The notes below the pieces were generated by a model. It worked only from the letters and a program-made list of their open reading frames with translations, ran no database searches and had not been told where the DNA came from. Below, one piece after another: positions 1 to 52,245 of a stretch of 52,245 nt of DNA. Made by a program: the position numbers and the translations under genes. This stretch comes from Christensenellales bacterium. Its GTDB lineage: Bacteria; Bacillota; Clostridia; Christensenellales; CAG-138. Within the stretch, counting starts at the first letter, position 1. Every line of letters starts with the position of its first letter. The stretch lies in NCBI GenBank assembly GCA_045224495.1, contig JBGVAK010000086.1, positions 1-52,245 on the forward strand. Direction: 5' to 3'.

Positions 1-712
1 CACGGACGTAGATGTAGCCCTGGTTCGCGTTGATGGCATAGCCCGCGATGCACATGGCTTCCAGGATGGCGTGGGGATCGCCTTCCAAGACGGAACGATC
101 CATGAACGCGCCGGGGTCGCCCTCGTCGGCGTTGCAGACCACGTACTTGTTGGGAGTCTGGTTGACCGCCGCAAACTTCCACTTGAGACCGGTGGGGAAG
201 CCGGCGCCGCCGCGGCCGCGCAGGCCGGACTTGGTGACCTCTTCGATGACCTGCTCGCGGGTCATCTCGGTCAGGACCTTGCCCAGGGCGGAATAGCCGT
301 CCATGGCGATGTACTCCTCGATGTCCTCCGGGTTGATGACGCCGCAGTTGCGGAGCGCCACACGGAGCTGGGGCTTGTAGAACTCGATGTCCTTCAGGGT
401 GGGGACCTCGACCTTCTGGCCGCCCTCGGAATCACGGTGGACCAGGCGCTCCACGATACGGCCCTTCAGGAGATGCTCGGAGGCGATCTCGGGCACATCG
501 GAGACCTTCACGCGGGAGTAGAAGGTGCCATCGGGATAGATGATCATGACGGGGCCCATTTCGCAAAGGCCGAAGCAGCCGGTGCGCACGACCTTGACTT
601 CATCCTGCAGACCCAGTTTGACGATCTCCTGCTCCATGGCTTCGGCGATCTTGGGGCTGTCAGAAGAGGTACAGCCCGTACCGCCACAGATCATTACATG
701 TGTACGAATCAT
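1..712 (-). CDS. NuoF-like NADH/FMN-binding subunit of an electron-bifurcating [FeFe]-hydrogenase (HydB-type); the C-terminal part lies beyond the window edge
   Basis: I translated the minus strand from the ATG at 712 (SD GGAGG at 722-726). It gives MIRTHVMICGGTGC...RTGCFGLCEMGP (thioredoxin-like 2Fe-2S), then GLRGRGGAGFPTGLKW and CNADEGDPGAFMDR (NuoF motifs). It is absent from the ORF track because it runs off the edge. Confidence 0.9.
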   Translation of the reverse strand, partial: MIRTHVMICGGTGCTSSDSPKIAEAMEQEIVKLGLQDEVKVVRTGCFGLCEMGPVMIIYPDGTFYSRVKVSDVPEIASEHLLKGRIVERLVHRDSEGGQKVEVPTLKDIEFYKPQLRVALRNCGVINPEDIEEYIAMDGYSALGKVLTEMTREQVIEEVTKSGLRGRGGAGFPTGLKWKFAAVNQTPNKYVVCNADEGDPGAFMDRSVLEGDPHAILEAMCIAGYAINANQGYIYVR

Positions 713-730
713 TCTCAATAACCTCCGTTA

Positions 731-1096
731 TTATTCTGCGGCACCGATGGTGTATTCGGTGATGGGCTTTCCGCCAAGGATGTGCTCCTTGACGATCCGG
801 GGGACCATGGCGGGCTTTACCTTCACGTAGGTGACCCGCTCCTTGCCGCCCTCAAAGACCTCCACGATGGGCTCGAGCCGGCACATGCCGATGCAGCCGG
901 TCTGGGTCACGGTGGCGTTGTCGGCATGCTGCTTGCTGACTTCCTCCACAAAGGCGTTGAGCACGGGCCGGGCGCCGGCGGCGATACCGCAGGTGGCCAT
1001 GCCGACGACGATGCGGATATCGCCGTCCTTCTCGCGCAGAGCGACCCTATCCTTCATTTTGTTCCGAATCGCTGCAAGTTCCTCAAGACTTTTCAT
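731..1096 (-). CDS. Thioredoxin-like [2Fe-2S] ferredoxin domain protein
   Basis: 121 aa with MATCGIAAGA and GCIGMCRLEP motifs. SD AAAGGAAA lies upstream. Same strand as the hydrogenase genes. Confidence 0.8.
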   Translation of the reverse strand: MKSLEELAAIRNKMKDRVALREKDGDIRIVVGMATCGIAAGARPVLNAFVEEVSKQHADNATVTQTGCIGMCRLEPIVEVFEGGKERVTYVKVKPAMVPRIVKEHILGGKPITEYTIGAAE

Positions 1097-1141
1097 AGTT
1101 GTTTTCCTTTCGTAGTTTTTGGTTATGTTGTAAGCTTTCGC

Positions 1142-1693
1142 CTAAAAACCGTATTGCTCGTTCAAGCTCTCTCGGGCCCATTCCAGGACCTCGAAGCTGT
1201 TGAGCGGGATCTCGTCTCCCAGAGCTTCCCTCATCTCCCGTGTGTCCAAGTGTACCGTTTCCCCGTTGGGCAGCTCATGCTCGAAGAGGAAGTCCACGTC
1301 AGGACAGCCCTGAATGAGACTGATCAAAGTGGACACCACGTCCCCCAAAGGGGTGAAATCCATGTGATCCTTATAGAAGAACGCTGAAATGACCGTTCCG
1401 TGGTCCTCCGGGCTCATCTCTATGGTTTTGGAAGAAATAGTCAGTTCGCCGCCGGTCTGCTCCGCCGCCAGTTTGAACAGGGGGATGCCCATGCCTACCT
1501 TGCGGGTCTTGCGCGTGGTGGAGAAGGGATCCATCACCGTTTTCAGGAAGTCGGGCGACATGCCCTTGCCGTCATCCTCGATGGTGATGCGCAGCGTCTT
1601 TTCCGTTTCAGCCAGCAGGATCTGGATCAAACTGGCCTTGGCGGAAACGGAGTTCTGCACGATATCCAAGATGTTCAGGGACAGTTCCTTCAT
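1142..1693 (-). CDS. GHKL-type ATP-binding protein (HATPase_c, HydD-like)
   Basis: Start taken at MKELSLNILDIVQNS (ATG 1693, ATGA overlap with the upstream stop). N-box LDIVQNS, G1 DDGKGM, G2 GMGIPL. Confidence 0.75.
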   Translation of the reverse strand: MKELSLNILDIVQNSVSAKASLIQILLAETEKTLRITIEDDGKGMSPDFLKTVMDPFSTTRKTRKVGMGIPLFKLAAEQTGGELTISSKTIEMSPEDHGTVISAFFYKDHMDFTPLGDVVSTLISLIQGCPDVDFLFEHELPNGETVHLDTREMREALGDEIPLNSFEVLEWARESLNEQYGF

Positions 1694-2409
1694 GATTTCT
1701 TCTCCAACATGGTAAAGAGGGCTTTGCGTATGGCCTCCTCCCCCGCCTCCGGATCCACGTCCAGATGTACGCAGAAGCTGCCGTCGCTGATCTCCCACAG
1801 CCGATGGGCGTCCGAAGATACCAGGATCTTCCGTCCTTCCGCCAAGTCTCGCTTGTCTTCGTCATGGACCTCCGCCAGGGTGAACACCGGTTCGTCCGGG
1901 AAGAATCCCAGCACCGCCAAGAGGCCGTTGGCTTCCCGATCGATATGGGCCGGGTAGCATACTCCACCCATGGATCGGACCAGCTTCGCCCCTTCCTCGA
2001 TGGAAAGGGAGGTGGCCGCCGGAAGGAACCAGGGATCGTTGCCCACAGGCACGTCTCCTTCGCCCATTATGATCTGCTCGCCGAAGATCTCCGGTTTGTT
2101 CTTCACCTTCATGCGCCGTTCCTCCACCAGCTTGTCGAACTGCAGAGCCGTTTCAAGCTCGGGGAACAAGCAAACCATGTGGACGTCCTCCGCCGTAGTC
2201 AGCTCCATGCCCGGCACGGGCACGATGCCGTATTCGCGGCAGGCGGCATAGAAGGCAGGACAGTTCTTCGCCGTGTTGTGATCCGTCAACGCCATGATCT
2301 TGAGTCCATTGAGATATCCCATCCCCGCGATGTTGCAGGGGGTCATATCGTCCTCTCCGCAGGGGGAAAGGCAGGAATGGATGTGCAGATCTACGGCAAA
2401 GGCGTTCAT
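1690..2409 (-). CDS. PHP-family metal-dependent phosphoesterase
   Basis: Start at MNAFAVDLHIHS (ATG 2409, ATGA overlap). HxH, TDHN, GMELT, PAHIDR and SSDAH metal-ligand pattern typical of the PHP domain. Confidence 0.8.
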   Translation of the reverse strand: MNAFAVDLHIHSCLSPCGEDDMTPCNIAGMGYLNGLKIMALTDHNTAKNCPAFYAACREYGIVPVPGMELTTAEDVHMVCLFPELETALQFDKLVEERRMKVKNKPEIFGEQIIMGEGDVPVGNDPWFLPAATSLSIEEGAKLVRSMGGVCYPAHIDREANGLLAVLGFFPDEPVFTLAEVHDEDKRDLAEGRKILVSSDAHRLWEISDGSFCVHLDVDPEAGEEAIRKALFTMLEKKS

Positions 2410-2732
2410 GAGAGCAGGGCGGCTACCTTGGCGCACAGGTCGAACACCGACAAGGGGGAACGGTAGAAGTTGAGATCGTTTTCCACCGCTGCCTCCAGCG
2501 CCGCTTCGTCCGGCGTCACGTCTTCCGCGAAGATGACCATGGCCGCGTCCGTCAGGGAACAGACGGCCGGCACGTTCCGGTTGGACATGATGGTGATCCA
2601 GCAGTCGCCGCTTTGGGCCCGGCCCATGACCCAGCTCAGCAGGTCGCCCGCGTAGCCGCCGGTGACCGGCCGATCCTCGGCCTCGTGCAGGGGTTCCAGT
2701 TTCAGCGCATCTCTGATCTCAAACACGGTCAT
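2406..2732 (-). CDS. DRTGG domain protein
   Basis: Start at MTVFEIRD (ATG 2732, ATGA overlap with the stop of the hydrogenase-like gene). Contains a literal DRPVTGG motif. Confidence 0.75.
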   Translation of the reverse strand: MTVFEIRDALKLEPLHEAEDRPVTGGYAGDLLSWVMGRAQSGDCWITIMSNRNVPAVCSLTDAAMVIFAEDVTPDEAALEAAVENDLNFYRSPLSVFDLCAKVAALLS

Positions 2733-4018
2733 GACTTCTTCTCCATTTCGCTCATCAGATTCTTCAGGTGTTCCCGCATATGGACGATGCACTCGTCGAT
2801 CTTCGCCTCCCCCTTCACCACATCCTCCGCAAAGGCGCGGCAATTGGGGGCGCCGCAGGAGCCGCAGTCCAAAGCCGGCAGGCTTTCATGGATGTTCTCG
2901 ATGTCTGCCATCATGCGGATGGACTCGAAGCGACTGCTGTTCAGGGCGGATACGTTGGCGAAGGTGGCCGGCTTCACGGTCAGGATATCCTCCGGCACGT
3001 CCACGTCCCCGATCTGACGGGGCACATGATTGAGGCTCACCGGCATGTACCGGCGCAGGGTCTGCAAACGGACCTGGGCAATGTAGGGGTTTTCCACCGT
3101 AAGGACTCCGCCCACACAGCCGCCGTTGCAGGCGTCCAGCTCAGCAAATTCCACGCTGGGGAAGTTGCCCATCTCGATGCTGTCCAACACCCGGATCACG
3201 TTCTCGATGCCGTCGGCAGCGAGATACCGATCGTTCATCAGCGCCGAGCCTTCGCCGCCGGAGGAGGCCCAGCCAAGGCCGATCATGCCAGACTCGCTGG
3301 TGATCGTTGGGGTGCCCTTGGGCTTCATGGCGTTGAGAAGCTTGAAGTATACCTCGCTGATGGATACGACGTAGTCCACGCAGGGCTCTTCGTCCTCCTT
3401 GTCCCCGTTCTTGACCCAGCTGAACTTGGCCGGACAGGGACTGATGAACACCGTCTTGATGTCCTCCTTCTTCAGCTCCGGATGCTTCCTGAGCGCCTCC
3501 TCCTTGGCCATGCGGCCGGCGAGCTCGATAGGAGGCATCAGCGGCACGATATGGTCTATGAGGGACGGGAAGCGGATGGTGATGAGACGCACCACCACCG
3601 GGCAGGCGGAGCTGATGGCCGGACGGGGGATGTCGGGCCGCTTCATGTAGCGACGGGTGTATTCCGTGATGATCTCCGCGCAGCGAGACACCTCGAACAC
3701 GTCGTTGAAGCCCATGTCGAGCAAGCCCTGGAGCACGTAGTCCACGTCGGTCACGTTGATGAACTGACCAAAGAGCGAAGGAGCCGGCAGGGCGATCAGG
3801 TACTTCGAGCGATCCAGGTCCTCCAGGCTGTCGCAGATGGCCCGCTTGGCCTTGTAGGGGCAGACCCGGATGCACTCGCCGCAGTCGATGCACTGGATGG
3901 CATTGATCACGGCATGACCGTCACGGATGCGGATAGCTTCCGTAGGGCAGCGCCGCAGACAATGGGTGCAACCCTTGCATTTATCCAGATCCAGTGAAAC
4001 GGAGTGCCTGTATTCCAT
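2729..4018 (-). CDS. Putative sensory [FeFe]-hydrogenase-like protein (HydS-type, M2e-like architecture, no PAS domain)
   Basis: 429 aa. Two ferredoxin motifs (CKGCTHCLRRCP, CIDCGECIRVCP). H-cluster-like motifs SSACP / SPCPAK / ELDACNGGCVGG. C-terminal CGSCGAPNC-x16-C (Cx2Cx4Cx16C). SD GAGGGA. Confidence 0.85.
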   Translation of the reverse strand: MEYRHSVSLDLDKCKGCTHCLRRCPTEAIRIRDGHAVINAIQCIDCGECIRVCPYKAKRAICDSLEDLDRSKYLIALPAPSLFGQFINVTDVDYVLQGLLDMGFNDVFEVSRCAEIITEYTRRYMKRPDIPRPAISSACPVVVRLITIRFPSLIDHIVPLMPPIELAGRMAKEEALRKHPELKKEDIKTVFISPCPAKFSWVKNGDKEDEEPCVDYVVSISEVYFKLLNAMKPKGTPTITSESGMIGLGWASSGGEGSALMNDRYLAADGIENVIRVLDSIEMGNFPSVEFAELDACNGGCVGGVLTVENPYIAQVRLQTLRRYMPVSLNHVPRQIGDVDVPEDILTVKPATFANVSALNSSRFESIRMMADIENIHESLPALDCGSCGAPNCRAFAEDVVKGEAKIDECIVHMREHLKNLMSEMEKKS

Positions 4019-4036
4019 GCTTCCCTCTTTCTTGTG

Positions 4037-4462
4037 TTACCTGTTCTCGAATCCCAGTTCGATGGTGGTCCCCTGACCCACGACGCTGTCGATAGCGAAG
4101 GTGTCGGAGTAGCGCTTCATGTTGGGCAAGCCCATGCCGGCGCCGAATCCCAGGGCGCGGATGTTGTCCGGCGCGGTGGAATAGCCTTCCTGCATGGCCT
4201 GCTCCACGTCCTTGATGCCGGGGCCGGTGTCCTTGAGCACGATCTTGATGGTGGTATCGTCCACGTAGATATCGGCGTCGCCGCCGTTGGCGTGGATGAC
4301 CATGTTGATCTCGCCCTCGTACATGGCGATAGAGACCCGTCGGATCGTTTCCGGAGAGCAGCCCAGCTGCCGCAAAAGCCGCTTCACCTTGACGGATGCT
4401 TCGCCTGCGGAGGTGAAGTTTCCGCCATCGACCGTATAATGTACATGCAACGGTTCGGTCAT
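4037..4462 (-). CDS. RsbW/SpoIIAB-like GHKL ATPase (putative Ser/Thr protein kinase)
   Basis: EGEINMVIHA (N-box), KDTGPGI (G1), GFGAGMGL (G2). ATG 4462 is preferred because of the SD AGGTGA. An alternative GTG at 4471 would give a GTGA overlap with the upstream stop. Confidence 0.75.
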   Translation of the reverse strand: MTEPLHVHYTVDGGNFTSAGEASVKVKRLLRQLGCSPETIRRVSIAMYEGEINMVIHANGGDADIYVDDTTIKIVLKDTGPGIKDVEQAMQEGYSTAPDNIRALGFGAGMGLPNMKRYSDTFAIDSVVGQGTTIELGFENR

Positions 4463-4467
4463 GGGGA

Positions 4468-4806
4468 TCACCTGTGCAGTCCAGCTTCGTAAAGCCTCCC
4501 GCTCGCCTCATACATGGTCATAGCGGTGGCCAGGACAGCGATGTGGCTCAGTTTTGCAAGCGACACCACTTCCTCCGCAGGCTCCTTGCCCCGGACGAAG
4601 AGGATGCAGCTCATATCAAGCATCAGCGCGGTACGCACGGCCTGGGGGTTGTTGAGCCCCGTGAGGAGCAGCGCCTGATCCTGCGCGTAGGCAAGAACGT
4701 CGCTCATCATGTCGCTGCTGAACGCGGAATCGATCTCCATGTCCAGCATCTCCTCTCCCGTATATACCTTTGCACCGACCAGGCGGGCGACTTCTTCCAA
4801 TTTCAT
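4468..4806 (-). CDS. DRTGG-family domain protein (divergent)
   Basis: 112 aa with the same size and pattern as 2406-2732 (LLLTGLNNPQAVRTA...). Sits between the NuoE-like gene and the GHKL ATPase. Confidence 0.6.
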   Translation of the reverse strand: MKLEEVARLVGAKVYTGEEMLDMEIDSAFSSDMMSDVLAYAQDQALLLTGLNNPQAVRTALMLDMSCILFVRGKEPAEEVVSLAKLSHIAVLATAMTMYEASGRLYEAGLHR

Positions 4807-4813
4807 AGGGATG

Positions 4814-5314
4814 TTACTCGGCGCGGATCTTGTCGATGATCCCCTTCACGTCGGCGGGGACCAGACGGCCATAAACCTGATCGTCGATCATCATGACCGG
4901 CGCGAGACCGCAGCAGCCCAGGCAGCGGGCGGCTTCGATGGTGAACATGCCGTCGGGGGTGGTGTGACCAGCGGTGACGCCCAGAAGCTTCACCAGCTCG
5001 TCCAGAATGTCCTGAGAACCCTTTACGTAGCAGGCAGTGCCGAGGCATACGCGGATCAGATGCTTTCCCTTCGGCTCAAGGCTGAACCAGGCGTAGAAGG
5101 TGGAAACACCATAGACCTGTTCGAGGGAGCAGCCCAGTCCCTCAGCGATCATCGTCTGCACCTCTATGGGCAGATACCCATAGATATCCTGCGCCTTCTG
5201 CATTACGGGCATCAGAGCGCCGGGCTTTCCCTTGTGATCCGCAATGACCTGTTTGAGCGCGGCTTCCTGTTCGGCCGTGCCGGTGAATGGGATCGTGGTC
5301 TTCGTACTAGTCAT
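4814..5314 (-). CDS. NuoE-like [2Fe-2S] subunit of the bifurcating hydrogenase (HydC-type)
   Basis: VCLGTACYVKG and CLGCCGLAPV motifs. Start at ATG 5314, 6 nt after SD AAGGAGG (5321-5327). The longer track ORF from 5350 has no SD. Confidence 0.9.
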   Translation of the reverse strand: MTSTKTTIPFTGTAEQEAALKQVIADHKGKPGALMPVMQKAQDIYGYLPIEVQTMIAEGLGCSLEQVYGVSTFYAWFSLEPKGKHLIRVCLGTACYVKGSQDILDELVKLLGVTAGHTTPDGMFTIEAARCLGCCGLAPVMMIDDQVYGRLVPADVKGIIDKIRAE

Positions 5315-5399
5315 ACACATCCTCCTTGTTGATTTGTTTCGGGCTTCCAAATGACATACAACAACCGCCTGTTTTGCATAGGCACATTGTTACGAACGT

Positions 5400-5428
5400 A
5401 TTTTATCACAAGATATTCGTCTTGCCAA
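5400..5428 (-). promoter_or_regulatory. Sigma-A-type promoter of the hydrogenase operon
   Basis: Minus strand reads TTGGCA (5428-5423), N17, TAAAAT (5405-5400), with a TGa extended -10. This gives a leader of roughly 80 nt before ATG 5314. Confidence 0.6.
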
Positions 5429-5432
5429 TAGA

Positions 5433-5446
5433 TTAGCAATTGCTAA
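5433..5446. promoter_or_regulatory. Perfect 14-bp palindrome TTAGCAATTGCTAA, candidate operator or activator site
   Basis: Read directly. It ends 4 nt upstream of the -35 of the hydrogenase promoter, inside the AT-rich divergent intergenic region. Confidence 0.4.
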
Positions 5447-5583
5447 CTGCTTCTTTCGTGTGGAAAATTCTATTCAAAAATTAAAATAAAAATGGAAGAA
5501 TGACAGATTTGGGGCTTTAAAAATTTCAAATTATGGAGTATACTATGTTTGTATACTATTGAAATACGGAAAGAGGTATGCAT

Positions 5584-6390
5584 ATGGCTAAGCGCAAAAA
5601 GCTGATCATCACCCGGGAGGGCTATCTGTTTTTAGCAGCGGTGGGCGTTTTGCTCCTGGCGCTCATCATCGTCGCCTTCGCGACCAAGGGGTTCGGCGCC
5701 TGCAGCGGCAATAAGGCTGTAGAAGCCTCCGCTTCGCCCGCCGCCTCTGAGTACCACCCGGCGCCCACGGCCGCGCCGACGGATACGCCTGAGCCCGTCG
5801 AGACGCCGGAGGAGGAGACGCCTGCCCCCGATACGCCCGATCCCAGCGCCACCGACACCCCCGAACCCACAGTCGTCCTCTCTGACGATCCCAACGCGCT
5901 GCTGGAGCCTACGGCGGAGATGATCGCCGGTGCGGCAGAGGGCAAGCTCACCAAGAGCGGCGTGAACATGCGCCAGGGACCCAGTACGAATACTTCGATC
6001 ATCGCCACCGGCCTTAAAAGCGGCACCAAGCTGACGGTCTATGCGGAGGACGGCGACTTCTACTTCCTGCTGGTGAACGAGACGAAGAAGTACGGCTATA
6101 TCGCCAAGAAGTTCGTAAAGCTCCTCTCCGCCCTGGGAGAGACCTCCACCGGCAGCGACCAGCCGGAGGGCACCATCAAAGGCAACATCACCTCCAGCAA
6201 CCTGGCCCTGCGGGAGGGTCCCGGCGTGACCAACAAGTCCCTGGGACAATACTACGAAGGGAAGCTGGTCTACATCTTCCATCAGGAGGGCGACTACTAC
6301 TACGTCCAGGTAGCCGGCACCGATGCCAAGGGCTATATGTCCGCCCAGTTCATCAAGCCGGAGAGCGAAGTGCCCAAGAAGGACAGCTAA
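5584..6390 (+). CDS. Membrane-anchored protein with two SH3b-like domains and a Pro/Thr/Glu-rich linker
   Basis: N-terminal TM helix, PAPTAAPTDTPEPVETPEEETPAPDTP linker, and two repeats of the G.VN.R.GPS...G....G pattern. ATG 5584 is preferred (7 nt after AAGAGG). Confidence 0.7.
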   Translation: MAKRKKLIITREGYLFLAAVGVLLLALIIVAFATKGFGACSGNKAVEASASPAASEYHPAPTAAPTDTPEPVETPEEETPAPDTPDPSATDTPEPTVVLSDDPNALLEPTAEMIAGAAEGKLTKSGVNMRQGPSTNTSIIATGLKSGTKLTVYAEDGDFYFLLVNETKKYGYIAKKFVKLLSALGETSTGSDQPEGTIKGNITSSNLALREGPGVTNKSLGQYYEGKLVYIFHQEGDYYYVQVAGTDAKGYMSAQFIKPESEVPKKDS

Positions 6391-6411
6391 GCAAAACAGG
6401 CAGCACATGAC

Positions 6412-6446
6412 GGACCCCCTCCCATCCGGAGGGGGTCCTCTTTTTA
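6412..6446. terminator. Intrinsic terminator between convergent genes
   Basis: GGACCCCCTCC-catc-CGGAGGGGGTCC followed by TCTTTTTATT. Confidence 0.8.
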
Positions 6447-7238
6447 TTCTTCCTTATTTCGGTCCGCGGGCACGTTCTTGTCCGTGACGGGCCCGGTGAA
6501 CAGGGGATGGTCGTACCTGAGCCGCATCCTATCCCACAGCCCGTACTTCTCCGTGTTGGCGATGGCGTGGATCAGCTTCTCCTCCACGTCCGGCACCAGG
6601 GTGGACAGATGCCGGATCAGCTCCTTGGCCTCCTCCCGCTTCGTATGGCCCGCCGCGGGACAGTTGGCCTTCTGCACGGGGTATTCCCGCTGCCGGGCCA
6701 CGGACAGGGCGTGCTTCTCCGGCAGAAACACCAAAGGGCGTATGACGGTCACGTCGGAGCGGGATAGATAGGTCACCGGCGCGAAGGTGTTTACCCGGCC
6801 CTCGTAGAGCAAGCTCATGAAGAAGGTCTCGATCACGTCCTCCCGGTTGTGCCCTAACGCCACCTTGTTGCAGCCCCTGTCCCGGGCGGCGTTGTTGAGG
6901 GCGCCCCGGCGGAGCTTGGCGCACAGGGCGCAGGGGCTCTTTTCCTCCCGGATGTTGAAGACCACGTCCCCGATGTCGGTTTTGATCAGGGAATAGTCCA
7001 TGCCGATGCGGTCTGCAAAGTCGATTACGGCGGACCAATCCTGCTCCACGATGCCCAGGTCCAATGTGACGGCGCATACCTCAAACTTCGTTTTGGAAAA
7101 CCGTTGATACAGCTGCAGCGCCTCCATCAGCAGCAGGGAATCCTTGCCGCCCGACACGCCGATGCATACCTTGTCCCCGTCCTCCAGCAGATGATACCGC
7201 TCGTCCGCCCGACGGATGCTGCCCAAAACCCGTTTCAT
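6444..7238 (-). CDS. ttcA: tRNA 2-thiocytidine biosynthesis TtcA-family PP-loop ATPase
   Basis: SGGKDS PP-loop and CALCAKLRRG motif. Start at MKRVLG (ATG 7238) with SD GGAAGGA. Confidence 0.8.
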   Translation of the reverse strand: MKRVLGSIRRADERYHLLEDGDKVCIGVSGGKDSLLLMEALQLYQRFSKTKFEVCAVTLDLGIVEQDWSAVIDFADRIGMDYSLIKTDIGDVVFNIREEKSPCALCAKLRRGALNNAARDRGCNKVALGHNREDVIETFFMSLLYEGRVNTFAPVTYLSRSDVTVIRPLVFLPEKHALSVARQREYPVQKANCPAAGHTKREEAKELIRHLSTLVPDVEEKLIHAIANTEKYGLWDRMRLRYDHPLFTGPVTDKNVPADRNKEE

Positions 7239-7268
7239 GTGCCCAGATCCTTCCGTTTCGATTGGATA

Positions 7269-7297
7269 AGTATACACGGTTTAAAAAGCGCTGTAAA
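7269..7297 (-). promoter_or_regulatory. Sigma-A-type promoter of ttcA
   Basis: Minus strand reads TTTACA (7297-7292), N17, TATACT (7274-7269). Confidence 0.55.
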
Positions 7298-7403
7298 GCA
7301 AAACCGACGGATGTTATGATTTTGTCAATTTTTTGGGATTCCCAGCATTTTCCCTCGAAACATGCTATACTATGAAAACGAACCACAGGAAGGGAGGCAG
7401 CAT

Positions 7404-8468
7404 ATGAAGGCATCGAACGCTCATTCGCGTAGCCACGGCCCTGTTTTGCTTCTATGCCTGCTGCTGGTCATCTTCGTCTGCTGCGGATCGTTCTTGCTGG
7501 TGCATTTTCGGCGTCCCGTGACCGTGGCGACGGAGCCCACGCCCGTCCCCTATCCGCCCGTCCAGCAACAGCATTACACCTCCCAATACAAGGGCACCTC
7601 CGTCCCTTCCCTGCCCTCTGACTACCTCTATACCCCCGGTCCCACTCTGGAGCCTGCAGCGACCCCCACGGCGTCCCCAGCCTCGTCCGGTCTGCTGGGC
7701 GGCAAGTACGCCTGGCGCTTCTCCGACGAGGAGGTGGTGACCGATCACACCTATTCCAACCCCACCATCTCCATCTCCTGGGACATGTACCGGGACGAGA
7801 TCAATTACGGCAAACCCGTGACCTTCTACGTGGCCGACGTGCTCCTTCAGGATGTCCACGTCCTGACCACCGCCTTCGCTAAGGGCACCTACGGGGCCGG
7901 CGGCGTCACGTCCATGGAGAAGATCGCCCGGAACAACAACTGCATCGTCGCCATCTCCGGCGACTTCGCCCGCTGGCACGAAAACGGTCTCATCGTCCGC
8001 AACGGGGAGGTGTTCCGAAAGAAGCGGTACTCCTCCGACCTGTGCGTCCTGTACCCGGACGGCGTGATGGAGACCTATGTGCCAGGATCCGTGCCCATCG
8101 AGGAGATCATGGAGCAGGACCCCTGGCAGAGCTGGCATTTCGGGCCGGAGCTCCTGGACCACGACGGTCAGCCCAAGACCAAATTCAACACCGGTGTATG
8201 GGGCCGGAACCCCCGCTCCGTCATCGGTTACTATGAGCCGGGCCACTACTGTCTGGTGCTGGTGGACGGACGGCAGGGCCGGTACTCTGGCGGCCTCGAC
8301 ATGCCGGAATTGAGCCAGCTCATGTATGCCCTGGGCTGTGTGCGGGCTTACAACCTGGACGGCGGCGCCACGGCCCATATGACCTGGTTGGATGACGTCA
8401 TCAACTCCCCCAGCAAGGACCGACAGGTCCACGACGTGATCTGCGTCTGCTTCCCCACCGGCGCATAA
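7404..8468 (+). CDS. Phosphodiester glycosidase family protein (NAGPA/DUF2233-like), membrane-anchored
   Basis: TM helix plus a Pro-rich linker. C-terminal IGYYEPGHYCLVLVDGR and NLDGGATA blocks. Start at MKASNAH after SD GGAAGGGAGG. An extended -10 TGcTATACT lies at 7363-7371. Confidence 0.7.
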   Translation: MKASNAHSRSHGPVLLLCLLLVIFVCCGSFLLVHFRRPVTVATEPTPVPYPPVQQQHYTSQYKGTSVPSLPSDYLYTPGPTLEPAATPTASPASSGLLGGKYAWRFSDEEVVTDHTYSNPTISISWDMYRDEINYGKPVTFYVADVLLQDVHVLTTAFAKGTYGAGGVTSMEKIARNNNCIVAISGDFARWHENGLIVRNGEVFRKKRYSSDLCVLYPDGVMETYVPGSVPIEEIMEQDPWQSWHFGPELLDHDGQPKTKFNTGVWGRNPRSVIGYYEPGHYCLVLVDGRQGRYSGGLDMPELSQLMYALGCVRAYNLDGGATAHMTWLDDVINSPSKDRQVHDVICVCFPTGA

Positions 8469-8470
8469 GC

Positions 8471-8500
8471 TTGTGCCGTCCCCTTCCTTTGTGGTATACT
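8471..8500 (+). promoter_or_regulatory. Sigma-A-type promoter of rmuC
   Basis: TTGTGC, N18, TGgTATACT (extended -10). Confidence 0.5.
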
Positions 8501-8528
8501 GTATCCGACTTCAGCTTGGAGATATGTT

Positions 8529-9779
8529 ATGGAACTTGCCATTTTGATCGTTTCCTCCCTGTCCCTGATCGCCCTCATCATCCTCATCATCCTGGTGGTC
8601 CAGCTTCGGCAGGAGGACCTGTACGAGGATATTTTGGACAAGCTGTCCGACCAGCGGCGGGAGCTCAACGACGCGGTCCACTCCGCCCTGGGCGGCTTCG
8701 GCCAGCTCATGGACAACGGCCAGCGGAACTTCGCCCAACAGCAGAACGACAACCAGCGCAGCTTCCAGCAGAGCGTGGAGCTGCGGCTGGACGCCTTTGA
8801 AAAGGCCAATCTGGAGCGGCTGGGCACCTTCGAGCGCACCAACACGGACAGGCTTGACAGCATCCGCTCCACCATGGAGAAGCGCCTCTCCGCCCTGCAG
8901 GAGGACAACAACAAGCGGCTGGATCAGATGCAGCAGGTGGTGGACGAGAAGCTCCAGTCCACTTTGGAGAACCGCATCAGCAAGAGCTTCGAAATGGTTT
9001 CTAAGCAGTTGGAGGCCGTCTACAAGGGCCTGGGCGAGATGCAGCAGGTGGCCGCCGGGGTCACCGACCTCAAGAAGGTCCTGTCCAACGTGAAGACCCG
9101 CGGCATCCTGGGCGAGATCCAGCTGGGCGCCATCCTGGAGGAGATCCTCTCCCCCGAGCAGTACGACACCAACGTAGCCACCCGTCCCGGCAGCGCCGAC
9201 CGGGTGGAGTACGCCGTGAAGCTTCCCGGCACCGGTGATACCCCCGTATACCTGCCCATCGACGCCAAGTTCCCCGGGGACACCTACGCCGCCCTCATGG
9301 ACGCCTACGACATGGGCGATCCGGGCGCCATCGCCGCCGCGGCCGCTGCCCTGACCACCCGCCTCAAACAGGAGGCCAAGGACGTGTCAGGCAAGTATAT
9401 CGCGCCCCCCGCCACCACGGACTTCGCCATCATCTTCCTGCCCTTCGAGGGGCTGTACGCGGAGGCGGTGAACCGAGGCATGGTGGAGGAACTGCAGAAG
9501 CGGTACAAGGTGAACCTGGCCGGGCCCTCCACCATGGCGGCCCTCCTCAACAGCCTGCAGATGGGCTTTAGGACCCTGGCCATCGAGAAGCGGTCCAGCG
9601 AGGTGTGGGAGATCCTTCGCTCCGTCCGCACGGAGTTCGACAAGTTCGGGGACGTGCTGGAGGCCTCCCAGCGGCACCTGCAGCAGGTCTCCGGGGACCT
9701 GGACCAGTTGGTGGGCGTCAGGACCCGGCAGATACAAAGCAAGCTCAAAAACGTGGAAAAGCTGGAGGACGGGCAGTGA
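8529..9779 (+). CDS. rmuC: DNA recombination protein RmuC
   Basis: N-terminal TM helix, long coiled-coil, then the KTRGILGEIQLGAILE ... YLPIDAKFP ... FLPFEGLYAE blocks typical of RmuC. Confidence 0.85.
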   Translation: MELAILIVSSLSLIALIILIILVVQLRQEDLYEDILDKLSDQRRELNDAVHSALGGFGQLMDNGQRNFAQQQNDNQRSFQQSVELRLDAFEKANLERLGTFERTNTDRLDSIRSTMEKRLSALQEDNNKRLDQMQQVVDEKLQSTLENRISKSFEMVSKQLEAVYKGLGEMQQVAAGVTDLKKVLSNVKTRGILGEIQLGAILEEILSPEQYDTNVATRPGSADRVEYAVKLPGTGDTPVYLPIDAKFPGDTYAALMDAYDMGDPGAIAAAAAALTTRLKQEAKDVSGKYIAPPATTDFAIIFLPFEGLYAEAVNRGMVEELQKRYKVNLAGPSTMAALLNSLQMGFRTLAIEKRSSEVWEILRSVRTEFDKFGDVLEASQRHLQQVSGDLDQLVGVRTRQIQSKLKNVEKLEDGQ

Positions 9780-9797
9780 GCCCGTCCTCTTTTTATT
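9765..9797 (+). terminator. Intrinsic terminator after rmuC
   Basis: GAGGACGGGC-agtga-GCCCGTCCTC followed by TTTTTATTT. Confidence 0.8.
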
Positions 9798-9807
9798 TGA
9801 TATTCAT

Positions 9808-11004
9808 TTATGCCCACGGCATTTTCAATGTAAAGGATTCGCTCTTTTCGTCCATCTCGTAGCGCTTTTCCTTGTGGGTGGGGTCGTCCAGCCAGTCGTA
9901 GTCGTCAAGGTAGGGCGAATAGTTCACGCAGCGGATCTCGCGGTTCTCCTCGTCGAACTGCATGAGGCGCAGGTAGCCGCCGCCGCCCTCCTTCCCCGCC
10001 GCTTGGTAGTTCATCATGATCTCGTAGACCGTCCGCTCCTTGACCCCGTCCCCGTCGTCGTCGAAGACGTCCTCCAGGGTGTACAGGCCGTATCGATGGC
10101 CGCAGAGGACCATGTACACATTGGGGCATTTGGCCACCACCTGTTCCCGCAGCTGCTTGCCCGCCTCGGAGAGGGTCCCTTCCGTGGTGATGAAATCGTG
10201 GAGACACAGGATGCCCACCCGATCCGGGTACTTTTGGAAGCTCTTGACCATAAACTGGATGGCCTTTTTGTCGGGGGCATGGCTCATGTACACAAAGATA
10301 TAGTCGCGCCCGCAGACGGTGACCAGGTCGTAGTGGCCCCGATTGTTCTCGAAGCTCTCCCCGTAGCAGGGCTGCTGACTATACTGCTTCTCCCCAAAGT
10401 ATTTCCCGTAGTTCTTGTATCCGCCCTTGGCGGGATCCATGTCGTGGTTGCCGGCCAGGACGCCCGTGGGGATGCCGTTGAGCAGGTCCATAGCCTCCCG
10501 CGCCGTCTGCCAGTTTTCGAGGTCGTCGTTCACGTGGACCAGGTCCCCCGTGTGCACCACGTACACAAGGTGCATCTGGTCCGCCTTGTCCCGAAGAAAG
10601 CCGGTCATGGCCGGATAGATATCCGGGGAAAGCTGGTTCTTGCGGTAGTTGGCGTAGTGCTGGGTGTCGGAGAGCCAGGCCACAGTCTCCACCCCATCCG
10701 CCACCTGATACCGCTCCTCGGGCGCCGGGGTGTCCGTGGGCTCGGCCGTAGCCGCTGTGGTGGGCTCCGCCGTAGGCGTCGCTGGAGGTTCCGTGGCCTC
10801 GGGGACGAAGATGCTCTCATTGGACGGATAGGGCCAGGGCGTCTCCTGGGGTGCGGCGGTGGGCGTGGCCAACAGAGGCGCTATCTCCACCTGAAGGCTG
10901 TCCGTAGGTGATGCTGTAGGCTGAACGCCCGTGTCCTTAGCCGTGCCCCGGCAACCCAGGAGGATCAATAGGACCGATATGCAGATGATCACATGTTTTT
11001 TCAT
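9808..11004 (-). CDS. Metallophosphoesterase lipoprotein (calcineurin-like)
   Basis: Lipobox LLILLGC, PT-rich linker, and VHTGDLV, GNHD and CGHRYG motifs. Confidence 0.8.
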   Translation of the reverse strand: MKKHVIICISVLLILLGCRGTAKDTGVQPTASPTDSLQVEIAPLLATPTAAPQETPWPYPSNESIFVPEATEPPATPTAEPTTAATAEPTDTPAPEERYQVADGVETVAWLSDTQHYANYRKNQLSPDIYPAMTGFLRDKADQMHLVYVVHTGDLVHVNDDLENWQTAREAMDLLNGIPTGVLAGNHDMDPAKGGYKNYGKYFGEKQYSQQPCYGESFENNRGHYDLVTVCGRDYIFVYMSHAPDKKAIQFMVKSFQKYPDRVGILCLHDFITTEGTLSEAGKQLREQVVAKCPNVYMVLCGHRYGLYTLEDVFDDDGDGVKERTVYEIMMNYQAAGKEGGGGYLRLMQFDEENREIRCVNYSPYLDDYDWLDDPTHKEKRYEMDEKSESFTLKMPWA

Positions 11005-11010
11005 GTCTAT

Positions 11011-11039
11011 ATGGTATCACAATTCCCGCAAAAAGCCAA
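11011..11039 (-). promoter_or_regulatory. Promoter placed for a leaderless metallophosphoesterase mRNA
   Basis: Minus strand reads TTGGCT, N17, TGaTACCAT, atagac, ATG(11004). No SD. Confidence 0.4.
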
Positions 11040-11295
11040 TCCGCGTTCACGGGATGTTAACATAGAAAATGCGTTTGTGTTGCACTTTGCACAAACTCCT
11101 GCCCCATTTGCCCCCTATACTGAAGCCATCCCCAGTGGAAAGGAGGATAGCTCACCGCAAAAAGTACCTGCCATGCATATGTTGATCGGGCTCCTGCCTT
11201 GCCCCCGGCAAGTACGTACGGTCGGAAAACAGGCAGCCTACCAGTTCCCCGCCAGACTCCCAAGCCCATGAGGAGCAGCAGGCGGCCATCATAAC

Positions 11296-11334
11296 GAACG
11301 CGCCGGTTCCCCCTCCTTGCTTTCCGGCGCGTTC
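11296..11334. other. 11-bp GC-rich hairpin (GAACGCGCCGG / CCGGCGCGTTC, 17-nt loop)
   Basis: Read directly. It is followed on the plus strand by TTTGGTATTCTT and overlaps the putative promoter of the PPTase gene. Confidence 0.6.
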
Positions 11335-11345
11335 TTTGGTATTCT
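11317..11345 (+). promoter_or_regulatory. Promoter placed for a leaderless PPTase mRNA
   Basis: TTGCTT, N17, TGgTATTCT, tacagt, ATG(11352). No SD. Confidence 0.4.
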
Positions 11346-11351
11346 TACAGT

Positions 11352-11930
11352 ATGAAACTGTATCTGCTTTCCTGCGAGAACATTGAGCTATATGCTGAGC
11401 GCATCCTCCCCCTGCTCCCAGAGCAGCGGCGGGCTGCCTATGCCCGCTCCCGGTCGAAGTTGACCCTGGGGGCCGGGCTGCTGCTGTCCTCCGTTCTGAA
11501 CGTGCGTCGGGACGAGGACTTGATCTTCGGGCAGTACGGCAAGCCTCTCTTAGCTAAGGGGGCGCCCCATTTCAGCCTGTCCCACAGCGGGGAGCACGTT
11601 CTCTTGGGCGTCAGCGACTATCCCATCGGTGTGGACATGGAGCGAGTGGACCGAAAGGTACCCGAGGACGTACAAAAGAGGGTCTGCCTGCCCCAGGAAC
11701 AGGGCCTGGACCCGCTGCAGGTCTTCACCCGAAAGGAATGCGCCATGAAGCTGACGGGCCTGGGGTTCACCCTGCCGCTGCAGCAGATCGACACCACGTC
11801 AGACCATCCCTGGCATGGCGAGTCGTATCGGTTTTTCACGATGGAACGAGACGGGTATCTATTGTCGGTCCTGACATCAGAGGACGAGCTGCCGGAGCTT
11901 CAACGGCTCACGCCGGAGGAATTGTTGTAG
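11352..11930 (+). CDS. 4'-phosphopantetheinyl transferase, Sfp type
   Basis: GKPLL, FSLSHSG, GVDMERV and FTRKECAMKL motifs. Confidence 0.8.
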   Translation: MKLYLLSCENIELYAERILPLLPEQRRAAYARSRSKLTLGAGLLLSSVLNVRRDEDLIFGQYGKPLLAKGAPHFSLSHSGEHVLLGVSDYPIGVDMERVDRKVPEDVQKRVCLPQEQGLDPLQVFTRKECAMKLTGLGFTLPLQQIDTTSDHPWHGESYRFFTMERDGYLLSVLTSEDELPELQRLTPEELL

Positions 11931-13057
11931 GTCTCGTCGACGAACCGCCGGATCCGCGCCGCCGCCTCCAGCAGGAGCGCCATGTCCTTTGTGTACGCCA
12001 GCCGCACATAGCCCGGGCAGCAGAAGGCGCTGCCGGGGGTCAGGGCCACGCTCGCATCCTGCAGCAGCTTTTTGCAGAAGGCCGCGTCGTCGTCCAATCG
12101 AGAAACATCCAGCCACAGATAGAACGCGCCGGCGTTCTTCTTTGTTTTTATGCCCTTTATGTCGGATAAAGCCTCGTGCAGCCTGTCCCGGCGTTCAAGG
12201 AAAACCGCTTTCGTGGCTTTCTCGTAGCCGTCGTCCATGAAAAGCGCTGCCAGCGCCGCCTGCTCCGACAGGGAGCAGGGGCAGCCCAGGGCGTGGCTCA
12301 GGTAAGCCCCCATGGCCTGAGCTACAGGCGCAGGCGCCACGGCGTAGCCCAGCCGCAGCCCCGCCATGGCGTAAGTCTTGGATGCGCTGTTGACCAGGAT
12401 CAGCCGATCCCGTATCTCTGAAAAATCGTACAGGCTGGTGAACGCCCCCTCGTAGGCGAAGGCGCTGTAGACCTCGTCGGCGATGAGATAGAGGTCGTGT
12501 TCCTGGCACACGCGGACCAGCTTCCCCAGGGCCGCCCGCCCATACACCGCCCCCGTGGGGTTCACCGGATTGTTGAGCAGGATGGCCTTGGTGCGGTCCG
12601 TCATATGCGATTCTATGGCCTTCCCCGACACGACGAAATCCCGCGCCGGGTCCCCCAGCACCACGATGGGCTCCCCGCCCGCCAGACGCACCATCTCGGG
12701 GTAGCTGGTGTAGCAGGGTGCAGGCAGGATCACCTCATCCCCCGGCCCAACGATGCAGGCTACGGCAGCGTTCAAGAGGGGCTTAGCCCCGGCGGAGATC
12801 AGCACCTCCCCCGCCGTCCAGCCCATGCGCTGGCGCACAGCCGCCTTGACTTTTTGCGAACCGGTGGCGGGCACATAGCTGGTCAGATCAGCGTCCAGGG
12901 CAGCCCGGACCGCCTCCTTCCCCACATCGGGCATGGGGAGATCCACCTGTCCTGCGGTCAGGTTGATCACGTCCCGTCCGGCAGCCATGAGCTCCCTGGC
13001 CTGTTGATCGAGACCCATGGTCACGGAGGGCTGTACCTGTCGATATAAGGGCTTCAT
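11900..13057 (-). CDS. Class I/II pyridoxal-phosphate aminotransferase (aspartate aminotransferase-like)
   Basis: Start at MKPLYRQ (ATG 13057, ATGA overlap with the transporter stop). NPVNPTG and SASKTYAMAGLRLGY (PLP lysine) motifs. Confidence 0.85.
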   Translation of the reverse strand: MKPLYRQVQPSVTMGLDQQARELMAAGRDVINLTAGQVDLPMPDVGKEAVRAALDADLTSYVPATGSQKVKAAVRQRMGWTAGEVLISAGAKPLLNAAVACIVGPGDEVILPAPCYTSYPEMVRLAGGEPIVVLGDPARDFVVSGKAIESHMTDRTKAILLNNPVNPTGAVYGRAALGKLVRVCQEHDLYLIADEVYSAFAYEGAFTSLYDFSEIRDRLILVNSASKTYAMAGLRLGYAVAPAPVAQAMGAYLSHALGCPCSLSEQAALAALFMDDGYEKATKAVFLERRDRLHEALSDIKGIKTKKNAGAFYLWLDVSRLDDDAAFCKKLLQDASVALTPGSAFCCPGYVRLAYTKDMALLLEAAARIRRFVDETYNNSSGVSR

Positions 13058-14241
13058 CGCTTCTTCTCCCATCTGTCGATCCATACCGTGGCGGTCACGT
13101 CCCCTGCCACGTTCAAAGAGGTGTAGGCCATGTCCAAAAGGCGGTAGATGCCCGCGTACATGCCTAAGAATAGCTCCGCATGCTCCACCCCCAGCATGCC
13201 GAGATAGGTGGCGCCCAGCACGATACCGCCTCCCGGGATCCCCGGGGCCCCCATGTTCAGGAGCAGGGCGAAGAGAAGCATGGTGAGCAGGGTCCCCAGG
13301 GTGACCGGCTGTCCCGTCATCTGCATAACGAACAAACCTAACAGGCTGAAGGACACGGCCCCGCCGCACATGTGGACCGTACAGCCCAGGGGCGCCACGA
13401 TGCCCACGGTCCGCTCGGAGGCACCAAACGCTTCCCGGCAGGTGCGCATGGTCTCGGGCAGGGTCGCCGCCGAGGAGCAGGTGGACAGGGTCGTCAAAAA
13501 CAGTCGTCCGGTCCTGCGAAAATACTGCCCGGGGCCGATCCTGTCCAGGGCCCACAGGGGCAGGAGCATCACCGCGAACAGAACCAGCAAACACCCGCCG
13601 TAGGCCCAGGCGATATAGGCGCCGGAGGACTTCAGAGCGTCCAGGCCGAAGCCGGCGGTGAACTTCGCCATGAGGGAAAATACGCCCAGGGGCGTCAGCA
13701 TCATGACGTAGGATAGGAGCTTCAGAAAGAAGTCTTCGACAGCCGCCGTCCCTTTCTCAAGAGCATCCGACCTGAATATGCTGCAGAGGAAGCCGCCCAA
13801 CAAGGCGAAAAGTATGGCCGGGAAATAGAGGCCGTTGACGCTGATCACCCCGCCCAGGGAGAGGACGTTCCGCAGCACGCTCCCGGGTGTAAGGGAGACC
13901 TTCTCCCCCTGCCAGGCGGTCTCCCCCAGAAGGGCAAACCCCTTTCCGGGAGCAAAAACGGAATAGAGCATGGCGCACAGGAGGAAGGACGCGGCGAACA
14001 TGACGACGAAGGTGATCAAGGCCCGTATCAGGATACCTGCGGCATTCCTGCCGCCGCGCAGCGCGGCGTGGAACACGGACAGGATCAGGGCGGGCAGGGC
14101 CAGATATTTCAGGATCGTCACATACACGCTGCCTACGAACGATATCCTTTGGGCCAGATCGGGCCAAAGGAGGCCCGCCGCCGCTCCGACAACGAAGCAG
14201 ATGAGCGTAGCCCACGACACGATCCGATCCCTGGTCCTCAT
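13054..14241 (-). CDS. Dicarboxylate/amino acid:cation symporter (DAACS family)
   Basis: Polytopic membrane protein with the CSSAATLPET motif and GAPGIPGGG. Confidence 0.85.
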   Translation of the reverse strand: MRTRDRIVSWATLICFVVGAAAGLLWPDLAQRISFVGSVYVTILKYLALPALILSVFHAALRGGRNAAGILIRALITFVVMFAASFLLCAMLYSVFAPGKGFALLGETAWQGEKVSLTPGSVLRNVLSLGGVISVNGLYFPAILFALLGGFLCSIFRSDALEKGTAAVEDFFLKLLSYVMMLTPLGVFSLMAKFTAGFGLDALKSSGAYIAWAYGGCLLVLFAVMLLPLWALDRIGPGQYFRRTGRLFLTTLSTCSSAATLPETMRTCREAFGASERTVGIVAPLGCTVHMCGGAVSFSLLGLFVMQMTGQPVTLGTLLTMLLFALLLNMGAPGIPGGGIVLGATYLGMLGVEHAELFLGMYAGIYRLLDMAYTSLNVAGDVTATVWIDRWEKKR

Positions 14242-14271
14242 GTTCCACCCCCACGAAAACGATATATGGGT

Positions 14272-14300
14272 ATTGTACTCCCTTATGCGCTCCCGTTCAA
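14272..14300 (-). promoter_or_regulatory. Sigma-A-type promoter of the transporter-aminotransferase operon
   Basis: Minus strand reads TTGAAC (14300-14295), N17, TACAAT (14277-14272). Confidence 0.55.
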
Positions 14301-14301
14301 G

Positions 14302-15069
14302 CTAAATATACTTTTTCAGCCGCTCCAAGGCCCCTTTTTCCAGCCGCGACACCTGGGCCTGGGAGATGCCGATCTCTCGGCTCACCTCCATCTGGGTCTT
14401 CATCTGAAAGTAGCGGAGCTTCACGATCTTCTGCTCCCGTTCATTGAGATGCCCGATCCCCTCCTCCAAAGCGATGCTGTCCAGCCACTTTCCCTCTCCC
14501 GCGCTTTCGTCCCGGATCTGATCGATGACGTACAGGGCGTCCCCGTCCTCGTGAAATACTGGTTCGAAGAGGGACACCGGGTCCACCACGGCATCGAGGG
14601 CGTACACCACGTCCGCCTCCGCAAGACCCAGCTCCTTGGCGATCTCCCCCACCGTGGGCTCCCGATCCAGCTCGTCCGTCAGACGCTTTTTCACCTGCAT
14701 GGCTTTCCCCGCCATGTCCCGCAAGGATCGTGACACCCTAAGAGCCGTATAGTCCCGCAAAAATCGTCGTATCTCCCCGATGATCATGGGCACAGCGTAG
14801 GTGGAAAAGCGGACGTTTTGGGCTACATCGAAGTTGTCGATGGCCTTCATAAGCCCGATGCACCCCACCTGAAAGAGGTCGTCCGCCTGTTCCGACCGAT
14901 TGGAGAACCGCTGGATCACCGAAAGCACCAGCCGTAGGTTCCCCGTCACCAGCTTTTCTCGAGCGTCTTTGTCCCCCGCCTTCGCCTGCACCAAAAGCTG
15001 TCGCATCTCCCCCTGTTTCAACGTGGGCAGCGCAGACGTGTCCACGCCGCAAATGACTACCTTGTTCAA
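14302..15069 (-). CDS. sigG: Sporulation sigma factor SigG
   Basis: NKVVICGVDTSALPTLK, GNLRLVLSVIQRF, FSTYAVPMIIGEIRRFLRD and GISQAQVSRLEK match SigG rather than SigF. I propose the TTG start at 15069 after AAAGGAAA. The track ORF from 15135 adds a non-homologous N-terminal extension. Confidence 0.85.
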   Translation of the reverse strand: MNKVVICGVDTSALPTLKQGEMRQLLVQAKAGDKDAREKLVTGNLRLVLSVIQRFSNRSEQADDLFQVGCIGLMKAIDNFDVAQNVRFSTYAVPMIIGEIRRFLRDYTALRVSRSLRDMAGKAMQVKKRLTDELDREPTVGEIAKELGLAEADVVYALDAVVDPVSLFEPVFHEDGDALYVIDQIRDESAGEGKWLDSIALEEGIGHLNEREQKIVKLRYFQMKTQMEVSREIGISQAQVSRLEKGALERLKKYI

Positions 15070-15143
15070 TCCCGTTTCCTTTCTTCTTGCATATCCCTCC
15101 CATCGTTCAGGATGACCCGAAACGGGGCCCTTCAATCACGCAG

Positions 15144-15173
15144 TTGCAAGAAGATCGGAAGCTGTGGTATACT
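15144..15173 (+). promoter_or_regulatory. Sigma-A-type promoter of the second phosphodiester glycosidase gene
   Basis: TTGCAA, N18, TGgTATACT. ATGs follow at 15174 and 15183 with no SD. Confidence 0.5.
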
Positions 15174-15182
15174 ATGCAGTCG

Positions 15183-16250
15183 ATGAAGCACGAAAACGAA
15201 AAAAAGCGCCGAAAGCGCATAGTATATGAGACTATCCGGACCACCGTGGCGACGCTGTTGCTGCTGGGCGTCAGCCTTTTGACCTTCGCCTGGTTCCACC
15301 ACGCCCGTCCCAAGCAGCGCACCAGCGCCGGCCTTATGACCGCTACGCCCACCCCCGCTGCCGTAGCTCAGGCTCTGGATCAGGAAGCCATCGCGTCCCT
15401 CCCTACCCCCGCCCCTTCCGAGGAGGTCCCGGCCACGCCGGAGCCCACGCCCGTATACGTACCCTGGATCGAAAAATACGCGGATCAGTTCACCCATACC
15501 ATCGTTTCCGACGAACAGGGGTATTCCAGCCCGGACGTGGCTATCCGCATCACCAAGGTCCAATACGGCAAAGCGGACACGGCCATGTACTATCTGGCGG
15601 ACATCTACCTGACGGACGTGTTTCAGTTCGAGACGGTGCTGGCCAAGGACACCTTCGGTCGCGGCCTGCGGGAGAGCGTGAAGGAGATGGGAAAGCGCAG
15701 CGGCGCCCTTTTAGCTATTACGGGGGACACCTACGGCAACCAGGACAAGGGCATCGTTATCCGCAACGGCATCGTCCATCGACAGGAGAAAAGCGAGTTC
15801 GACGTGTGCGTCCTCTACTACGACGGTACCATGCGCACCTTTTCCCCGGAGGATTTCTCCCTGGAGCAGGCCATCGCCGAGGGCGCCTACCAGGCCTGGA
15901 CCTTCGGACCGCTGCTGCTGGACGAGCAGGGTCAGCCCATTCCCGACGAAAAGCTGAACACCAGCAAGAACATCCGCCGGGCCAACCCTCGCGCCGGCAT
16001 CGGCTACTACGAACCGGGCCACTACTGCTTCGTGGTGGTGGATGGGCGCACAGACGACGCCTCCGGTTTGACGCTGGAACAGTTTTCCCAGCTATTTGCG
16101 GATCTTGGGTGCCAAGCTGCCTACAATATGGACGGCGGCCGATCCGCTGAGATATACTTCGACGGCCGCGTCCTCAACGACCCTTACAAGGGCGGCCGTT
16201 CTGTCAGCGACTGTCTGATCATTCGAGAGACCTTCGGAAAGGAACCGTAA
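15183..16250 (+). CDS. Phosphodiester glycosidase family protein, paralogue of 7404-8468
   Basis: Same architecture (TM helix, PT-rich linker). IGYYEPGHYCFVVVDGR and NMDGGRSA blocks. The start is uncertain (15174 or 15183). Confidence 0.7.
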   Translation: MKHENEKKRRKRIVYETIRTTVATLLLLGVSLLTFAWFHHARPKQRTSAGLMTATPTPAAVAQALDQEAIASLPTPAPSEEVPATPEPTPVYVPWIEKYADQFTHTIVSDEQGYSSPDVAIRITKVQYGKADTAMYYLADIYLTDVFQFETVLAKDTFGRGLRESVKEMGKRSGALLAITGDTYGNQDKGIVIRNGIVHRQEKSEFDVCVLYYDGTMRTFSPEDFSLEQAIAEGAYQAWTFGPLLLDEQGQPIPDEKLNTSKNIRRANPRAGIGYYEPGHYCFVVVDGRTDDASGLTLEQFSQLFADLGCQAAYNMDGGRSAEIYFDGRVLNDPYKGGRSVSDCLIIRETFGKEP

Positions 16251-16499
16251 ATGCGTCGTTTTTTGATTAAAGTTCTGCAAGCTGTCCTAATCGTGCTGGC
16301 CCTTATGATGATGATCTTCCTGGTGCTGGACGGGTTCAACCCCACCATGAACTTCCTGCGCAACGACATCACCAAAGGGCTGCTGTGGGCGTTCTCTCTG
16401 CTGGCCCTCCTGGACGGTCTCCTGGTCATGGCCTTGATCATCACCGGCCGCGTCCGCACCGGAAAGAGGCATAAACACATCAACCATAGCGAAGAATAA
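16251..16499 (+). CDS. Small membrane protein (two predicted TM helices)
   Basis: TAAATG junction with the upstream gene, SD GGAAAGGAA, and a hydrophobic composition. Confidence 0.5.
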   Translation: MRRFLIKVLQAVLIVLALMMMIFLVLDGFNPTMNFLRNDITKGLLWAFSLLALLDGLLVMALIITGRVRTGKRHKHINHSEE

Positions 16500-16503
16500 A
16501 CCC

Positions 16504-17394
16504 ATGCTGTCCGTTCTTTTCTCCATCTTCATGGGAGGCCTCATCGGCTACGGGACCAACACCCTGGCCGTGGAAATGCTCTTTCGGCCCTTCACGCCCA
16601 AATACATAGGAAAATGGCAGTTGCCCTTCACGCCCGGCCTAATCCCCAAGGAGCAGGGCCGCATCGCGGAGAGCCTGGGCGAGGTCATCGAACAGGAGCT
16701 TTTCTCCCCTGAGGTCGTTTCAAAAGCCCTGGACACGCCCGAGGCGAAGGCTTCCATCGCTTCCTGGCTGGACGGTCTGTTTGCCTCAGCCGCTGCCTCC
16801 GAAAAGACGCCCCGGGAGCTGCTCATAGAGGTGTTCGGCGAAGAGGGATACAAGCAAAAGCGGGAGGATCTCTCCTCCCTCCTCTGCACCTATTTCGTGA
16901 AGAAGGCTACCGAAGCCAAGTTGGGCGAATCCTTCGCCCGTCAGCTCTCCCACCGGACCGACAAGGCTATCCCCTTCCTGCCCAACGGGACCTTGGAGGA
17001 CGTGTACGTGAACACCCTGGGAAAGCTCATCGATCGAGAGCTGGAGAAGAGCCTGCCTGAGATCATCGAAAAGTACGTCTACCGGGAATCCGGCACCTTC
17101 CTGGGGACGCCTATCTCCGTGACGCTGAAAAAGCACGAGCAGGAGCTGCCCAAGCTGAAGGACGGCCTCCTGGGCCTTATCCACACCGCCATCCTGGGCG
17201 CGCTGCCCCAATTGTTAGGCTCCGGTCAGATCAAGCGCCTGGTGGTGGATCGCATCGACTCCCTGCAGCCCCAAGAGCTCAATACGCTTCTCAAAGGCCT
17301 AATGAAAAAGGAGCTGGCCGCCATAGAATGGCTGGGCGCGCTCCTGGGCGGCATCTTAGGTGCTGTGACCTATTTTGCCGGAAGAATGTTCTGA
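16504..17394 (+). CDS. DUF445-like membrane protein
   Basis: N-terminal GGLIGYGTNTLAVEMLFRP and C-terminal ELAAIEWLGALLGGILG are typical of the family. Confidence 0.6.
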   Translation: MLSVLFSIFMGGLIGYGTNTLAVEMLFRPFTPKYIGKWQLPFTPGLIPKEQGRIAESLGEVIEQELFSPEVVSKALDTPEAKASIASWLDGLFASAAASEKTPRELLIEVFGEEGYKQKREDLSSLLCTYFVKKATEAKLGESFARQLSHRTDKAIPFLPNGTLEDVYVNTLGKLIDRELEKSLPEIIEKYVYRESGTFLGTPISVTLKKHEQELPKLKDGLLGLIHTAILGALPQLLGSGQIKRLVVDRIDSLQPQELNTLLKGLMKKELAAIEWLGALLGGILGAVTYFAGRMF

Positions 17395-17399
17395 TGTCT

Positions 17400-18146
17400 T
17401 TATATCTTATCCGTCACATGTTTCAATAGAATCGCCGTGGTCAAGGCGCCAACGCCGCCTTTGAAGGGGGCATAGTTCTCCACTATGGGAGGTACCTCCT
17501 CCTCCACTACGTCGCCGCCCACGTTGATGACCGTCTGGCCGGGTCGCACGCAATCCTTTCCGATCAGGCCTGCCTTGCCCGTGGCGCAGACCAGGATGTC
17601 CGCTTGACGACAGAGCTCCGGAAGCTTTTGCGTCTTGCTGTGGCAGATGGTCACGGTGGCGTCCCGGTCGATAAGCAGCATGGCAAGCGGCCGCCCCACC
17701 GTCATGGACCGACTCAAAATCACTGCGTGCCGGCCTGATATGGGGATGCCGTAGTATTCCAACAGCCGTACGCAGGACTCCGCCGTGCAGGGCGTGTTGC
17801 GGGGAAACGATGTAAGCCCCCCCACGTACAGGGTATGATGGCTGTTGGGATCTCGACCATCCACATCCAGCTCCTCCGGGATGGTGACCGGCAGCTTGGT
17901 CTTGCTGAGCACGATCATGCCCCCCAGCTCGTAAGGCGGCAGGTCCCATCCTTCGGACAGGGGATGGGCATAAAAAGGAATGCCATGGGCCTCGCTGGCG
18001 CGCTGGATGCTCCTGAGATACCAGCCGGCAGGCACGTCATCCGGCTCATAGACGGCAAACAGGCCAGGGATAGACGATGCACCCTTGACCCGCTGGTCGA
18101 TCTCAGCATATAGCTGCTCCGCTGGCTGTTTTCCGGTAAGCAGCAT
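17400..18146 (-). CDS. FolD-fold protein (methylene-THF dehydrogenase/cyclohydrolase-like), apparently lacking the catalytic lysine
   Basis: Start at MLLTGKQ (ATG 18146, TGATG overlap). DVDG, RSMTVGRP, ICHSKT and GGVGALT are conserved, but the YxxxK region reads WYLRSIQ. Confidence 0.7.
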   Translation of the reverse strand: MLLTGKQPAEQLYAEIDQRVKGASSIPGLFAVYEPDDVPAGWYLRSIQRASEAHGIPFYAHPLSEGWDLPPYELGGMIVLSKTKLPVTIPEELDVDGRDPNSHHTLYVGGLTSFPRNTPCTAESCVRLLEYYGIPISGRHAVILSRSMTVGRPLAMLLIDRDATVTICHSKTQKLPELCRQADILVCATGKAGLIGKDCVRPGQTVINVGGDVVEEEVPPIVENYAPFKGGVGALTTAILLKHVTDKI

Positions 18147-18784
18147 CAGGCGTCCTCCTCCAGACAGACCTCCTTGAAATAGGGCAAGCTCTCGATCATA
18201 TGACAGAAGTCGTGCCACTCCGTGAGCTTATGGTCCTTCCGGGACCAGTACATGTGGAGCAGCACCTCGTAGTTGAGCTGCACCGTGGCCCGCATGCAGT
18301 ACCCCTCGGGCAGCAGCTCGATGAGGGCCCGCCAATACTTCTTCTCCTTGGTGGCGTTGAAATCCAGGCGGAGCCGTTCGCAGGCGGCGACGACCGCGTC
18401 CAAAGCCTCCTGAGCGTAGGGGACCTCGTCGATGCCGTCATGGGCAAAGTCCTCAGTGGTGAAGGTCTTAGAGTGGATCTTGTGCATTTTGGAGCAGGAG
18501 TTGCGGACCGTGCCCACTTTGTAGGTATCGAACTCGAACCACCAGGGCTGCATGGCGGTGATGTCCATGGTAACGTTGATCATGCGCAGGTACTTCCTGT
18601 GATCGCTGCCCGCCTTCCGAAGCCGCTTCATGAGGTCCAGGTCATTGGGGCCGATCTGGGCGGTCTCCTCCCCGTTCTCATAGGTGATGGTGCTGTCGCC
18701 CTTCTTCCAGCTGTTCAGGGGGTTGCGCATGCCCCTGAGCGCGGCGGCAAAGCCGGTGACGGAAATGTTCTCGATGGTGATCAT
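18146..18784 (-). CDS. ThyX/Thy1-fold protein with a degenerate RHRxxS signature
   Basis: By-eye alignment to ThyX: AALRGMRNP, KAGSDHRKYLRMINVTMDI, and WSRKDHKLTEW versus LRADSHAQWE. The RHRIAS position reads DTYKVG. SD AAGGAGAGGG. Confidence 0.5.
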   Translation of the reverse strand: MITIENISVTGFAAALRGMRNPLNSWKKGDSTITYENGEETAQIGPNDLDLMKRLRKAGSDHRKYLRMINVTMDITAMQPWWFEFDTYKVGTVRNSCSKMHKIHSKTFTTEDFAHDGIDEVPYAQEALDAVVAACERLRLDFNATKEKKYWRALIELLPEGYCMRATVQLNYEVLLHMYWSRKDHKLTEWHDFCHMIESLPYFKEVCLEEDA

Positions 18785-18813
18785 TCGTATTCCCTCTCCT
18801 TTTTTCTCAAAGC

Positions 18814-19794
18814 TTATAGCAGGTTGCTCCGCAGCTCCTGGGCGGACAGAGGCGATAGCAGGCCCAGCGGCACGTCGAAAGCGGTGAAACAGCCCGTACG
18901 CCCCTGCTGGTGGAGCCCATAACAGGCCCGACCGAAGGCGGTCATGACGGCGCCGGTGAACATGGGGTTGGAGTCCAATTCCAGCTTGTACTCCATGAGG
19001 GAAGAATACTGCCGCTCAGGCCCCAGCCTGCCGCTGCGGATCACGAACCCGCCGTGGGGCATGGCGCTGTGCTCCGCCGCCATCTCCTCCGCGGAGATGA
19101 AGTTGACCGTAGTGTCGTAGGCGTCGAAGTAGTTGGGCATGGTGACGATCTCCTGGGCCACCCGCTGGGGATCGGCTCCATCCTGCAGTACCACGTATAC
19201 GTCCCGGGTGTGCTTTTCCCGAGCCGTAAACCCGCCCTCGCCCTTGCGGACGGCGTTGACGGTCTTCTGTACGGGGATGGTGTACTGCCGAGCGTCCGCC
19301 ACGCCTTCGATGCGCCGGACCGCGTCGGAATGACCCTGGCTCACGCCGGGTCCCCAGAAGGTGTCCCCCGTGCCCTCCGGCAGGATGGCCGTCCCCAGGA
19401 GCCGCATCATCGAAAAGAGGCCCGGGTCCCAGCCCGTGCTGATGATGGCCGTGGTCATGCCCTCTCTAGCGGCAGCGTCCACATTGGCAAAGTGCTCCGG
19501 GATGCGAGCGTGAGTGTCGAAGGTGTCCACTACACAATACCGCTTCGCCAGCGCCGGCGTCTGTTCGGGCAGGTCCGTGGCGCTGCCGCCGCAAAGGAGC
19601 AGCACGTCCACGTCCGCCTTTTGTTCCGTCAGCGCTGTCATGGGATAGATAGCCGTGTCCTCACGAAGAGCGTGTACCGACGATGGCGAACGGCGGGTGA
19701 ATATGCCCGTCAAGACCATATCCTCGCTCTGCAGGACAGCGGATTCCGCCCCCCGTCCCACGTTGCCGTATCCAACGATGCCGACACGAATCAT
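18814..19794 (-). CDS. ddh: meso-diaminopimelate D-dehydrogenase
   Basis: MIRVGIVGYGNVGRG, STGWDPG and GPGVSQGHSDA motifs. Confidence 0.85.
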   Translation of the reverse strand: MIRVGIVGYGNVGRGAESAVLQSEDMVLTGIFTRRSPSSVHALREDTAIYPMTALTEQKADVDVLLLCGGSATDLPEQTPALAKRYCVVDTFDTHARIPEHFANVDAAAREGMTTAIISTGWDPGLFSMMRLLGTAILPEGTGDTFWGPGVSQGHSDAVRRIEGVADARQYTIPVQKTVNAVRKGEGGFTAREKHTRDVYVVLQDGADPQRVAQEIVTMPNYFDAYDTTVNFISAEEMAAEHSAMPHGGFVIRSGRLGPERQYSSLMEYKLELDSNPMFTGAVMTAFGRACYGLHQQGRTGCFTAFDVPLGLLSPLSAQELRSNLL

Positions 19795-19829
19795 TCCCTG
19801 TTCCCCTTTCGTGTTCTATAGTTGATAAC

Positions 19830-19858
19830 AGTATATAATTTTCTGGAGGTAAAGTCAA
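19830..19858 (-). promoter_or_regulatory. Sigma-A-type promoter of the ddh operon
   Basis: Minus strand reads TTGACT (19858-19853), N17, TATACT (19835-19830). Confidence 0.6.
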
Positions 19859-20574
19859 TCGTCTATGCCCATCTGTCCCTCCGCCAGGATGGGCATGGCG
19901 AAGGGAACGCGGGCGGTGATGCGGCCGTCCTGCCTTAGAGAGATGGGCTCCCCCAGGTATGTTGGCGACGGCTTGAAGGTTGCGTAGACCACATCCTTCA
20001 CCCGGGCCAGAGCTTCCCTGGCCTCATAGTACCGGATCCTTCCATATTCGCTCCTGTCCGCCGCCACGCCGTAGACCTCCATGTCCATCCGATCCGCCAG
20101 ATACACCGCCCGGTACAGGTGGAACCGTTGGGTGACCACCACGCAGCTTTTGGCGCCGAAGACGGCGGCAGCCCGGTACATGGTCTCGTAGGTGGAAAAC
20201 CCGGCGTGATCCAAAAAGATATCCACCTCCGGCACGCCCTGCTCCATGGCGTATGCCTTCATGGCAGTGACCTCGTCATAAGCGGCCGTGCCGTGGTCCC
20301 CGGACAGCAGCAGACGATCGGACGCCCCGGCCTCATATAGACCGATGGCGGTGTCCAGTCGGTCCTTCAGCTCGGCGCAAAGGGTACCGTCCCGGTAGAC
20401 TCGAGCACCGGGAACGATGATACAGTCCACCGACGTATCCTGCAGGGCGTTGGGCCAGCAGATCTGTGGGCTGGCCATGGCGAGCACCCGCAAATTGGCC
20501 AAAAGGCAGAACAGTCCTGTCAAAAGCCCGGACCAGAGGCCAGTTTTCATCAGTCGTTTCAGCATTTCATTCAC
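19855..20574 (-). CDS. SanA/YdcF (DUF218) family protein
   Basis: N-terminal TM helix, IIVPGA, LLLSGDHG and VVTQRFHLYRA motifs. Confidence 0.7.
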   Translation of the reverse strand: MNEMLKRLMKTGLWSGLLTGLFCLLANLRVLAMASPQICWPNALQDTSVDCIIVPGARVYRDGTLCAELKDRLDTAIGLYEAGASDRLLLSGDHGTAAYDEVTAMKAYAMEQGVPEVDIFLDHAGFSTYETMYRAAAVFGAKSCVVVTQRFHLYRAVYLADRMDMEVYGVAADRSEYGRIRYYEAREALARVKDVVYATFKPSPTYLGEPISLRQDGRITARVPFAMPILAEGQMGIDD

Positions 20575-20654
20575 TCCTCTCGTTGTACAAAGCGTATCAA
20601 AGAGATGCGGACGAAATGCGTCATAAAGTCGTACAAAACGCGGAATGAGTATGA

Positions 20655-20684
20655 ATAAAATAAAAACCGCCTTGCTCGGCGGTT
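20655..20684 (-). terminator. Intrinsic terminator after the pseudouridine synthase gene
   Basis: Minus strand reads AACCGCC-gagcaa-GGCGGTT followed by TTTATTTTATT. Confidence 0.7.
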
Positions 20685-21559
20685 CAGGAAAGCAGGCGCT
20701 GCATATCCGGCGGCAGAGGCGAGATGAACTCCTGCCGCTCCCCCGTGAGGGGATGGACGAATGCGAGCCTATGGGAGTGGAGGGCGGGGCGGTCTATGGC
20801 CGCCGACTTAGTCCCGTACAGCCAGTCCCCCGTCAGGGGATAGCCAAGATAGGCCATATGGACCCGCAGCTGGTGGGTGCGTCCCGTTTGGGGCAGGAGC
20901 CGCAGCAACGTCCGATTGCCGGTTGTGGACAGGGTCTCATAAATCGTCAGGCTCTCGGCACCGTCTGCCCGTACGCAGTGGCGATAGCTGGACCCCTCCG
21001 CCAGGCCGATGGGCGCGTCCACGGTGCCGACGGCAGGCGTGACGATCCCCTCCGCCACGGCCAGGTACTCCCGAAAGAAATCCTCTGAATGCAACCGCCG
21101 CTTCATGAGCTCGTGGACGTAGCCGGACTTCGCCACCAGCATGAGCCCCGTGGTCCCCTTATCGAGGCGGCTCACGAAGTGAGGGTACGCTCCTCCCGAT
21201 AGATACATCAGCAGCCCTTGTTCCAAGTTTTGCTCCGTGGGGTCCTTGGTGGGATGCACCGGCACGTGGGCGGGCTTATCGAGGACGAGCAGATCCTCGT
21301 CCTCATAGACGACGGTCAGGTCCATCTTCATGGGCATCAGGTGCCGGGGCGGCGCCGCGTCCCCCACCTGGGCCGTCACCACGTCCCCCGCCCGCAGCAC
21401 ATAGGCGGAGTATACCTTCTGCCCGTTGACGCAGATGCCGTCCGTCCGATGCTTTAGCCGGGACAGAAGGCCGCGGGAGATCTGCAGCGGGCCCAGGAGC
21501 ACCTTTTCCACCCGCTGCCCGGCGTCATGCTCTGTGGCGGTATAGGTCAGGATACGCAT
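20684..21559 (-). CDS. RluA-family 23S rRNA pseudouridine synthase (RluD-like, with S4 domain)
   Basis: Start at MRILTY. HRLDKGTTGL catalytic motif and GRTHQLRVH. Confidence 0.85.
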   Translation of the reverse strand: MRILTYTATEHDAGQRVEKVLLGPLQISRGLLSRLKHRTDGICVNGQKVYSAYVLRAGDVVTAQVGDAAPPRHLMPMKMDLTVVYEDEDLLVLDKPAHVPVHPTKDPTEQNLEQGLLMYLSGGAYPHFVSRLDKGTTGLMLVAKSGYVHELMKRRLHSEDFFREYLAVAEGIVTPAVGTVDAPIGLAEGSSYRHCVRADGAESLTIYETLSTTGNRTLLRLLPQTGRTHQLRVHMAYLGYPLTGDWLYGTKSAAIDRPALHSHRLAFVHPLTGERQEFISPLPPDMQRLLS

Positions 21560-22578
21560 GCGTCCAATGCTGCCAACAGTTCCTCGATCAGAGTCAGCTT
21601 CTTTTCCGGCGCCATAAACGAAACCCGGACGCTGTTGATGTTGCAGCGGATGATATCCTGCACCGTAAGGCCCATATACTCCCTGCACCGGTCGTATTCC
21701 TTGTCAAGGTCGATGTCGGAGAGGATCATGTTGTCCGTGTTGATGGTGCAGTTCACGCCCATGTCCATCAGTTTTTTCAGCGGGTGCGCCTCATAGGAGG
21801 GCCGGGTGCTGCACTGGATGTTGCTGGTGGGGCACACCTCCAGCGTGACCCCGTCCCGGATGGCCCGGGCGCACAGGGCTCTGTCCTCAAAGATATGGTG
21901 GCCGTGGCCGATACGCTTCGTACCGAAGTCCATGGCAGCCAGCACGGTCTCAGGCCCCTGGCTGTCCCCGGCGTGGCAGGTGAAGGGCACTCCCAGCTCC
22001 TTGGCCAGAGCGAATACCGGCGCAAAGCCGGACAGGGGCGTCAATCCCTCCGCTCCGGCCAGATCGATAGCCACTACGCCCTCCTGCAACGCCCGAGCCG
22101 CTTCGCGGACCGTCTGCAGGTTTTGCTCCATATTGACGCGGTAGTCGCCTACGCACATGGCGCACAGGATCACGCCGATATCCAGGGCAGGATGCTCCTT
22201 CATGCCCCGTTTCACGCCCGCGAGGACCGCCTCCACCGCGTCCCGCTGGGTGAGGCCCTTTCTAAGATGCAGCTGGGGCGCGAAGCGTATCTCCGCGTAC
22301 CGAAGGCCTTGCCCGGCCAGGAGGCAGACCAGCTCGAAGGCCGTGCGCTCCAGGGCGTCCCTATCCTGCAGTATCTGCAGCGGCATCTCGAACCGCTTCA
22401 GATACTCGTTGACGCTTCGGCAGTCCGCCGTCACCACGATGAACTGGCGAAAGTCCTCCAAGGTTTCGGCGGGCAGCCGAATGCCCCGCTCCGCCGCCAT
22501 CTCCCAGGCGCTTTCAGGCAACATGGACCCATCCAGATGCAGATGCAGATCGACCTTGGGAAAATTGTATTTGCTCAT
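21547..22578 (-). CDS. add: Adenosine deaminase
   Basis: Start at MSKYNFPKVDLHLHLDGS with SD AGGAG. HAGD, GHGHH and TINTDN motifs. Confidence 0.85.
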   Translation of the reverse strand: MSKYNFPKVDLHLHLDGSMLPESAWEMAAERGIRLPAETLEDFRQFIVVTADCRSVNEYLKRFEMPLQILQDRDALERTAFELVCLLAGQGLRYAEIRFAPQLHLRKGLTQRDAVEAVLAGVKRGMKEHPALDIGVILCAMCVGDYRVNMEQNLQTVREAARALQEGVVAIDLAGAEGLTPLSGFAPVFALAKELGVPFTCHAGDSQGPETVLAAMDFGTKRIGHGHHIFEDRALCARAIRDGVTLEVCPTSNIQCSTRPSYEAHPLKKLMDMGVNCTINTDNMILSDIDLDKEYDRCREYMGLTVQDIIRCNINSVRVSFMAPEKKLTLIEELLAALDACVS

Positions 22579-22648
22579 GTGTTCCGCTCCTGACCTTTTT
22601 TTGTATTGTACCACACCCTGCCCCGCCGCGCCACGACTTTTTCCTGCC

Positions 22649-22676
22649 TTGACAGGCAAAGTGCAACAGGTATAGT
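22649..22676 (+). promoter_or_regulatory. Sigma-A-type promoter
   Basis: TTGACA, N16, TATAGT upstream of the zinc-ribbon gene. Confidence 0.55.
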
Positions 22677-22730
22677 ATATTGTCGAAAGATGATGCTTTC
22701 TCCATACGGTATATAGAAAGGACGAACATT

Positions 22731-23288
22731 ATGCATTGCATCCATTGCGGCGCGCAGATCCCTGACACCGCCAAATTCTGCACCGCCTGCGGGCAGCCTG
22801 TCCAGGCTCCCGTCGTCGACGAGGATCCCGTCGCTGCCGAAGCTTCCGGCGAAGAAGCTACGGAGAGCTATACGGCCCCGGAGAACGCCTCCGAGGGGTA
22901 CAAGGCCGCCAACGCTCAGCTCCCCGCCTCCTATTCCAACCCCAACTACTCCTCTCAGACCGGCAGCGCCCCCGCCGCGCCCTCCGCCACCAACGGCCTT
23001 GCCATCGCGGGATTCGTGTGCTCGCTGGTCTTCTTCCCCGTGGGCTTGGGCGCCCTGACCGCCATCGCGGGCCTGATCCTCAGCATCATGGGTCTCAGCA
23101 CTGCCAAGACCCTGCCGGAGAACAAGGGCCACGGCCTTGCCCTGGCCGGCACCATCATCAGCGCCGTCCGCATCGCCATTACCCTGATCCTGATCATCGC
23201 CGCATTCTTCCTCGTGCTTCGAGGCGCGGGCCATGTGGGCCACGAGATCATCTCCAACTGGTCGGAGTACGTCCCCTACGGCAAGTAA
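22731..23288 (+). CDS. Zinc-ribbon / DUF4190-like membrane protein
   Basis: MHCIHCGAQIPDTAKFCTACG, a low-complexity linker, and two TM helices. SD GAAAGGA. Confidence 0.65.
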   Translation: MHCIHCGAQIPDTAKFCTACGQPVQAPVVDEDPVAAEASGEEATESYTAPENASEGYKAANAQLPASYSNPNYSSQTGSAPAAPSATNGLAIAGFVCSLVFFPVGLGALTAIAGLILSIMGLSTAKTLPENKGHGLALAGTIISAVRIAITLILIIAAFFLVLRGAGHVGHEIISNWSEYVPYGK

Positions 23289-23302
23289 ACATTGCTCCCA
23301 TC

Positions 23303-23328
23303 AAAAAAGCCCTTCACAGGGCTTTTTT
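23303..23328. terminator. Bidirectional intrinsic terminator
   Basis: AAAAAAGCCCT-tcac-AGGGCTTTTTT between convergent genes. Confidence 0.8.
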
Positions 23329-23886
23329 GCTTTCCTCGATCTTTTGTTCCGTGTCGATACGCATCTGCTCTCGCAGGGACGTGAGGTAGGGCGAAAAGGC
23401 AGCCTGATCGAATCCGTAGTTCAGATTGAGGGCGTACTCATGGGGCTCCCAACTGGAGAGGGGTGCCTCGTTGTGCTGGATGACCGCTTCCAGCTTGTCG
23501 AGAGCCTTGTAGATCTTCGCCTCCTGGGTGTCGAGTGCCCCCATTTCGGCATAGAGGTCCAGCATCCTGGTGGCATAGGGCTCCGGCAGGGACCGGGCCC
23601 AGCGAGAGAGCAGTTCCTCCTCCCGCGCTTCGTCTGCCTCCGTCTTGTTGAACGTGGGGATATCCCCCGTGAAGCATTCGCCCAGGTCATGGATGAGGCA
23701 CATTTCCATGACCCTATCCATGTCCGCCTCCGGGAATTCGTCCCGGAGGAAGAACGCCATGAGGGCGATGCGCCAGCTGTGCTCCGCCACGCTCTCAGGC
23801 CGGCCGCCGGAGGTGCAGCTATGCCGCGTGGCGTCCTTCAGCCGCTCGGCCACGTGCATCACGTCTAAAAACATCTTCGGGTCCAT
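23314..23886 (-). CDS. HD-domain phosphohydrolase (YfbR-like 5'-nucleotidase family)
   Basis: VAEHSWRIALMA and LIHDLGECFTGD (H...HD...D). Confidence 0.75.
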   Translation of the reverse strand: MDPKMFLDVMHVAERLKDATRHSCTSGGRPESVAEHSWRIALMAFFLRDEFPEADMDRVMEMCLIHDLGECFTGDIPTFNKTEADEAREEELLSRWARSLPEPYATRMLDLYAEMGALDTQEAKIYKALDKLEAVIQHNEAPLSSWEPHEYALNLNYGFDQAAFSPYLTSLREQMRIDTEQKIEESKKAL

Positions 23887-23895
23887 GGTTACCTC

Positions 23896-24846
23896 CTACA
23901 TCCTGTCCAGGAACGCCGCGCCGATGGTGCCCGCGTCGTTCCCCAGGGTAGCCCGTCGAATGGGCGGCACGCCCAGGATATCCGAGGCGAAGGCGTAACG
24001 GGGCAGCAGGGCGTTGAGCTTGTCCATCAGGTACTCCCTTTGATTGGAAAGCCCGCCGCCGATGAGCACCACGTCGGGCCGGAAGCAGGTGACCAGGGAA
24101 CCGATGGCGTTGGCAAGATATTTGCAGTAGTTTTCCACCACCTCAACGGCGGCCCTATCCCCTTGCTTGGAGCATTCAAAGGCCGTGCGCCCGTCCACCA
24201 GTCCCGCCTCTTTGGCATAGGCATGCATGGCGGAATCCGGGTCCACTGCCATGGCGCGGCGGGTCTGCTTCACCAAGGACGTGACGGAGCAATAGGCTTC
24301 GATGCATCCCTGCATGCCGCAGCCGCAGGTCTCTCCCTCCATGGCGAGGGTCATATGGCCCAGCTCCGCCCCCAGGCCCTGTCCGCCCACGAACAGCTTC
24401 CCGTCGGCGATGATGCCGCCGCCCACGCCGGTGCCCAGCGTCAGCATGACCACGTTCTCATAGCCCTTGGCGGCGCCGGCCAGGGTCTCCCCCACCACGG
24501 CGCAGTTGGCGTCGTTGCCCACGGACACGGGGGCGGGCAACAGCTTTTGGATGGCCTCCAAAAAGGGCACGTCATGCCAGCCGTTCAGGTTCGGAGCGGA
24601 AACCACCACGCCGGTCCTGGGATTCAACAATCCGGGGATGCCGATACCTACCGAGACGAACTCTTTCACGGCGAGCCCCGCTTCCTGAGCCGCCAGCTCG
24701 GCCGCGTGAGCGATGTTCTCTACCACCGCCTGATAGCAGGCGTCGCCGCCCGTGGGTACGCTGACCTTATGCAGGATGGCGCAGTGCTCGTCCACCACCC
24801 CGGCCTTGATAAAAGTACCTCCCACATCCACGCCTAAGCGAAGCAT
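23896..24846 (-). CDS. glcK: ROK-family glucokinase
   Basis: Start at MLRLGVDVGGT after AAGGAGG. GELGH...CGCGMQGCIE zinc motif. Confidence 0.85.
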   Translation of the reverse strand: MLRLGVDVGGTFIKAGVVDEHCAILHKVSVPTGGDACYQAVVENIAHAAELAAQEAGLAVKEFVSVGIGIPGLLNPRTGVVVSAPNLNGWHDVPFLEAIQKLLPAPVSVGNDANCAVVGETLAGAAKGYENVVMLTLGTGVGGGIIADGKLFVGGQGLGAELGHMTLAMEGETCGCGMQGCIEAYCSVTSLVKQTRRAMAVDPDSAMHAYAKEAGLVDGRTAFECSKQGDRAAVEVVENYCKYLANAIGSLVTCFRPDVVLIGGGLSNQREYLMDKLNALLPRYAFASDILGVPPIRRATLGNDAGTIGAAFLDRM

Positions 24847-24860
24847 TTTATTTACCTCCT

Positions 24861-26201
24861 TTATTCGTTCCAATCTTCCAACGCCTCGATCACGTTCGTG
24901 GCTCGAAGCATACGTTCCTTCAACAGGTCGAAAGCTCTGTCCGCCGACGTCCCCAGCAAATAGCTCCCCAAGCGCGCCGCGTCGAAGGGGACGACGCCCT
25001 GAGCTAACAGCCCCGTGACGATGCCCGTCAGCACGTCGCCGCTGCCGCCCTTGCCGAGGCCGGCGTTCCCCTCCGCTATGAGGTGAGTCCGCGTCCCATC
25101 GGAGACCACCGTGGCTGCCCCTTTCAGAAGCACCGTGCAGCCCCAGCGTTCGGCATGTTTCCGAGCAATAGCTATGGGGTCATCCAGCACCTGCCGGACC
25201 GGCAGACCTGCAAGCCGGCTCATTTCCCCCGGATGGGGCGTCAGGACGACCCGATCATGGAGCAATGGGTAGAGTTCCGGATGACGGGACAGGCAGTTCA
25301 GGCTGTCTGCATCCAGGACCAGAGGCAGCTTCGTCAACAGGGACGCCTTGATCAGGGGCGAAACGTCTCCATGGCCTACGCCGCAGCCCAAGCCCAGGGC
25401 CTGCATACCCTCCATGGCCCGGATGGCCACAGCGCAGCTATCCGCATCCCAATCCACGCCTACGGGCACGCCGATGGCCTCCGGCAGCCGTCCAAGGGCT
25501 GTGCGGACCACGTCGGGACAGGCTACGAACAGGATGCCGCAGCCCGCAGCAAGGCACGCCCGGGCGCTGAGCAATGCGGCGCCCACGTATTTGGGGGAAC
25601 CCACGCACAGCAGGGCCTTGCCGGAATCTCCCTTGTGGGCGGTCCGCTTCCGGGGCGGCAGCAGGCGTTTTGCGTCCTCCGACTCGAAGCGATACACGCC
25701 ATCCCCCGTGTCTGCCTCTCCGCCTATGGGTCGTATCTCTCCGCAATGGTCCAAACCCTCTTGGAGGAACAGGCCCGATAGGTACGCAAAGGGCGCCACG
25801 GTGATCTTGGCCTGCACGGCCATCTTTTTAGCCCTGCCCGTATCGGGGTCCACCCCTGCCGGGATGCCCACGCTCAGGATGGGTCCGCAATGGCTGTTCA
25901 TCGCTCCAAACCAGGGCTCGTCAGACGTAGAGAAAAGCAGCAGATCGCAGATCAGCGAGCGATCCAATGCAGGCAGTTCGTCCCGGCCTGCTATGGCGAG
26001 GGGAGCCTCCAGCGCCTTGGCTGTCAGCTCTGCTATCCCCTGCAGCGACTTGCCGCACAGGACCACAGCTCGCTGCAGGTCATGCTCCGCCATGATCTCT
26101 CTGGCTGCACTGACGGTAGCCGTTGCGGCCTGCCGCACCTCGTCGACGGTAAGGTGCTGCAGGAGACTTTCATATTCCGCTGCCGAGAGGATAGGCCTCA
26201 T
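24861..26201 (-). CDS. nnr: NAD(P)H-hydrate repair protein Nnr (the dehydratase domain is intact; the epimerase domain looks degenerate)
   Basis: C-terminal HKGDSG and GKGGSGDVLTG motifs. The N-terminal domain reads LCGKSLQGIA where the GNNGGDG-type loop is expected. Confidence 0.8.
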   Translation of the reverse strand: MRPILSAAEYESLLQHLTVDEVRQAATATVSAAREIMAEHDLQRAVVLCGKSLQGIAELTAKALEAPLAIAGRDELPALDRSLICDLLLFSTSDEPWFGAMNSHCGPILSVGIPAGVDPDTGRAKKMAVQAKITVAPFAYLSGLFLQEGLDHCGEIRPIGGEADTGDGVYRFESEDAKRLLPPRKRTAHKGDSGKALLCVGSPKYVGAALLSARACLAAGCGILFVACPDVVRTALGRLPEAIGVPVGVDWDADSCAVAIRAMEGMQALGLGCGVGHGDVSPLIKASLLTKLPLVLDADSLNCLSRHPELYPLLHDRVVLTPHPGEMSRLAGLPVRQVLDDPIAIARKHAERWGCTVLLKGAATVVSDGTRTHLIAEGNAGLGKGGSGDVLTGIVTGLLAQGVVPFDAARLGSYLLGTSADRAFDLLKERMLRATNVIEALEDWNE

Positions 26202-26689
26202 TCCTCCGCCTCCGCCACCTGACGGATGGCTGCCAGGCTGGCCTCCGTGGAGAACCCGCGGCTCATGAGCCGCCGCAGCACCCGCTCCCGGCGCACGCTT
26301 TCCTCCAGGCCGCTCATCTGACGCCAGAATTTCTCCGCCACCTCCCGGGCGTTGTCCGCCTCCGTCTCTGTGGGCAGCTCCTCCAGTGCCGCCCGGATCA
26401 GCTCCTCGGGCACCTTGTGGGTCTTCAGATCCATATACAGCTTCTGCCGGCTCACCGGCTTGCTGGCCAGGCGCGTGCGGACGAACTCGCGGGCGTACTC
26501 TGCATCGTTCAGGAGGTTCAGTTCCTGAAGACGGTTCACGGTGGTAAGGATATCCCCTTCCCCGTACTGCAGGTCATCGAGGCGCTCCTCCACCTCCCGC
26601 ACGGTGCGCATACGAGCCGTGAGGTAGGAAAGAGCGGCGTCCATGGGGCTCATGTCAGCGGGTTTTGATCGAATGATATTCCGTTTCAT
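26198..26689 (-). CDS. recX: Recombination regulator RecX
   Basis: AALSYLTARMRTVREVEERL and the three-repeat helical pattern. ATGA overlap with nnr. Confidence 0.8.
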   Translation of the reverse strand: MKRNIIRSKPADMSPMDAALSYLTARMRTVREVEERLDDLQYGEGDILTTVNRLQELNLLNDAEYAREFVRTRLASKPVSRQKLYMDLKTHKVPEELIRAALEELPTETEADNAREVAEKFWRQMSGLEESVRRERVLRRLMSRGFSTEASLAAIRQVAEAEE

Positions 26690-26695
26690 AGCAAC

Positions 26696-26704
26696 AGCAT
26701 ACCA
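26696..26704 (-). promoter_or_regulatory. Extended -10 element placed for a leaderless recX mRNA
   Basis: Minus strand reads TGgTATGCT, gttgct, ATG(26689). No SD, and the -35 is poor. Confidence 0.35.
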
Positions 26705-26829
26705 TATATCCAGCGGATTGGATAGTCAAACGTCACAAATTTGTAACTTTGTTGTAAAGCATGGGCAAAAGGTATGGCAATCCCTCCGAAAACCGGTACA
26801 ATGTAAACGATATGATAAGGAGGCTTTCT

Positions 26830-28536
26830 ATGGGCAAATCGAAGGGAAAGCAGAAATATTGGCTCCTGGGCGCCTGCGCAGGCGTTCTTGTTTTGGCTGG
26901 CGGCCTTTGCGCCATCCTGTTGAGCGGCGGTGAGGAAGCACAGATGACCCAGGCCATACCGGTGAGCACATTTACGCCCACGCCCGCTGCCACCGCAACC
27001 GCCATACCGGAGACCAACATCGTGGTGACCACTCCTGAGGTAGACCTGATCGCGGAACAGCACCGCCAGGAGATGGAAGCCGTCATCATCCGCAACGTCA
27101 TGCTGCCTGGCACCACCATCTACGGCGTGGACGTGAGCGGCATGTCCCGAGAAGAGGCAAAGGCTGCCGTAGAGGAACGTCTGATCCGGGAGCCTCTCGT
27201 GATCAACCTGCAGTTTTCTGACGGAACGAACCTTTATCCCGCCTCCGGTGAGGGCATCCAGGCCTTGACCGCTGTGGCTACAGCCGATCCCCTGGAGGAA
27301 GAGGATGACGACGCTGTGGACCCGGCCATGAAAGCTGCCGAAACGGCCAACGAGCCGGAGGACGAGCCTTCCAACGCCGAGCCTGTGGACGCTGAACCCA
27401 TCGGCATCCGGCTGAAGGTCGATGTGGATTATGCTGTGACCGCAGCTTTCTCCCTCATGAGAGACCCCAACGTGCCTTACGAGACCTTCATGCAGCAAGT
27501 ACAGCAGATCGCCGGGGGACAGGAGATCGCCCCTGCACCGGGGTATGATATGAACTCGGTGGACCGGTTCATCGAATATCTCGCCACGTTCCTGGATACG
27601 CCGGCCGTAAACTCCACCATCACCATGGTGGACAACCAGATCGTTTATACCGACGAGGCGCCGGGTCGGGGCATCGACCGGGAAGCTCTTGTCACGACCC
27701 TGTTAGATACTGACCCCCTTTCCGGCAAGACCATCCCCCTCCCCATCCATGACCTGGAGCCTTCCATCACCCGAGAGATGCTGCAGAGCAAATTCGTCCT
27801 CCGGGGCTCCTATACGACCAGCTTCTCCGACAGCACCAAGAACCGCAAGTACAACATACGCTTCGGTGCCGAGAAGATCAACGGAACGATTTTAAAGCCC
27901 GGCGACGTGTTCTCCGCCAACGAGACGTTAGGCACCCGGACCCGCAAGAACGGCTGGAAGAACGCGGGCGCCTACGAAAGCGGCGAAGTGGTCCAACAGG
28001 CCGGAGGCGGCGTTTGCCAGCTGTCCTCCACCCTCTACAACGCCGCCTTGTACGCCGATATGGAAATCGTAGAGCGGCGCAACCACAGCATGCCCGTCCA
28101 CTATGTGGACCGGGGCCGGGATGCCACCATCAACTCCATCGGCAACATCATCGACTTCAAGTTCAGGAACAATACCTCCAGCGACGTGATCATCATGGCC
28201 TATACCACGGGGAACACCCTGCATATGGAGATCTACGGGGTCCCCTTCGAGACCGACGAATATGACCGCATCGAGATCCGGACCAAGCAGCGGGGCAGCC
28301 AGTCCATTAAAACGGTGTATGAATACCTGGACGACAAGCCGGCGTCCTACCAGAAAACCATATCCAAGGGCAGCAAGGGTTATACCGTTCAGACCTACAA
28401 GGATTACTATAGCGGCGCGACCCTGGTGAAGACGGACGACCTGGGCATATCCAAATACAATATGTATCCCAAAAAGGTCCAGGTGGGCACCATCGAGGAA
28501 AGTTCCGACGACGACGATTCCGGCGCTGTAGGCTGA
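26830..28536 (+). CDS. VanW-family protein, membrane-anchored
   Basis: Start at MGKSKGKQKYW after AAGGAGG. TM helix, PT-rich linker, and the GGGVCQLSSTLYNAA VanW core. Confidence 0.8.
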   Translation: MGKSKGKQKYWLLGACAGVLVLAGGLCAILLSGGEEAQMTQAIPVSTFTPTPAATATAIPETNIVVTTPEVDLIAEQHRQEMEAVIIRNVMLPGTTIYGVDVSGMSREEAKAAVEERLIREPLVINLQFSDGTNLYPASGEGIQALTAVATADPLEEEDDDAVDPAMKAAETANEPEDEPSNAEPVDAEPIGIRLKVDVDYAVTAAFSLMRDPNVPYETFMQQVQQIAGGQEIAPAPGYDMNSVDRFIEYLATFLDTPAVNSTITMVDNQIVYTDEAPGRGIDREALVTTLLDTDPLSGKTIPLPIHDLEPSITREMLQSKFVLRGSYTTSFSDSTKNRKYNIRFGAEKINGTILKPGDVFSANETLGTRTRKNGWKNAGAYESGEVVQQAGGGVCQLSSTLYNAALYADMEIVERRNHSMPVHYVDRGRDATINSIGNIIDFKFRNNTSSDVIIMAYTTGNTLHMEIYGVPFETDEYDRIEIRTKQRGSQSIKTVYEYLDDKPASYQKTISKGSKGYTVQTYKDYYSGATLVKTDDLGISKYNMYPKKVQVGTIEESSDDDDSGAVG

Positions 28537-28558
28537 TACAACGTCATTCACACTTTGC

Positions 28559-28587
28559 CCCTCTCCTCTTGGGAGAGGGTTTTTTTG
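28559..28587 (+). terminator. Intrinsic terminator after the VanW gene
   Basis: CCCTCTCC-tcttg-GGAGAGGG followed by TTTTTTTG. Confidence 0.85.
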
Positions 28588-28650
28588 TCAGTTTTGTCCG
28601 CCGCTTTGTGAAAAACCTGCAAACCCGTGGCAAAAACCAGCGGTTTTTGA

Positions 28651-28680
28651 TTGACATTCCCTGCCCACAAAGCGTATGCT
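28651..28680 (+). promoter_or_regulatory. Sigma-A-type promoter of the 112-aa ORF / clpE-like operon
   Basis: TTGACA, N18, TATGCT. The palindrome AAAAACC-agc-GGTTTTT (28632-28648) abuts the -35. Confidence 0.5.
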
Positions 28681-28733
28681 AAGCAAGTAGATTTATATCT
28701 CATCCAGACTGCGGAAAGGAGGTCGCGTGAACA

Positions 28734-29072
28734 ATGGATATCGAGCAATTGGACAACGCTCTGAAGGCCACCTGGCAATCCGTGGCGCAGAACATGAATA
28801 TGGTGCGCCTGCTGCTGCTCCTCAAGGGTGCCGGCGAGCACACCCACGCCCTCCTCTCCCGCTCCGAAGCCATGATGCAGGAGCTGATGCAGGTGAAGGG
28901 ACTGACCGCGGACACCTATGCCCTGGGCTATCTTCGGCCAGGCAACGACATGACCGTATGCCGGGTGGAGGTGAAGCCGGAGGCCATGCCAGAGGTGCTC
29001 ATGCGACTCACGGCCATCAACGGCGTCCTGCTCTCCCTCATCGTCAGCCAGCTGACGGCGGAGACCAACTAA
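28734..29072 (+). CDS. Hypothetical 112-aa protein
   Basis: GC3-rich codon usage, SD AAGGAGG 11 nt upstream, and it ends 28 nt before the AAA+ gene. I recognise no family. Confidence 0.5.
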   Translation: MDIEQLDNALKATWQSVAQNMNMVRLLLLLKGAGEHTHALLSRSEAMMQELMQVKGLTADTYALGYLRPGNDMTVCRVEVKPEAMPEVLMRLTAINGVLLSLIVSQLTAETN

Positions 29073-29100
29073 CACAATATAACGACCTTGGAGGTGCCAA

Positions 29101-31401
29101 ATGGCGGCGCTTTGTGTGCGATGCAAAAAAAATCAAGCCGTCCTCTTCGTGTCCCGCATGGAGAACGGGGAGATGAAGAGCGAAGGCTATTGTTTGAAGT
29201 GCGCCAAGGAGCTGGGCATGAAGCCCATCGACGACGTGCTCAACAACCTGGGCCTGAAGGAAGAGGACCTGGACGCTATCTGTGAACAGGCTAACGAGAT
29301 CTTGGGCGGCGAGCTCATGAACGTAGACCAAAATAACGACAACATCGGAGAGACCGGCACGGACAACATCCTGCGCCGGCTTTACGGGAACCTGTTCCCC
29401 CACGCCCTGCAAAAGAACGAAGCCCCTACCCACGAGCAGTCCGGCCCCACTGGGCCCAACCAGCAACGGCAAAGCGGCAGAGCGCCGGAGAAAAAGTATC
29501 TGAATGCCTTTTGCATCGACCTCACGGCCAAAGCCAAGGCCGGCCAGCTGGACGGTCTCATCGGCCGGGAGACGGAGCTAAAGCGGACCATGCAGATCCT
29601 GAACCGGCGTCTGAAGAACAACCCCTGCCTCATCGGCGAACCGGGTGTGGGCAAGACCGCCATCGTGGAGGGATTGGCCCAGCAGATCGCTCGGGGAAAC
29701 GCCCCCTATAAGCTCCTCGACAAGGAGATCTGGCAGCTCGACATGACGGCCCTGGTGGCCGGGACCCAGTACCGGGGCCAGATGGAGGGGCGCATGAAGG
29801 GGCTTCTGGACGAGATCAAATCCCTGGGCAACATCATCCTTTTCATCGACGAAGTCCACTCCATCGTGGGCGCGGGCGACGCCGAAGGCGGCATGAACGC
29901 GGCCAACATTCTGAAACCCGCCCTGAGCCGAGGCGACATACAGGTCATCGGCGCCACCACCTTCACGGAGTATCGCAAGCACATCGAGAAGGACTCCGCC
30001 CTGGAGCGCAGGTTCCAGCCCGTGACTGTGGAGGAACCCTCCATCGAGGATTCCATCGCCATCGCCACAGGCGTAGCCCACTACTACGAGGCGTACCACT
30101 CTGTGGTCATCCCCAAGGCCATGGCACGGCAGGCCGTGCTGCTCTCCGAGCGGTACATCACGGACCGGTATCTTCCCGACAAGGCCATCGACCTTTTGGA
30201 CGAAGCCGCCGCGGACCTGAACCTGAACAGCCCCGTCTGTCGGGAGATGGAAAGCCTGAACGGGCAGTTAAACGCCCTGAAGGCCGAGGCGTCCCAGCTT
30301 CTTTTGGGCGATCTGTCCCCGGAGACCGAGGAACGGCTGGCCGCTGTGAAGGAGAGCACGGATACCCTGGAAGCCAAACGCAGGGACCTGATCGACCAGG
30401 GCCTGCCGGAGCTGACCGTGGACAACCTGGCCCGGATCATTGAGCTGTGGACCAAGATCCCCGCCGGGAAGATCAAGGAGCAGGAGTTCAGCCGTCTCCT
30501 CAATCTATCCGACCGATTGAAGGCTCGTATTGTGGGCCAGGATACGGCAGTGGACGCGGTATGCGCCGCCATCCGACGCCGCAGAGCGGGCATCTCCGAC
30601 TCCCGCCGTCCCATTTCCTTCCTGTTCACCGGTCCCACCGGCGTGGGCAAGACGGAACTTGTAAAGCAGCTCTCTCAAGAGTTGTTCGACGGGCCGGAAG
30701 CCCTGGTGCGGCTAGACATGAGCGAGTTCATGGAGAAACATGCCGTGTCCCGGATCATCGGGTCTCCCCCGGGGTACGTGGGCTATGACGAGGCCGGTCA
30801 GCTAACAGAGACCGTGCGCCGCCGCCCCTACTGCGTGATCCTCTTCGATGAGATCGAGAAAGCCCACCCGGACGTGATGAATATCCTGCTGCAGATATTG
30901 GACGACGGACACATCACCGACGCCCATGGGCGGAAGGTGAATTTTGCCAACACCGTCCTCATCATGACCAGCAACGCCGGTTCCGACGAGAAGGGCGCGG
31001 GGTCCATGGGCTTCGACCGTTCCAGCAACGAACAGGCCAAGGATAAGGCCATGAAGGCTCTGAAGGCCTTCCTGCGGCCCGAGTTTTTGAACCGGTTGGA
31101 CGACGTGATCTGCTTCGAGCATCTCAGCGAGGAGAGCATGGCCAAGATCGCACATATCCTCCTGAAAGAGCTGAAGGCGTCCATGGCAGAAAAGGGCCTC
31201 CTGCTCACCTGGTCCGACGCCGCGGCCCAACAGCTGGCGAAGATGTCTTACTCCGAGACATATGGGGCTCGAAACCTGCGCCGCTGCATCGAAAACGAGG
31301 TGGAGGATAAGATCGTAGACCTGATCATGGCTCAGCAGGGCGCCGTGACCCGCATCAGCGTGGGCTGCCGGAACGGCAAACTGACGGTCCAGGGGAAATA
31401 A
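29101..31401 (+). CDS. ClpE-like class-I AAA+ Clp ATPase with an N-terminal zinc ribbon
   Basis: Cx2Cx22Cx2C at the N-terminus. Walker A GEPGVGKT (D1) and GPTGVGKT (D2). A short coiled-coil and an MGF tripeptide, a candidate ClpP-docking loop. Confidence 0.85.
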   Translation: MAALCVRCKKNQAVLFVSRMENGEMKSEGYCLKCAKELGMKPIDDVLNNLGLKEEDLDAICEQANEILGGELMNVDQNNDNIGETGTDNILRRLYGNLFPHALQKNEAPTHEQSGPTGPNQQRQSGRAPEKKYLNAFCIDLTAKAKAGQLDGLIGRETELKRTMQILNRRLKNNPCLIGEPGVGKTAIVEGLAQQIARGNAPYKLLDKEIWQLDMTALVAGTQYRGQMEGRMKGLLDEIKSLGNIILFIDEVHSIVGAGDAEGGMNAANILKPALSRGDIQVIGATTFTEYRKHIEKDSALERRFQPVTVEEPSIEDSIAIATGVAHYYEAYHSVVIPKAMARQAVLLSERYITDRYLPDKAIDLLDEAAADLNLNSPVCREMESLNGQLNALKAEASQLLLGDLSPETEERLAAVKESTDTLEAKRRDLIDQGLPELTVDNLARIIELWTKIPAGKIKEQEFSRLLNLSDRLKARIVGQDTAVDAVCAAIRRRRAGISDSRRPISFLFTGPTGVGKTELVKQLSQELFDGPEALVRLDMSEFMEKHAVSRIIGSPPGYVGYDEAGQLTETVRRRPYCVILFDEIEKAHPDVMNILLQILDDGHITDAHGRKVNFANTVLIMTSNAGSDEKGAGSMGFDRSSNEQAKDKAMKALKAFLRPEFLNRLDDVICFEHLSEESMAKIAHILLKELKASMAEKGLLLTWSDAAAQQLAKMSYSETYGARNLRRCIENEVEDKIVDLIMAQQGAVTRISVGCRNGKLTVQGK

Positions 31402-31413
31402 ACGACCAAATGA

Positions 31414-31448
31414 AAAGAGGAGCGATGTTGGATCGCTCCTCTTTATTG
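31414..31448. terminator. Bidirectional intrinsic terminator
   Basis: AAAGAGGAGCGAT-gttgg-ATCGCTCCTCTTT followed by ATTG. Confidence 0.8.
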
Positions 31449-31907
31449 TTATGCGTATCGTTCCAGATACCGCCGCAGGACCGGTCGTATGGGCGGACAG
31501 ATCATGGCAAGGTCTATTTCTGCCGGCGGAAAGAAACGCAGGTCCTCCATCTCGCCGTCCATGTTCTTCGGTTCGCCGGAATACTTGCAGCACAGATAGA
31601 CGATCTCGAAATTGGACACCTCGTCGCCGTTGGGGTAGACGTGATGGGCTTCGGGACCGGAATTGACGCAGAAGAACTCCAACTCCTCCGCCACCAGGCC
31701 CATTTCCTCCAGCAGCTCCCGCCGGGCGCAATCCTCCGCAGGCTCGTCGATCTCCGCGGCCCCGCCGGAGTACCCCCACATATGGTCGTCGGACCGCCTG
31801 CCCAAAAGCAGGCGGCCCTGTTCGTCGACGACGATGACGCTGGCAGCGCACTGGATGATAGTTCTGTGGCCCACCAGCTTCCGCATTTCGGCCATGTACC
31901 CGGTCAT
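31449..31907 (-). CDS. NUDIX hydrolase
   Basis: Nudix box GGAAEIDEPAEDCARRELLEEMG. The start is uncertain (31907 or 31895; no clear SD). Confidence 0.75.
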   Translation of the reverse strand: MTGYMAEMRKLVGHRTIIQCAASVIVVDEQGRLLLGRRSDDHMWGYSGGAAEIDEPAEDCARRELLEEMGLVAEELEFFCVNSGPEAHHVYPNGDEVSNFEIVYLCCKYSGEPKNMDGEMEDLRFFPPAEIDLAMICPPIRPVLRRYLERYA

Positions 31908-31908
31908 A

Positions 31909-32802
31909 TCACAGCAGCGCCTGAGCGAAATCCTGGCCGTCGAAGGGCTTGAGGTCATCGATGCCCTCCCCCACGCCGATGAAGCGCACAGGCACGTGGA
32001 GGGTGTTGCAGATGTTCACCACCACGCCGCCCTTGGCCGTACCGTCCAACTTGGTCAATATGACGCCGTCGAGGTCGCTGGCCTCCTGAAAGGCCAGGGC
32101 CTGAACCAAGGCGTTCTGGCCCGTGGTGGCATCCAATACCAGCAGTACCTGACAGGGCAAATCTGGCAGCTCCCGATCGATGACCTTGCGGATCTTGCTG
32201 AGCTCGTTCATCAAATTCTTCTTGTTGTGGAGCCGGCCCGCCGTGTCCACGATCAACAGGTCGCAGTTCTTGGCTTTGTAGGAGGCAATGGCGTCGTAGA
32301 CCACGGCCGCCGGGTCGGAGCCCTCCTGGTGGCGCACCATAGGCACACCGGCTCGTTCCGCCCAGATGCCCAGCTGCTCCGCCGCCGCGGCCCGGAAGGT
32401 GTCCGCCGCAGCCAGCATGGGTTTACGGCCCCGAGACTTGTACTCGTGGGCGATCTTGCCGATGGAGGTGGTCTTCCCCACCCCGTTGACGCCTACGATC
32501 AGAATGACGCCAGGCTGGCCGTCCAGAGGGAAGGGCCCTTCAGGAGCAACACGCTGAGCGATCAGGGAAACGAGGACCTCTCGGGCTTCGCCTCGGTTTT
32601 TCAGCTTCCTCTCCTTGATCTCCTGTCGGAGGGCTTCCACCAGACTGGTGGACGTTTCCACGCCCATATCCGCCAGGATCATGCTCTCCTCCAGATCGTC
32701 GAAGAATTCGTCACTGATACGGTCTTCACCGAAGATGGTGTCGAACCAGCTGTTACGCGTCTTCTTCAGGCCGTCCTTCAGCTTTGAAAAGAAACTTGCC
32801 AT
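31909..32802 (-). CDS. ftsY: Signal recognition particle receptor FtsY
   Basis: [14 protein letters not shown] and [10 protein letters not shown] motifs. Confidence 0.9.
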
Positions 32803-35800
32803 TTATACTGCCTCCTCGAATTTTGCAGATACGATGCTGCTGACGCCTTTCTCCTCCATAGCTACACCGTAGAGGGTGTTGCACACCTCCATGCTGCCCT
32901 TGCGGTGGGTGATGAGGATGAACTGGGTCTGCTTGCCATAGTCCCGAACGAACTCGGCAAAGCGGCTCACGTTGGCTTCGTCCAAGCTTGTTTCGATCTC
33001 GTCCAGGAAGCAGAAGGCCGGACTCTTTACCCGCAGCATGGCGAATAGCAGGGCGATGGCCGTCAATGCCCGCTCGCCGCCGGACATGAGGCTCAGCAGC
33101 TGCAGCTTCTTGCCGGGAGGCTGGGCGATGATATCGATATCGCAGTTCAGCACGTCCTTGGGATCGCTGAGCCGCAGCTCCGCCTGGCCGCCGCCGAACA
33201 GGGCCACGAATACGTTCTTGAACTCCGCCTGGACCCGGTCGAACTCTCCTGCGAAGACCTTCTCCATGGTCTTCGTCAGCTTTTCGATGAGGATATACAG
33301 ATCCTGGGCGGCGTTGGTCAAATCCTCGTACTGTTTGCTCAAATTCTCGTAACGCTCCGACACCTGGGCATACTCTTCGATGGCGTCCAGGTTCACCGTG
33401 CCAAGGTTCCGTATCTGCTCCCGAAGCTTCGCCGCTCGCTGGCTGCTGGAAGTGATGGGAATGTCCTCCTTGAGCTGCAGAGCGTTCTCGTACGTCAAAC
33501 CATAGTTCTGCCAGATCCTGTCCTGCTGTTGTTCCAAAGCCGTCTGCAGCTTGCCCAGCATCATTTCCGTCCGCGTGCGATTGTCCAGCAGCTCTCGGGT
33601 GCTGCCCAAAAGCTCGTCCCGACGAATGCGGCGTACCCGCAGCTCCTCCTTCTGGACGGTGCGCTGGTCGTCCACCTTTTGCTGCTCCTGCTGGGCCTTA
33701 GACAGGGCCTCCTTAGCCTCGTCGATGCGCGCAAGGAGGGCGTCGCGGGCCTGCTTTTCCCTTTCTATATCGCCTTCGGCCCTCGCAGCGTCCTCCAGCA
33801 GGGACTCCCGCTTTTGGCCACAGCGTTCGATCTCATGGGTGAGCCGTTCCCGCTCCGCCTCTCGGGCGGATGCCTCCTTCATGACGGCGGTGTGCCGGAG
33901 CCGGAGCTCCGTCAGCGATTCCGCCTGTTCGTCCCGGCGTTTGCGCAGGGCGTAGAGGGCCTTGCTCTCCTCCACTACCTCCTGTCGGGAGATGGTGCCG
34001 TGATGCTCCAGGTCGCTTTGTTCGCTGTCGAGCAGCGCCATCCTCTCCTCGATGGAGCGAATGTTCTCGCCGTTGGCGGTCAACTCCTCCTCCAAAGCCT
34101 CCCGATCGACCTGGGCCGTATCCAGATCCCGCTGGATGATGCTCAGCTTGTCGTTCTGCTTTTCGAGGTCGATATCCTTGTCGTGCAGGTCCCGGACCAG
34201 TTCGTCCACCTGGACGGCAGCCAAAAGCACCTGCTGCTTTTTCTCGTTCAGAAGGTCGATGGCGGCTTTGCGTTCCTTTTCCAGCTCCGCGTATCTCTTC
34301 TTCAGTTCAGCGATCTCCCGCTCCCGACCCAAGATGCCGAAGCTCTTGCGCTGGGTGCTGCCGCCGGTCATGGCGCCGCCGGGGGTGATAAGGTCCCCCT
34401 TCAGGGTAACGATCTGGAAAACGCCGCCGGAACGCTCCTTCAGACTGACGCCTACGGACAGATCCTCCACCACCACGGTCCTTCCAAGAAGGTACTCCAC
34501 GGCTTTGTCCATACCCTCCTCCCAGCGGATGAGGTCGCAGGCAAGGCCGATGACGCCCTTTTCGTTCAGAAAATGCCGATCCCGTTCCTTGACGCCGTTA
34601 TCGGACAAAAGGTCGAGCGGCAGGATGGTGCAACGGCCGAACTCCTTTCGCCGCAGGGTCTCGATGATGAACTTAGCGTCACGGCCGGTGCGACTCACCA
34701 GGTTTTGTTGGGCGCCGCCCAGGGCCGTGCCCACCGCCACCTCGTATTTTTCCGGCACGTGGATGAGCTCCGCCACCACGCCCACGATCTTCTGCCTGAG
34801 CTCCACGTCCCGCTCCGCCAGTTCCATGATGAGCCGTACGCTGTTCTGGTAGCCCTCGCGTTTGCGGGCCATCTCCTCCAAAACATGGAGCCGAGAGGAC
34901 ATGGCACCGCTCTCCTGCTCCTTCTGACGCAGCGCTTCAGCCTGCGCTTCCTGCTCGGCCAGGAGCTTATATTGATTCTCTCGGGCCAGCCGCAACGCCT
35001 CTCGGCTGTTCTCCTGCTGAGCGGCCAGCCGCTGCTGCTCGATCTTGGCCTGATCCTTCTCCGCCTGCAGCTCGTCCTGATGAAGCCGGTTCTTCTCCAG
35101 ATCCCCCTCTATGGCCTCCGATCGCTCCTGCAAAGACTGTTTCAGGGCGGACAGCCGGGACAGGCTGCTCTTCTTATCGGACAGGCGGTTCAACTCCTCC
35201 ATGATCCGATTCTTCTTCTCTTCCAGGGCTGCCTCCGCCTGCTCACATTCCGCCTGCAGAGCGGACAGGGCGGTATTCATCTCGTCGATCTGACGCTGCA
35301 GGGATGTCCGCTCCTCATCGGAAAGGGTGCCCATACTGTCCAGGGTGAGCTGCCGTTCGGCAGCCTCCTTGGCCTGGGTCTCCGCTTCGGCCAGGAGCCG
35401 TTCCCGCTCCTTCTCCAAATTCTCCTGCCGGGCCAGGTTCAGCTTCTCCTCGCCCTGCAAGCCCTCCACCCGGGACAGCAGCTCCAACAGGCGCTTTTGT
35501 CCCTCGTCCAGCTTCTCATCCAGGGCCCGGATGCGGTCCTCCAGCTCGTGGCTGGCCTCCTGGAGCATGCCGTCCTCAGACTCCACGCCGGAAAGCTTCT
35601 CCAGCACCTCCTGCAGGGTCGTCTGAAGCTCCGCGATCTTCTGCCGGTTCTTCTCCGTCTCGTGGAGGAACAGGTTTACCTCCAGCCGACGCAGTTCCTC
35701 CCGAGCCGTCTGATACTGGATGGCCTTCTCCCGCTGCTCCTGCAGAGGGCCCACCCGGCTTTCCAGCTCGTGAAGGATGTCACCGATGCGCTCCATGTTC

Positions 35801-36357
35801 TTCTGGGTGTTCTCCAGCTTCTTTTCCGCTTCGGTCCTGCGGACCCTATAGCGCATGACCCCGGCCGCCTCCTCCAATGCGGAGCGACGATCGGCGGATT
35901 TGTTGGAGAGTATCTCATCCACCTTGCCCTGAGAGATGATGGAGTAGCCGTCCCGGCCGATGCCCGTGTCCCGGAACAGTTCCAGCACGTCTTTCAGACG
36001 GCAGGTCTTGCCGTTGATGGCGTACTCGCTCTCGCCGTTGCGGTACACCCGGCGGGTGACGCCCACCTCGTTGTAGTCCACCGGCAAGGAATGATCGGAA
36101 TTATCGAAGGACAGCGTCACCTCCGCCATGCCCAAAGGCCGGCGCTTTTGGGTACCGTTGAAGATCACGTCCTCCATCTTGGCGCCGCGCAGCGCCCGGG
36201 CGCTCTGCTCGCCCAGCACCCAGCGGACCGCGTCGGAGATGTTGCTCTTGCCGCTGCCGTTGGGACCGATGACGGCCGTGACGCCGCTTCCGAATTGCAG
36301 TTCAGTTTTCTTGGCAAAGGATTTGAACCCTTGCATCTCCAGCTTTGTCAGTCGCAT
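32803..36357 (-). CDS. smc: Chromosome segregation protein SMC
   Basis: Start at MRLTKLEMQGFKSF. GPNGSGKSN Walker A, long coiled-coils with a hinge, LSGGE signature and FCFLDE Walker B. Confidence 0.95.
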   Translation of the reverse strand: MRLTKLEMQGFKSFAKKTELQFGSGVTAVIGPNGSGKSNISDAVRWVLGEQSARALRGAKMEDVIFNGTQKRRPLGMAEVTLSFDNSDHSLPVDYNEVGVTRRVYRNGESEYAINGKTCRLKDVLELFRDTGIGRDGYSIISQGKVDEILSNKSADRRSALEEAAGVMRYRVRRTEAEKKLENTQKNMERIGDILHELESRVGPLQEQREKAIQYQTAREELRRLEVNLFLHETEKNRQKIAELQTTLQEVLEKLSGVESEDGMLQEASHELEDRIRALDEKLDEGQKRLLELLSRVEGLQGEEKLNLARQENLEKERERLLAEAETQAKEAAERQLTLDSMGTLSDEERTSLQRQIDEMNTALSALQAECEQAEAALEEKKNRIMEELNRLSDKKSSLSRLSALKQSLQERSEAIEGDLEKNRLHQDELQAEKDQAKIEQQRLAAQQENSREALRLARENQYKLLAEQEAQAEALRQKEQESGAMSSRLHVLEEMARKREGYQNSVRLIMELAERDVELRQKIVGVVAELIHVPEKYEVAVGTALGGAQQNLVSRTGRDAKFIIETLRRKEFGRCTILPLDLLSDNGVKERDRHFLNEKGVIGLACDLIRWEEGMDKAVEYLLGRTVVVEDLSVGVSLKERSGGVFQIVTLKGDLITPGGAMTGGSTQRKSFGILGREREIAELKKRYAELEKERKAAIDLLNEKKQQVLLAAVQVDELVRDLHDKDIDLEKQNDKLSIIQRDLDTAQVDREALEEELTANGENIRSIEERMALLDSEQSDLEHHGTISRQEVVEESKALYALRKRRDEQAESLTELRLRHTAVMKEASAREAERERLTHEIERCGQKRESLLEDAARAEGDIEREKQARDALLARIDEAKEALSKAQQEQQKVDDQRTVQKEELRVRRIRRDELLGSTRELLDNRTRTEMMLGKLQTALEQQQDRIWQNYGLTYENALQLKEDIPITSSSQRAAKLREQIRNLGTVNLDAIEEYAQVSERYENLSKQYEDLTNAAQDLYILIEKLTKTMEKVFAGEFDRVQAEFKNVFVALFGGGQAELRLSDPKDVLNCDIDIIAQPPGKKLQLLSLMSGGERALTAIALLFAMLRVKSPAFCFLDEIETSLDEANVSRFAEFVRDYGKQTQFILITHRKGSMEVCNTLYGVAMEEKGVSSIVSAKFEEAV

Positions 36358-37043
36358 TCGTTTGTATACCGTTCCATGGCCATCTGGGCCGCCGCCTGAC
36401 CGGCCGCCTGCTTGGACGGGCCGGAGCCTTCGCCCCATTCCACCTCGTCCACCAGCACACGCATGGTGAAAAGCTTCTTATGATCGGGGCCGGACTCGTC
36501 CACCAGCTCGTAGCGGATGGTGCGCCCCTTGTGATCCGCATGGACCAGCTCCTGAAAGGCGGTCTTGCTGTCCTTGGAGGAGGTCCGGCTCTCCAAAGTC
36601 TCTGCAGACAGCACGAACTGCTGTACCAGCTTTTGGGCGAGATCCAGCCCGCCATCCAGATATACCGCAGCCAAAACCGCTTCGAAAGCATCGGACAGGA
36701 TGGAATCCTTCTCCCTGCCGCCACACTGCTCCTCGCCCCGGCTCAGCAGCAGGAATTCACCCAACCCCAGGCGCCTGGCCGCTGCGGACAAGGCGTTCTC
36801 GCAGACCAGGGACGAGCGCAGACGCGTCATGGCGCCCTCCCGCATCTCGGGGTGGCTATCGTAGATATGACGGGACACCAGATGCTCCAGCACCGCGTCT
36901 CCCAAATATTCCAGCCGCTCGTTGTCCTCCCCCATACGATGCTGTTCCACCGCCATAGAGGAGTGGGTCAGCGCACGGCGAAGAAGGCCAACGTTATTAA
37001 AACGATAGCCCAGCCTGTCCATGCACCGATTCAGATCTACCAT
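36348..37043 (-). CDS. rnc: Ribonuclease III
   Basis: NERLEYLGDAVL signature and a C-terminal dsRBD. Confidence 0.9.
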   Translation of the reverse strand: MVDLNRCMDRLGYRFNNVGLLRRALTHSSMAVEQHRMGEDNERLEYLGDAVLEHLVSRHIYDSHPEMREGAMTRLRSSLVCENALSAAARRLGLGEFLLLSRGEEQCGGREKDSILSDAFEAVLAAVYLDGGLDLAQKLVQQFVLSAETLESRTSSKDSKTAFQELVHADHKGRTIRYELVDESGPDHKKLFTMRVLVDEVEWGEGSGPSKQAAGQAAAQMAMERYTNECD

Positions 37044-37052
37044 GCTTCGCTC

Positions 37053-37085
37053 CTAAAAAAAGCCCGCATCCTGCCGGTGCGGGCT
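37053..37085 (-). terminator. Intrinsic terminator or attenuator between acpP and rnc
   Basis: Minus strand reads AGCCCGCA-ccggcagga-TGCGGGCT followed by TTTTTTT. Confidence 0.75.
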
Positions 37086-37115
37086 GACCCATTCCTGCGA
37101 AAGGGCATGCACTGA

Positions 37116-37337
37116 TTATTTGGCAAGATAGCCCACCACATCGCCGACGGTCTTGATGTTGGGCAGCACCTCATCGGGGATCTCCACGTCAAATTCCTGC
37201 TCCATATCCATGACGAGCTCCACGATGTCCAGAGAGTCCGCATGCAGATCGTCGATCAAGCTGCTCGAGGGGGTGATGGTCTCCGGGTCGATGTCCAACT
37301 GCTTGGCGATGATCGCGCGCACCTTCTCAAAATCCAT
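37116..37337 (-). CDS. acpP: Acyl carrier protein
   Basis: 73 aa with [14 protein letters not shown] (the phosphopantetheine-attachment serine). Confidence 0.9.
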
Positions 37338-37412
37338 TTGTAAATCCTCCTATAAAAAAGCGTAGTTTTCAAAATTTTTACCTGCATATTGTAAAACACA
37401 GGTCGCCATATG

Positions 37413-38444
37413 TCAACTGATTTTTTCTGCTGTCGAAATGGGTTCCTGAGACTGGACCGCCGCAGCGATCTTGTCCGTCACACCGCCCTTCACCAACCTC
37501 TGGGCCTGACGGATGGCGTTGTAGAACGCCTTGGCGTTGGAACTGCCGTGGGCCTTGATGACGCCGCCGTTGACGCCCAGCAAGGGCGCTCCGCCCACCT
37601 CGGTATAGTCCATCTTTTTCTTCAGCGCGGCAAAGGCGGGTTTGGCGATGGCGCCGCCGATGGTGCCCCTGAGGGACCCCAACAGCTCCGTCTTCAGCAT
37701 GGAGGTGATGGCTTTGGCCGTTCCTTCGGTGCTCTTTAAGAGCACGTTGCCGGCAAAGCCGTCCGTGACCACTACGTCGAAATCGCCGCTCATAAGCTCC
37801 CGGGCCTCGCAGTTCCCGGCAAAGCGGATGCCCTCCAGCTCCTGCAGCAGCGGATAGGTCTCCTTGGTGAGCTCGTTCCCCTTCTCGGCCTCCTCGCCGT
37901 TGTTGAGCAGGCCCACAGCGGGGTCCTCTACGCCCTCCACCAGCTCCATATAGGCGCTGCCCATCTGGGCGAACTGAACGAGGTACACCGGCTTGCAGTC
38001 CACGTTGGCGCCGGCGTCGATGATCATGGTGTGTCCGCCCTGGAGATTCGGAATGAGCGGTGCCAAGGCCGGACGCTGTACGTCCTTGATGCGGCGGATG
38101 ACGAGGGTGCCGCAGGCCAGGACCGCACCGGTGCTGCCTGCGCTGATGAAACAGTCTGCCTCCTTGTTCGCCACGGCTTTGGCCGCCAGGACCATGGAGG
38201 ATTCCTTCTTGCGACGCACGGCCACAGCCGGGGCTTCCTCGCAGGTGATGACCTCTTGAGCCGGCTTGACGACGAGCCTGTCCGCCGGATAGGATCTCCC
38301 TTCCAAACAGGCCTTTAGCTGCCCCTCGTCGCCGAAGAGCCAGATGACCATATCCTTGTCCAGTTCTTGCAGCGCCAGCAGGGCGCCGTCCACCACCGCC
38401 TGAGGGGCGTTGTCGCCGCCCATGGCATCCAATGCTAAGATCAT
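37413..38444 (-). CDS. plsX: Phosphate acyltransferase PlsX
   Basis: Start at MILALDAMGGDNAP after GAAGGAG. Confidence 0.9.
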   Translation of the reverse strand: MILALDAMGGDNAPQAVVDGALLALQELDKDMVIWLFGDEGQLKACLEGRSYPADRLVVKPAQEVITCEEAPAVAVRRKKESSMVLAAKAVANKEADCFISAGSTGAVLACGTLVIRRIKDVQRPALAPLIPNLQGGHTMIIDAGANVDCKPVYLVQFAQMGSAYMELVEGVEDPAVGLLNNGEEAEKGNELTKETYPLLQELEGIRFAGNCEARELMSGDFDVVVTDGFAGNVLLKSTEGTAKAITSMLKTELLGSLRGTIGGAIAKPAFAALKKKMDYTEVGGAPLLGVNGGVIKAHGSSNAKAFYNAIRQAQRLVKGGVTDKIAAAVQSQEPISTAEKIS

Positions 38445-38471
38445 ATGTCGCTCCTTCAAAGGTTTTTCTGT

Positions 38472-38500
38472 AGTATACATGGATTCGCATCCGATTTCAA
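38472..38500 (-). promoter_or_regulatory. Sigma-A-type promoter of plsX-acpP
   Basis: Minus strand reads TTGAAA (38500-38495), N17, TATACT (38477-38472). Confidence 0.55.
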
Positions 38501-38535
38501 CCGCAAATCCACGTAAAGGAAGAAGCGACGCAGGA

Positions 38536-38940
38536 TCATTTCTTCTGTTTTTCCAGCAGCAACCCCTTCACCATGGCCCCCGCCATGCCGGTGGCTACTG
38601 AGATGATCCAATCTCCCAGCAGTGCCCAGCTCGGCGCAAAGCGCCTCGTGCATAGGCAAAGCAAGAAAACCAGGAGCGCCTCGAACAAAGCTCCGGCCAC
38701 AGCGCCTGTGACGGAGATCCGCTCCGTCGCCTTTCGGAGGGCAAAGAACCCGGCGGAAAAGGGGCAGATGACCTTCAATATGCCGTTCACCGGACCGATG
38801 GCCCCTGCTCCCGCCTTGTCCCAATACAGCAGGAGCGATAGTAGCAGCATGCCCGTCAGGGCGATCCCGCAGCCCAAGAGAGCGCCCGTCAATTGTCGCC
38901 AGGTAAAGATGCCCTTCGTACGCCTTGTCCGCTTCTTCAT
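38536..38940 (-). CDS. Small polytopic membrane protein (YrzE/TIGR04086-like, tentative)
   Basis: 134 aa with four hydrophobic segments and SD GGAGGG. The family assignment is from memory only. Confidence 0.5.
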   Translation of the reverse strand: MKKRTRRTKGIFTWRQLTGALLGCGIALTGMLLLSLLLYWDKAGAGAIGPVNGILKVICPFSAGFFALRKATERISVTGAVAGALFEALLVFLLCLCTRRFAPSWALLGDWIISVATGMAGAMVKGLLLEKQKK

Positions 38941-38993
38941 TTCGTCCCTCCGTTTGCTTGATAGGACAGCTTATGCAGCAGAGTCCGGAGAAA

Positions 38994-39018
38994 TGAAAAA
39001 GCCGGCCCAAGGCCGGCT
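38994..39018 (-). terminator. Intrinsic terminator after yajC
   Basis: Minus strand reads AGCCGGCC-ttg-GGCCGGCT followed by TTTTCATTT. Confidence 0.75.
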
Positions 39019-39034
39019 GTTCATCGTTGTTCGC

Positions 39035-39385
39035 TTACTCCACCACGGACTCGTTCATGGTGTTCTCCGCGCCCTTCTCCTCGATCTGGGAGATAGCGCC
39101 GCGGGCAAATACCAGATGGATCTTGTCGGGGCCCACCTGCATGACCACGTAGTCGTCCTTCACGGAGGTGATGGTGCCGTAGATGCCGCCGATGGTGCGG
39201 ACCCGATCGCCGGGCCGGATGGAGGCCAGCATCTCCTTGACCTTCTTATCCCGCTTGCGCTGGGGAATGATCATGACGGCCATGAGGACCACCATGATGA
39301 GGATCAACGGCAGAGTGGACATAAGGGAGGAAGCGGTGCCTTCCGCGACCGCAGCCACGATGGGACCAAAGAAAAGATGCAGCAT
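39035..39385 (-). CDS. yajC: Preprotein translocase subunit YajC
   Basis: IIPQRKRDKKVKEMLASIRPGDRVRTIGGIYGTI. ATG 39385 follows GAAAGGAAA. Confidence 0.8.
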   Translation of the reverse strand: MLHLFFGPIVAAVAEGTASSLMSTLPLILIMVVLMAVMIIPQRKRDKKVKEMLASIRPGDRVRTIGGIYGTITSVKDDYVVMQVGPDKIHLVFARGAISQIEEKGAENTMNESVVE

Positions 39386-39449
39386 GTACTTGATTTCCTT
39401 TCCGAATTTCAACGTTCATTTTACGACAGATTCGCCTCGGCGTCAAGAG

Positions 39450-39487
39450 AGAAAAAGCTCCTTCGCCTCGGCAAAAAGCGAAGGAGC
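39450..39487 (-). terminator. Intrinsic terminator after the 50-aa ORF
   Basis: Minus strand reads GCTCCTTCGC-tttttgccgag-GCGAAGGAGC followed by TTTTTCTC. Confidence 0.7.
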
Positions 39488-39492
39488 GTCCC

Positions 39493-39645
39493 TCATTTGA
39501 GAAGGGAGCTGTTCTTGATGGCGCGGACAGCCCGCTTGCCGTCCCGCTTCATCCGTCGCCACACGTCGGGATAGATGGCGTTCACGGCCGTTACCGCCAG
39601 GGCCATGCCGCCGATCATGCCCAAGCCTATGCCTGCTGGTTTCAT
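39493..39645 (-). CDS. Hypothetical 50-aa membrane peptide (below the ORF-track size cutoff)
   Basis: My own translation gives MKPAGIGLGMIGGMALAVTAVNAIYPDVWRRMKRDGKRAVRAIKNSSLLK. It has SD GAAAGGCGG and its own terminator. Confidence 0.45.
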   Translation of the reverse strand: MKPAGIGLGMIGGMALAVTAVNAIYPDVWRRMKRDGKRAVRAIKNSSLLK

Positions 39646-39755
39646 TTCGTTGCACCGCCTTTCCTTTTTTCAAGAGGCGCAAAACGCGTCCCTCTCCCAT
39701 AGTATGCAGGAGCGGGCCGCGGACCATGCAGGCATTTTTTGTTTGTCGAAACGGT

Positions 39756-40898
39756 CTATCCGCGGAGCCTTGAGATCGTTTTGGGCAGGATATCCAGGAC
39801 CTGTTCTATCTCGTCCGCCGTCGTATATCGGCCCATGGAAAGCCTCAACGGCGCCTGACGAGTGCCGTTCAACAGGCCCATGGCCCGCAGCACGTGGCTG
39901 GGCTCGTTGGCCCCGGCGGTGCAGGCGGACCCGGCGGAGGCAGCTACGCTTTGCATGTCCAGCAGAGCCAACAGCTCGTCTGCTGAAACACCGTCAAACA
40001 AGAAGCTGACGATGCCAGGCAGCCGCTCCGTCCGATGTCCGGTCAGCTGGCAGTCGGGGACGACGGACAGGATGCCGTCGATCAAAGCCTCGGAAAGATT
40101 TTTCAGACGCGTCTGCTCTTCCTCCATGCCCTCGGTCTGCTCCGTCAACGCCTCCGCCATGCCTACGATGCCGGGGACGTTCTCCGTCCCGGCACGGCGG
40201 TGCTTCTCCTGCTCGCCGCCGGTAATAAGGGGGGGAACGATGACATCCTTACGGATATAGGCTGCGCCTACGCCCCGGGGACCGTGAAACTTGTGGGCGG
40301 AGATAGTCAGCAAATCCACATGAAGGGCCTGCACATCTATGGGTAAATGCCCCGCCCCCTGCACGGCGTCCACATGCAGCAGCACGCCCCTCTCCCGGCA
40401 CAGATTGCCTGCGCTGGAGACGGGCTGCAGGGTGCCCACCTCGTTGTTGGCCAGCATAAGGGAGACAAGCGCCGTGTCCGGCCTCAAAGCGGCGAACAGA
40501 TCCACCACAGAGACACGGCCGCAGCTGTCCACCGGAAGGACGGTGAGCTGGATGTCTCCCCGTCGCTCCATGGCCTGAAGGGTGTTCAGCACGGAGGGAT
40601 GTTCCACGGCAGAGGTGATCACATGGCTGCCACGCTGCCGATTGGCTTCAATGGCCCCCCGCAGCAGATAGTTGTTCCCCTCGCTGCCGCCGGAGGTGAA
40701 GACGATCTCCTCCGAGGCTGCGCTGATGCACTTTGCCACCCTGTCCCTGGATCGCTCCAGGACCTTCTTGGCCTCCCGGGCATAGCTGTGGAGAGAGGAC
40801 GGGTTCCCCTGCTCCCCCTCCCATAAGGGCAACATGGCCGCCAACGCCCGATTAGAAAGCCGGGTGGTGGCGGCGTTGTCCAAATAGATGCGTTCCAT
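39756..40898 (-). CDS. Cysteine desulfurase (NifS/IscS class V aminotransferase)
   Basis: SGGSEGNN, SAHKFHGPRGVG (PLP lysine) and SAGSACT (catalytic Cys). Confidence 0.9.
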   Translation of the reverse strand: MERIYLDNAATTRLSNRALAAMLPLWEGEQGNPSSLHSYAREAKKVLERSRDRVAKCISAASEEIVFTSGGSEGNNYLLRGAIEANRQRGSHVITSAVEHPSVLNTLQAMERRGDIQLTVLPVDSCGRVSVVDLFAALRPDTALVSLMLANNEVGTLQPVSSAGNLCRERGVLLHVDAVQGAGHLPIDVQALHVDLLTISAHKFHGPRGVGAAYIRKDVIVPPLITGGEQEKHRRAGTENVPGIVGMAEALTEQTEGMEEEQTRLKNLSEALIDGILSVVPDCQLTGHRTERLPGIVSFLFDGVSADELLALLDMQSVAASAGSACTAGANEPSHVLRAMGLLNGTRQAPLRLSMGRYTTADEIEQVLDILPKTISRLRG

Positions 40899-40907
40899 GT
40901 GCTCCCG

Positions 40908-41237
40908 TTACAGAGCCTTGTCGAGCATCTGCTCCAGGGCGGCCTTAGGCCGGGCGCCGATGGCTTTGTCCACCACCTCGCCCCGCTTAAAGACCAGGAG
41001 CGTGGGGATGTTCATGATGCGGTAACGCTGAGCAAGCTCGCCCTGCTCATCCACGTCCACCTTGGCCACCACGACCTTGCCCGCGTACTCGTCAGCGATC
41101 TCCTCCACGATGGGGGCGATCATGCGGCAGGGGCCGCACCAGGTGGCCCAGAAGTCCACCAGGACGGGGGTCTCGCCAGCGATGAGCTGGTCGAAGGCCT
41201 CCTCAGAACCGATATGCAATACGTTCTCGTTTGCCAT
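40908..41237 (-). CDS. trxA: Thioredoxin
   Basis: WATWCGPC active site, 109 aa. Confidence 0.9.
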   Translation of the reverse strand: MANENVLHIGSEEAFDQLIAGETPVLVDFWATWCGPCRMIAPIVEEIADEYAGKVVVAKVDVDEQGELAQRYRIMNIPTLLVFKRGEVVDKAIGARPKAALEQMLDKAL

Positions 41238-41255
41238 AGTTTTCTCCTTTTTCGA

Positions 41256-43049
41256 TTAGTCTTCCAGGTCCTTGAACGAGATATGCAGCTCATCCAGCTG
41301 CTTCTGCTCCACGGGATAGGGCGCGCCGGTCAGCGGATCGGAGGCGTTCTGCACCTTGGGGAAGGCGATCACGTCGCGGATGCTGCTGGCGCCGCAGATC
41401 AGCATGGCCAACCGATCGAGGCCATAGGCCAGTCCGCCGTGAGGCGGCGTGCCGTACTTGAAGGCGTTGAGCAGGAAGCCAAAGCGCTGCTGGGCCGCCT
41501 CCTCGGTGAATCCAAGAGCCTTGAACATCCGCTTTTGAAGCTCTGCAGAATGGATACGGATGCTGCCGCCGCCGATCTCGTTGCCGTTGAGCACGATATC
41601 GTAGGCCTTGGCCCGGACCGCGCCGGGATCGGTCTCGATGAGATCCAGGTCCTCGTCCATGGGGCTGGTGAAGGGATGGTGCATGGCCATGAACCGGCCC
41701 TCCTCCTCGCTCCACTCGAATTGGGGGAACTCCACCACCCACAGCAGGGCATAAGTGTTCTCGGGGATCAGGTTCAGCTTGTTGGCCACCTTGAGACGCA
41801 GGGCGCCCAGGGATGCCCAGACCACGCTATTTTGGTCCGCCACGATGAACAGCAGGTCGCCCTTCTCGAAGTCGGCCTTCTTCTCGATGGCCGCCACCTC
41901 CTCCCCGGAGAGGAACTTCAAAATGGGGCTCTGGATGCCCTCGTCCTTGTAGTTCATCCAGGCGAGGCCCTTGGCCTTGTAGGTCTTGACGAACTCGCCC
42001 TCGGCGTCGATCTCCTTGCGGGAATAGTGATGGGAACCGCCCTTCACATTGATGCAGCGGACGGAGCCGCCGTTCTTCACCGCGTTCGCGAACACGGAGA
42101 AGCCGCTGTCCTTCACGATATCCGTCAGGTCGACGAGCTCCATGCCGAAGCGCACGTCGGGCTTGTCGGAGCCGTAGCGGTTCATAGCGTCGATCCACTT
42201 GATCCGGGGCAGAGGGTTCGGGATGTCCACGTTCAGGCACTCCTTGAAGACCCGACGAAGGAAGCCCTCGTTCATAGCCATGACGTCGTCCTCCTCCACG
42301 AAGGACATCTCAAGGTCGATCTGCGTGAAGTCGGGCTGCCGGTCAGCACGAAGGTCCTCGTCCCGGAAGCAGCGGGCGATCTGCATGTACCGATCGAAGC
42401 CGGAGACCATGAGCATCTGCTTGAAGAGCTGAGGGCTCTGGGGCAGGGCGTAGAAGCTGCCCGGATGGACCCGGGAAGGCACCAGATAGTCCCGGGCGCC
42501 CTCGGGGGTGCTGCCGGTCAAAACCGGGGTCTCGATCTCCACGAAGCCGTTCTCCGCAAAGTATTCCCGGGTGATGTGGGCGATCTTGTGGCGCATCATC
42601 AGATTCTGCTGCATGATGGGCCGGCGAAGGTCCAGATACCGGTATTTGAGCCGCAGGAGCTCACCGGCGTTAGTGTCATCGCTGACCTCGAAGGGCGGCG
42701 TCTCGCTGACGGACAGGATCTTGAAGTCCTTGACCTTAACCTCCACCTCGCCGGTCTTCATCTTGGGGTTCACCATGTTGCCGGTCCGCGCTTCCAAGGT
42801 GCCCCGGACGGCCAGCACGTACTCCGAACGGATGGTGGACGCTCGGTCATAGTCCTCCGCACTCAGGGTGCTGCTGTCGAACACCACCTGCATGAGGCCG
42901 GACCGGTCCCTGAGCTGGACGAAGATCAGCGCGCCCAGATCGCGGCGCACGTTGCACCAGCCCATCAGCGTCACTTCCCTGCCCACGTCTGCTTTCGAAA
43001 GCTCCGTGCAATAGCAGGTGCGTTTCCATCCCTGCAGCAATTCACTCAT
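41256..43049 (-). CDS. aspS: Aspartate--tRNA ligase
   Basis: Class IIb motifs FRDEDLRADRQPDFTQID and GGGSIRIH, with a GAD insertion domain. Confidence 0.95.
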   Translation of the reverse strand: MSELLQGWKRTCYCTELSKADVGREVTLMGWCNVRRDLGALIFVQLRDRSGLMQVVFDSSTLSAEDYDRASTIRSEYVLAVRGTLEARTGNMVNPKMKTGEVEVKVKDFKILSVSETPPFEVSDDTNAGELLRLKYRYLDLRRPIMQQNLMMRHKIAHITREYFAENGFVEIETPVLTGSTPEGARDYLVPSRVHPGSFYALPQSPQLFKQMLMVSGFDRYMQIARCFRDEDLRADRQPDFTQIDLEMSFVEEDDVMAMNEGFLRRVFKECLNVDIPNPLPRIKWIDAMNRYGSDKPDVRFGMELVDLTDIVKDSGFSVFANAVKNGGSVRCINVKGGSHHYSRKEIDAEGEFVKTYKAKGLAWMNYKDEGIQSPILKFLSGEEVAAIEKKADFEKGDLLFIVADQNSVVWASLGALRLKVANKLNLIPENTYALLWVVEFPQFEWSEEEGRFMAMHHPFTSPMDEDLDLIETDPGAVRAKAYDIVLNGNEIGGGSIRIHSAELQKRMFKALGFTEEAAQQRFGFLLNAFKYGTPPHGGLAYGLDRLAMLICGASSIRDVIAFPKVQNASDPLTGAPYPVEQKQLDELHISFKDLED

Positions 43050-44316
43050 GACTATTGCCTCCTATCGTTTCTGCAATATCCTTGGCCGTGAGAGCGACCT
43101 CGATCTGCTCCCCGGTTTCCATCTTCTTGATATTTCCTCTGCCGGCGTCCAGCTCGCTTTCGCCGATGACCAGCACGTGCTTCGCTTCGGTCTTGCCGGC
43201 ATACTTGAAGTTGGCCTTGACGCTGCGGCCCACGTGGTCCGTATCGGCGGAGAATCCCAGCTTGCGAAGGCCGTTCACCAGCTCGAAAGCCTTCTGCCGT
43301 TCCGCGTCGCCCATGCCGAAGATGAGCACGTCCACAGGCTGAGGCTTGGGGATCTCCACGCCCAGCTGATCGAGATACAGCAGCAGCCGCTCGACACCCA
43401 GGCCAAAGCCCACTGCAGCCACCTCGGGACCGCCAATCTGCTTCACCAGGCCGTCGTACCGGCCCCCGCCGCAGAGGGTCCCCTGGGCGCCCGCCGCGCC
43501 GGAGACGATCTCGAACACGGTGCGTGTGTAGTAATCGAGGCCACGTACCAGCATGGGATCCATCTCATAGGGGATGCCGATGGCGTCCAGATACCCCCGG
43601 AGCTTGTCCATATGGGCCTTGCACTCGTCGCATACGTAGTCCATGGTGTGGGGCGCGTTGGCGTTGATCTTCTTGCAGCTCTCCACCTTGCAGTCCAAGA
43701 CCCGCAGGGGGTTCTTTTCCAGCCGCACCTGGCAGTCCTCGCAGAGCTCGTCCTTGTGTTCAGCCAAATATGCCTTCAGGGCAGCCTGGTATCGATCCCG
43801 ACACTGGGGACAGCCGATGGAGTTGAGCTTTACGGCGAGATCCCGGGCGCCCATGGCGGTGAAGATATCCCAGGCCATGGAGATGACCTCTGCGTCCGCG
43901 CTGGGCTCGGGGGCCCCGAAGCACTCCACGCCGAATTGGTGATGCTCCCTAAGCCGCCCAGCCTGGGGCCGCTCGTAGCGGAACACGGGGCAGTTGAGAT
44001 AATAGACCTTCATAGGCATGGCCTCCGCGAAGAGCCCGTGCTCCACGAACATGCGCACGGTCCCTGCCGTGCCCTCGGGCTTCAGCGTGATGCTGCGGCC
44101 GCCCTTGTCGTTGAAGGTATACATTTCCTTTTGCACCACGTCCGTGGTGTCGCCCACGGAGCGCAAAAACAGCTCCGTGTGCTCGATGACCGGGGTGCGG
44201 ATCTCCTTGAAACCGTAGCGGGCGGTGGTGCGGCGGATCAGATCCTCCACGTACTGCCAGCGATAGCTCTCCGCCGGAGTAACGTCCCGGGTCCCTTTTG
44301 GTGCCTGATATGCCAT
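43042..44316 (-). CDS. hisS: Histidine--tRNA ligase
   Basis: MAYQAPKGTRD, FRYERPQAGRLREHHQ and GGGRYDGL. SD AGGAGGA. Confidence 0.95.
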   Translation of the reverse strand: MAYQAPKGTRDVTPAESYRWQYVEDLIRRTTARYGFKEIRTPVIEHTELFLRSVGDTTDVVQKEMYTFNDKGGRSITLKPEGTAGTVRMFVEHGLFAEAMPMKVYYLNCPVFRYERPQAGRLREHHQFGVECFGAPEPSADAEVISMAWDIFTAMGARDLAVKLNSIGCPQCRDRYQAALKAYLAEHKDELCEDCQVRLEKNPLRVLDCKVESCKKINANAPHTMDYVCDECKAHMDKLRGYLDAIGIPYEMDPMLVRGLDYYTRTVFEIVSGAAGAQGTLCGGGRYDGLVKQIGGPEVAAVGFGLGVERLLLYLDQLGVEIPKPQPVDVLIFGMGDAERQKAFELVNGLRKLGFSADTDHVGRSVKANFKYAGKTEAKHVLVIGESELDAGRGNIKKMETGEQIEVALTAKDIAETIGGNSHE

Positions 44317-44554
44317 AGTTAAATCCTCCTGTATGAAAAAGCGGCCCCGTCTCCATGCGAGGGACGGAAGACCGCGGTGCCACCCTGATTAAGCGAAAAC
44401 GCTTCACTCTTGTTCCTAACGCGAACTGCACGGCGGGCCATTTCCTGCCCGCGGCTCCCGGGTGTCCTTCCAAACGCCTTCTCCGTTCGGCTCCCACCGT
44501 CCCGAACTCGCTTGTGGATGTATCCTGCGTCTGTACTCTCCCGTTCGCAGCCTT
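44317..44554 (-). promoter_or_regulatory. T-box leader (tRNA-sensing transcription attenuator) of the hisS-aspS operon
   Basis: Minus strand shows GGGAGAGTA (S-turn element), stem III GAAGCG-tttt-CGCTT, the T-box AATCAGGGTGGCACCGCGG (44390-44372), and the terminator GCGG..CCGTC-loop-GACGG..CCGC-TTTTT (44375-44336). Confidence 0.85.
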
Positions 44555-44560
44555 TGCTGT

Positions 44561-44589
44561 AGTATACCCGCCTTTTCAGCGCTTGTCAA
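44561..44589 (-). promoter_or_regulatory. Sigma-A-type promoter of the T-box leader
   Basis: Minus strand reads TTGACA (44589-44584), N17, TATACT (44566-44561). The -35 overlaps the hemZ stop codon. Confidence 0.7.
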
Positions 44590-46019
44590 TCTAAAAACAA
44601 TCGTTTTTTCTCTGCGAACAGCTTCTCCTGCTTCTCCTGCCAGGTGGGCACGTCCTTGGGGCTGGGCAGCCGCTCCACCCTCTCCCCCACGCCGTAGACC
44701 CGCTTGGTCATGGCTCCGGCCCCGTGAGAAAGGATGCTGACGGTCTCCTCCATCATGTCGATGTTGTAGATGCACTCCGTGCCGGGCTTCGCATACCCCA
44801 CGTTCTCCAGATTCCCCTGCATGTACTTCTGCCGGTACATGTAATAGGGCTTCATGCCCAGCTCCCGGGCCGCTTCGCCGCCCAGGCGCACCATCTCCTC
44901 CACCGCTGTCCCGTCAGGCAAGGGGTATTCCTCCAGCCGTGCTTTCAAGCGGGAGGAATGCTTGATAGCCAGGGTGTGGACCGTCAGGTTCTCGGGGTCG
45001 AAGGCTTTGACTGCCTCCAAGGTACGGGCAAAGTCCTCCACACCCTCCCCCGGGAGCCCGGCGATCAGGTCCATGTTGATGCAATCGAAGCCCTCCTGCC
45101 GCGCCAGCTCGAAGGAAGATGCGATATCCGCCGCCGTGTGGAAGCGGCCGATGGCCTGGAGGGTCCTATCGTTCATGGTCTGGGGGTTGATGCTGATGCG
45201 GGTGACGCCCCTGTCCTTCAGCACCCGAAGTTTCTCCCTGGTGATGGTGTCGGGCCGCCCCGCCTCCACGGTGAACTCGTGGCCCGTGACGCCGTAGGCT
45301 TCGTCGAGAGCCGATAGCACCCGATCCAGCTCCGACGCGGACAGGACCGTGGGCGTGCCGCCGCCGAAGTAAAAGGTGCGGACCTGGAACCCCGCCTCTT
45401 TGAGGAGCTCGGCGCCCTTCTGAATGTCAAAAATGAGGTGGTCCGCATAGTCGCTCAGCACCCCTTCCTTCTTCGCCACCTCCGCTCCGAAGGAGCAGTA
45501 GAGGCACCGGCTGCGGCAGAAGGGGATGTGCAGGTAGACGGAGGCACTTTTGGGGGATACGGACTCGATATGGGACCGCTGCACGGCGGTGATCTCCTCC
45601 ACCAGGGCCTGCTTTTCGGGGGAAACCGTGAACAGTTCCCGGAAGGAGCGCCTGGCCTCCGCCTCCCCCTGCCTTCCCGCGATCTCCCGAAAGAGCTTGG
45701 TGGGCCGTATGCCCGTCAGGGACCCCCAGGGGGTGGCTACGGGATATAGCTCCTGCATGACCTGGTAGACACACAGCTTCAACGCCCGCTTCTGCTGCCG
45801 CTTCACGTCCAGAGCGTCCAGGCCCGCCTGGACCGGGACGATCCTTTCCACGTGCTGAGGCATGGCGAGGCACTTGGCTTCCCCCTGATAGAGGACGACG
45901 AACAGCTTCAGCTCCGCTTCCGGCGCATAAGGAAGGATGTCCGTCTGTCCCAAAAACAGGCGGACCTCCTCGGTCATGTCGTTGAAAAAGCCCCTGGCGT
46001 TGGTGATCAGCTGAACCAT
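44586..46019 (-). CDS. hemZ: Radical SAM protein, HemZ/HemN-like (oxygen-independent coproporphyrinogen oxidase family)
   Basis: CRSRCLYC (CxxxCxxC) and GGGTPT. Confidence 0.8.
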   Translation of the reverse strand: MVQLITNARGFFNDMTEEVRLFLGQTDILPYAPEAELKLFVVLYQGEAKCLAMPQHVERIVPVQAGLDALDVKRQQKRALKLCVYQVMQELYPVATPWGSLTGIRPTKLFREIAGRQGEAEARRSFRELFTVSPEKQALVEEITAVQRSHIESVSPKSASVYLHIPFCRSRCLYCSFGAEVAKKEGVLSDYADHLIFDIQKGAELLKEAGFQVRTFYFGGGTPTVLSASELDRVLSALDEAYGVTGHEFTVEAGRPDTITREKLRVLKDRGVTRISINPQTMNDRTLQAIGRFHTAADIASSFELARQEGFDCINMDLIAGLPGEGVEDFARTLEAVKAFDPENLTVHTLAIKHSSRLKARLEEYPLPDGTAVEEMVRLGGEAARELGMKPYYMYRQKYMQGNLENVGYAKPGTECIYNIDMMEETVSILSHGAGAMTKRVYGVGERVERLPSPKDVPTWQEKQEKLFAEKKRLFLD

Positions 46020-46645
46020 GGATGATCCCGATAGGCGTTCATGGGGTTGAACTGCTTCTCATGCTCGATGGTGGTGCTCTCCTCGTGGCCAGGGTACACT
46101 GTGTACCCGTCCAGAGCGTACAGCTTGTGGAACAGGGAGTCCATGAGCTCCCGGATGTCACCGCCCAGGTCCGTCCGTCCCACGCTCTCGCAGAAAAGGG
46201 TATCGCCGGTGAAGACGGTCTTTTCCCCGTCCACGGCGTAGCACACCCCGCCTTTGGTGTGTCCCGGGGTCTCCAGCACCCTGAAGGTGAGCCCGCCCGC
46301 TTCGATTATGTCGCCTTCGCGGACGAACATGTCCACCGCGCAGGGCTTGAGCCCGTAACTCATAGCGGAAAAGTAGGCGGGACGGCCTGCGGCCATGTCA
46401 GCGTCCGCCTCATGGAGGTACACTCTGGCCCCTGTCTTTTCCTTCAGATCCGCCACGCCCCACACATGGTCGAAGTGGCCATGGGTCAACAGTACATGGG
46501 TGCAGACGAGCCCCTCCCGCTGGAGCCGATCGTATATCAAGCCGGCGTCCGCCGGGTCGATGACGGCGCAGGTGGGGCTCCCTTCCCGGCGCACGATATA
46601 GGAATTGGCCATGACGGGGCCACAGGGGATGGTGATGATCTCCAT
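46007..46645 (-). CDS. MBL-fold metallohydrolase (glyoxalase II-like)
   Basis: THGHFDH motif. SD AAGGAG. Confidence 0.8.
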   Translation of the reverse strand: MEIITIPCGPVMANSYIVRREGSPTCAVIDPADAGLIYDRLQREGLVCTHVLLTHGHFDHVWGVADLKEKTGARVYLHEADADMAAGRPAYFSAMSYGLKPCAVDMFVREGDIIEAGGLTFRVLETPGHTKGGVCYAVDGEKTVFTGDTLFCESVGRTDLGGDIRELMDSLFHKLYALDGYTVYPGHEESTTIEHEKQFNPMNAYRDHPWFS

Positions 46646-46647
46646 GG

Positions 46648-47097
46648 CTAAAACTCCTTTTTGCTGTTCAGCAGGATGGTGAAGGGACCGTCGTTGATAA
46701 GGGACACCTGCATGTCCGCCATAAAGGTGCCGCTTTCCACGGGCACGCCGCCCTCCCGCATATAGGCCTTGACGGTCTCGAAGAGGGGTTTAGCCTTCTC
46801 GGGCCGCTCAGCGTTGATGTAGCTGGGCCGGCGGCCGTGGCGGGCGTCCCCGGAAAGGGTGAACTGGCTGACGGCCAAAATGCTGCCGCCCATATCGCCC
46901 ACAGACAGGTTGGGGACCCCGTTCTCATCGTCGAAGACGCGCAGGCCCACGCACTTGTCGGCGATATACCGGGCGTCCTTCTCCGTGTCCCCCACCTCCA
47001 CGCCGATGAGGACCATAAGGCCCTTGTCGATGGACGCGGTGAGTTCGCCTCCGATGGAGACGGACGAGCTGAGCACTCGCTGTACGACGGCGCGCAT
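46648..47097 (-). CDS. dtd: D-aminoacyl-tRNA deacylase
   Basis: MRAVVQRV...SQFTL...GRRP pattern, 149 aa. Confidence 0.9.
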   Translation of the reverse strand: MRAVVQRVLSSSVSIGGELTASIDKGLMVLIGVEVGDTEKDARYIADKCVGLRVFDDENGVPNLSVGDMGGSILAVSQFTLSGDARHGRRPSYINAERPEKAKPLFETVKAYMREGGVPVESGTFMADMQVSLINDGPFTILLNSKKEF

Positions 47098-47100
47098 AGT

Positions 47101-49305
47101 TTACCTCCCGTTGACCCGTCTCACTTCGATGACGGATTTAAGCTTTCGTAAGTTGGCCATGATGTGGTTCAGCTCGTCGGTATCCGAGACCACGAAGGTC
47201 ACCAACATGGTGGCCACGCCGTCGGCGGTGGTCTGAGCCTTCATGTCCGAGATATACACGTTCATGGTGGTGAGCAGTCGGCTGATCTCCAGCAGGGAGC
47301 CGGTCTTGTCCACCACATGGATGAACACGGTGGCGGAGAACTCCTCCGCGGAAGAGCTGGCCCATTCCACGGGCACGAATCGCTCCGGTTCCTGATAGAG
47401 GCGAGCCATGTTCCGGCAGTCCGCCCGATGGATGGACACGCCCCGTCCCCGGGTGATGTAGCCCACGATCTTGTCCCCCGGCAGAGGGTTGCAGCAGTTG
47501 CTGAAGTGGACGGACATGCCCGGGTCCCCTGCCACGATGATGCCGTTGGTGGGCTTGGCTTTGCCCTGGTTGGTGGGCCTGTGGGGCGTGGAAGGGGTCA
47601 GGGTGGCGTTCTGCAACCGCTCCTGCATCTCCTCCAGCTTGTCCGCCTTCCGCTTCATGTCCATGAGCCGATGGATCACCTGCCCGGAGGAGATGCCGCC
47701 GTAACCGATGGCGGAATACAGCTCGTCCAGGGAGGGCAGCGTCAGCTTTTTGAGAATGTCGTTGTAGAACTCCGGCTTCATCAGGGAGGCGATGTCCACG
47801 GCCTGGCGCTTGGCGGCGTCCTCCAGCATCTCCCGTCCCTTTTGGATGTTCTCCTCCCGGTTGGCCTTCTTGAACCACTGCTTGATCCGGTTCTTGGCGG
47901 ATTGGGTCTTGACGATGTTCAGCCAGTCCCGACTGGGCCCGGCCTGGGTGTTGGAGGTGATGATCTCCACCACGTCGTTGGTTTTGAGGATATAATCGAG
48001 GCGCACCATATTCCCGTTGACCCGGGCGTGCTGGGTATGGTGTCCCACGTTGGTATGGATGCGGTAGGCAAAATCGAGGGGCGTGCTGCCGATGGGCAGG
48101 TCCAAGATCTCACCCTTAGGCGTCAGCACGTAGACGTACTCGCCCAGGTAGTCCTTCACCACGTTTTCGGCGAACTCGGAGTTGTCCTCGCTGTCGTCCT
48201 TGGCCTCCTCCACCACCTGCCTGAGCCAGCTGGTGCGCTTGTCGAGCTCCGTCTGGACCGTCCGCCCCTCCTTGTACATCCAATGGGCGGCCACGCCGTA
48301 TTCCGCCGTCTCGTGCATCTCATGGGTGCGGATCTGCACCTCGAAGGGGATGCCGTTCTTGTTCATGAGCGTGGTGTGCAGCGACCGGTACAGGTTGGGT
48401 TTGGGCATGGCGATATAGTCCTTGAACCGGCCCGGCAGAGGTTTCCACTCCGCATGGATGATGCCCAAAGCAGCGTAGCAGTCGTTCACGGTGTTCACAA
48501 TGACCCGGATGGCGATCAGGTCGTATATCTCGCTGATGCTGGCGTTGTTGCGCTGCATCTTGCGATAGGTGGAATAGAGGTGCTTGGGGCGGCCGGAAAG
48601 CTCCGCGTCGATGCCCGCCTCCTTCATGAGCTCCTTCATACGCTCCATGGCGGTGCCCAGGAGCTTCAATCGTTCCTCCTGCTGCCGGGAGACCAGGCTC
48701 CGGATGCGCTCGTACTCCTCCGGCATCAGGTACTTGAAGGACAGGTCCTCAAGCTCGCTCCGCAGGACGCCGATGCCGAACCGGTGGGCAAGAGGCGTGT
48801 AGACCTCCAGCGTCTCCTTGGCCTTGCGGATCTGTTTCTCCCGGGTACAATACTCCAGAGTGTGCATGTTGTGCAGCCGATCAGCGAGCTTTATGATGAC
48901 CACCCGTACGTCGTCGGCGATGGCCAGGAAGAGTTTGGTCAGATTCTCGTTCTGTTCCTGCTTCTTGGTGACGTATTCCTTCTGTCCGGACCGGGTCAGC
49001 TTGGTGACGCCGTCCACCAGGTGAGCTACTTCCGGGGAGAATCGCTTGGCGATCTCGTCCACGGTGATGCCCTTGCCGTCCTCCACCGTGTCGTGCAGCA
49101 CCCCCGCGATGACCGTAGCGGCATCCATGCCCATATCCAGCAGATACTCGGCCACTGCCAAGGGGTGGATGATGTAGGGTTCACCGGACTCCCGCTTCTG
49201 CTCCCCATGGACAGCGGAAGCAAAGGCCACGGCGTCCTCCATGGTCTTTCCCTTCTCCGGGCCGAATTTGGCGCTGAATTTTTGAAGCAGTTCTTCCTTT
49301 GCCAT
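47101..49305 (-). CDS. relA: Bifunctional (p)ppGpp synthetase/hydrolase (RelA/SpoT homologue)
   Basis: HD domain (HPLAV...LHDTVED), synthetase domain (YRSLHTT), TGS and ACT domains. ATG 49305 was chosen by homology; it has no clear SD. Confidence 0.9.
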   Translation of the reverse strand: MAKEELLQKFSAKFGPEKGKTMEDAVAFASAVHGEQKRESGEPYIIHPLAVAEYLLDMGMDAATVIAGVLHDTVEDGKGITVDEIAKRFSPEVAHLVDGVTKLTRSGQKEYVTKKQEQNENLTKLFLAIADDVRVVIIKLADRLHNMHTLEYCTREKQIRKAKETLEVYTPLAHRFGIGVLRSELEDLSFKYLMPEEYERIRSLVSRQQEERLKLLGTAMERMKELMKEAGIDAELSGRPKHLYSTYRKMQRNNASISEIYDLIAIRVIVNTVNDCYAALGIIHAEWKPLPGRFKDYIAMPKPNLYRSLHTTLMNKNGIPFEVQIRTHEMHETAEYGVAAHWMYKEGRTVQTELDKRTSWLRQVVEEAKDDSEDNSEFAENVVKDYLGEYVYVLTPKGEILDLPIGSTPLDFAYRIHTNVGHHTQHARVNGNMVRLDYILKTNDVVEIITSNTQAGPSRDWLNIVKTQSAKNRIKQWFKKANREENIQKGREMLEDAAKRQAVDIASLMKPEFYNDILKKLTLPSLDELYSAIGYGGISSGQVIHRLMDMKRKADKLEEMQERLQNATLTPSTPHRPTNQGKAKPTNGIIVAGDPGMSVHFSNCCNPLPGDKIVGYITRGRGVSIHRADCRNMARLYQEPERFVPVEWASSSAEEFSATVFIHVVDKTGSLLEISRLLTTMNVYISDMKAQTTADGVATMLVTFVVSDTDELNHIMANLRKLKSVIEVRRVNGR

Positions 49306-49360
49306 GTTGCCGAAAAGGGGATCAACGCTGCCGCTGATCCCGATCAAATTCCTTGTTGTT

Positions 49361-49873
49361 TTAGTACTGAATAATGGTGCCGACCTCATATTCCTTTAGG
49401 GTATCGCGGCCGGGCAGGTCCGTCAGCTCGATGCCGAAACAGCAGGCCGCCACCACGCCGCCGGCCTTCTCGCAGAGCTTCGCGCAGGCAAGGGCCGTAC
49501 CGCCGGTAGCCAAGAGGTCGTCCACCACGGCCACCCGCTGGCCGGGCTTGATGGAGTCCACATGCATATGGATCTCATCGGTGCCGTACTCCAGCGCGTA
49601 CTGATAGCTCACGGTGGTGTAGGGAAGCTTGCCGGGCTTGCGGGCCAGCACCATACCCACGTTCAAAGCGTAGGCTACGGCCGCGCTGAAAACGAAGCCA
49701 CGGGCCTCCGGTGCCATGACGAGGTCGACATTCTTATCCCGCAAGAAGTCCGCCATCCGATCCACGGCCTCGTGGAAAGCGTCCTTGTTCTCCAGCAAGG
49801 GGGTGATATCCCGATAGAGGATGCCTTTCTTGGGAAAATCGGGAATGGACCGAACGTAATCCTTGAGTTCCAT
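49361..49873 (-). CDS. apt: Adenine phosphoribosyltransferase
   Basis: VAVVDDLLATGGT PRPP motif. SD AAGGAGG. Confidence 0.9.
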   Translation of the reverse strand: MELKDYVRSIPDFPKKGILYRDITPLLENKDAFHEAVDRMADFLRDKNVDLVMAPEARGFVFSAAVAYALNVGMVLARKPGKLPYTTVSYQYALEYGTDEIHMHVDSIKPGQRVAVVDDLLATGGTALACAKLCEKAGGVVAACCFGIELTDLPGRDTLKEYEVGTIIQY

Positions 49874-49894
49874 GTTGTACCTCCTTAAAGGCTG

Positions 49895-51901
49895 CTATCG
49901 TGTGGACAGCGCCATAAATAACTTGCTTTCGGTGCAGCGGCGGCGCTTGGCCTCGCTCACGGGTTCAAGTCCCATAACCGGCTCGAAGAAGCCCAGCTCC
50001 TTGAAGATGAGAGCGGCCGCCCGCTCCCCGTCCCGCTCCGGTGCTCTTCCCTCTCGGGCGTACCGCAGCAGCGACAGGTAGATGGGCCGCAGCTCCTCCT
50101 CCGTAGGCCGGAAGGGGAAGAACCGCACGAGGCGCTGGGCATAGCGGTCCAGAGCTTCCGTATCCTGGTCCGCCACAGCCTGCAAAAAAGCAGATTCAAT
50201 TATAGTATACTCCCGGGAAGATTGCAAGCTTTTCCGGGGAGAAAGGCCCAAACAAATGAGCTCACAGACGGACCGTCCTCGAAAATCGTTCCGCTGCAGG
50301 GTACAGACTGCCTCCGCCCGGCCCGTATGGACCCAGCGCTCGTAATCCCCACCCTGGGAGAAGCCCACCATACGGATGCGATCCTCCTGGTCGCTCAGGT
50401 ATCCGGCTACATGTTTTTTTCCCTGCCCCAGGTGTGAAACGCCGGACAGGTCTCCCTGGACCAAAAACTGTGGTTCTGGGTTCCCCTGACCGAAGGGCGC
50501 GAAAGCGCGCAGCTCGTCGCAGAGCTCTACCGTGCATGAGGAAAGGGGCAGCGCTTCCTCGAAGGCAACGCTTTTTGCGGGCGGGCCCTGGGGCCGTTGA
50601 TGAGCATAGGCAGCCCTGAGCAACGTGCGGACAGGCTCTATCTCCTCCGCCCGGAGAGTCAAGCCCGCAGCCCCGGCGTGACCGCCAAAGCGGATATAGT
50701 GATCCTTAGCTTCGGACAACATGGCGTAGAGATCGATCTCCGGGATGCTGCGGGCCGAACCCGTGCAGATCCCCGGTTCCACCTCCGTCAGCAGTATCAC
50801 CGGCTTATAGAACATCTCCACCAGCCTTGCCGCCACGATGCCGACGACGCCTACGTTCCACCCTCGTCCCGACAGCATCAGGAAGCTGTCTGCCTCGCCC
50901 TCGAAAGCCAGGGAGAGGCATTCGGTCATGATGCGCTGCTCCTCGTTCCGGCGGGCCAAGTTGTCCTCCTGCAGGGCCATAGCGAGACGTCTGGCTCGAT
51001 CGGGGTCATCCTCGATCAACAATTGAAAAGCGGTGTCCGCGTTGCCCATACGTCCCGCGGCGTTGAGCCTGGGGGCGATCAAAAAGCCCAGGGTGGTCTC
51101 GGTGACGGGCCCGTCCCCCGCGGCGGCAGCCTCCAGCAGTGCGGCAAGGCCCACCTGTTGGCGAACGAGGGGCAGGCCCCGGGTCACCAGCGCCCGGTTG
51201 CAGCCCATAAGGGACACCACGTCGGCCACCGTGGCCGTGGCCACGAAGGGGAGGTATTCCTCTCCCCCGCCTTCCTCCAGGGCGCAGGCCAGCATCCATG
51301 CTACGCCAGCCCCGCACAGGTCCCCCACCCGCTCCCGGAAGTCGCCCTCGGACACGGACACCAGGGCTTCCGCTTCCGGTATCTCTTCGCCGCTGCGATG
51401 GTGGTCCGTCACCACCACCTGCATGCCCAGGGAGCGGGCCAGGGAGACTTCCCCCAGGGCGGAGATGCCGTTGTCCACAGTGACCAGCATGTCCGTGCCT
51501 GCCTCCGCCAGCATGCGGATGGCATTCTCGTTGAGGCCATACCCCTCCCTGTGCCGGGAAGGGATGTAGCAGCTCACGTCCGCCCCCAGCTTTTTGAGGC
51601 ACCGATACAGGATGGCGGAGGCGCTGATACCGTCAGCGTCATAGTCCCCGTAGACGCAGATCTTTTTCCCGTCCCCAATGGCCTCGAGGATGGTCCCGGC
51701 CGCCTCCTCGATGCCCTTCATCTCCCGCCAGTCGGGCAGGGGCTGTCGCTCGGGGTGCAAAAAGCCCTCGATCTTCTCCGGCGTGTCCATGCCCCGCCGG
51801 AGCAGGGCGCGGACCGCTACGGGCGAAAGGGAAAGCTGGCCGGAGAGACGTTCCACCAGCTGGGGGTCGTATATGGTCAGATCGCTGCAAATGAATTCCA
51901 T
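49895..51901 (-). CDS. recJ: Single-stranded-DNA-specific exonuclease RecJ
   Basis: DHH motifs (YGDYDADG, VTVDNG, VVTDHH) and DHHA1 (GGHAGAAG). Confidence 0.9.
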   Translation of the reverse strand: MEFICSDLTIYDPQLVERLSGQLSLSPVAVRALLRRGMDTPEKIEGFLHPERQPLPDWREMKGIEEAAGTILEAIGDGKKICVYGDYDADGISASAILYRCLKKLGADVSCYIPSRHREGYGLNENAIRMLAEAGTDMLVTVDNGISALGEVSLARSLGMQVVVTDHHRSGEEIPEAEALVSVSEGDFRERVGDLCGAGVAWMLACALEEGGGEEYLPFVATATVADVVSLMGCNRALVTRGLPLVRQQVGLAALLEAAAAGDGPVTETTLGFLIAPRLNAAGRMGNADTAFQLLIEDDPDRARRLAMALQEDNLARRNEEQRIMTECLSLAFEGEADSFLMLSGRGWNVGVVGIVAARLVEMFYKPVILLTEVEPGICTGSARSIPEIDLYAMLSEAKDHYIRFGGHAGAAGLTLRAEEIEPVRTLLRAAYAHQRPQGPPAKSVAFEEALPLSSCTVELCDELRAFAPFGQGNPEPQFLVQGDLSGVSHLGQGKKHVAGYLSDQEDRIRMVGFSQGGDYERWVHTGRAEAVCTLQRNDFRGRSVCELICLGLSPRKSLQSSREYTIIESAFLQAVADQDTEALDRYAQRLVRFFPFRPTEEELRPIYLSLLRYAREGRAPERDGERAAALIFKELGFFEPVMGLEPVSEAKRRRCTESKLFMALSTR

Positions 51902-51914
51902 GGGCTTATTGTAT

Positions 51915-51948
51915 CGAAAAAAGGCTCCTCCCGCAAGAGGGAGGAGCC
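51915..51948 (-). terminator. Intrinsic terminator after ackA
   Basis: Minus strand reads GGCTCCTCCC-tcttgc-GGGAGGAGCC followed by TTTTTT. Confidence 0.85.
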
Positions 51949-51972
51949 CATAGGAAGTGGAATTAAGCAGCC

Positions 51973-52245
51973 TTAGCAGGCCAGCTCGGCGGTGTCGCGG
52001 GCGATGGCCATCTCCTCATCCGTGGGGATGACGAAGACCTTGACCTTGCTCTCGGGCTTGCTGATGCAGATCTCCTCGCCGCGGGGACCGTTGCGGTTGT
52101 AGTCCACATCGGGGATGACGCCCAGGAACTCCATGTTCGCGAGGACTTTCTCGCGGACGCCCTTGTCGTTCTCGCCCACGCCGGCGGTGAACACGATGGC
52201 GTCCACCCCGCCCATGGCGGCGGCATAGGCGCCGATGTACTTCTT
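51973..52245 (-). CDS. ackA: Acetate kinase, C-terminal part (the N-terminus lies beyond the window edge)
   Basis: [26 protein letters not shown]...[14 protein letters not shown]. Confidence 0.85.

Follow-up and report, generated by a model that had tools for sequence, protein, structure and literature searches.

A contig of 52,245 nucleotides from a Christensenellales bacterium (JBGVAK010000086.1), referred to below as the window, raises the question of why a bifurcating-hydrogenase operon should carry a sensory-type hydrogenase together with GHKL, DRTGG and PHP proteins, and of how a signal could be relayed among them. A sequence-only reading had described seven co-directional genes inserted between a NuoE-like and a NuoF-like gene, and the open reading frames and Pfam searches agree with this layout. 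On the minus strand, hydC is followed by DRTGG-1, GHKL-1 (SpoIIAB-like), HydS, DRTGG-2, PHP, GHKL-2 and a small 2Fe-2S ferredoxin, and then by hydB. The features, from the upstream end, are:

5432..5445, no strand: perfect 14-bp palindrome TTAGCAATTGCTAA, adjoining the -35 hexamer
5400..5428, minus strand: sigma-70-type promoter upstream of hydC, TTGGCA-17-TAAAAT with extended -10 TG (10/12 matches)
4814..5314, minus strand: hydC, NuoE-like [2Fe-2S] subunit of the bifurcating hydrogenase (PF01257 2Fe-2S_thioredx, E 3e-51)
4468..4806, minus strand: DRTGG-1, 112 aa, single-domain, partner of GHKL-1 (PF07085, E 6e-9, over the curated cut-off)
4037..4471, minus strand: GHKL-1, ~141-144 aa, SpoIIAB/RsbW-type ATP-binding protein (HATPase_c_2, E 1e-11)
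2729..4018, minus strand: HydS, 429 aa, group D (M2e) putative sensory [FeFe]-hydrogenase (two Fer4 motifs; Fe_hyd_lg_C, E 2e-30; PF04060, E 2e-14)
2406..2732, minus strand: DRTGG-2, 108 aa, divergent DRTGG paralogue, translationally coupled to HydS (hhalign against the DRTGG-1 family)
1690..2409, minus strand: PHP-family metal-dependent phosphoesterase (PF02811, E 3e-8)
1142..1693, minus strand: GHKL-2, 183 aa ATPase (HATPase_c, 8e-14; HATPase_c_3, 2e-12)
731..1096, minus strand: small thioredoxin-like [2Fe-2S] ferredoxin, HydD-type (PF01257, E 4e-5, slightly under the cut-off; NCBIfam 2Fe-2S ferredoxin models)
1..712, minus strand: 5' part of hydB, NuoF-like (Complex1_51K, 2.6e-26; N-terminal 2Fe-2S_thioredx, 7.5e-8)

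Judged by its residues, HydS is almost certainly a group D/M2e [FeFe]-hydrogenase homologue that keeps all H-cluster ligands and misses the proton-relay cysteine. The translation contains two N-terminal [4Fe-4S] motifs (C14x2C17x2C20x3C24P and C43x2C46x2C49x3C53P), L1 (SSAC139P), L2 (SPC195PAK), L3 (ELDAC297NGGC301VGG) and a C-terminal Cx2Cx4Cx16C motif (C385x2C388x4C393x16C410), and Pfam detects no PAS domain; the ferredoxin motifs, SSACP, SPCPAK, the C-terminal motif and the missing PAS domain had all been noted from the sequence. In alignment, L1 coincides with the TS(C/A)CP motif (TSACP in the best PDB matches), which upholds Ala at the proton-relay position. Across 19 homologues, neither the four H-cluster cysteines nor K198 varies. 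HydS shares 43% identity with the TamHydS coding sequence and shows 42-47% full-length identity to the TamHydS-type proteins of Thermoanaerobacter (P0121/P0123) and to Athe_1292 (P0183), with the same L1-L3 and C-terminal motifs, in agreement with the earlier HydS-type assignment. Athe_1292, Csac_1857, Cthe_0335 and Teth39_1463 were classed as "D M2e" sensory hydrogenases, located upstream of bifurcating hydrogenases and beside kinases (Carere 2012). TamHydS is a slow, CO-tolerant hydrogenase with measurable H2 turnover, low rates and irreversible behaviour in electrochemistry, and a reported structural (conformational) change on H2. H2 does not reduce its C-terminal cluster, and this cluster affects catalysis only negligibly; according to the authors, these findings challenge earlier ideas on signal transduction (PMC13104023). 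The same 2026 paper gives the partners and signalling mechanism of TamHydS as unknown in the literature to April 2026, matching the earlier statement that signal transmission had not been worked out experimentally.

Among 80 species-level Oscillospirales-type genomes, essentially every locus of sufficient length carries the full gene set, and the ten-gene set recurs in Thermoanaerobacter, Caldicellulosiruptor (C. bescii) and Coprothermobacter, the Thermoanaerobacter order differing from that of the window solely in the position of hydC. As the set is so widespread, the window holds an ordinary copy of a known cluster (described since about 2010) and not an unusual insertion. Across 80 metagenome loci, the cassette was found in several permuted orders; that of the window, with the cassette between hydC and hydB, is found at most Oscillospirales loci (about 63 of 69), which removes the oddity first attached to it. 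Five companions (DRTGG-1, GHKL-1, DRTGG-2, PHP and GHKL-2) are co-inherited with HydS across distant lineages, and the proposed check of neighbourhood conservation found the DRTGG, GHKL and PHP genes to be strictly conserved neighbours of HydS. The region is, with near certainty, the standard cassette, presumed regulatory, accompanying HydABC-type (Bfu-type, NuoE/NuoF-containing) bifurcating hydrogenases in many anaerobic bacteria.

Among the enzyme genes, hydC matches the NCBIfam NuoE equivalog model at its cut-off and has orthologues in 69 related loci. The hydB gene runs past the window edge, and the part inside covers the N-terminal 2Fe-2S domain and the beginning of the FMN domain; hydA lies outside the window, and a HydA-type gene comes after hydB in the orthologous loci L001 and L002. 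The HydD-type ferredoxin gene, which precedes hydB in 70 related loci and is also found at loci with HydS-less cassettes, belongs to the enzyme block, not to the cassette. HydS-containing cassettes adjoin HydA in 60 of 67 cases, an association uncorrected for phylogeny, with exceptions (L091, L162, L119 and L149) that adjoin NuoF-GltD or FdhA-type genes. HydS-less cassettes (about 20 loci) were never seen adjoining HydA; at the seven loci with an identifiable enzyme partner, this is NuoE plus NuoF-GltD or FdhA (formate-dehydrogenase)-type genes, and a receiver domain follows two HydS-less cassettes. No NuoEF gene adjoins the cassette at L084 and L143, nor at L094, L121 and L123 (within 4-5 kb).

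The whole cluster constitutes one operon, with hydC first. The three ATGA stop/start overlaps (2729-2732, 2406-2409 and 1690-1693) and the strong upstream promoter reported earlier are present, and a GTGA overlap at 4468-4471 can be added, provided that GTG is the start of GHKL-1 (4471, or else ATG at 4462, with the end at 4037). The promoter is the sole strong minus-strand site upstream of the cluster, and no minus-strand terminator was found within positions 1-5700. The palindrome TTAGCAATTGCTAA is a candidate operator of some regulator; beyond the window it is retained by L001 and L002 alone, the two closest relatives, with 1-2 mismatches and at an equal distance from the gene. Upstream of related clusters, Rex-like boxes occur at 22 of 72 loci where about 1 would be expected, and this enrichment indicates that transcription of the operon is regulated. 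Searches of all nine products with Pfam and NCBIfam revealed no sigma factor, receiver or DNA-binding domain, as previously read from the sequence, and the cluster has no output regulator in cis. The three distant genomes (Thermoanaerobacter, C. bescii and Coprothermobacter) share no conserved upstream regulator, the gene upstream of the Thermoanaerobacter cassette (L081) having no Pfam domain.

The two GHKL, two DRTGG and PHP neighbours were recovered with Pfam, with the exception of DRTGG-2, which required profile-profile comparison. GHKL-1 matches the NCBIfam spIIAB model (4e-17, under its cut-off), and the best PDB matches of its family profile are SpoIIAB (1TIL, 1L0O and 1TH8; E 7.5e-12, full length) and RsbW (6M36; 1.7e-4). 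With its intact ATP motifs (N-box E49/E51/N53, D78xGxG82 and GFGAGMGLPN, all invariant), it is a putative Ser/Thr kinase or binding switch. The RsbW/SpoIIAB likeness suggested earlier for one GHKL protein is true of GHKL-1 only. GHKL-2 consists of a Bergerat fold (residues 1-107) and a small C-terminal alpha/beta subdomain, with no DHp or His-acceptor domain, and histidine-kinase catalytic domains match it over residues 8-105 only. The best whole-chain Foldseek matches of its AF2 model (pLDDT 85.5) are the MutL/PMS2 N-terminal ATPase, Hsp90 and TopoVI-B, and the protein as a whole appears closer to MutL/PMS2/Hsp90 ATPase modules than to kinases.

DRTGG-1 is predicted (AF2, pLDDT 96.4) to adopt the DRTGG/HprK-N fold of regulatory DRTGG and HprK-N domains, with Foldseek TM scores of 0.84 to the AF1212 DRTGG domain, 0.77 to the CBS-PPase DRTGG domain and 0.68 to the HprK/P N-domain, and no STAS protein among the top 50 structural matches. 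The 108-aa DRTGG-2 has no Pfam or NCBIfam match; hhalign relates it to the DRTGG-1 family over 105 columns (98.3% probability, E 2.4e-14), weak PDB profile matches are 3L2B and 2IOJ, and its orthologues in C. bescii match the Pfam DRTGG model, those in Thermoanaerobacter weakly. Both paralogues have a D-x-[ML]-S motif (D32 invariant and S35 nearly so in DRTGG-1; D30 and S33 invariant in DRTGG-2), whose Ser sits at a helix N-cap in the AF2 model. A helix N-cap Ser is the sort of site that is phosphorylated in SpoIIAA. The metal-ligand positions of PHP (H9, H11, D43/H44, E69, H77, H155 and D200/H202) show no variation among 25 orthologues. A PP2C or CpsB-type protein phosphatase was considered and set aside, the closest solved relatives being EndoQ, RNase AM, TM0559 and pAp phosphatases; as these act on nucleotides or nucleic acids, PHP may not be a protein phosphatase.

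Gene fusions and stop/start overlaps define three units: DRTGG-1 with GHKL-1, HydS with DRTGG-2, and PHP with GHKL-2. The first pair is fused at six loci, and also in proteins P0259 and P0315 (cluster representatives with <50% mutual identity), through an in-frame linker of ~25 aa. The HydS::DRTGG-2 (L087) and PHP::GHKL-2 (L150) fusions are single, linker-free metagenomic cases, both of which a one-base assembly error at a stop/start overlap would yield.

The best explanation overall, and a somewhat probable one, is a HydABC regulatory cassette in which the HydS signal is relayed through the DRTGG and GHKL proteins. The chain is put forward as a hypothesis, and we infer every step past H-cluster binding by HydS. 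HydS would change conformation, as reported for TamHydS, and in this way signal H2 or the local redox state, and DRTGG-2 would serve as its output adaptor, filling the role of the PAS domain in group C HydS. DRTGG-2 would touch DRTGG-1, probably by DRTGG-DRTGG dimerisation, and this contact could switch the state of GHKL-1, either through ATP-dependent Ser/Thr phosphorylation or by target sequestration, while the PHP and GHKL-2 unit may reset or modulate the signal. Because the cassette goes with the NuoE/NuoF core and has no conserved DNA-binding neighbour in cis, control would most likely be post-translational and act on the enzyme complex or on a factor whose gene lies elsewhere. The MutL/Hsp90-like GHKL-2 has no clear role in this mechanism.

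The sequence-only reading had proposed partner switching, with two kinase/substrate pairs (GHKL-1 phosphorylating DRTGG-1, GHKL-2 phosphorylating DRTGG-2), PHP serving both pairs as phosphatase, and HydS biasing the balance through the H2 that it senses. This is considered unlikely. The SpoIIAB/RsbW likeness of GHKL-1 stands, the N-cap Ser is conserved in both DRTGG paralogues, the PHP active site is intact, and a Ser/Thr kinase and a phosphatase occur together in group C HydS systems (PMC5707799, PMC11837493). Nevertheless, most of the defining features fail: the DRTGG fold is not STAS, PHP is not PP2C and lies closest to nucleases and nucleotide phosphatases, GHKL-2 has no acceptor domain and resembles MutL/PMS2/Hsp90, and the cluster contains no sigma factor or other switch target. 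Moreover, the fusion partner of DRTGG-2 is HydS and not GHKL-2, which is fused to PHP, and a covalent DRTGG-1-GHKL-1 link suits a regulatory domain more than a diffusible substrate.

It is also unlikely that the cassette performs no signalling and instead assembles, repairs or reductively activates the flavin/iron-sulfur core of NuoE/NuoF (Bfu) at the expense of ATP. The GHKLs would then be chaperone-like ATPases, PHP would act on nucleotides or cofactors as a phosphoesterase, and HydS would be a hydrogenase supplying electrons from H2 at a low rate. Such a role would fit the tracking of NuoE/NuoF genes whatever the catalytic subunit (HydA, FdhA-type or NuoF-GltD), the MutL/Hsp90 likeness of GHKL-2, the place of PHP among nucleotide phosphoesterases, the lack of an encoded transcriptional output and the slow turnover of TamHydS. 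However, GHKL-1 belongs specifically to a regulatory family, DRTGG domains in solved proteins have regulatory functions, in the CBS-PPase regulatory region and as the HprK/P N-domain, and the receiver domain that ends two HydS-less cassettes is a signalling element. Several characterised HydABC enzymes (e.g., those of Thermotoga and Acetobacterium) are not known to be accompanied by the full cassette, and cassette proteins are not known from purified HydABC(D) preparations.

Control in trans, with GHKL-1 as an anti-sigma factor or anti-regulator of a transcription factor encoded elsewhere, held or released according to HydS and the DRTGGs, is improbable. The nearest relatives of GHKL-1 (anti-sigma F factor SpoIIAB, and RsbW), the AraC-type regulator reported to flank the TamHydS gene, the palindrome beside the -35 hexamer and the enriched Rex-like boxes are consistent with it, but Rex regulation does not need the cassette, and no conserved sigma-factor or DNA-binding gene lies beside the cassette in any lineage examined, the gene upstream of it at L081 having no Pfam domain. 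The cassette also occurs in a diderm-type neighbourhood (L084). Diderm lineages are unlikely to possess sigma F or sigma B-type partners.

Finally, that HydS is a second catalytic subunit using HydB and HydC, among unrelated passenger genes, is highly improbable: its retained H-cluster cysteines and Lys198 and the measurable turnover of TamHydS would allow it, but it has Ala at the proton-relay position, it has neither the NuoG-like N-terminal 2Fe-2S domains of HydA nor the small-subunit-like C-terminus of the HydA genes in L081-L083, TamHydS is slow and electrochemically irreversible, and the supposed passengers are co-inherited and fused to each other and to HydS.

The cluster lies on the minus strand of 1-5446, where its genes are closely packed in one row. 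Genes were read from the open reading frames and the sequence, and their domains were taken from Pfam and NCBIfam scans.

Genes of the HydS/HydABC cluster in the window, in order of transcription
5314-4814, minus strand: hydC (NuoE-like); PF01257, E 3e-51
4806-4468, minus strand: DRTGG-1; PF07085, E 6e-9 (36.1 bits, cut-off 25.2)
4471/4462-4037, minus strand: GHKL-1; HATPase_c_2, E 1e-11
4018-2729, minus strand: HydS, 429 aa; Fe_hyd_lg_C, E 2e-30
2732-2406, minus strand: DRTGG-2, 108-aa ORF; no Pfam match
2409-1690, minus strand: PHP phosphoesterase; PF02811, E 3e-8 (34.5 bits, cut-off 26.4)
1693-1142, minus strand: GHKL-2; HATPase_c, E 8e-14
1096-731, minus strand: small 2Fe-2S ferredoxin; PF01257, E 4e-5, under the cut-off
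712-1, minus strand: 5' end of hydB (NuoF-like); Complex1_51K, E 2.6e-26

Nine genes of the ten-gene HydS/HydABC set are present; the tenth, hydA, falls past the window edge, and comes after hydB in L001 and L002, the nearest relatives. All three ATGA overlaps of stop and start codons claimed in the sequence-only reading were found in the sequence. A possible GTGA overlap joins DRTGG-1 to GHKL-1, and the other intergenic gaps in the cluster measure 7-45 bp. The promoter claimed upstream of the cluster was likewise recovered (TTGGCA-17-TAAAAT with a TG extension, 5428-5400), and no terminator was found downstream of it on the minus strand.

The same reading had described genes inserted between hydC and hydB; comparison showed that this neighbourhood is the rule in relatives. 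Relatives were scanned with one genome per species, and the best 80 of at least 593 were kept (L001-L080), all of them Oscillospirales-type and many of rumen or gut origin. In tblastn searches with the nine proteins of the window, its gene order and content recurred in essentially all loci of sufficient length. In six loci (L011, L014, L019, L022, L028, and L052), hydC lies between the PHP and GHKL-2 genes, which is exactly the order of Thermoanaerobacter, C. bescii, and Coprothermobacter (L081-L083). Metagenome loci display a third order, PHP-GHKL-2-hydC-ferredoxin-hydB, as well as divergent two-operon versions and circular permutations. The content of the cluster is constant, and hydC is its movable piece. 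The DRTGG, GHKL, and PHP genes are indeed conserved neighbours of this hydrogenase class, the same strictly co-inherited set being found in L001-L080 and L081-L083. Publications from 2010-2012 onwards connect M2e hydrogenases with kinases and bifurcating hydrogenases, and the window cluster is a typical copy of a known, very common cluster, with nothing unusual by itself.

One locus has a different setting. In L061, a HydS homologue (57-1382, 56% identity) stands at the contig start, followed by an unrelated ORF of 133 aa whose N-terminal part includes a hydrophobic stretch and which was considered as a DRTGG protein and rejected; opposite-strand genes for DUF4867, a fumarase C-terminal domain, DivIVA, and Obg come next. 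No DRTGG-2, PHP, or HydABC genes were found in this locus, the sole such case among the best 80 of at least 593 relatives.

All the motifs quoted earlier for the 429-aa protein are present in its translation. When HydS was aligned by HMMER with hydrogenase chains of Desulfovibrio, SSACP fell on TS(C/A)CP (the top-scoring chains have TSACP), SPCPAK on MPCxAK, and ELDACNGGCVGG on EYMACPGGCVCG. C139, C195, C297, C301, and K198 are invariant among 19 homologues. The proton-relay cysteine (CpI C299) is absent, the window HydS reading SSACP and 19/19 aligned homologues [SN][ST]ACP; non-conservation of this L1 cysteine is a group D criterion (PMC8163306). Fer4 families match residues 7-57 and PF04060 residues 380-411. 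Pfam gave no match to a PAS domain in HydS, which stops 19 residues past C410. An architecture identical to that of HydS occurs in more than 8000 sequence clusters.

The class of HydS was assessed against TamHydS, the HydS of Thermoanaerobacter mathranii, among others. The supplement of PMC13104023 supplied the TamHydS coding sequence, which, owing to OCR frameshifts, was compared by tblastn; these frameshifts notwithstanding, it shares 43% identity with the window HydS over 310 residues. A hand-repaired translation served solely to retrieve true database proteins, which came from Thermoanaerobacter, Thermoanaerobacterium, Caldanaerobius, Coprothermobacter, Caldicoprobacter, a Peptococcaceae bacterium, and Caldicellulosiruptor bescii. 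These TamHydS-type proteins and Athe_1292 display 42-47% full-length identity to the window HydS (E 1e-120 to 1e-134) and share with it the motifs ISSACP (in most), I(S/T)PCxAK, ACxGGCxGG, and CGxCGxPxC-x16-C. The C. bescii HydS gene sits seven genes ahead of hydA and would be Athe_1292 if hydA is Athe_1299; Athe_1292 was given as a "D M2e" sensory hydrogenase by Carere et al. (2012). PDB group A enzymes yielded only partial matches (E ~1e-21), HydS scored far under the cut-offs of the NCBIfam models for groups A and B1, and a PDB search returned no solved structure of a close relative. At the sequence level, the proposed group D (M2e) HydS-type assignment is well supported, since a comparison with group D proteins, group A structures, and group A/B1 models placed HydS nearer to the characterised members of group D than to either group A or group B.

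The named group D members (TamHydS, Athe_1292, Csac_1857, Cthe_0335, and Teth39_1463) resemble the window HydS in length, in the two [4Fe-4S] motifs, the H-domain, the C-terminal Cx2Cx4Cx16C motif, and the lack of a PAS domain. They also share an L1 of the form (I/S)SSACP, in which Ala occupies the proton-relay position, an L2 of the form ISPCxAK, the identical numbering of C20, R30, R32, and K58, and the same neighbours and HydABC link. However, hydC lies upstream of the cassette in the window and between PHP and GHKL-2 in the group D relatives, and, unlike in the group D comparison system, no AraC-type gene is found near the window cluster. Within group D, H-cluster binding and a slow, sensor-like reaction with H2 are known only for TamHydS (PMC8163306, PMC13104023), the only characterised enzyme of the group, whose partner is not known (PMC13104023, 2026). 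The C1 subtype is named "histidine kinase-linked (putative)" in HydDB, with an undetermined role. At residue 295 (DNA about 3134-3136), the counterpart of Met497 in CpI, a position framing the diiron site, the window HydS has Asp and most close relatives Asn, whereas TamHydS and its thermophilic relatives have Leu; the H-clusters of the two subclades may be tuned differently.

The identity of the companion proteins, like that of HydS, is very probably right. The GHKL-1 family profile matches SpoIIAB over the full length (E 7.5e-12), followed by RsbW (E 1.7e-4), and its ATP-binding boxes (N, G1, and G2) are invariant. As GHKL-1 reaches 62 bits against the NCBIfam spIIAB model, under the 135-bit equivalog cut-off, it is a relative of SpoIIAB and not an orthologue.

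Structure predictions, which used alignments of database proteins, gave a very high confidence AF2 model for DRTGG-1 (pLDDT 96.4). This model superposes on AF1212 (2IOJ, TM 0.84), the DRTGG domain of a CBS-pyrophosphatase (0.77), and the N-domain of HPr kinase (0.68). It matches DRTGG, HprK-N, and MurE-N folds, and its top 50 structural matches include no STAS protein. DRTGG-2 has no match in either Pfam or NCBIfam, but its 61-orthologue alignment matches the DRTGG-1 family in hhalign (98.3% probability, E 2.4e-14, 105 columns), and it is through this homology that the earlier count of two DRTGG proteins proved right. Both paralogues keep a D-x-[ML]-S motif, the Ser of which caps helix 34-40 in the model. 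The DRTGG-1 fold is thus that of the DRTGG domains of CBS-pyrophosphatases (3L2B, 3L31), AF1212, and the HPr kinase/phosphatase N-domain (1KO7), which are regulatory or oligomerisation appendages of enzymes. Unlike these, the DRTGG proteins of the window are free-standing, form a paralogous pair, and carry a subfamily-specific motif; by analogy, natural fusions of DRTGG-1 to GHKL-1 and of HydS to DRTGG-2 suggest that they may play a similar appendage role.

The metal ligands of the PHP protein (H9, H11, D43, H44, E69, H77, H155, D200, and H202) are invariant. Its nearest solved relatives in a PDB profile search are only EndoQ, RNase AM, TM0559, and pAp phosphatases, and its best NCBIfam matches are the CehA/McbA, TrlF, and nucleoside-bisphosphate phosphatase models. 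With no protein phosphatases among the solved relatives, a CpsB/YwqE-like protein-tyrosine phosphatase was ruled out as its nearest kin. In GHKL-2, histidine-kinase catalytic domains cover only residues 8-105, and neither a DHp domain nor an invariant His in the C-terminal half was found. At the sequence level, its Bergerat fold scores best against these kinase domains, with a Pfam HATPase_c_3 match in addition. The AF2 model (pLDDT 85.5) is best aligned over the whole chain, Bergerat fold and C-terminal alpha/beta subdomain together, with Hsp90, TopoVI-B, and the N-terminal ATPase fragments of MutL/PMS2. The MutL/PMS2 fragments align over 175-196 columns (query-normalised TM 0.50-0.59), compared with about 100 columns, the Bergerat fold only, for kinases. 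Nevertheless, GHKL-2 (183 aa) is far smaller than these GHL proteins, and the TM-scores are modest.

These identities bear on how the cassette was first understood. Of the proposed partner-switching logic, the RsbW-type protein stands, namely GHKL-1, which resembles the corresponding members of SpoIIAB-SpoIIAA-SpoIIE and RsbW-RsbV-RsbU in being a single SpoIIAB/RsbW-matching domain of about 140 aa. The remaining defining features do not: no STAS domain was matched by Pfam or NCBIfam among the nine cluster products, the DRTGG fold standing in place of a STAS antagonist, the sole phosphoesterase of the cluster is of the PHP family and not PP2C-type, and there is no sigma factor or other target. 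A partner-switching reading of the cassette is, therefore, only weakly supported. A two-component system was rejected, with GHKL-2 lacking a DHp domain and the window lacking a receiver. The absence of an output regulator noted earlier extends to other genomes, as a sigma factor or DNA-binding domain is neither present in the cluster nor conserved beside it in L081-L083. How the signal is transmitted is a genuine open question, acknowledged in the field (PMC13104023).

Two other sensory systems offer partial parallels. Group C (M2f) HydS/HfsB proteins, found in Thermotoga maritima, Ruminococcus albus, and Thermoanaerobacterium (hfsABCD), are also sensor-type [FeFe]-hydrogenases without the proton-relay Cys and with an extra C-terminal [4Fe-4S] motif; their genes are accompanied by those of a Ser/Thr kinase, a phosphatase, or both, and they are tied to the hydrogenases that they presumably control. 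However, group C has a fused PAS domain and, as described in the hfs literature, a Ser/Thr kinase encoded next to it and HfsC, a homologue of serine phosphatases, whereas the window has two DRTGG proteins, a PHP phosphoesterase, a second GHKL ATPase, and no PAS domain. In Ralstonia eutropha, the regulatory [NiFe]-hydrogenase HoxBC, the HoxJ kinase, and the HoxA regulator control hydrogenase genes (PMC5707799). The concept is alike, with a catalytically poor hydrogenase as the H2 sensor and an ATP-binding kinase-type protein, but neither the metal site nor the protein families are related. HoxJ belongs to the canonical histidine kinases and carries a PAS-like domain, HoxA is a DNA-binding response regulator, and neither has a counterpart in the window cluster.

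Natural fusions indicate how the parts may be paired. A DRTGG-1 search of 1.84 billion representative proteins returned 1395 relatives, including two database proteins (P0259 and P0315) in which DRTGG-1 is fused to GHKL-1 through an in-frame linker of about 25 residues. This fusion occurs in six cases across the loci analysed, and DRTGG-1 and GHKL-1 are thereby linked. HydS::DRTGG-2 (L087, 2222-3829, 535 aa) and PHP::GHKL-2 (L150, 2268-3578) were each found once as in-frame fusions and, being single cases without a linker, may be assembly artefacts arising from a one-base error. Together with the overlapping stop/start codons of the window, the fusions suggest three units, namely DRTGG-1 with GHKL-1, HydS with DRTGG-2, and PHP with GHKL-2. 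The comparison, thus, names testable partners: DRTGG-2 for HydS, DRTGG-1 for GHKL-1, and PHP for GHKL-2. Two further loci contain a permuted minimal version, DRTGG-2 - DRTGG-1(::)GHKL-1 - HydS - hydC - hydB (L119, 6947-10376; L145, 6452-9423). Neither PHP nor GHKL-2 was detected within these two loci, so the unit that they form may be dispensable.

HydS-less versions of the cassette also exist, in about 20 loci from metagenomes or genomes, where the genes are arranged as DRTGG-1, GHKL-1, DRTGG-2, PHP, GHKL-2. Where the neighbouring enzyme is identifiable, it is never HydA: NuoE with a NuoF-GltD fusion (Nfn-Bfu-like) was found in five loci, an FdhA-type enzyme in one, and both in one. In contrast, HydS-containing cassettes adjoin HydA in 60/67 informative loci (adjacency-based classification; Fisher p ~2e-6, phylogeny ignored), with exceptions in L091, L162, L119, and L149, where they stand beside NuoF-GltD or FdhA-type genes. 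Examples of enzyme genes beside HydS-less cassettes are found in L152 (10470-13535), L155 (13809-15158), and L106 (7939-8997). In these, the NuoF-like gene encodes a 1021-aa Nfn-Bfu-like fusion of NuoF, Fer4_20, and Pyr_redox_2, or the next gene encodes an FdhA-type molybdopterin enzyme, and no HydA was found. In a few cases, the cassette has no NuoEF gene in its vicinity. The divergent HydS-less cassettes of L084 (8001-10822) and L101 (7001-9843) are the only ones with a stand-alone response-regulator receiver domain directly after GHKL-2; its gene overlaps the GHKL-2 end in L101, and the L084 cassette is set among LPS-type glycosyltransferase genes. Judging from the gene content of HydS-less loci, the cassette can apparently work without a hydrogenase sensor, and its distribution suggests that its service is to the NuoE/NuoF core in several kinds of bifurcating enzyme, hydrogenases not being the only ones.

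A mechanistic chain from HydS through DRTGG-2 to DRTGG-1 and GHKL-1, and on to a target, is the likeliest of the readings considered, though it should be held with reserve. HydS would sense H2 or the redox state, and DRTGG-2 would be its output adaptor, the counterpart of the group C PAS domain, signalling to DRTGG-1 and GHKL-1, probably by DRTGG-DRTGG contacts. GHKL-1 would then phosphorylate or sequester the target, and PHP and GHKL-2 would reset or modulate the signal. Since the cassette follows the NuoE/NuoF core and lacks a DNA-binding output conserved in cis, the target would most likely be the enzyme complex itself or a factor encoded elsewhere. Regulatory regions with a DRTGG domain respond to NADH in phosphotransacetylase and to adenine nucleotides in CBS-pyrophosphatases, so the DRTGG proteins might themselves contribute a nucleotide or redox signal.

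Several less likely rivals have to be weighed against this chain. The model of the sequence-only reading, a duplicated kinase/substrate pair plus a phosphatase, can draw on the SpoIIAB/RsbW kinship of GHKL-1 and the conserved Ser of both DRTGG paralogues, while the non-STAS fold of DRTGG-1, the kinship of PHP and GHKL-2, and the fusions point elsewhere. The cassette might instead have a role in assembly or activation of the enzymes that it adjoins. Anti-sigma-type action in trans would suit the SpoIIAB relationship of GHKL-1, against the lack of a sigma factor or DNA-binding gene conserved beside the cassette. HydS as a plain catalytic subunit has the H-cluster motifs on its side and the missing proton-relay cysteine against it, and is the weakest of these.

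Beyond the signalling chain itself, a broader and about equally tentative proposal is that the five non-hydrogenase proteins might constitute an undescribed, self-contained cassette that regulates NuoE/NuoF-based (Bfu-type) bifurcating enzymes, HydS being an optional H2-sensing input connected via its own DRTGG adaptor. Its action would be post-translational, on the enzyme or on a partner, and not by way of a DNA-binding regulator. No relevant literature tying DRTGG or PHP to hydrogenases was found, nor any mention of the cassette in Bfu-family papers. If the proposal is true, group D sensors have their missing "PAS-equivalent" in the two DRTGG proteins, and bifurcating complexes of the formate-dehydrogenase and Nfn types are controlled by the same device. 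In fermentative gut, rumen, and thermophilic communities, it is the electron-bifurcating hydrogenases that determine the H2 balance, which feeds into methane emissions and biofuel yields, and H2 sensing by such bacteria is an acknowledged open question.

Some signals around the operon and elsewhere in the window deserve mention. The sole Rfam match across the 52-kb window is a T-box leader (RF00230) at 44357-44557 on the minus strand (105.7 bits, E 2e-22), and no riboswitch, leader RNA, or other known RNA element was found in the 5' UTR of the operon. Rex-like boxes (TTGTKAA-N4-TTMACAA) were searched in the 270 bp before the first cluster gene of L001-L083. At up to 2 mismatches, they occur upstream of the cluster in 22/72 related loci, compared with 1.0 +/- 1.1 in shuffles, and at up to 1 mismatch, 4 were observed versus 0.05 in shuffles; the promoter of the window has no Rex operator within 2 mismatches. 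Divergent from the operon, 5578-6390 (plus strand) encodes a 270-aa protein with a hydrophobic segment at its N-terminus, a linker rich in Pro, Thr, and Glu, and a pair of repeats resembling SH3 by eye. Beside the -35 hexamer of the operon promoter lies a perfect 14-bp palindrome, TTAGCAATTGCTAA, at 5432-5445, kept with 1-2 mismatches and at an equal distance only in the closest relatives, L001 and L002; it may be a candidate operator for some regulator.

Follow-up and report, generated by a model that had tools for sequence, protein, structure and literature searches.

Background

The flavin-dependent thymidylate synthase ThyX is a FAD-containing homotetramer that forms dTMP from dUMP, 5,10-methylene-THF (CH2-THF) and NADPH, and it is an antibacterial target precisely for its signature active site. 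Thymidylate synthases are also found paired with folate enzymes, as in thyA-folA operons and in the bifunctional DHFR-TS. In FolD-type enzymes, K56 (human numbering) and Gln100 of the QLPLP loop are both needed for cyclohydrolase activity, and Lys56 mutants of the human enzyme retain dehydrogenase activity.

Here we describe two adjacent genes, ORF A and ORF B, in a stretch of 52,245 nucleotides from a Christensenellales bacterium (contig JBGVAK010000086.1), the whole of which is referred to as the window. An earlier note on this DNA, made by eye, had described them as a ThyX-fold and a FolD-fold gene, coupled 1:1 and both degenerate at key positions. We propose that A is a divergent ThyX-type thymidylate (pyrimidine C5) synthase and that B is a dehydrogenase-only FolD paralogue supplying methylene-THF, an assignment of function to which we give an even chance. 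More broadly, A probably represents a divergent way to make (or modify) thymidylate.

Results and discussion

Gene layout

The two reading frames and their TGATG overlap were reproduced exactly as first described (Table 1), and all the peptide strings quoted at that time were found in the translations. On the minus strand, the TGA stop of A occupies 18148-18146 and the ATG of B 18146-18144; GGAGGAGG lies 6 nt upstream of the ATG of B, and AGGAGAGGGA lies upstream of the ATG of A. Judged from the sequence, the TGATG arrangement could couple the translation of A and B. The choice of start that gives B 248 aa agrees with the lengths of about 70 homologues. No THF or ZTP riboswitch was found upstream of A-family genes in the window or at four loci. 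As for the promoter that had been placed ahead of these genes, the sequence match is present (TTGACT-17-TATACT, 10/12 consensus positions), but the scan gave two such sites against 1.6 expected by chance.

Table 1. Positions of the genes and signals around ORF A and ORF B in the window
Feature	Position	Strand	Remarks
ORF A	18146..18784	minus	ATG start, 212 aa; unannotated ThyX-fold family (phrog_6721)
ORF B	17400..18146	minus	248 aa from ATG; FolD paralogue, PF02882 intact, N-terminal domain trimmed
A/B stop/start overlap TGATG	18144..18148	minus	read in gcCTGATGctg
Shine-Dalgarno-like GGAGGAGG for B	18153..18160	minus	within the 3' end of A
Shine-Dalgarno-like AGGAGAGGGA for A	18791..18800	minus	in the 29-nt gap following ddh
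ddh (meso-diaminopimelate dehydrogenase)	18814..19794	minus	TIGR01921, 404 bits; upstream gene of a likely operon
Sigma-70-like promoter match TTGACT-17-TATACT	19830..19858	minus	upstream of ddh; consensus match alone

The fold of ORF A

The earlier assignment of the 212-aa protein to the ThyX fold is upheld by structure prediction and is invisible to sequence HMMs. When the AF2 model of A (pLDDT 87.4, pTM 0.80) was compared with the PDB using Foldseek, all 50 matches listed were ThyX (E down to 2 × 10-8, TM 0.52-0.64, 12-17% identity), and in a BFVD search phage ThyX/Thy1 proteins ranked after the family's own members. ORF A resembles ThyX (T. maritima TM0449, PDB 1O26) in its fold, its length (about 210-220 aa) and its collinear secondary structure but, unlike ThyX, it has no Thy1 HMM match: nothing was retrieved from Pfam or NCBIfam at E ≤ 0.1, Thy1 (PF02511) included. 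Neither phmmer with A nor the A-family HMM found ThyX among the PDB sequences, and hhalign of the A family against TmThyX alone gave nothing. The hhalign alignments to ThyX profiles made from 11 and from 91 sequences were collinear at a statistically insignificant E of 0.17-0.29, and with the larger profile they were stable over the C-terminal half alone. The ThyX homology of A is accordingly taken from the fold search, and the mapping of residues in the RHR region carries an uncertainty of ±1. A few members of the A family do reach the Thy1 profile (P0176 with 29.3 bits, cut-off 24.8; P0250 with E 0.0019; P0160 with E 0.0075).

A changed active-site signature

At the position of the ThyX signature RHRxxSxxxxSxRY, the A family has the family-invariant motif DTYKVGTVxNSCSxMH. 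In A itself the signature reads EFDTYKVGTVRNSCSKMH (residues 84-101), and the C-terminal RKDHKLTEW spans residues 182-190. The loss of the signature had been recognized in the earlier note, and RHR is indeed absent from A whatever the register; that reading, however, had set RHR against D86/T87/Y88, whereas profile alignment sets TmThyX R78/H79/R80 against T87/Y88/K89 (register ±1). The aligned segment runs T87 Y88 K89 ..T92 .. S98 K99 M100 H101, with the same margin of one residue. Profile alignment also matches H53, N85, S88 and R28 of TmThyX with H62, N95, S98 and R20 of A, and N163, R174, H178, E182 and P151 with N171, R182, H185, E189 and P159, the latter set being stable with two ThyX profiles. 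Within RHRxxS(x4)SxRY, the equivalents of ThyX Ser88 and Asn85 alone persist in A. Where the two align, A does not retain R78, H79, R90, Y91 or R147 of ThyX and has other invariant basic residues instead (R20, K64, R67 and K89), whereas the C-terminal N...R..(x)H...E motif and LP151 of ThyX are conserved.

The positions equivalent to ThyX that are retained in A are invariant or nearly so across 77 diverse representatives of the family. K64, R67, Y88, S98, H101 and R182 are found in all 77, H185 in 76 and N171 in 59. The roles of H53, N85, S88 and R78 in TmThyX have been described, with R78 stabilizing the reduced flavin (PMC11940539). Because the ThyX signature, including this flavin-stabilizing arginine, is not conserved, flavin use and dUMP binding by A stay putative. 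To call A degenerate would nevertheless be misleading, as part of the ThyX active site is retained and the replacement motif is itself invariant, under strong constraint. A further candidate, Cys97 as an invariant ThyA-like nucleophile, was rejected, for the residue is Cys in 62 of the 77 diverse members and Thr in 12.

Breadth and genomic settings of the A family

The A-family search gave more than 8000 matches at about 60% identity. Clustering at 50% identity divides the family into 4663 groups. It is present in the genomes of at least 600 species, and its members are named "hypothetical" in every database compared. Where hosts or sources are named, they are strict anaerobes, gut or rumen samples, or phages of such. 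The gene lies directly upstream of (nadE-)pth-mfd in 25 of 80 genome loci (GC 0.45-0.66), and the A proteins of these loci, which belong to Clostridia, group as one clade; no second copy linked to pth-mfd is present in the window.

In phages, A-family genes occupy a niche similar to that of ThyX, next to genes for RNR, dUTPase and dNMP kinase. Among genes lying no more than 10 kb from A in 80 viral loci we counted dCTP deaminase/dUTPase (28), NrdD (24), NrdG (20), dNMP kinase (15) and NT5C (10), and the genes often found directly beside A are those for DUF3310, MazG, guanylate kinase, NRDD and dUTPase. One locus (L001) has the gene order A, dNMP kinase, NT5C, NrdD, NrdG, DCD. Fusions of A-family proteins with dUTPase, dNMP kinase and DUF3310 were seen, and homing-endonuclease insertions are present among the members. 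A search of 2.86 Mb surrounding A-family genes revealed neither ThyA nor ThyX. This sample covers in full the genomes of Enterocloster phage CB457P1 (with NrdD, NrdG and Dut) and of Fusobacterium phage Fnu1 (with NrdD/G, dUTPase, dNMP kinase and its own FolD). The absence is weak evidence, because most phages are without a thymidylate synthase anyway. Full-text literature searches for a published ThyX-like, ThyX-fold or third thymidylate synthase family, or for Clostridia without thyA and thyX, returned nothing relevant.

The earlier note had favoured an activity other than housekeeping dTMP synthesis. The genomic context opposes this view, with A-family genes at thymidylate-synthase positions and never beside ThyA or ThyX. 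We suggest that A is catalytically active and belongs to a large, unannotated sister family of ThyX. It would have preserved the ThyX fold, along with the region of the pocket where the pyrimidine is recognized and where flavin and folate stack. Its phosphate- and flavin-anchoring loop would have been rebuilt from RHRxxS...SxRY to DTYKVGTVxNSCSxMH, with R20, K64, R67 and K89 as new invariant basic residues. Most likely, A moves the one-carbon unit of 5,10-methylene-THF to C5 of dUMP, giving dTMP, and would in this way serve many anaerobic Clostridia and their phages as thymidylate synthase. The folds, the conservation of residues, the distribution and gene contexts of the family, and the conservation and dispensability of the pair are results of the analysis, whereas we infer the substrate, cofactor and product of A in this scheme, as well as the direction of the reaction of B.

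A stronger form of this proposal, which we consider rather unlikely, is that many strictly anaerobic Clostridia of the gut and rumen, and their phages, have no thymidylate synthase other than the A family, and that this family works unlike ThyX, having neither the RHR loop nor the arginine that stabilizes the flavin hydroquinone and perhaps using another reductant, cofactor or binding mode, with B as a lineage-specific addition. If so, it would in effect add a third class to the known thymidylate synthases, or at least a deeply divergent subclass, and one that all annotation pipelines now overlook.

The ThyX fold might also serve to make a product other than dTMP, such as a hydroxymethyl, formyl or other C5-modified pyrimidine nucleotide, or a methylated dCMP, UMP or other nucleotide. 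The changed loop would then reflect another substrate or oxidation state of the one-carbon unit, and B would deliver the matching folate. There is a precedent in PolB, the ThyX homologue of polyoxin biosynthesis, which methylates UMP. The exchange of the ThyX signature for a different invariant motif is in keeping with such a change, as is the presence near phage A genes of DNA methyltransferases, PAPS-reductase-like genes and MazG, which are found with DNA-modification pathways too. However, in many Clostridia one clade of A is inherited vertically, as a single gene at the pth-mfd housekeeping locus, and it is unlikely that hundreds of species would share a modified base as a core trait. The fusions with dUTPase and dNMP kinase fit the path from dUMP through dTMP to dTDP, and the uracil-reading arginine (R174 of ThyX, R182 of A) is invariant. 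We consider a different product rather unlikely.

ORF B, a trimmed FolD

ORF B matches the NAD(P)-binding domain PF02882 well above its cut-off (E 4.7 × 10-41, 140 bits, cut-off 27), and it stays under the cut-off for the N-terminal domain PF00763 (18.3 against 32.8 bits). Among the NCBIfam FolD equivalogs, the best match has 142 bits against a cut-off of 411, and all 25 models listed, of 30 matching, are far below their cut-offs. The model of B (pLDDT 94) nevertheless has the two-domain fold of bifunctional FolD, with the N-terminal domain folded and TM values of 0.76-0.88 to the 50 FolD/MTHFD chains listed, which include the C. jejuni, human, T. thermophilus and E. coli enzymes. It also keeps the RS...VGxP, HSKT, GGVG and DVDG motifs of these enzymes, in the form of SRSMTVGRP, CHSKT, GGVGALT and DVDG (Asp125), which are conserved in the B family. 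Bifunctional FolD has about 280-295 aa against the 248 aa of B, whose N-terminal lobe has lost about 10 and about 9 residues in two deletions, in agreement with what had first been noticed; the QLPLP loop with Gln100 is deleted.

Alignment to the solved FolD 6v6y likewise confirmed the replacement of Lys by Ile in the YxxxK motif, with Ile47 of B at the position of the catalytic Lys and the Tyr kept. Ile occupies this position in all 68 members of the B family, yet the replacement is not a peculiarity of the pair: the 41 nearest full-length FolD homologues of B are without the Lys as well (Ala in 27, Ile in 12, Val in 2), and the few of them that carry a name from their source are annotated as FolD. 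Thus, the trait was inherited by B. These nearest full-length relatives form a clostridial subclade with the motif YERxAxKR (P0347-P0390), in which the cyclohydrolase Lys is missing (Ala, Ile or Val) and Arg replaces Gln100. Identity to B is at most 55% over the C-terminal 60% or so of B, and 35-41% where the whole length aligns. The subclade proteins are of full length, with both Pfam domains, and are unlinked to A-family genes, whereas B is a shortened offshoot. They probably have dehydrogenase activity only and are comparable in this to MTD1 of yeast, a monofunctional methylene-THF dehydrogenase.

Since B would be a paralogue of a subclade that was already without the cyclohydrolase Lys and Gln, we infer that it is dehydrogenase-only. 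Translated together with A, B may provide a local supply of methylene-THF through the NAD(P)H-dependent reduction of methenyl-THF, and would act as an accessory to A rather than as an obligatory subunit.

The idea that A and B are a pseudo-enzyme or regulatory pair, which binds ligands and has lost catalysis, draws on the disappearance of the canonical catalytic residues from both proteins (RHR...S...R in A, Lys and Gln in B). Against it, polar and charged residues at the ThyX pocket positions are extremely conserved over thousands of sequences, insertions of homing endonucleases and fusions with other enzymes are characteristic of nucleotide-metabolism genes that are active, and the missing Lys of B is common to its 41 nearest full-length homologues. 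We regard loss of catalysis as very improbable.

Conservation and dispensability of the pair

The A-B pair was found in seven loci and two unrelated genomic contexts. The genes overlap by 1 nt in L003, L025 and L026, as in the window, and by 10 nt in L004 and L029, and they are separated by a 1-nt gap in L028. B-family proteins make up a conserved clade of their own, which in the loci examined lies only beside A. The 1:1 coupling of the earlier note is upheld in that the pair is conserved as a unit, but it is not obligatory. In L027, A is 88% identical and has the same synteny, B is missing, and the gap from A to the following gene is only 48 nt. Almost all other A-family genes have no FolD neighbour: of the 80 best genome loci, 75 have no FolD-like gene less than 10 kb away from A, and the same holds for 77 of 80 viral loci. 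A link to folate does recur, in favour of the role proposed for A: besides the A-B pair in its two chromosomal contexts, a FolD homologue is found 9 kb from A in three large phage contigs, and Fnu1 encodes one. The absence of B from a close syntenic relative means that B tells us little about the chemistry of A.

These observations bear on whether A and B could form an obligate heterocomplex with new chemistry, in which the NAD(P)H/folate site of B would replace a function missing from A, for example flavin reduction or hydride delivery. The close A/B junction in the seven loci and two contexts (overlaps, and the 1-nt gap of L028), the absence from A of the arginine that stabilizes FADH- in ThyX, and a conserved B-family clade that occurs only beside A in the loci examined are all compatible with such a complex. 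Against it stand L027, which has A and no B, the A proteins from loci without a FolD-like gene, which keep the same invariant residues, and a B-like protein in phages without A (L006/L007), where the 133-aa ORF upstream is unrelated to A. We consider an obligate complex distinctly improbable. That 133-aa ORF had been considered as a truncated A and was rejected for lack of similarity. FolD was also rejected as a marker of A-bearing phages, given that 54 phage records carry FolD homologues and a single one of these (phiKSUM) is among the 28 that bear A.

With A as a thymidylate synthase and B as its accessory, the pair would be analogous to the thyA-folA operons and the bifunctional DHFR-TS, in which a thymidylate-synthase-type enzyme is likewise co-expressed with an enzyme that supplies or regenerates folate. 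The partner there is DHFR, whereas that of A is a FolD-type dehydrogenase, which fits because ThyX-type chemistry yields THF and not DHF. ORF B illustrates the further trimming of a dehydrogenase-only FolD lineage and its recruitment beside A. The A family may mark a gap in metabolic reconstructions of gut microbiomes, where genomes that carry it could wrongly look thymidine-auxotrophic or a nucleotide activity not yet known could be missed. It is also a testable candidate for phage nucleotide metabolism in anaerobes, and would amount to a natural experiment in rebuilding the ThyX active site.

The tie between the pair and ddh, to which the earlier note had drawn attention, is incidental. Synteny with ddh is seen at L003, L025 and L027, and ddh was rejected as a functional partner, as the linkage is confined to these loci and the window and does not extend to L004, L028 or L029; it is lineage-specific and probably not functional. 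In the Christensenella-type loci, A-B sits between BipA and QueT instead.

A ThyX fold with a rebuilt signature

ORF A, for which we obtained no match in Pfam or NCBIfam at E ≤ 0.1 and which in PHROGs matches phrog_6721 (2.9e-65, "unknown function"), had been assigned in an earlier note to the fold of the thymidylate synthase ThyX, and structural comparison bears this out. The AlphaFold2 model, built from 34 homologues, is confident (pLDDT 87.4, pTM 0.80), and all 50 PDB matches listed by Foldseek are ThyX (TM 0.52-0.64, 12-17% identity); H. pylori 3AH5 is the top structure among these listed matches (E = 2e-8), which also include ThyX of T. maritima, M. tuberculosis and C. glutamicum. Against viral models, uncharacterised members of the A family (the homologues of ORF A) come first (E = 8.5e-22) and phage ThyX/Thy1 proteins next, and a few family members reach or approach Pfam Thy1, among them the protein P0176, at 29.3 bits where the cut-off is 24.8. 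Searching PDB sequences with the ORF A protein or the A-family profile gave no meaningful match. From the PDB and viral-model matches and the Thy1 score of P0176, homology of the A family to ThyX is well supported; membership of ORF A in Thy1 as now defined is not.

We aligned an A-family profile of 77 sequences with two ThyX profiles, built from 11 and 91 sequences, numbering by T. maritima ThyX (TmThyX; our sequence is 100% identical to 1KQ4). Statistical support for these alignments is weak (E = 0.17-0.29). The first is collinear end to end and consistent with predicted secondary structure, and the C-terminal half is the same in both runs. TmThyX P151, N163, R174, H178 and E182 correspond stably, in both runs, to P159, N171, R182, H185 and E189 of ORF A; R28, H53, N85 and S88 correspond to R20, H62, N95 and S98 in the first alignment only; and R78/H79/R80, S83 and R90/Y91 fall on T87/Y88/K89, T92 and M100/H101 with a register of ±1. 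RHR is absent from ORF A in every register; the by-eye register in which the earlier note had found it missing lay one residue off the profile alignment. In ThyX, R78 serves to stabilise the flavin in its anionic reduced form; H53, which N85 and Y91 hold in place, stacks against flavin or folate, and S88 forms a hydrogen bond to flavin C4=O (PMC11940539). By the mapping above, ORF A retains equivalents of H53, N85 and S88, and not of R78.

Among 77 A-family representatives clustered at 50% identity, K64, R67, Y88, S98, H101 and R182 are each invariant (77/77), R20, S96, M100 and H185 are each present in 76, and T87 in 74. A replacement segment this close to invariant contradicts the description of ORF A as degenerate, and what stands in place of the ThyX signature is not the product of decay. 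Beside such conservation, a pair of pseudo-enzymes, with RHR gone from ORF A and the YxxxK Lys from its partner, seems very improbable. Cys97 is ruled out as an essential nucleophile, since only 62 of the 77 representatives have Cys there.

ORF B is a trimmed FolD paralogue

ORF B scores 140 bits with PF02882 and only 18 bits with the N-terminal PF00763 (cut-off 32.8), and lies far under the cut-offs of all NCBIfam FolD equivalogs. Its model is very confident (pLDDT 94.1) and superposes on FolD/MTHFD structures across both domains (TM 0.76-0.88). The peptide strings quoted in the earlier note are all found in the window, and its reading of ORF B stands: Ile47 aligns with the YxxxK Lys of the solved FolD 6V6Y, with Ile at this position in 68/68 B-family members; the N-terminal domain is shorter by two deletions (~10 and ~9 residues), the second of which takes out the QLPLP loop (Gln100 in human numbering); and DVDG (Asp125), SRS...VGRP (read as RSMTVGRP), CHSKT and GGVG are kept.

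The B family is a narrow clade of ~75 clusters at ≥49% identity, beyond which scores fall sharply to full-length FolDs. The nearest of these (P0347-P0390; both Pfam domains, motif YERxAxKR) lack the YxxxK Lys in 41 of 41 cases (Ala 27, Ile 12, Val 2), and in most of them Arg replaces Gln100. The missing Lys of ORF B was therefore inherited from this clostridial subclade; the N-domain trimming and the position beside ORF A are specific to ORF B. Mutagenesis of the human enzyme shows that Lys56 and Gln100 are required for cyclohydrolase, not dehydrogenase, activity, from which the subclade would be expected to be dehydrogenase-only. The few source-named members carry the label "bifunctional FolD", probably a mis-annotation of dehydrogenase-only enzymes. 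A B-like FolD paralogue (P0369; 238 aa, 40% identity to ORF B, PF02882 only) occurs in a phage of P22-portal type (L006/L007 5603-6717), where its gene overlaps the end of a 133-aa ORF unrelated to ORF A.

Arrangement and conservation of the pair

Features of the ddh (meso-diaminopimelate dehydrogenase)-ORF A-ORF B region
Feature	Position	Strand	Remarks
ORF A	18146..18784	-	212 aa; downstream of ddh
ORF B	17400..18146	-	248 aa from ATG
ddh	18814..19794	-	TIGR01921, 404 bits
ORF A/ORF B stop-start overlap	ORF A TGA 18148-18146, ORF B ATG 18146-18144	-	one base in common
Sigma-70-like promoter match TTGACT-17-TATACT	19858..19830	-	upstream of ddh; consensus match only

The overlap is as first reported. 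The spacer between ddh and ORF A is 29 nt and includes AGGAGAGGGA, and GGAGGAGG lies 6 nt upstream of the ORF B ATG. In a mechanical ORF list ORF B started earlier, from a GTG at 18218; the ATG is backed by ~70 homologues, whose lengths run from 242 to 252 aa. The ddh-A-B unit is closed by a convergent DUF445 gene. The promoter previously proposed exists as a consensus match, in a scan that found 2 such sites against 1.6 expected. Elsewhere, and unrelated to the pair, a T-box leader (RF00230, 105.7 bits; 44357-44557, minus strand) precedes a minus-strand ORF at 43042-44316.

The pair occurs in seven loci and two contexts, RluD-DUF218-ddh-A-B-DUF445 (the window, L003, L025, L026) and BipA-A-B-QueT (L004, L028, L029), spaced by a 1-nt overlap, a 10-nt overlap or a 1-nt gap. 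A further locus, L027 (RUG14713, a 428-kb contig; 10001-10694), shows the ddh synteny and an A 88% identical, without B: only 48 nt separate A from the convergent DUF445 gene where B is expected, which points to a clean loss. B is present in only 4 of the 80 best genome loci, the four closest relatives, and a FolD-like gene in 3 of 80 viral loci, 9 kb from A. Thus the 1:1 coupling inferred in the earlier note holds in part: it is real and conserved, yet lineage-specific and dispensable. An obligate heterocomplex with new chemistry, however well it might suit the tight spacing, is improbable given that A persists alone at L027.

Distribution and probable function

The A family has more than 8000 matches in a collection of 5.8 billion proteins, typically at ~60% identity; it counts 4663 clusters at 50% identity (E ≤ 1e-3), 1140 of them at E ≤ 1e-30, and is present in at least 600 species-representative genomes. 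These bacteria are mostly gut or rumen Clostridia (Oscillospiraceae, Ruminococcus, Christensenella, Eubacteriales MAGs), with Merdimmobilis hominis and Oribacterium sp. among isolates; isolated phages of Clostridium, Clostridioides (phiCD211), Enterocloster, Fusobacterium (Fnu1) and Desulfovibrio, all anaerobes, also carry the gene. Hosts and sources seen are all strict anaerobes, and phage copies frequently adjoin NrdD and NrdG, the genes of the anaerobic RNR; the enzyme may be sensitive to oxygen, or linked to redox partners of anaerobic metabolism. Of the 80 best genome loci, 25 have A directly upstream of pth, often with nadE between, and 26 carry mfd. The pth-linked loci span GC 0.45-0.66; their A proteins group in a single clade, on average 76% identical, and A there looks like a vertically inherited housekeeping gene, while the window's A belongs to a separate clade (79% identity within, 52% to the pth clade, 54% to viral members).

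All names in the sources are "hypothetical" or "uncharacterized"; Pfam, NCBIfam and PHROG give the family no function, no source names it, and full-text searches found no description of it. The pair is best described as combining the ThyX fold, its signature rebuilt, with an accessory derived from FolD.

Within 10 kb of A, the 80 viral loci contain NrdD (24), NrdG (20), dCTP-deaminase/dUTPase (28), dNMP kinase (15) and NT5C (10), and L001 reads A, dNMP kinase, NT5C, NrdD, NrdG, DCD. The commonest families within two genes are DUF3310, PAPS_reduct, MazG, guanylate kinase, NRDD and dUTPase. Fusions join A to dUTPase, a guanylate-kinase-like dNMP kinase, DUF3310 and, oddly, an Amidase_3 domain (P0156, P0259, P0176, P0250). 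No ThyA (phmmer) or ThyX (91-sequence HMM) ORF was found in 2.86 Mb around A-family genes, including the complete phage genomes CB457P1 (Enterocloster; NrdD, NrdG, Dut, A) and Fnu1 (NrdD/G, dUTPase, a guanylate-kinase-like gene, glutaredoxin, A and its own FolD). Since such a phage carries FolD and no known folate-dependent nucleotide enzyme, A is the obvious candidate for the enzyme that consumes methylene-THF.

On the basis of its fold, its conservation and its genomic associations, we put at about even the chance that ORF A is an active, divergent enzyme of ThyX type on a deoxypyrimidine monophosphate, likeliest converting dUMP to dTMP with methylene-THF that ORF B, as a dehydrogenase-only FolD paralogue, would supply; this is also the most economical reading. 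A different C5 modification, or a different substrate, strikes us as rather unlikely. Should these anaerobes prove to have no thymidylate synthase other than a divergent ThyX-type A, the finding would become something larger.

HNH/NUMOD4 homing-endonuclease insertions split many phage A copies, resembling the introns and inteins of phage td and nrd genes; many phage A genes reach ~390-445 aa through the insertion of an HNH_3/NUMOD4 module, after roughly residue 118 or 149 of the A sequence (L168-L186; P0147, P0160, P0183). In Fnu1 (MK554696.1), nrdD is interrupted by a GIY-YIG nuclease gene (L190 1137-4813), and the FolD homologue (L191 17807-18643) is very divergent, with YAKHR at the YxxxK position.
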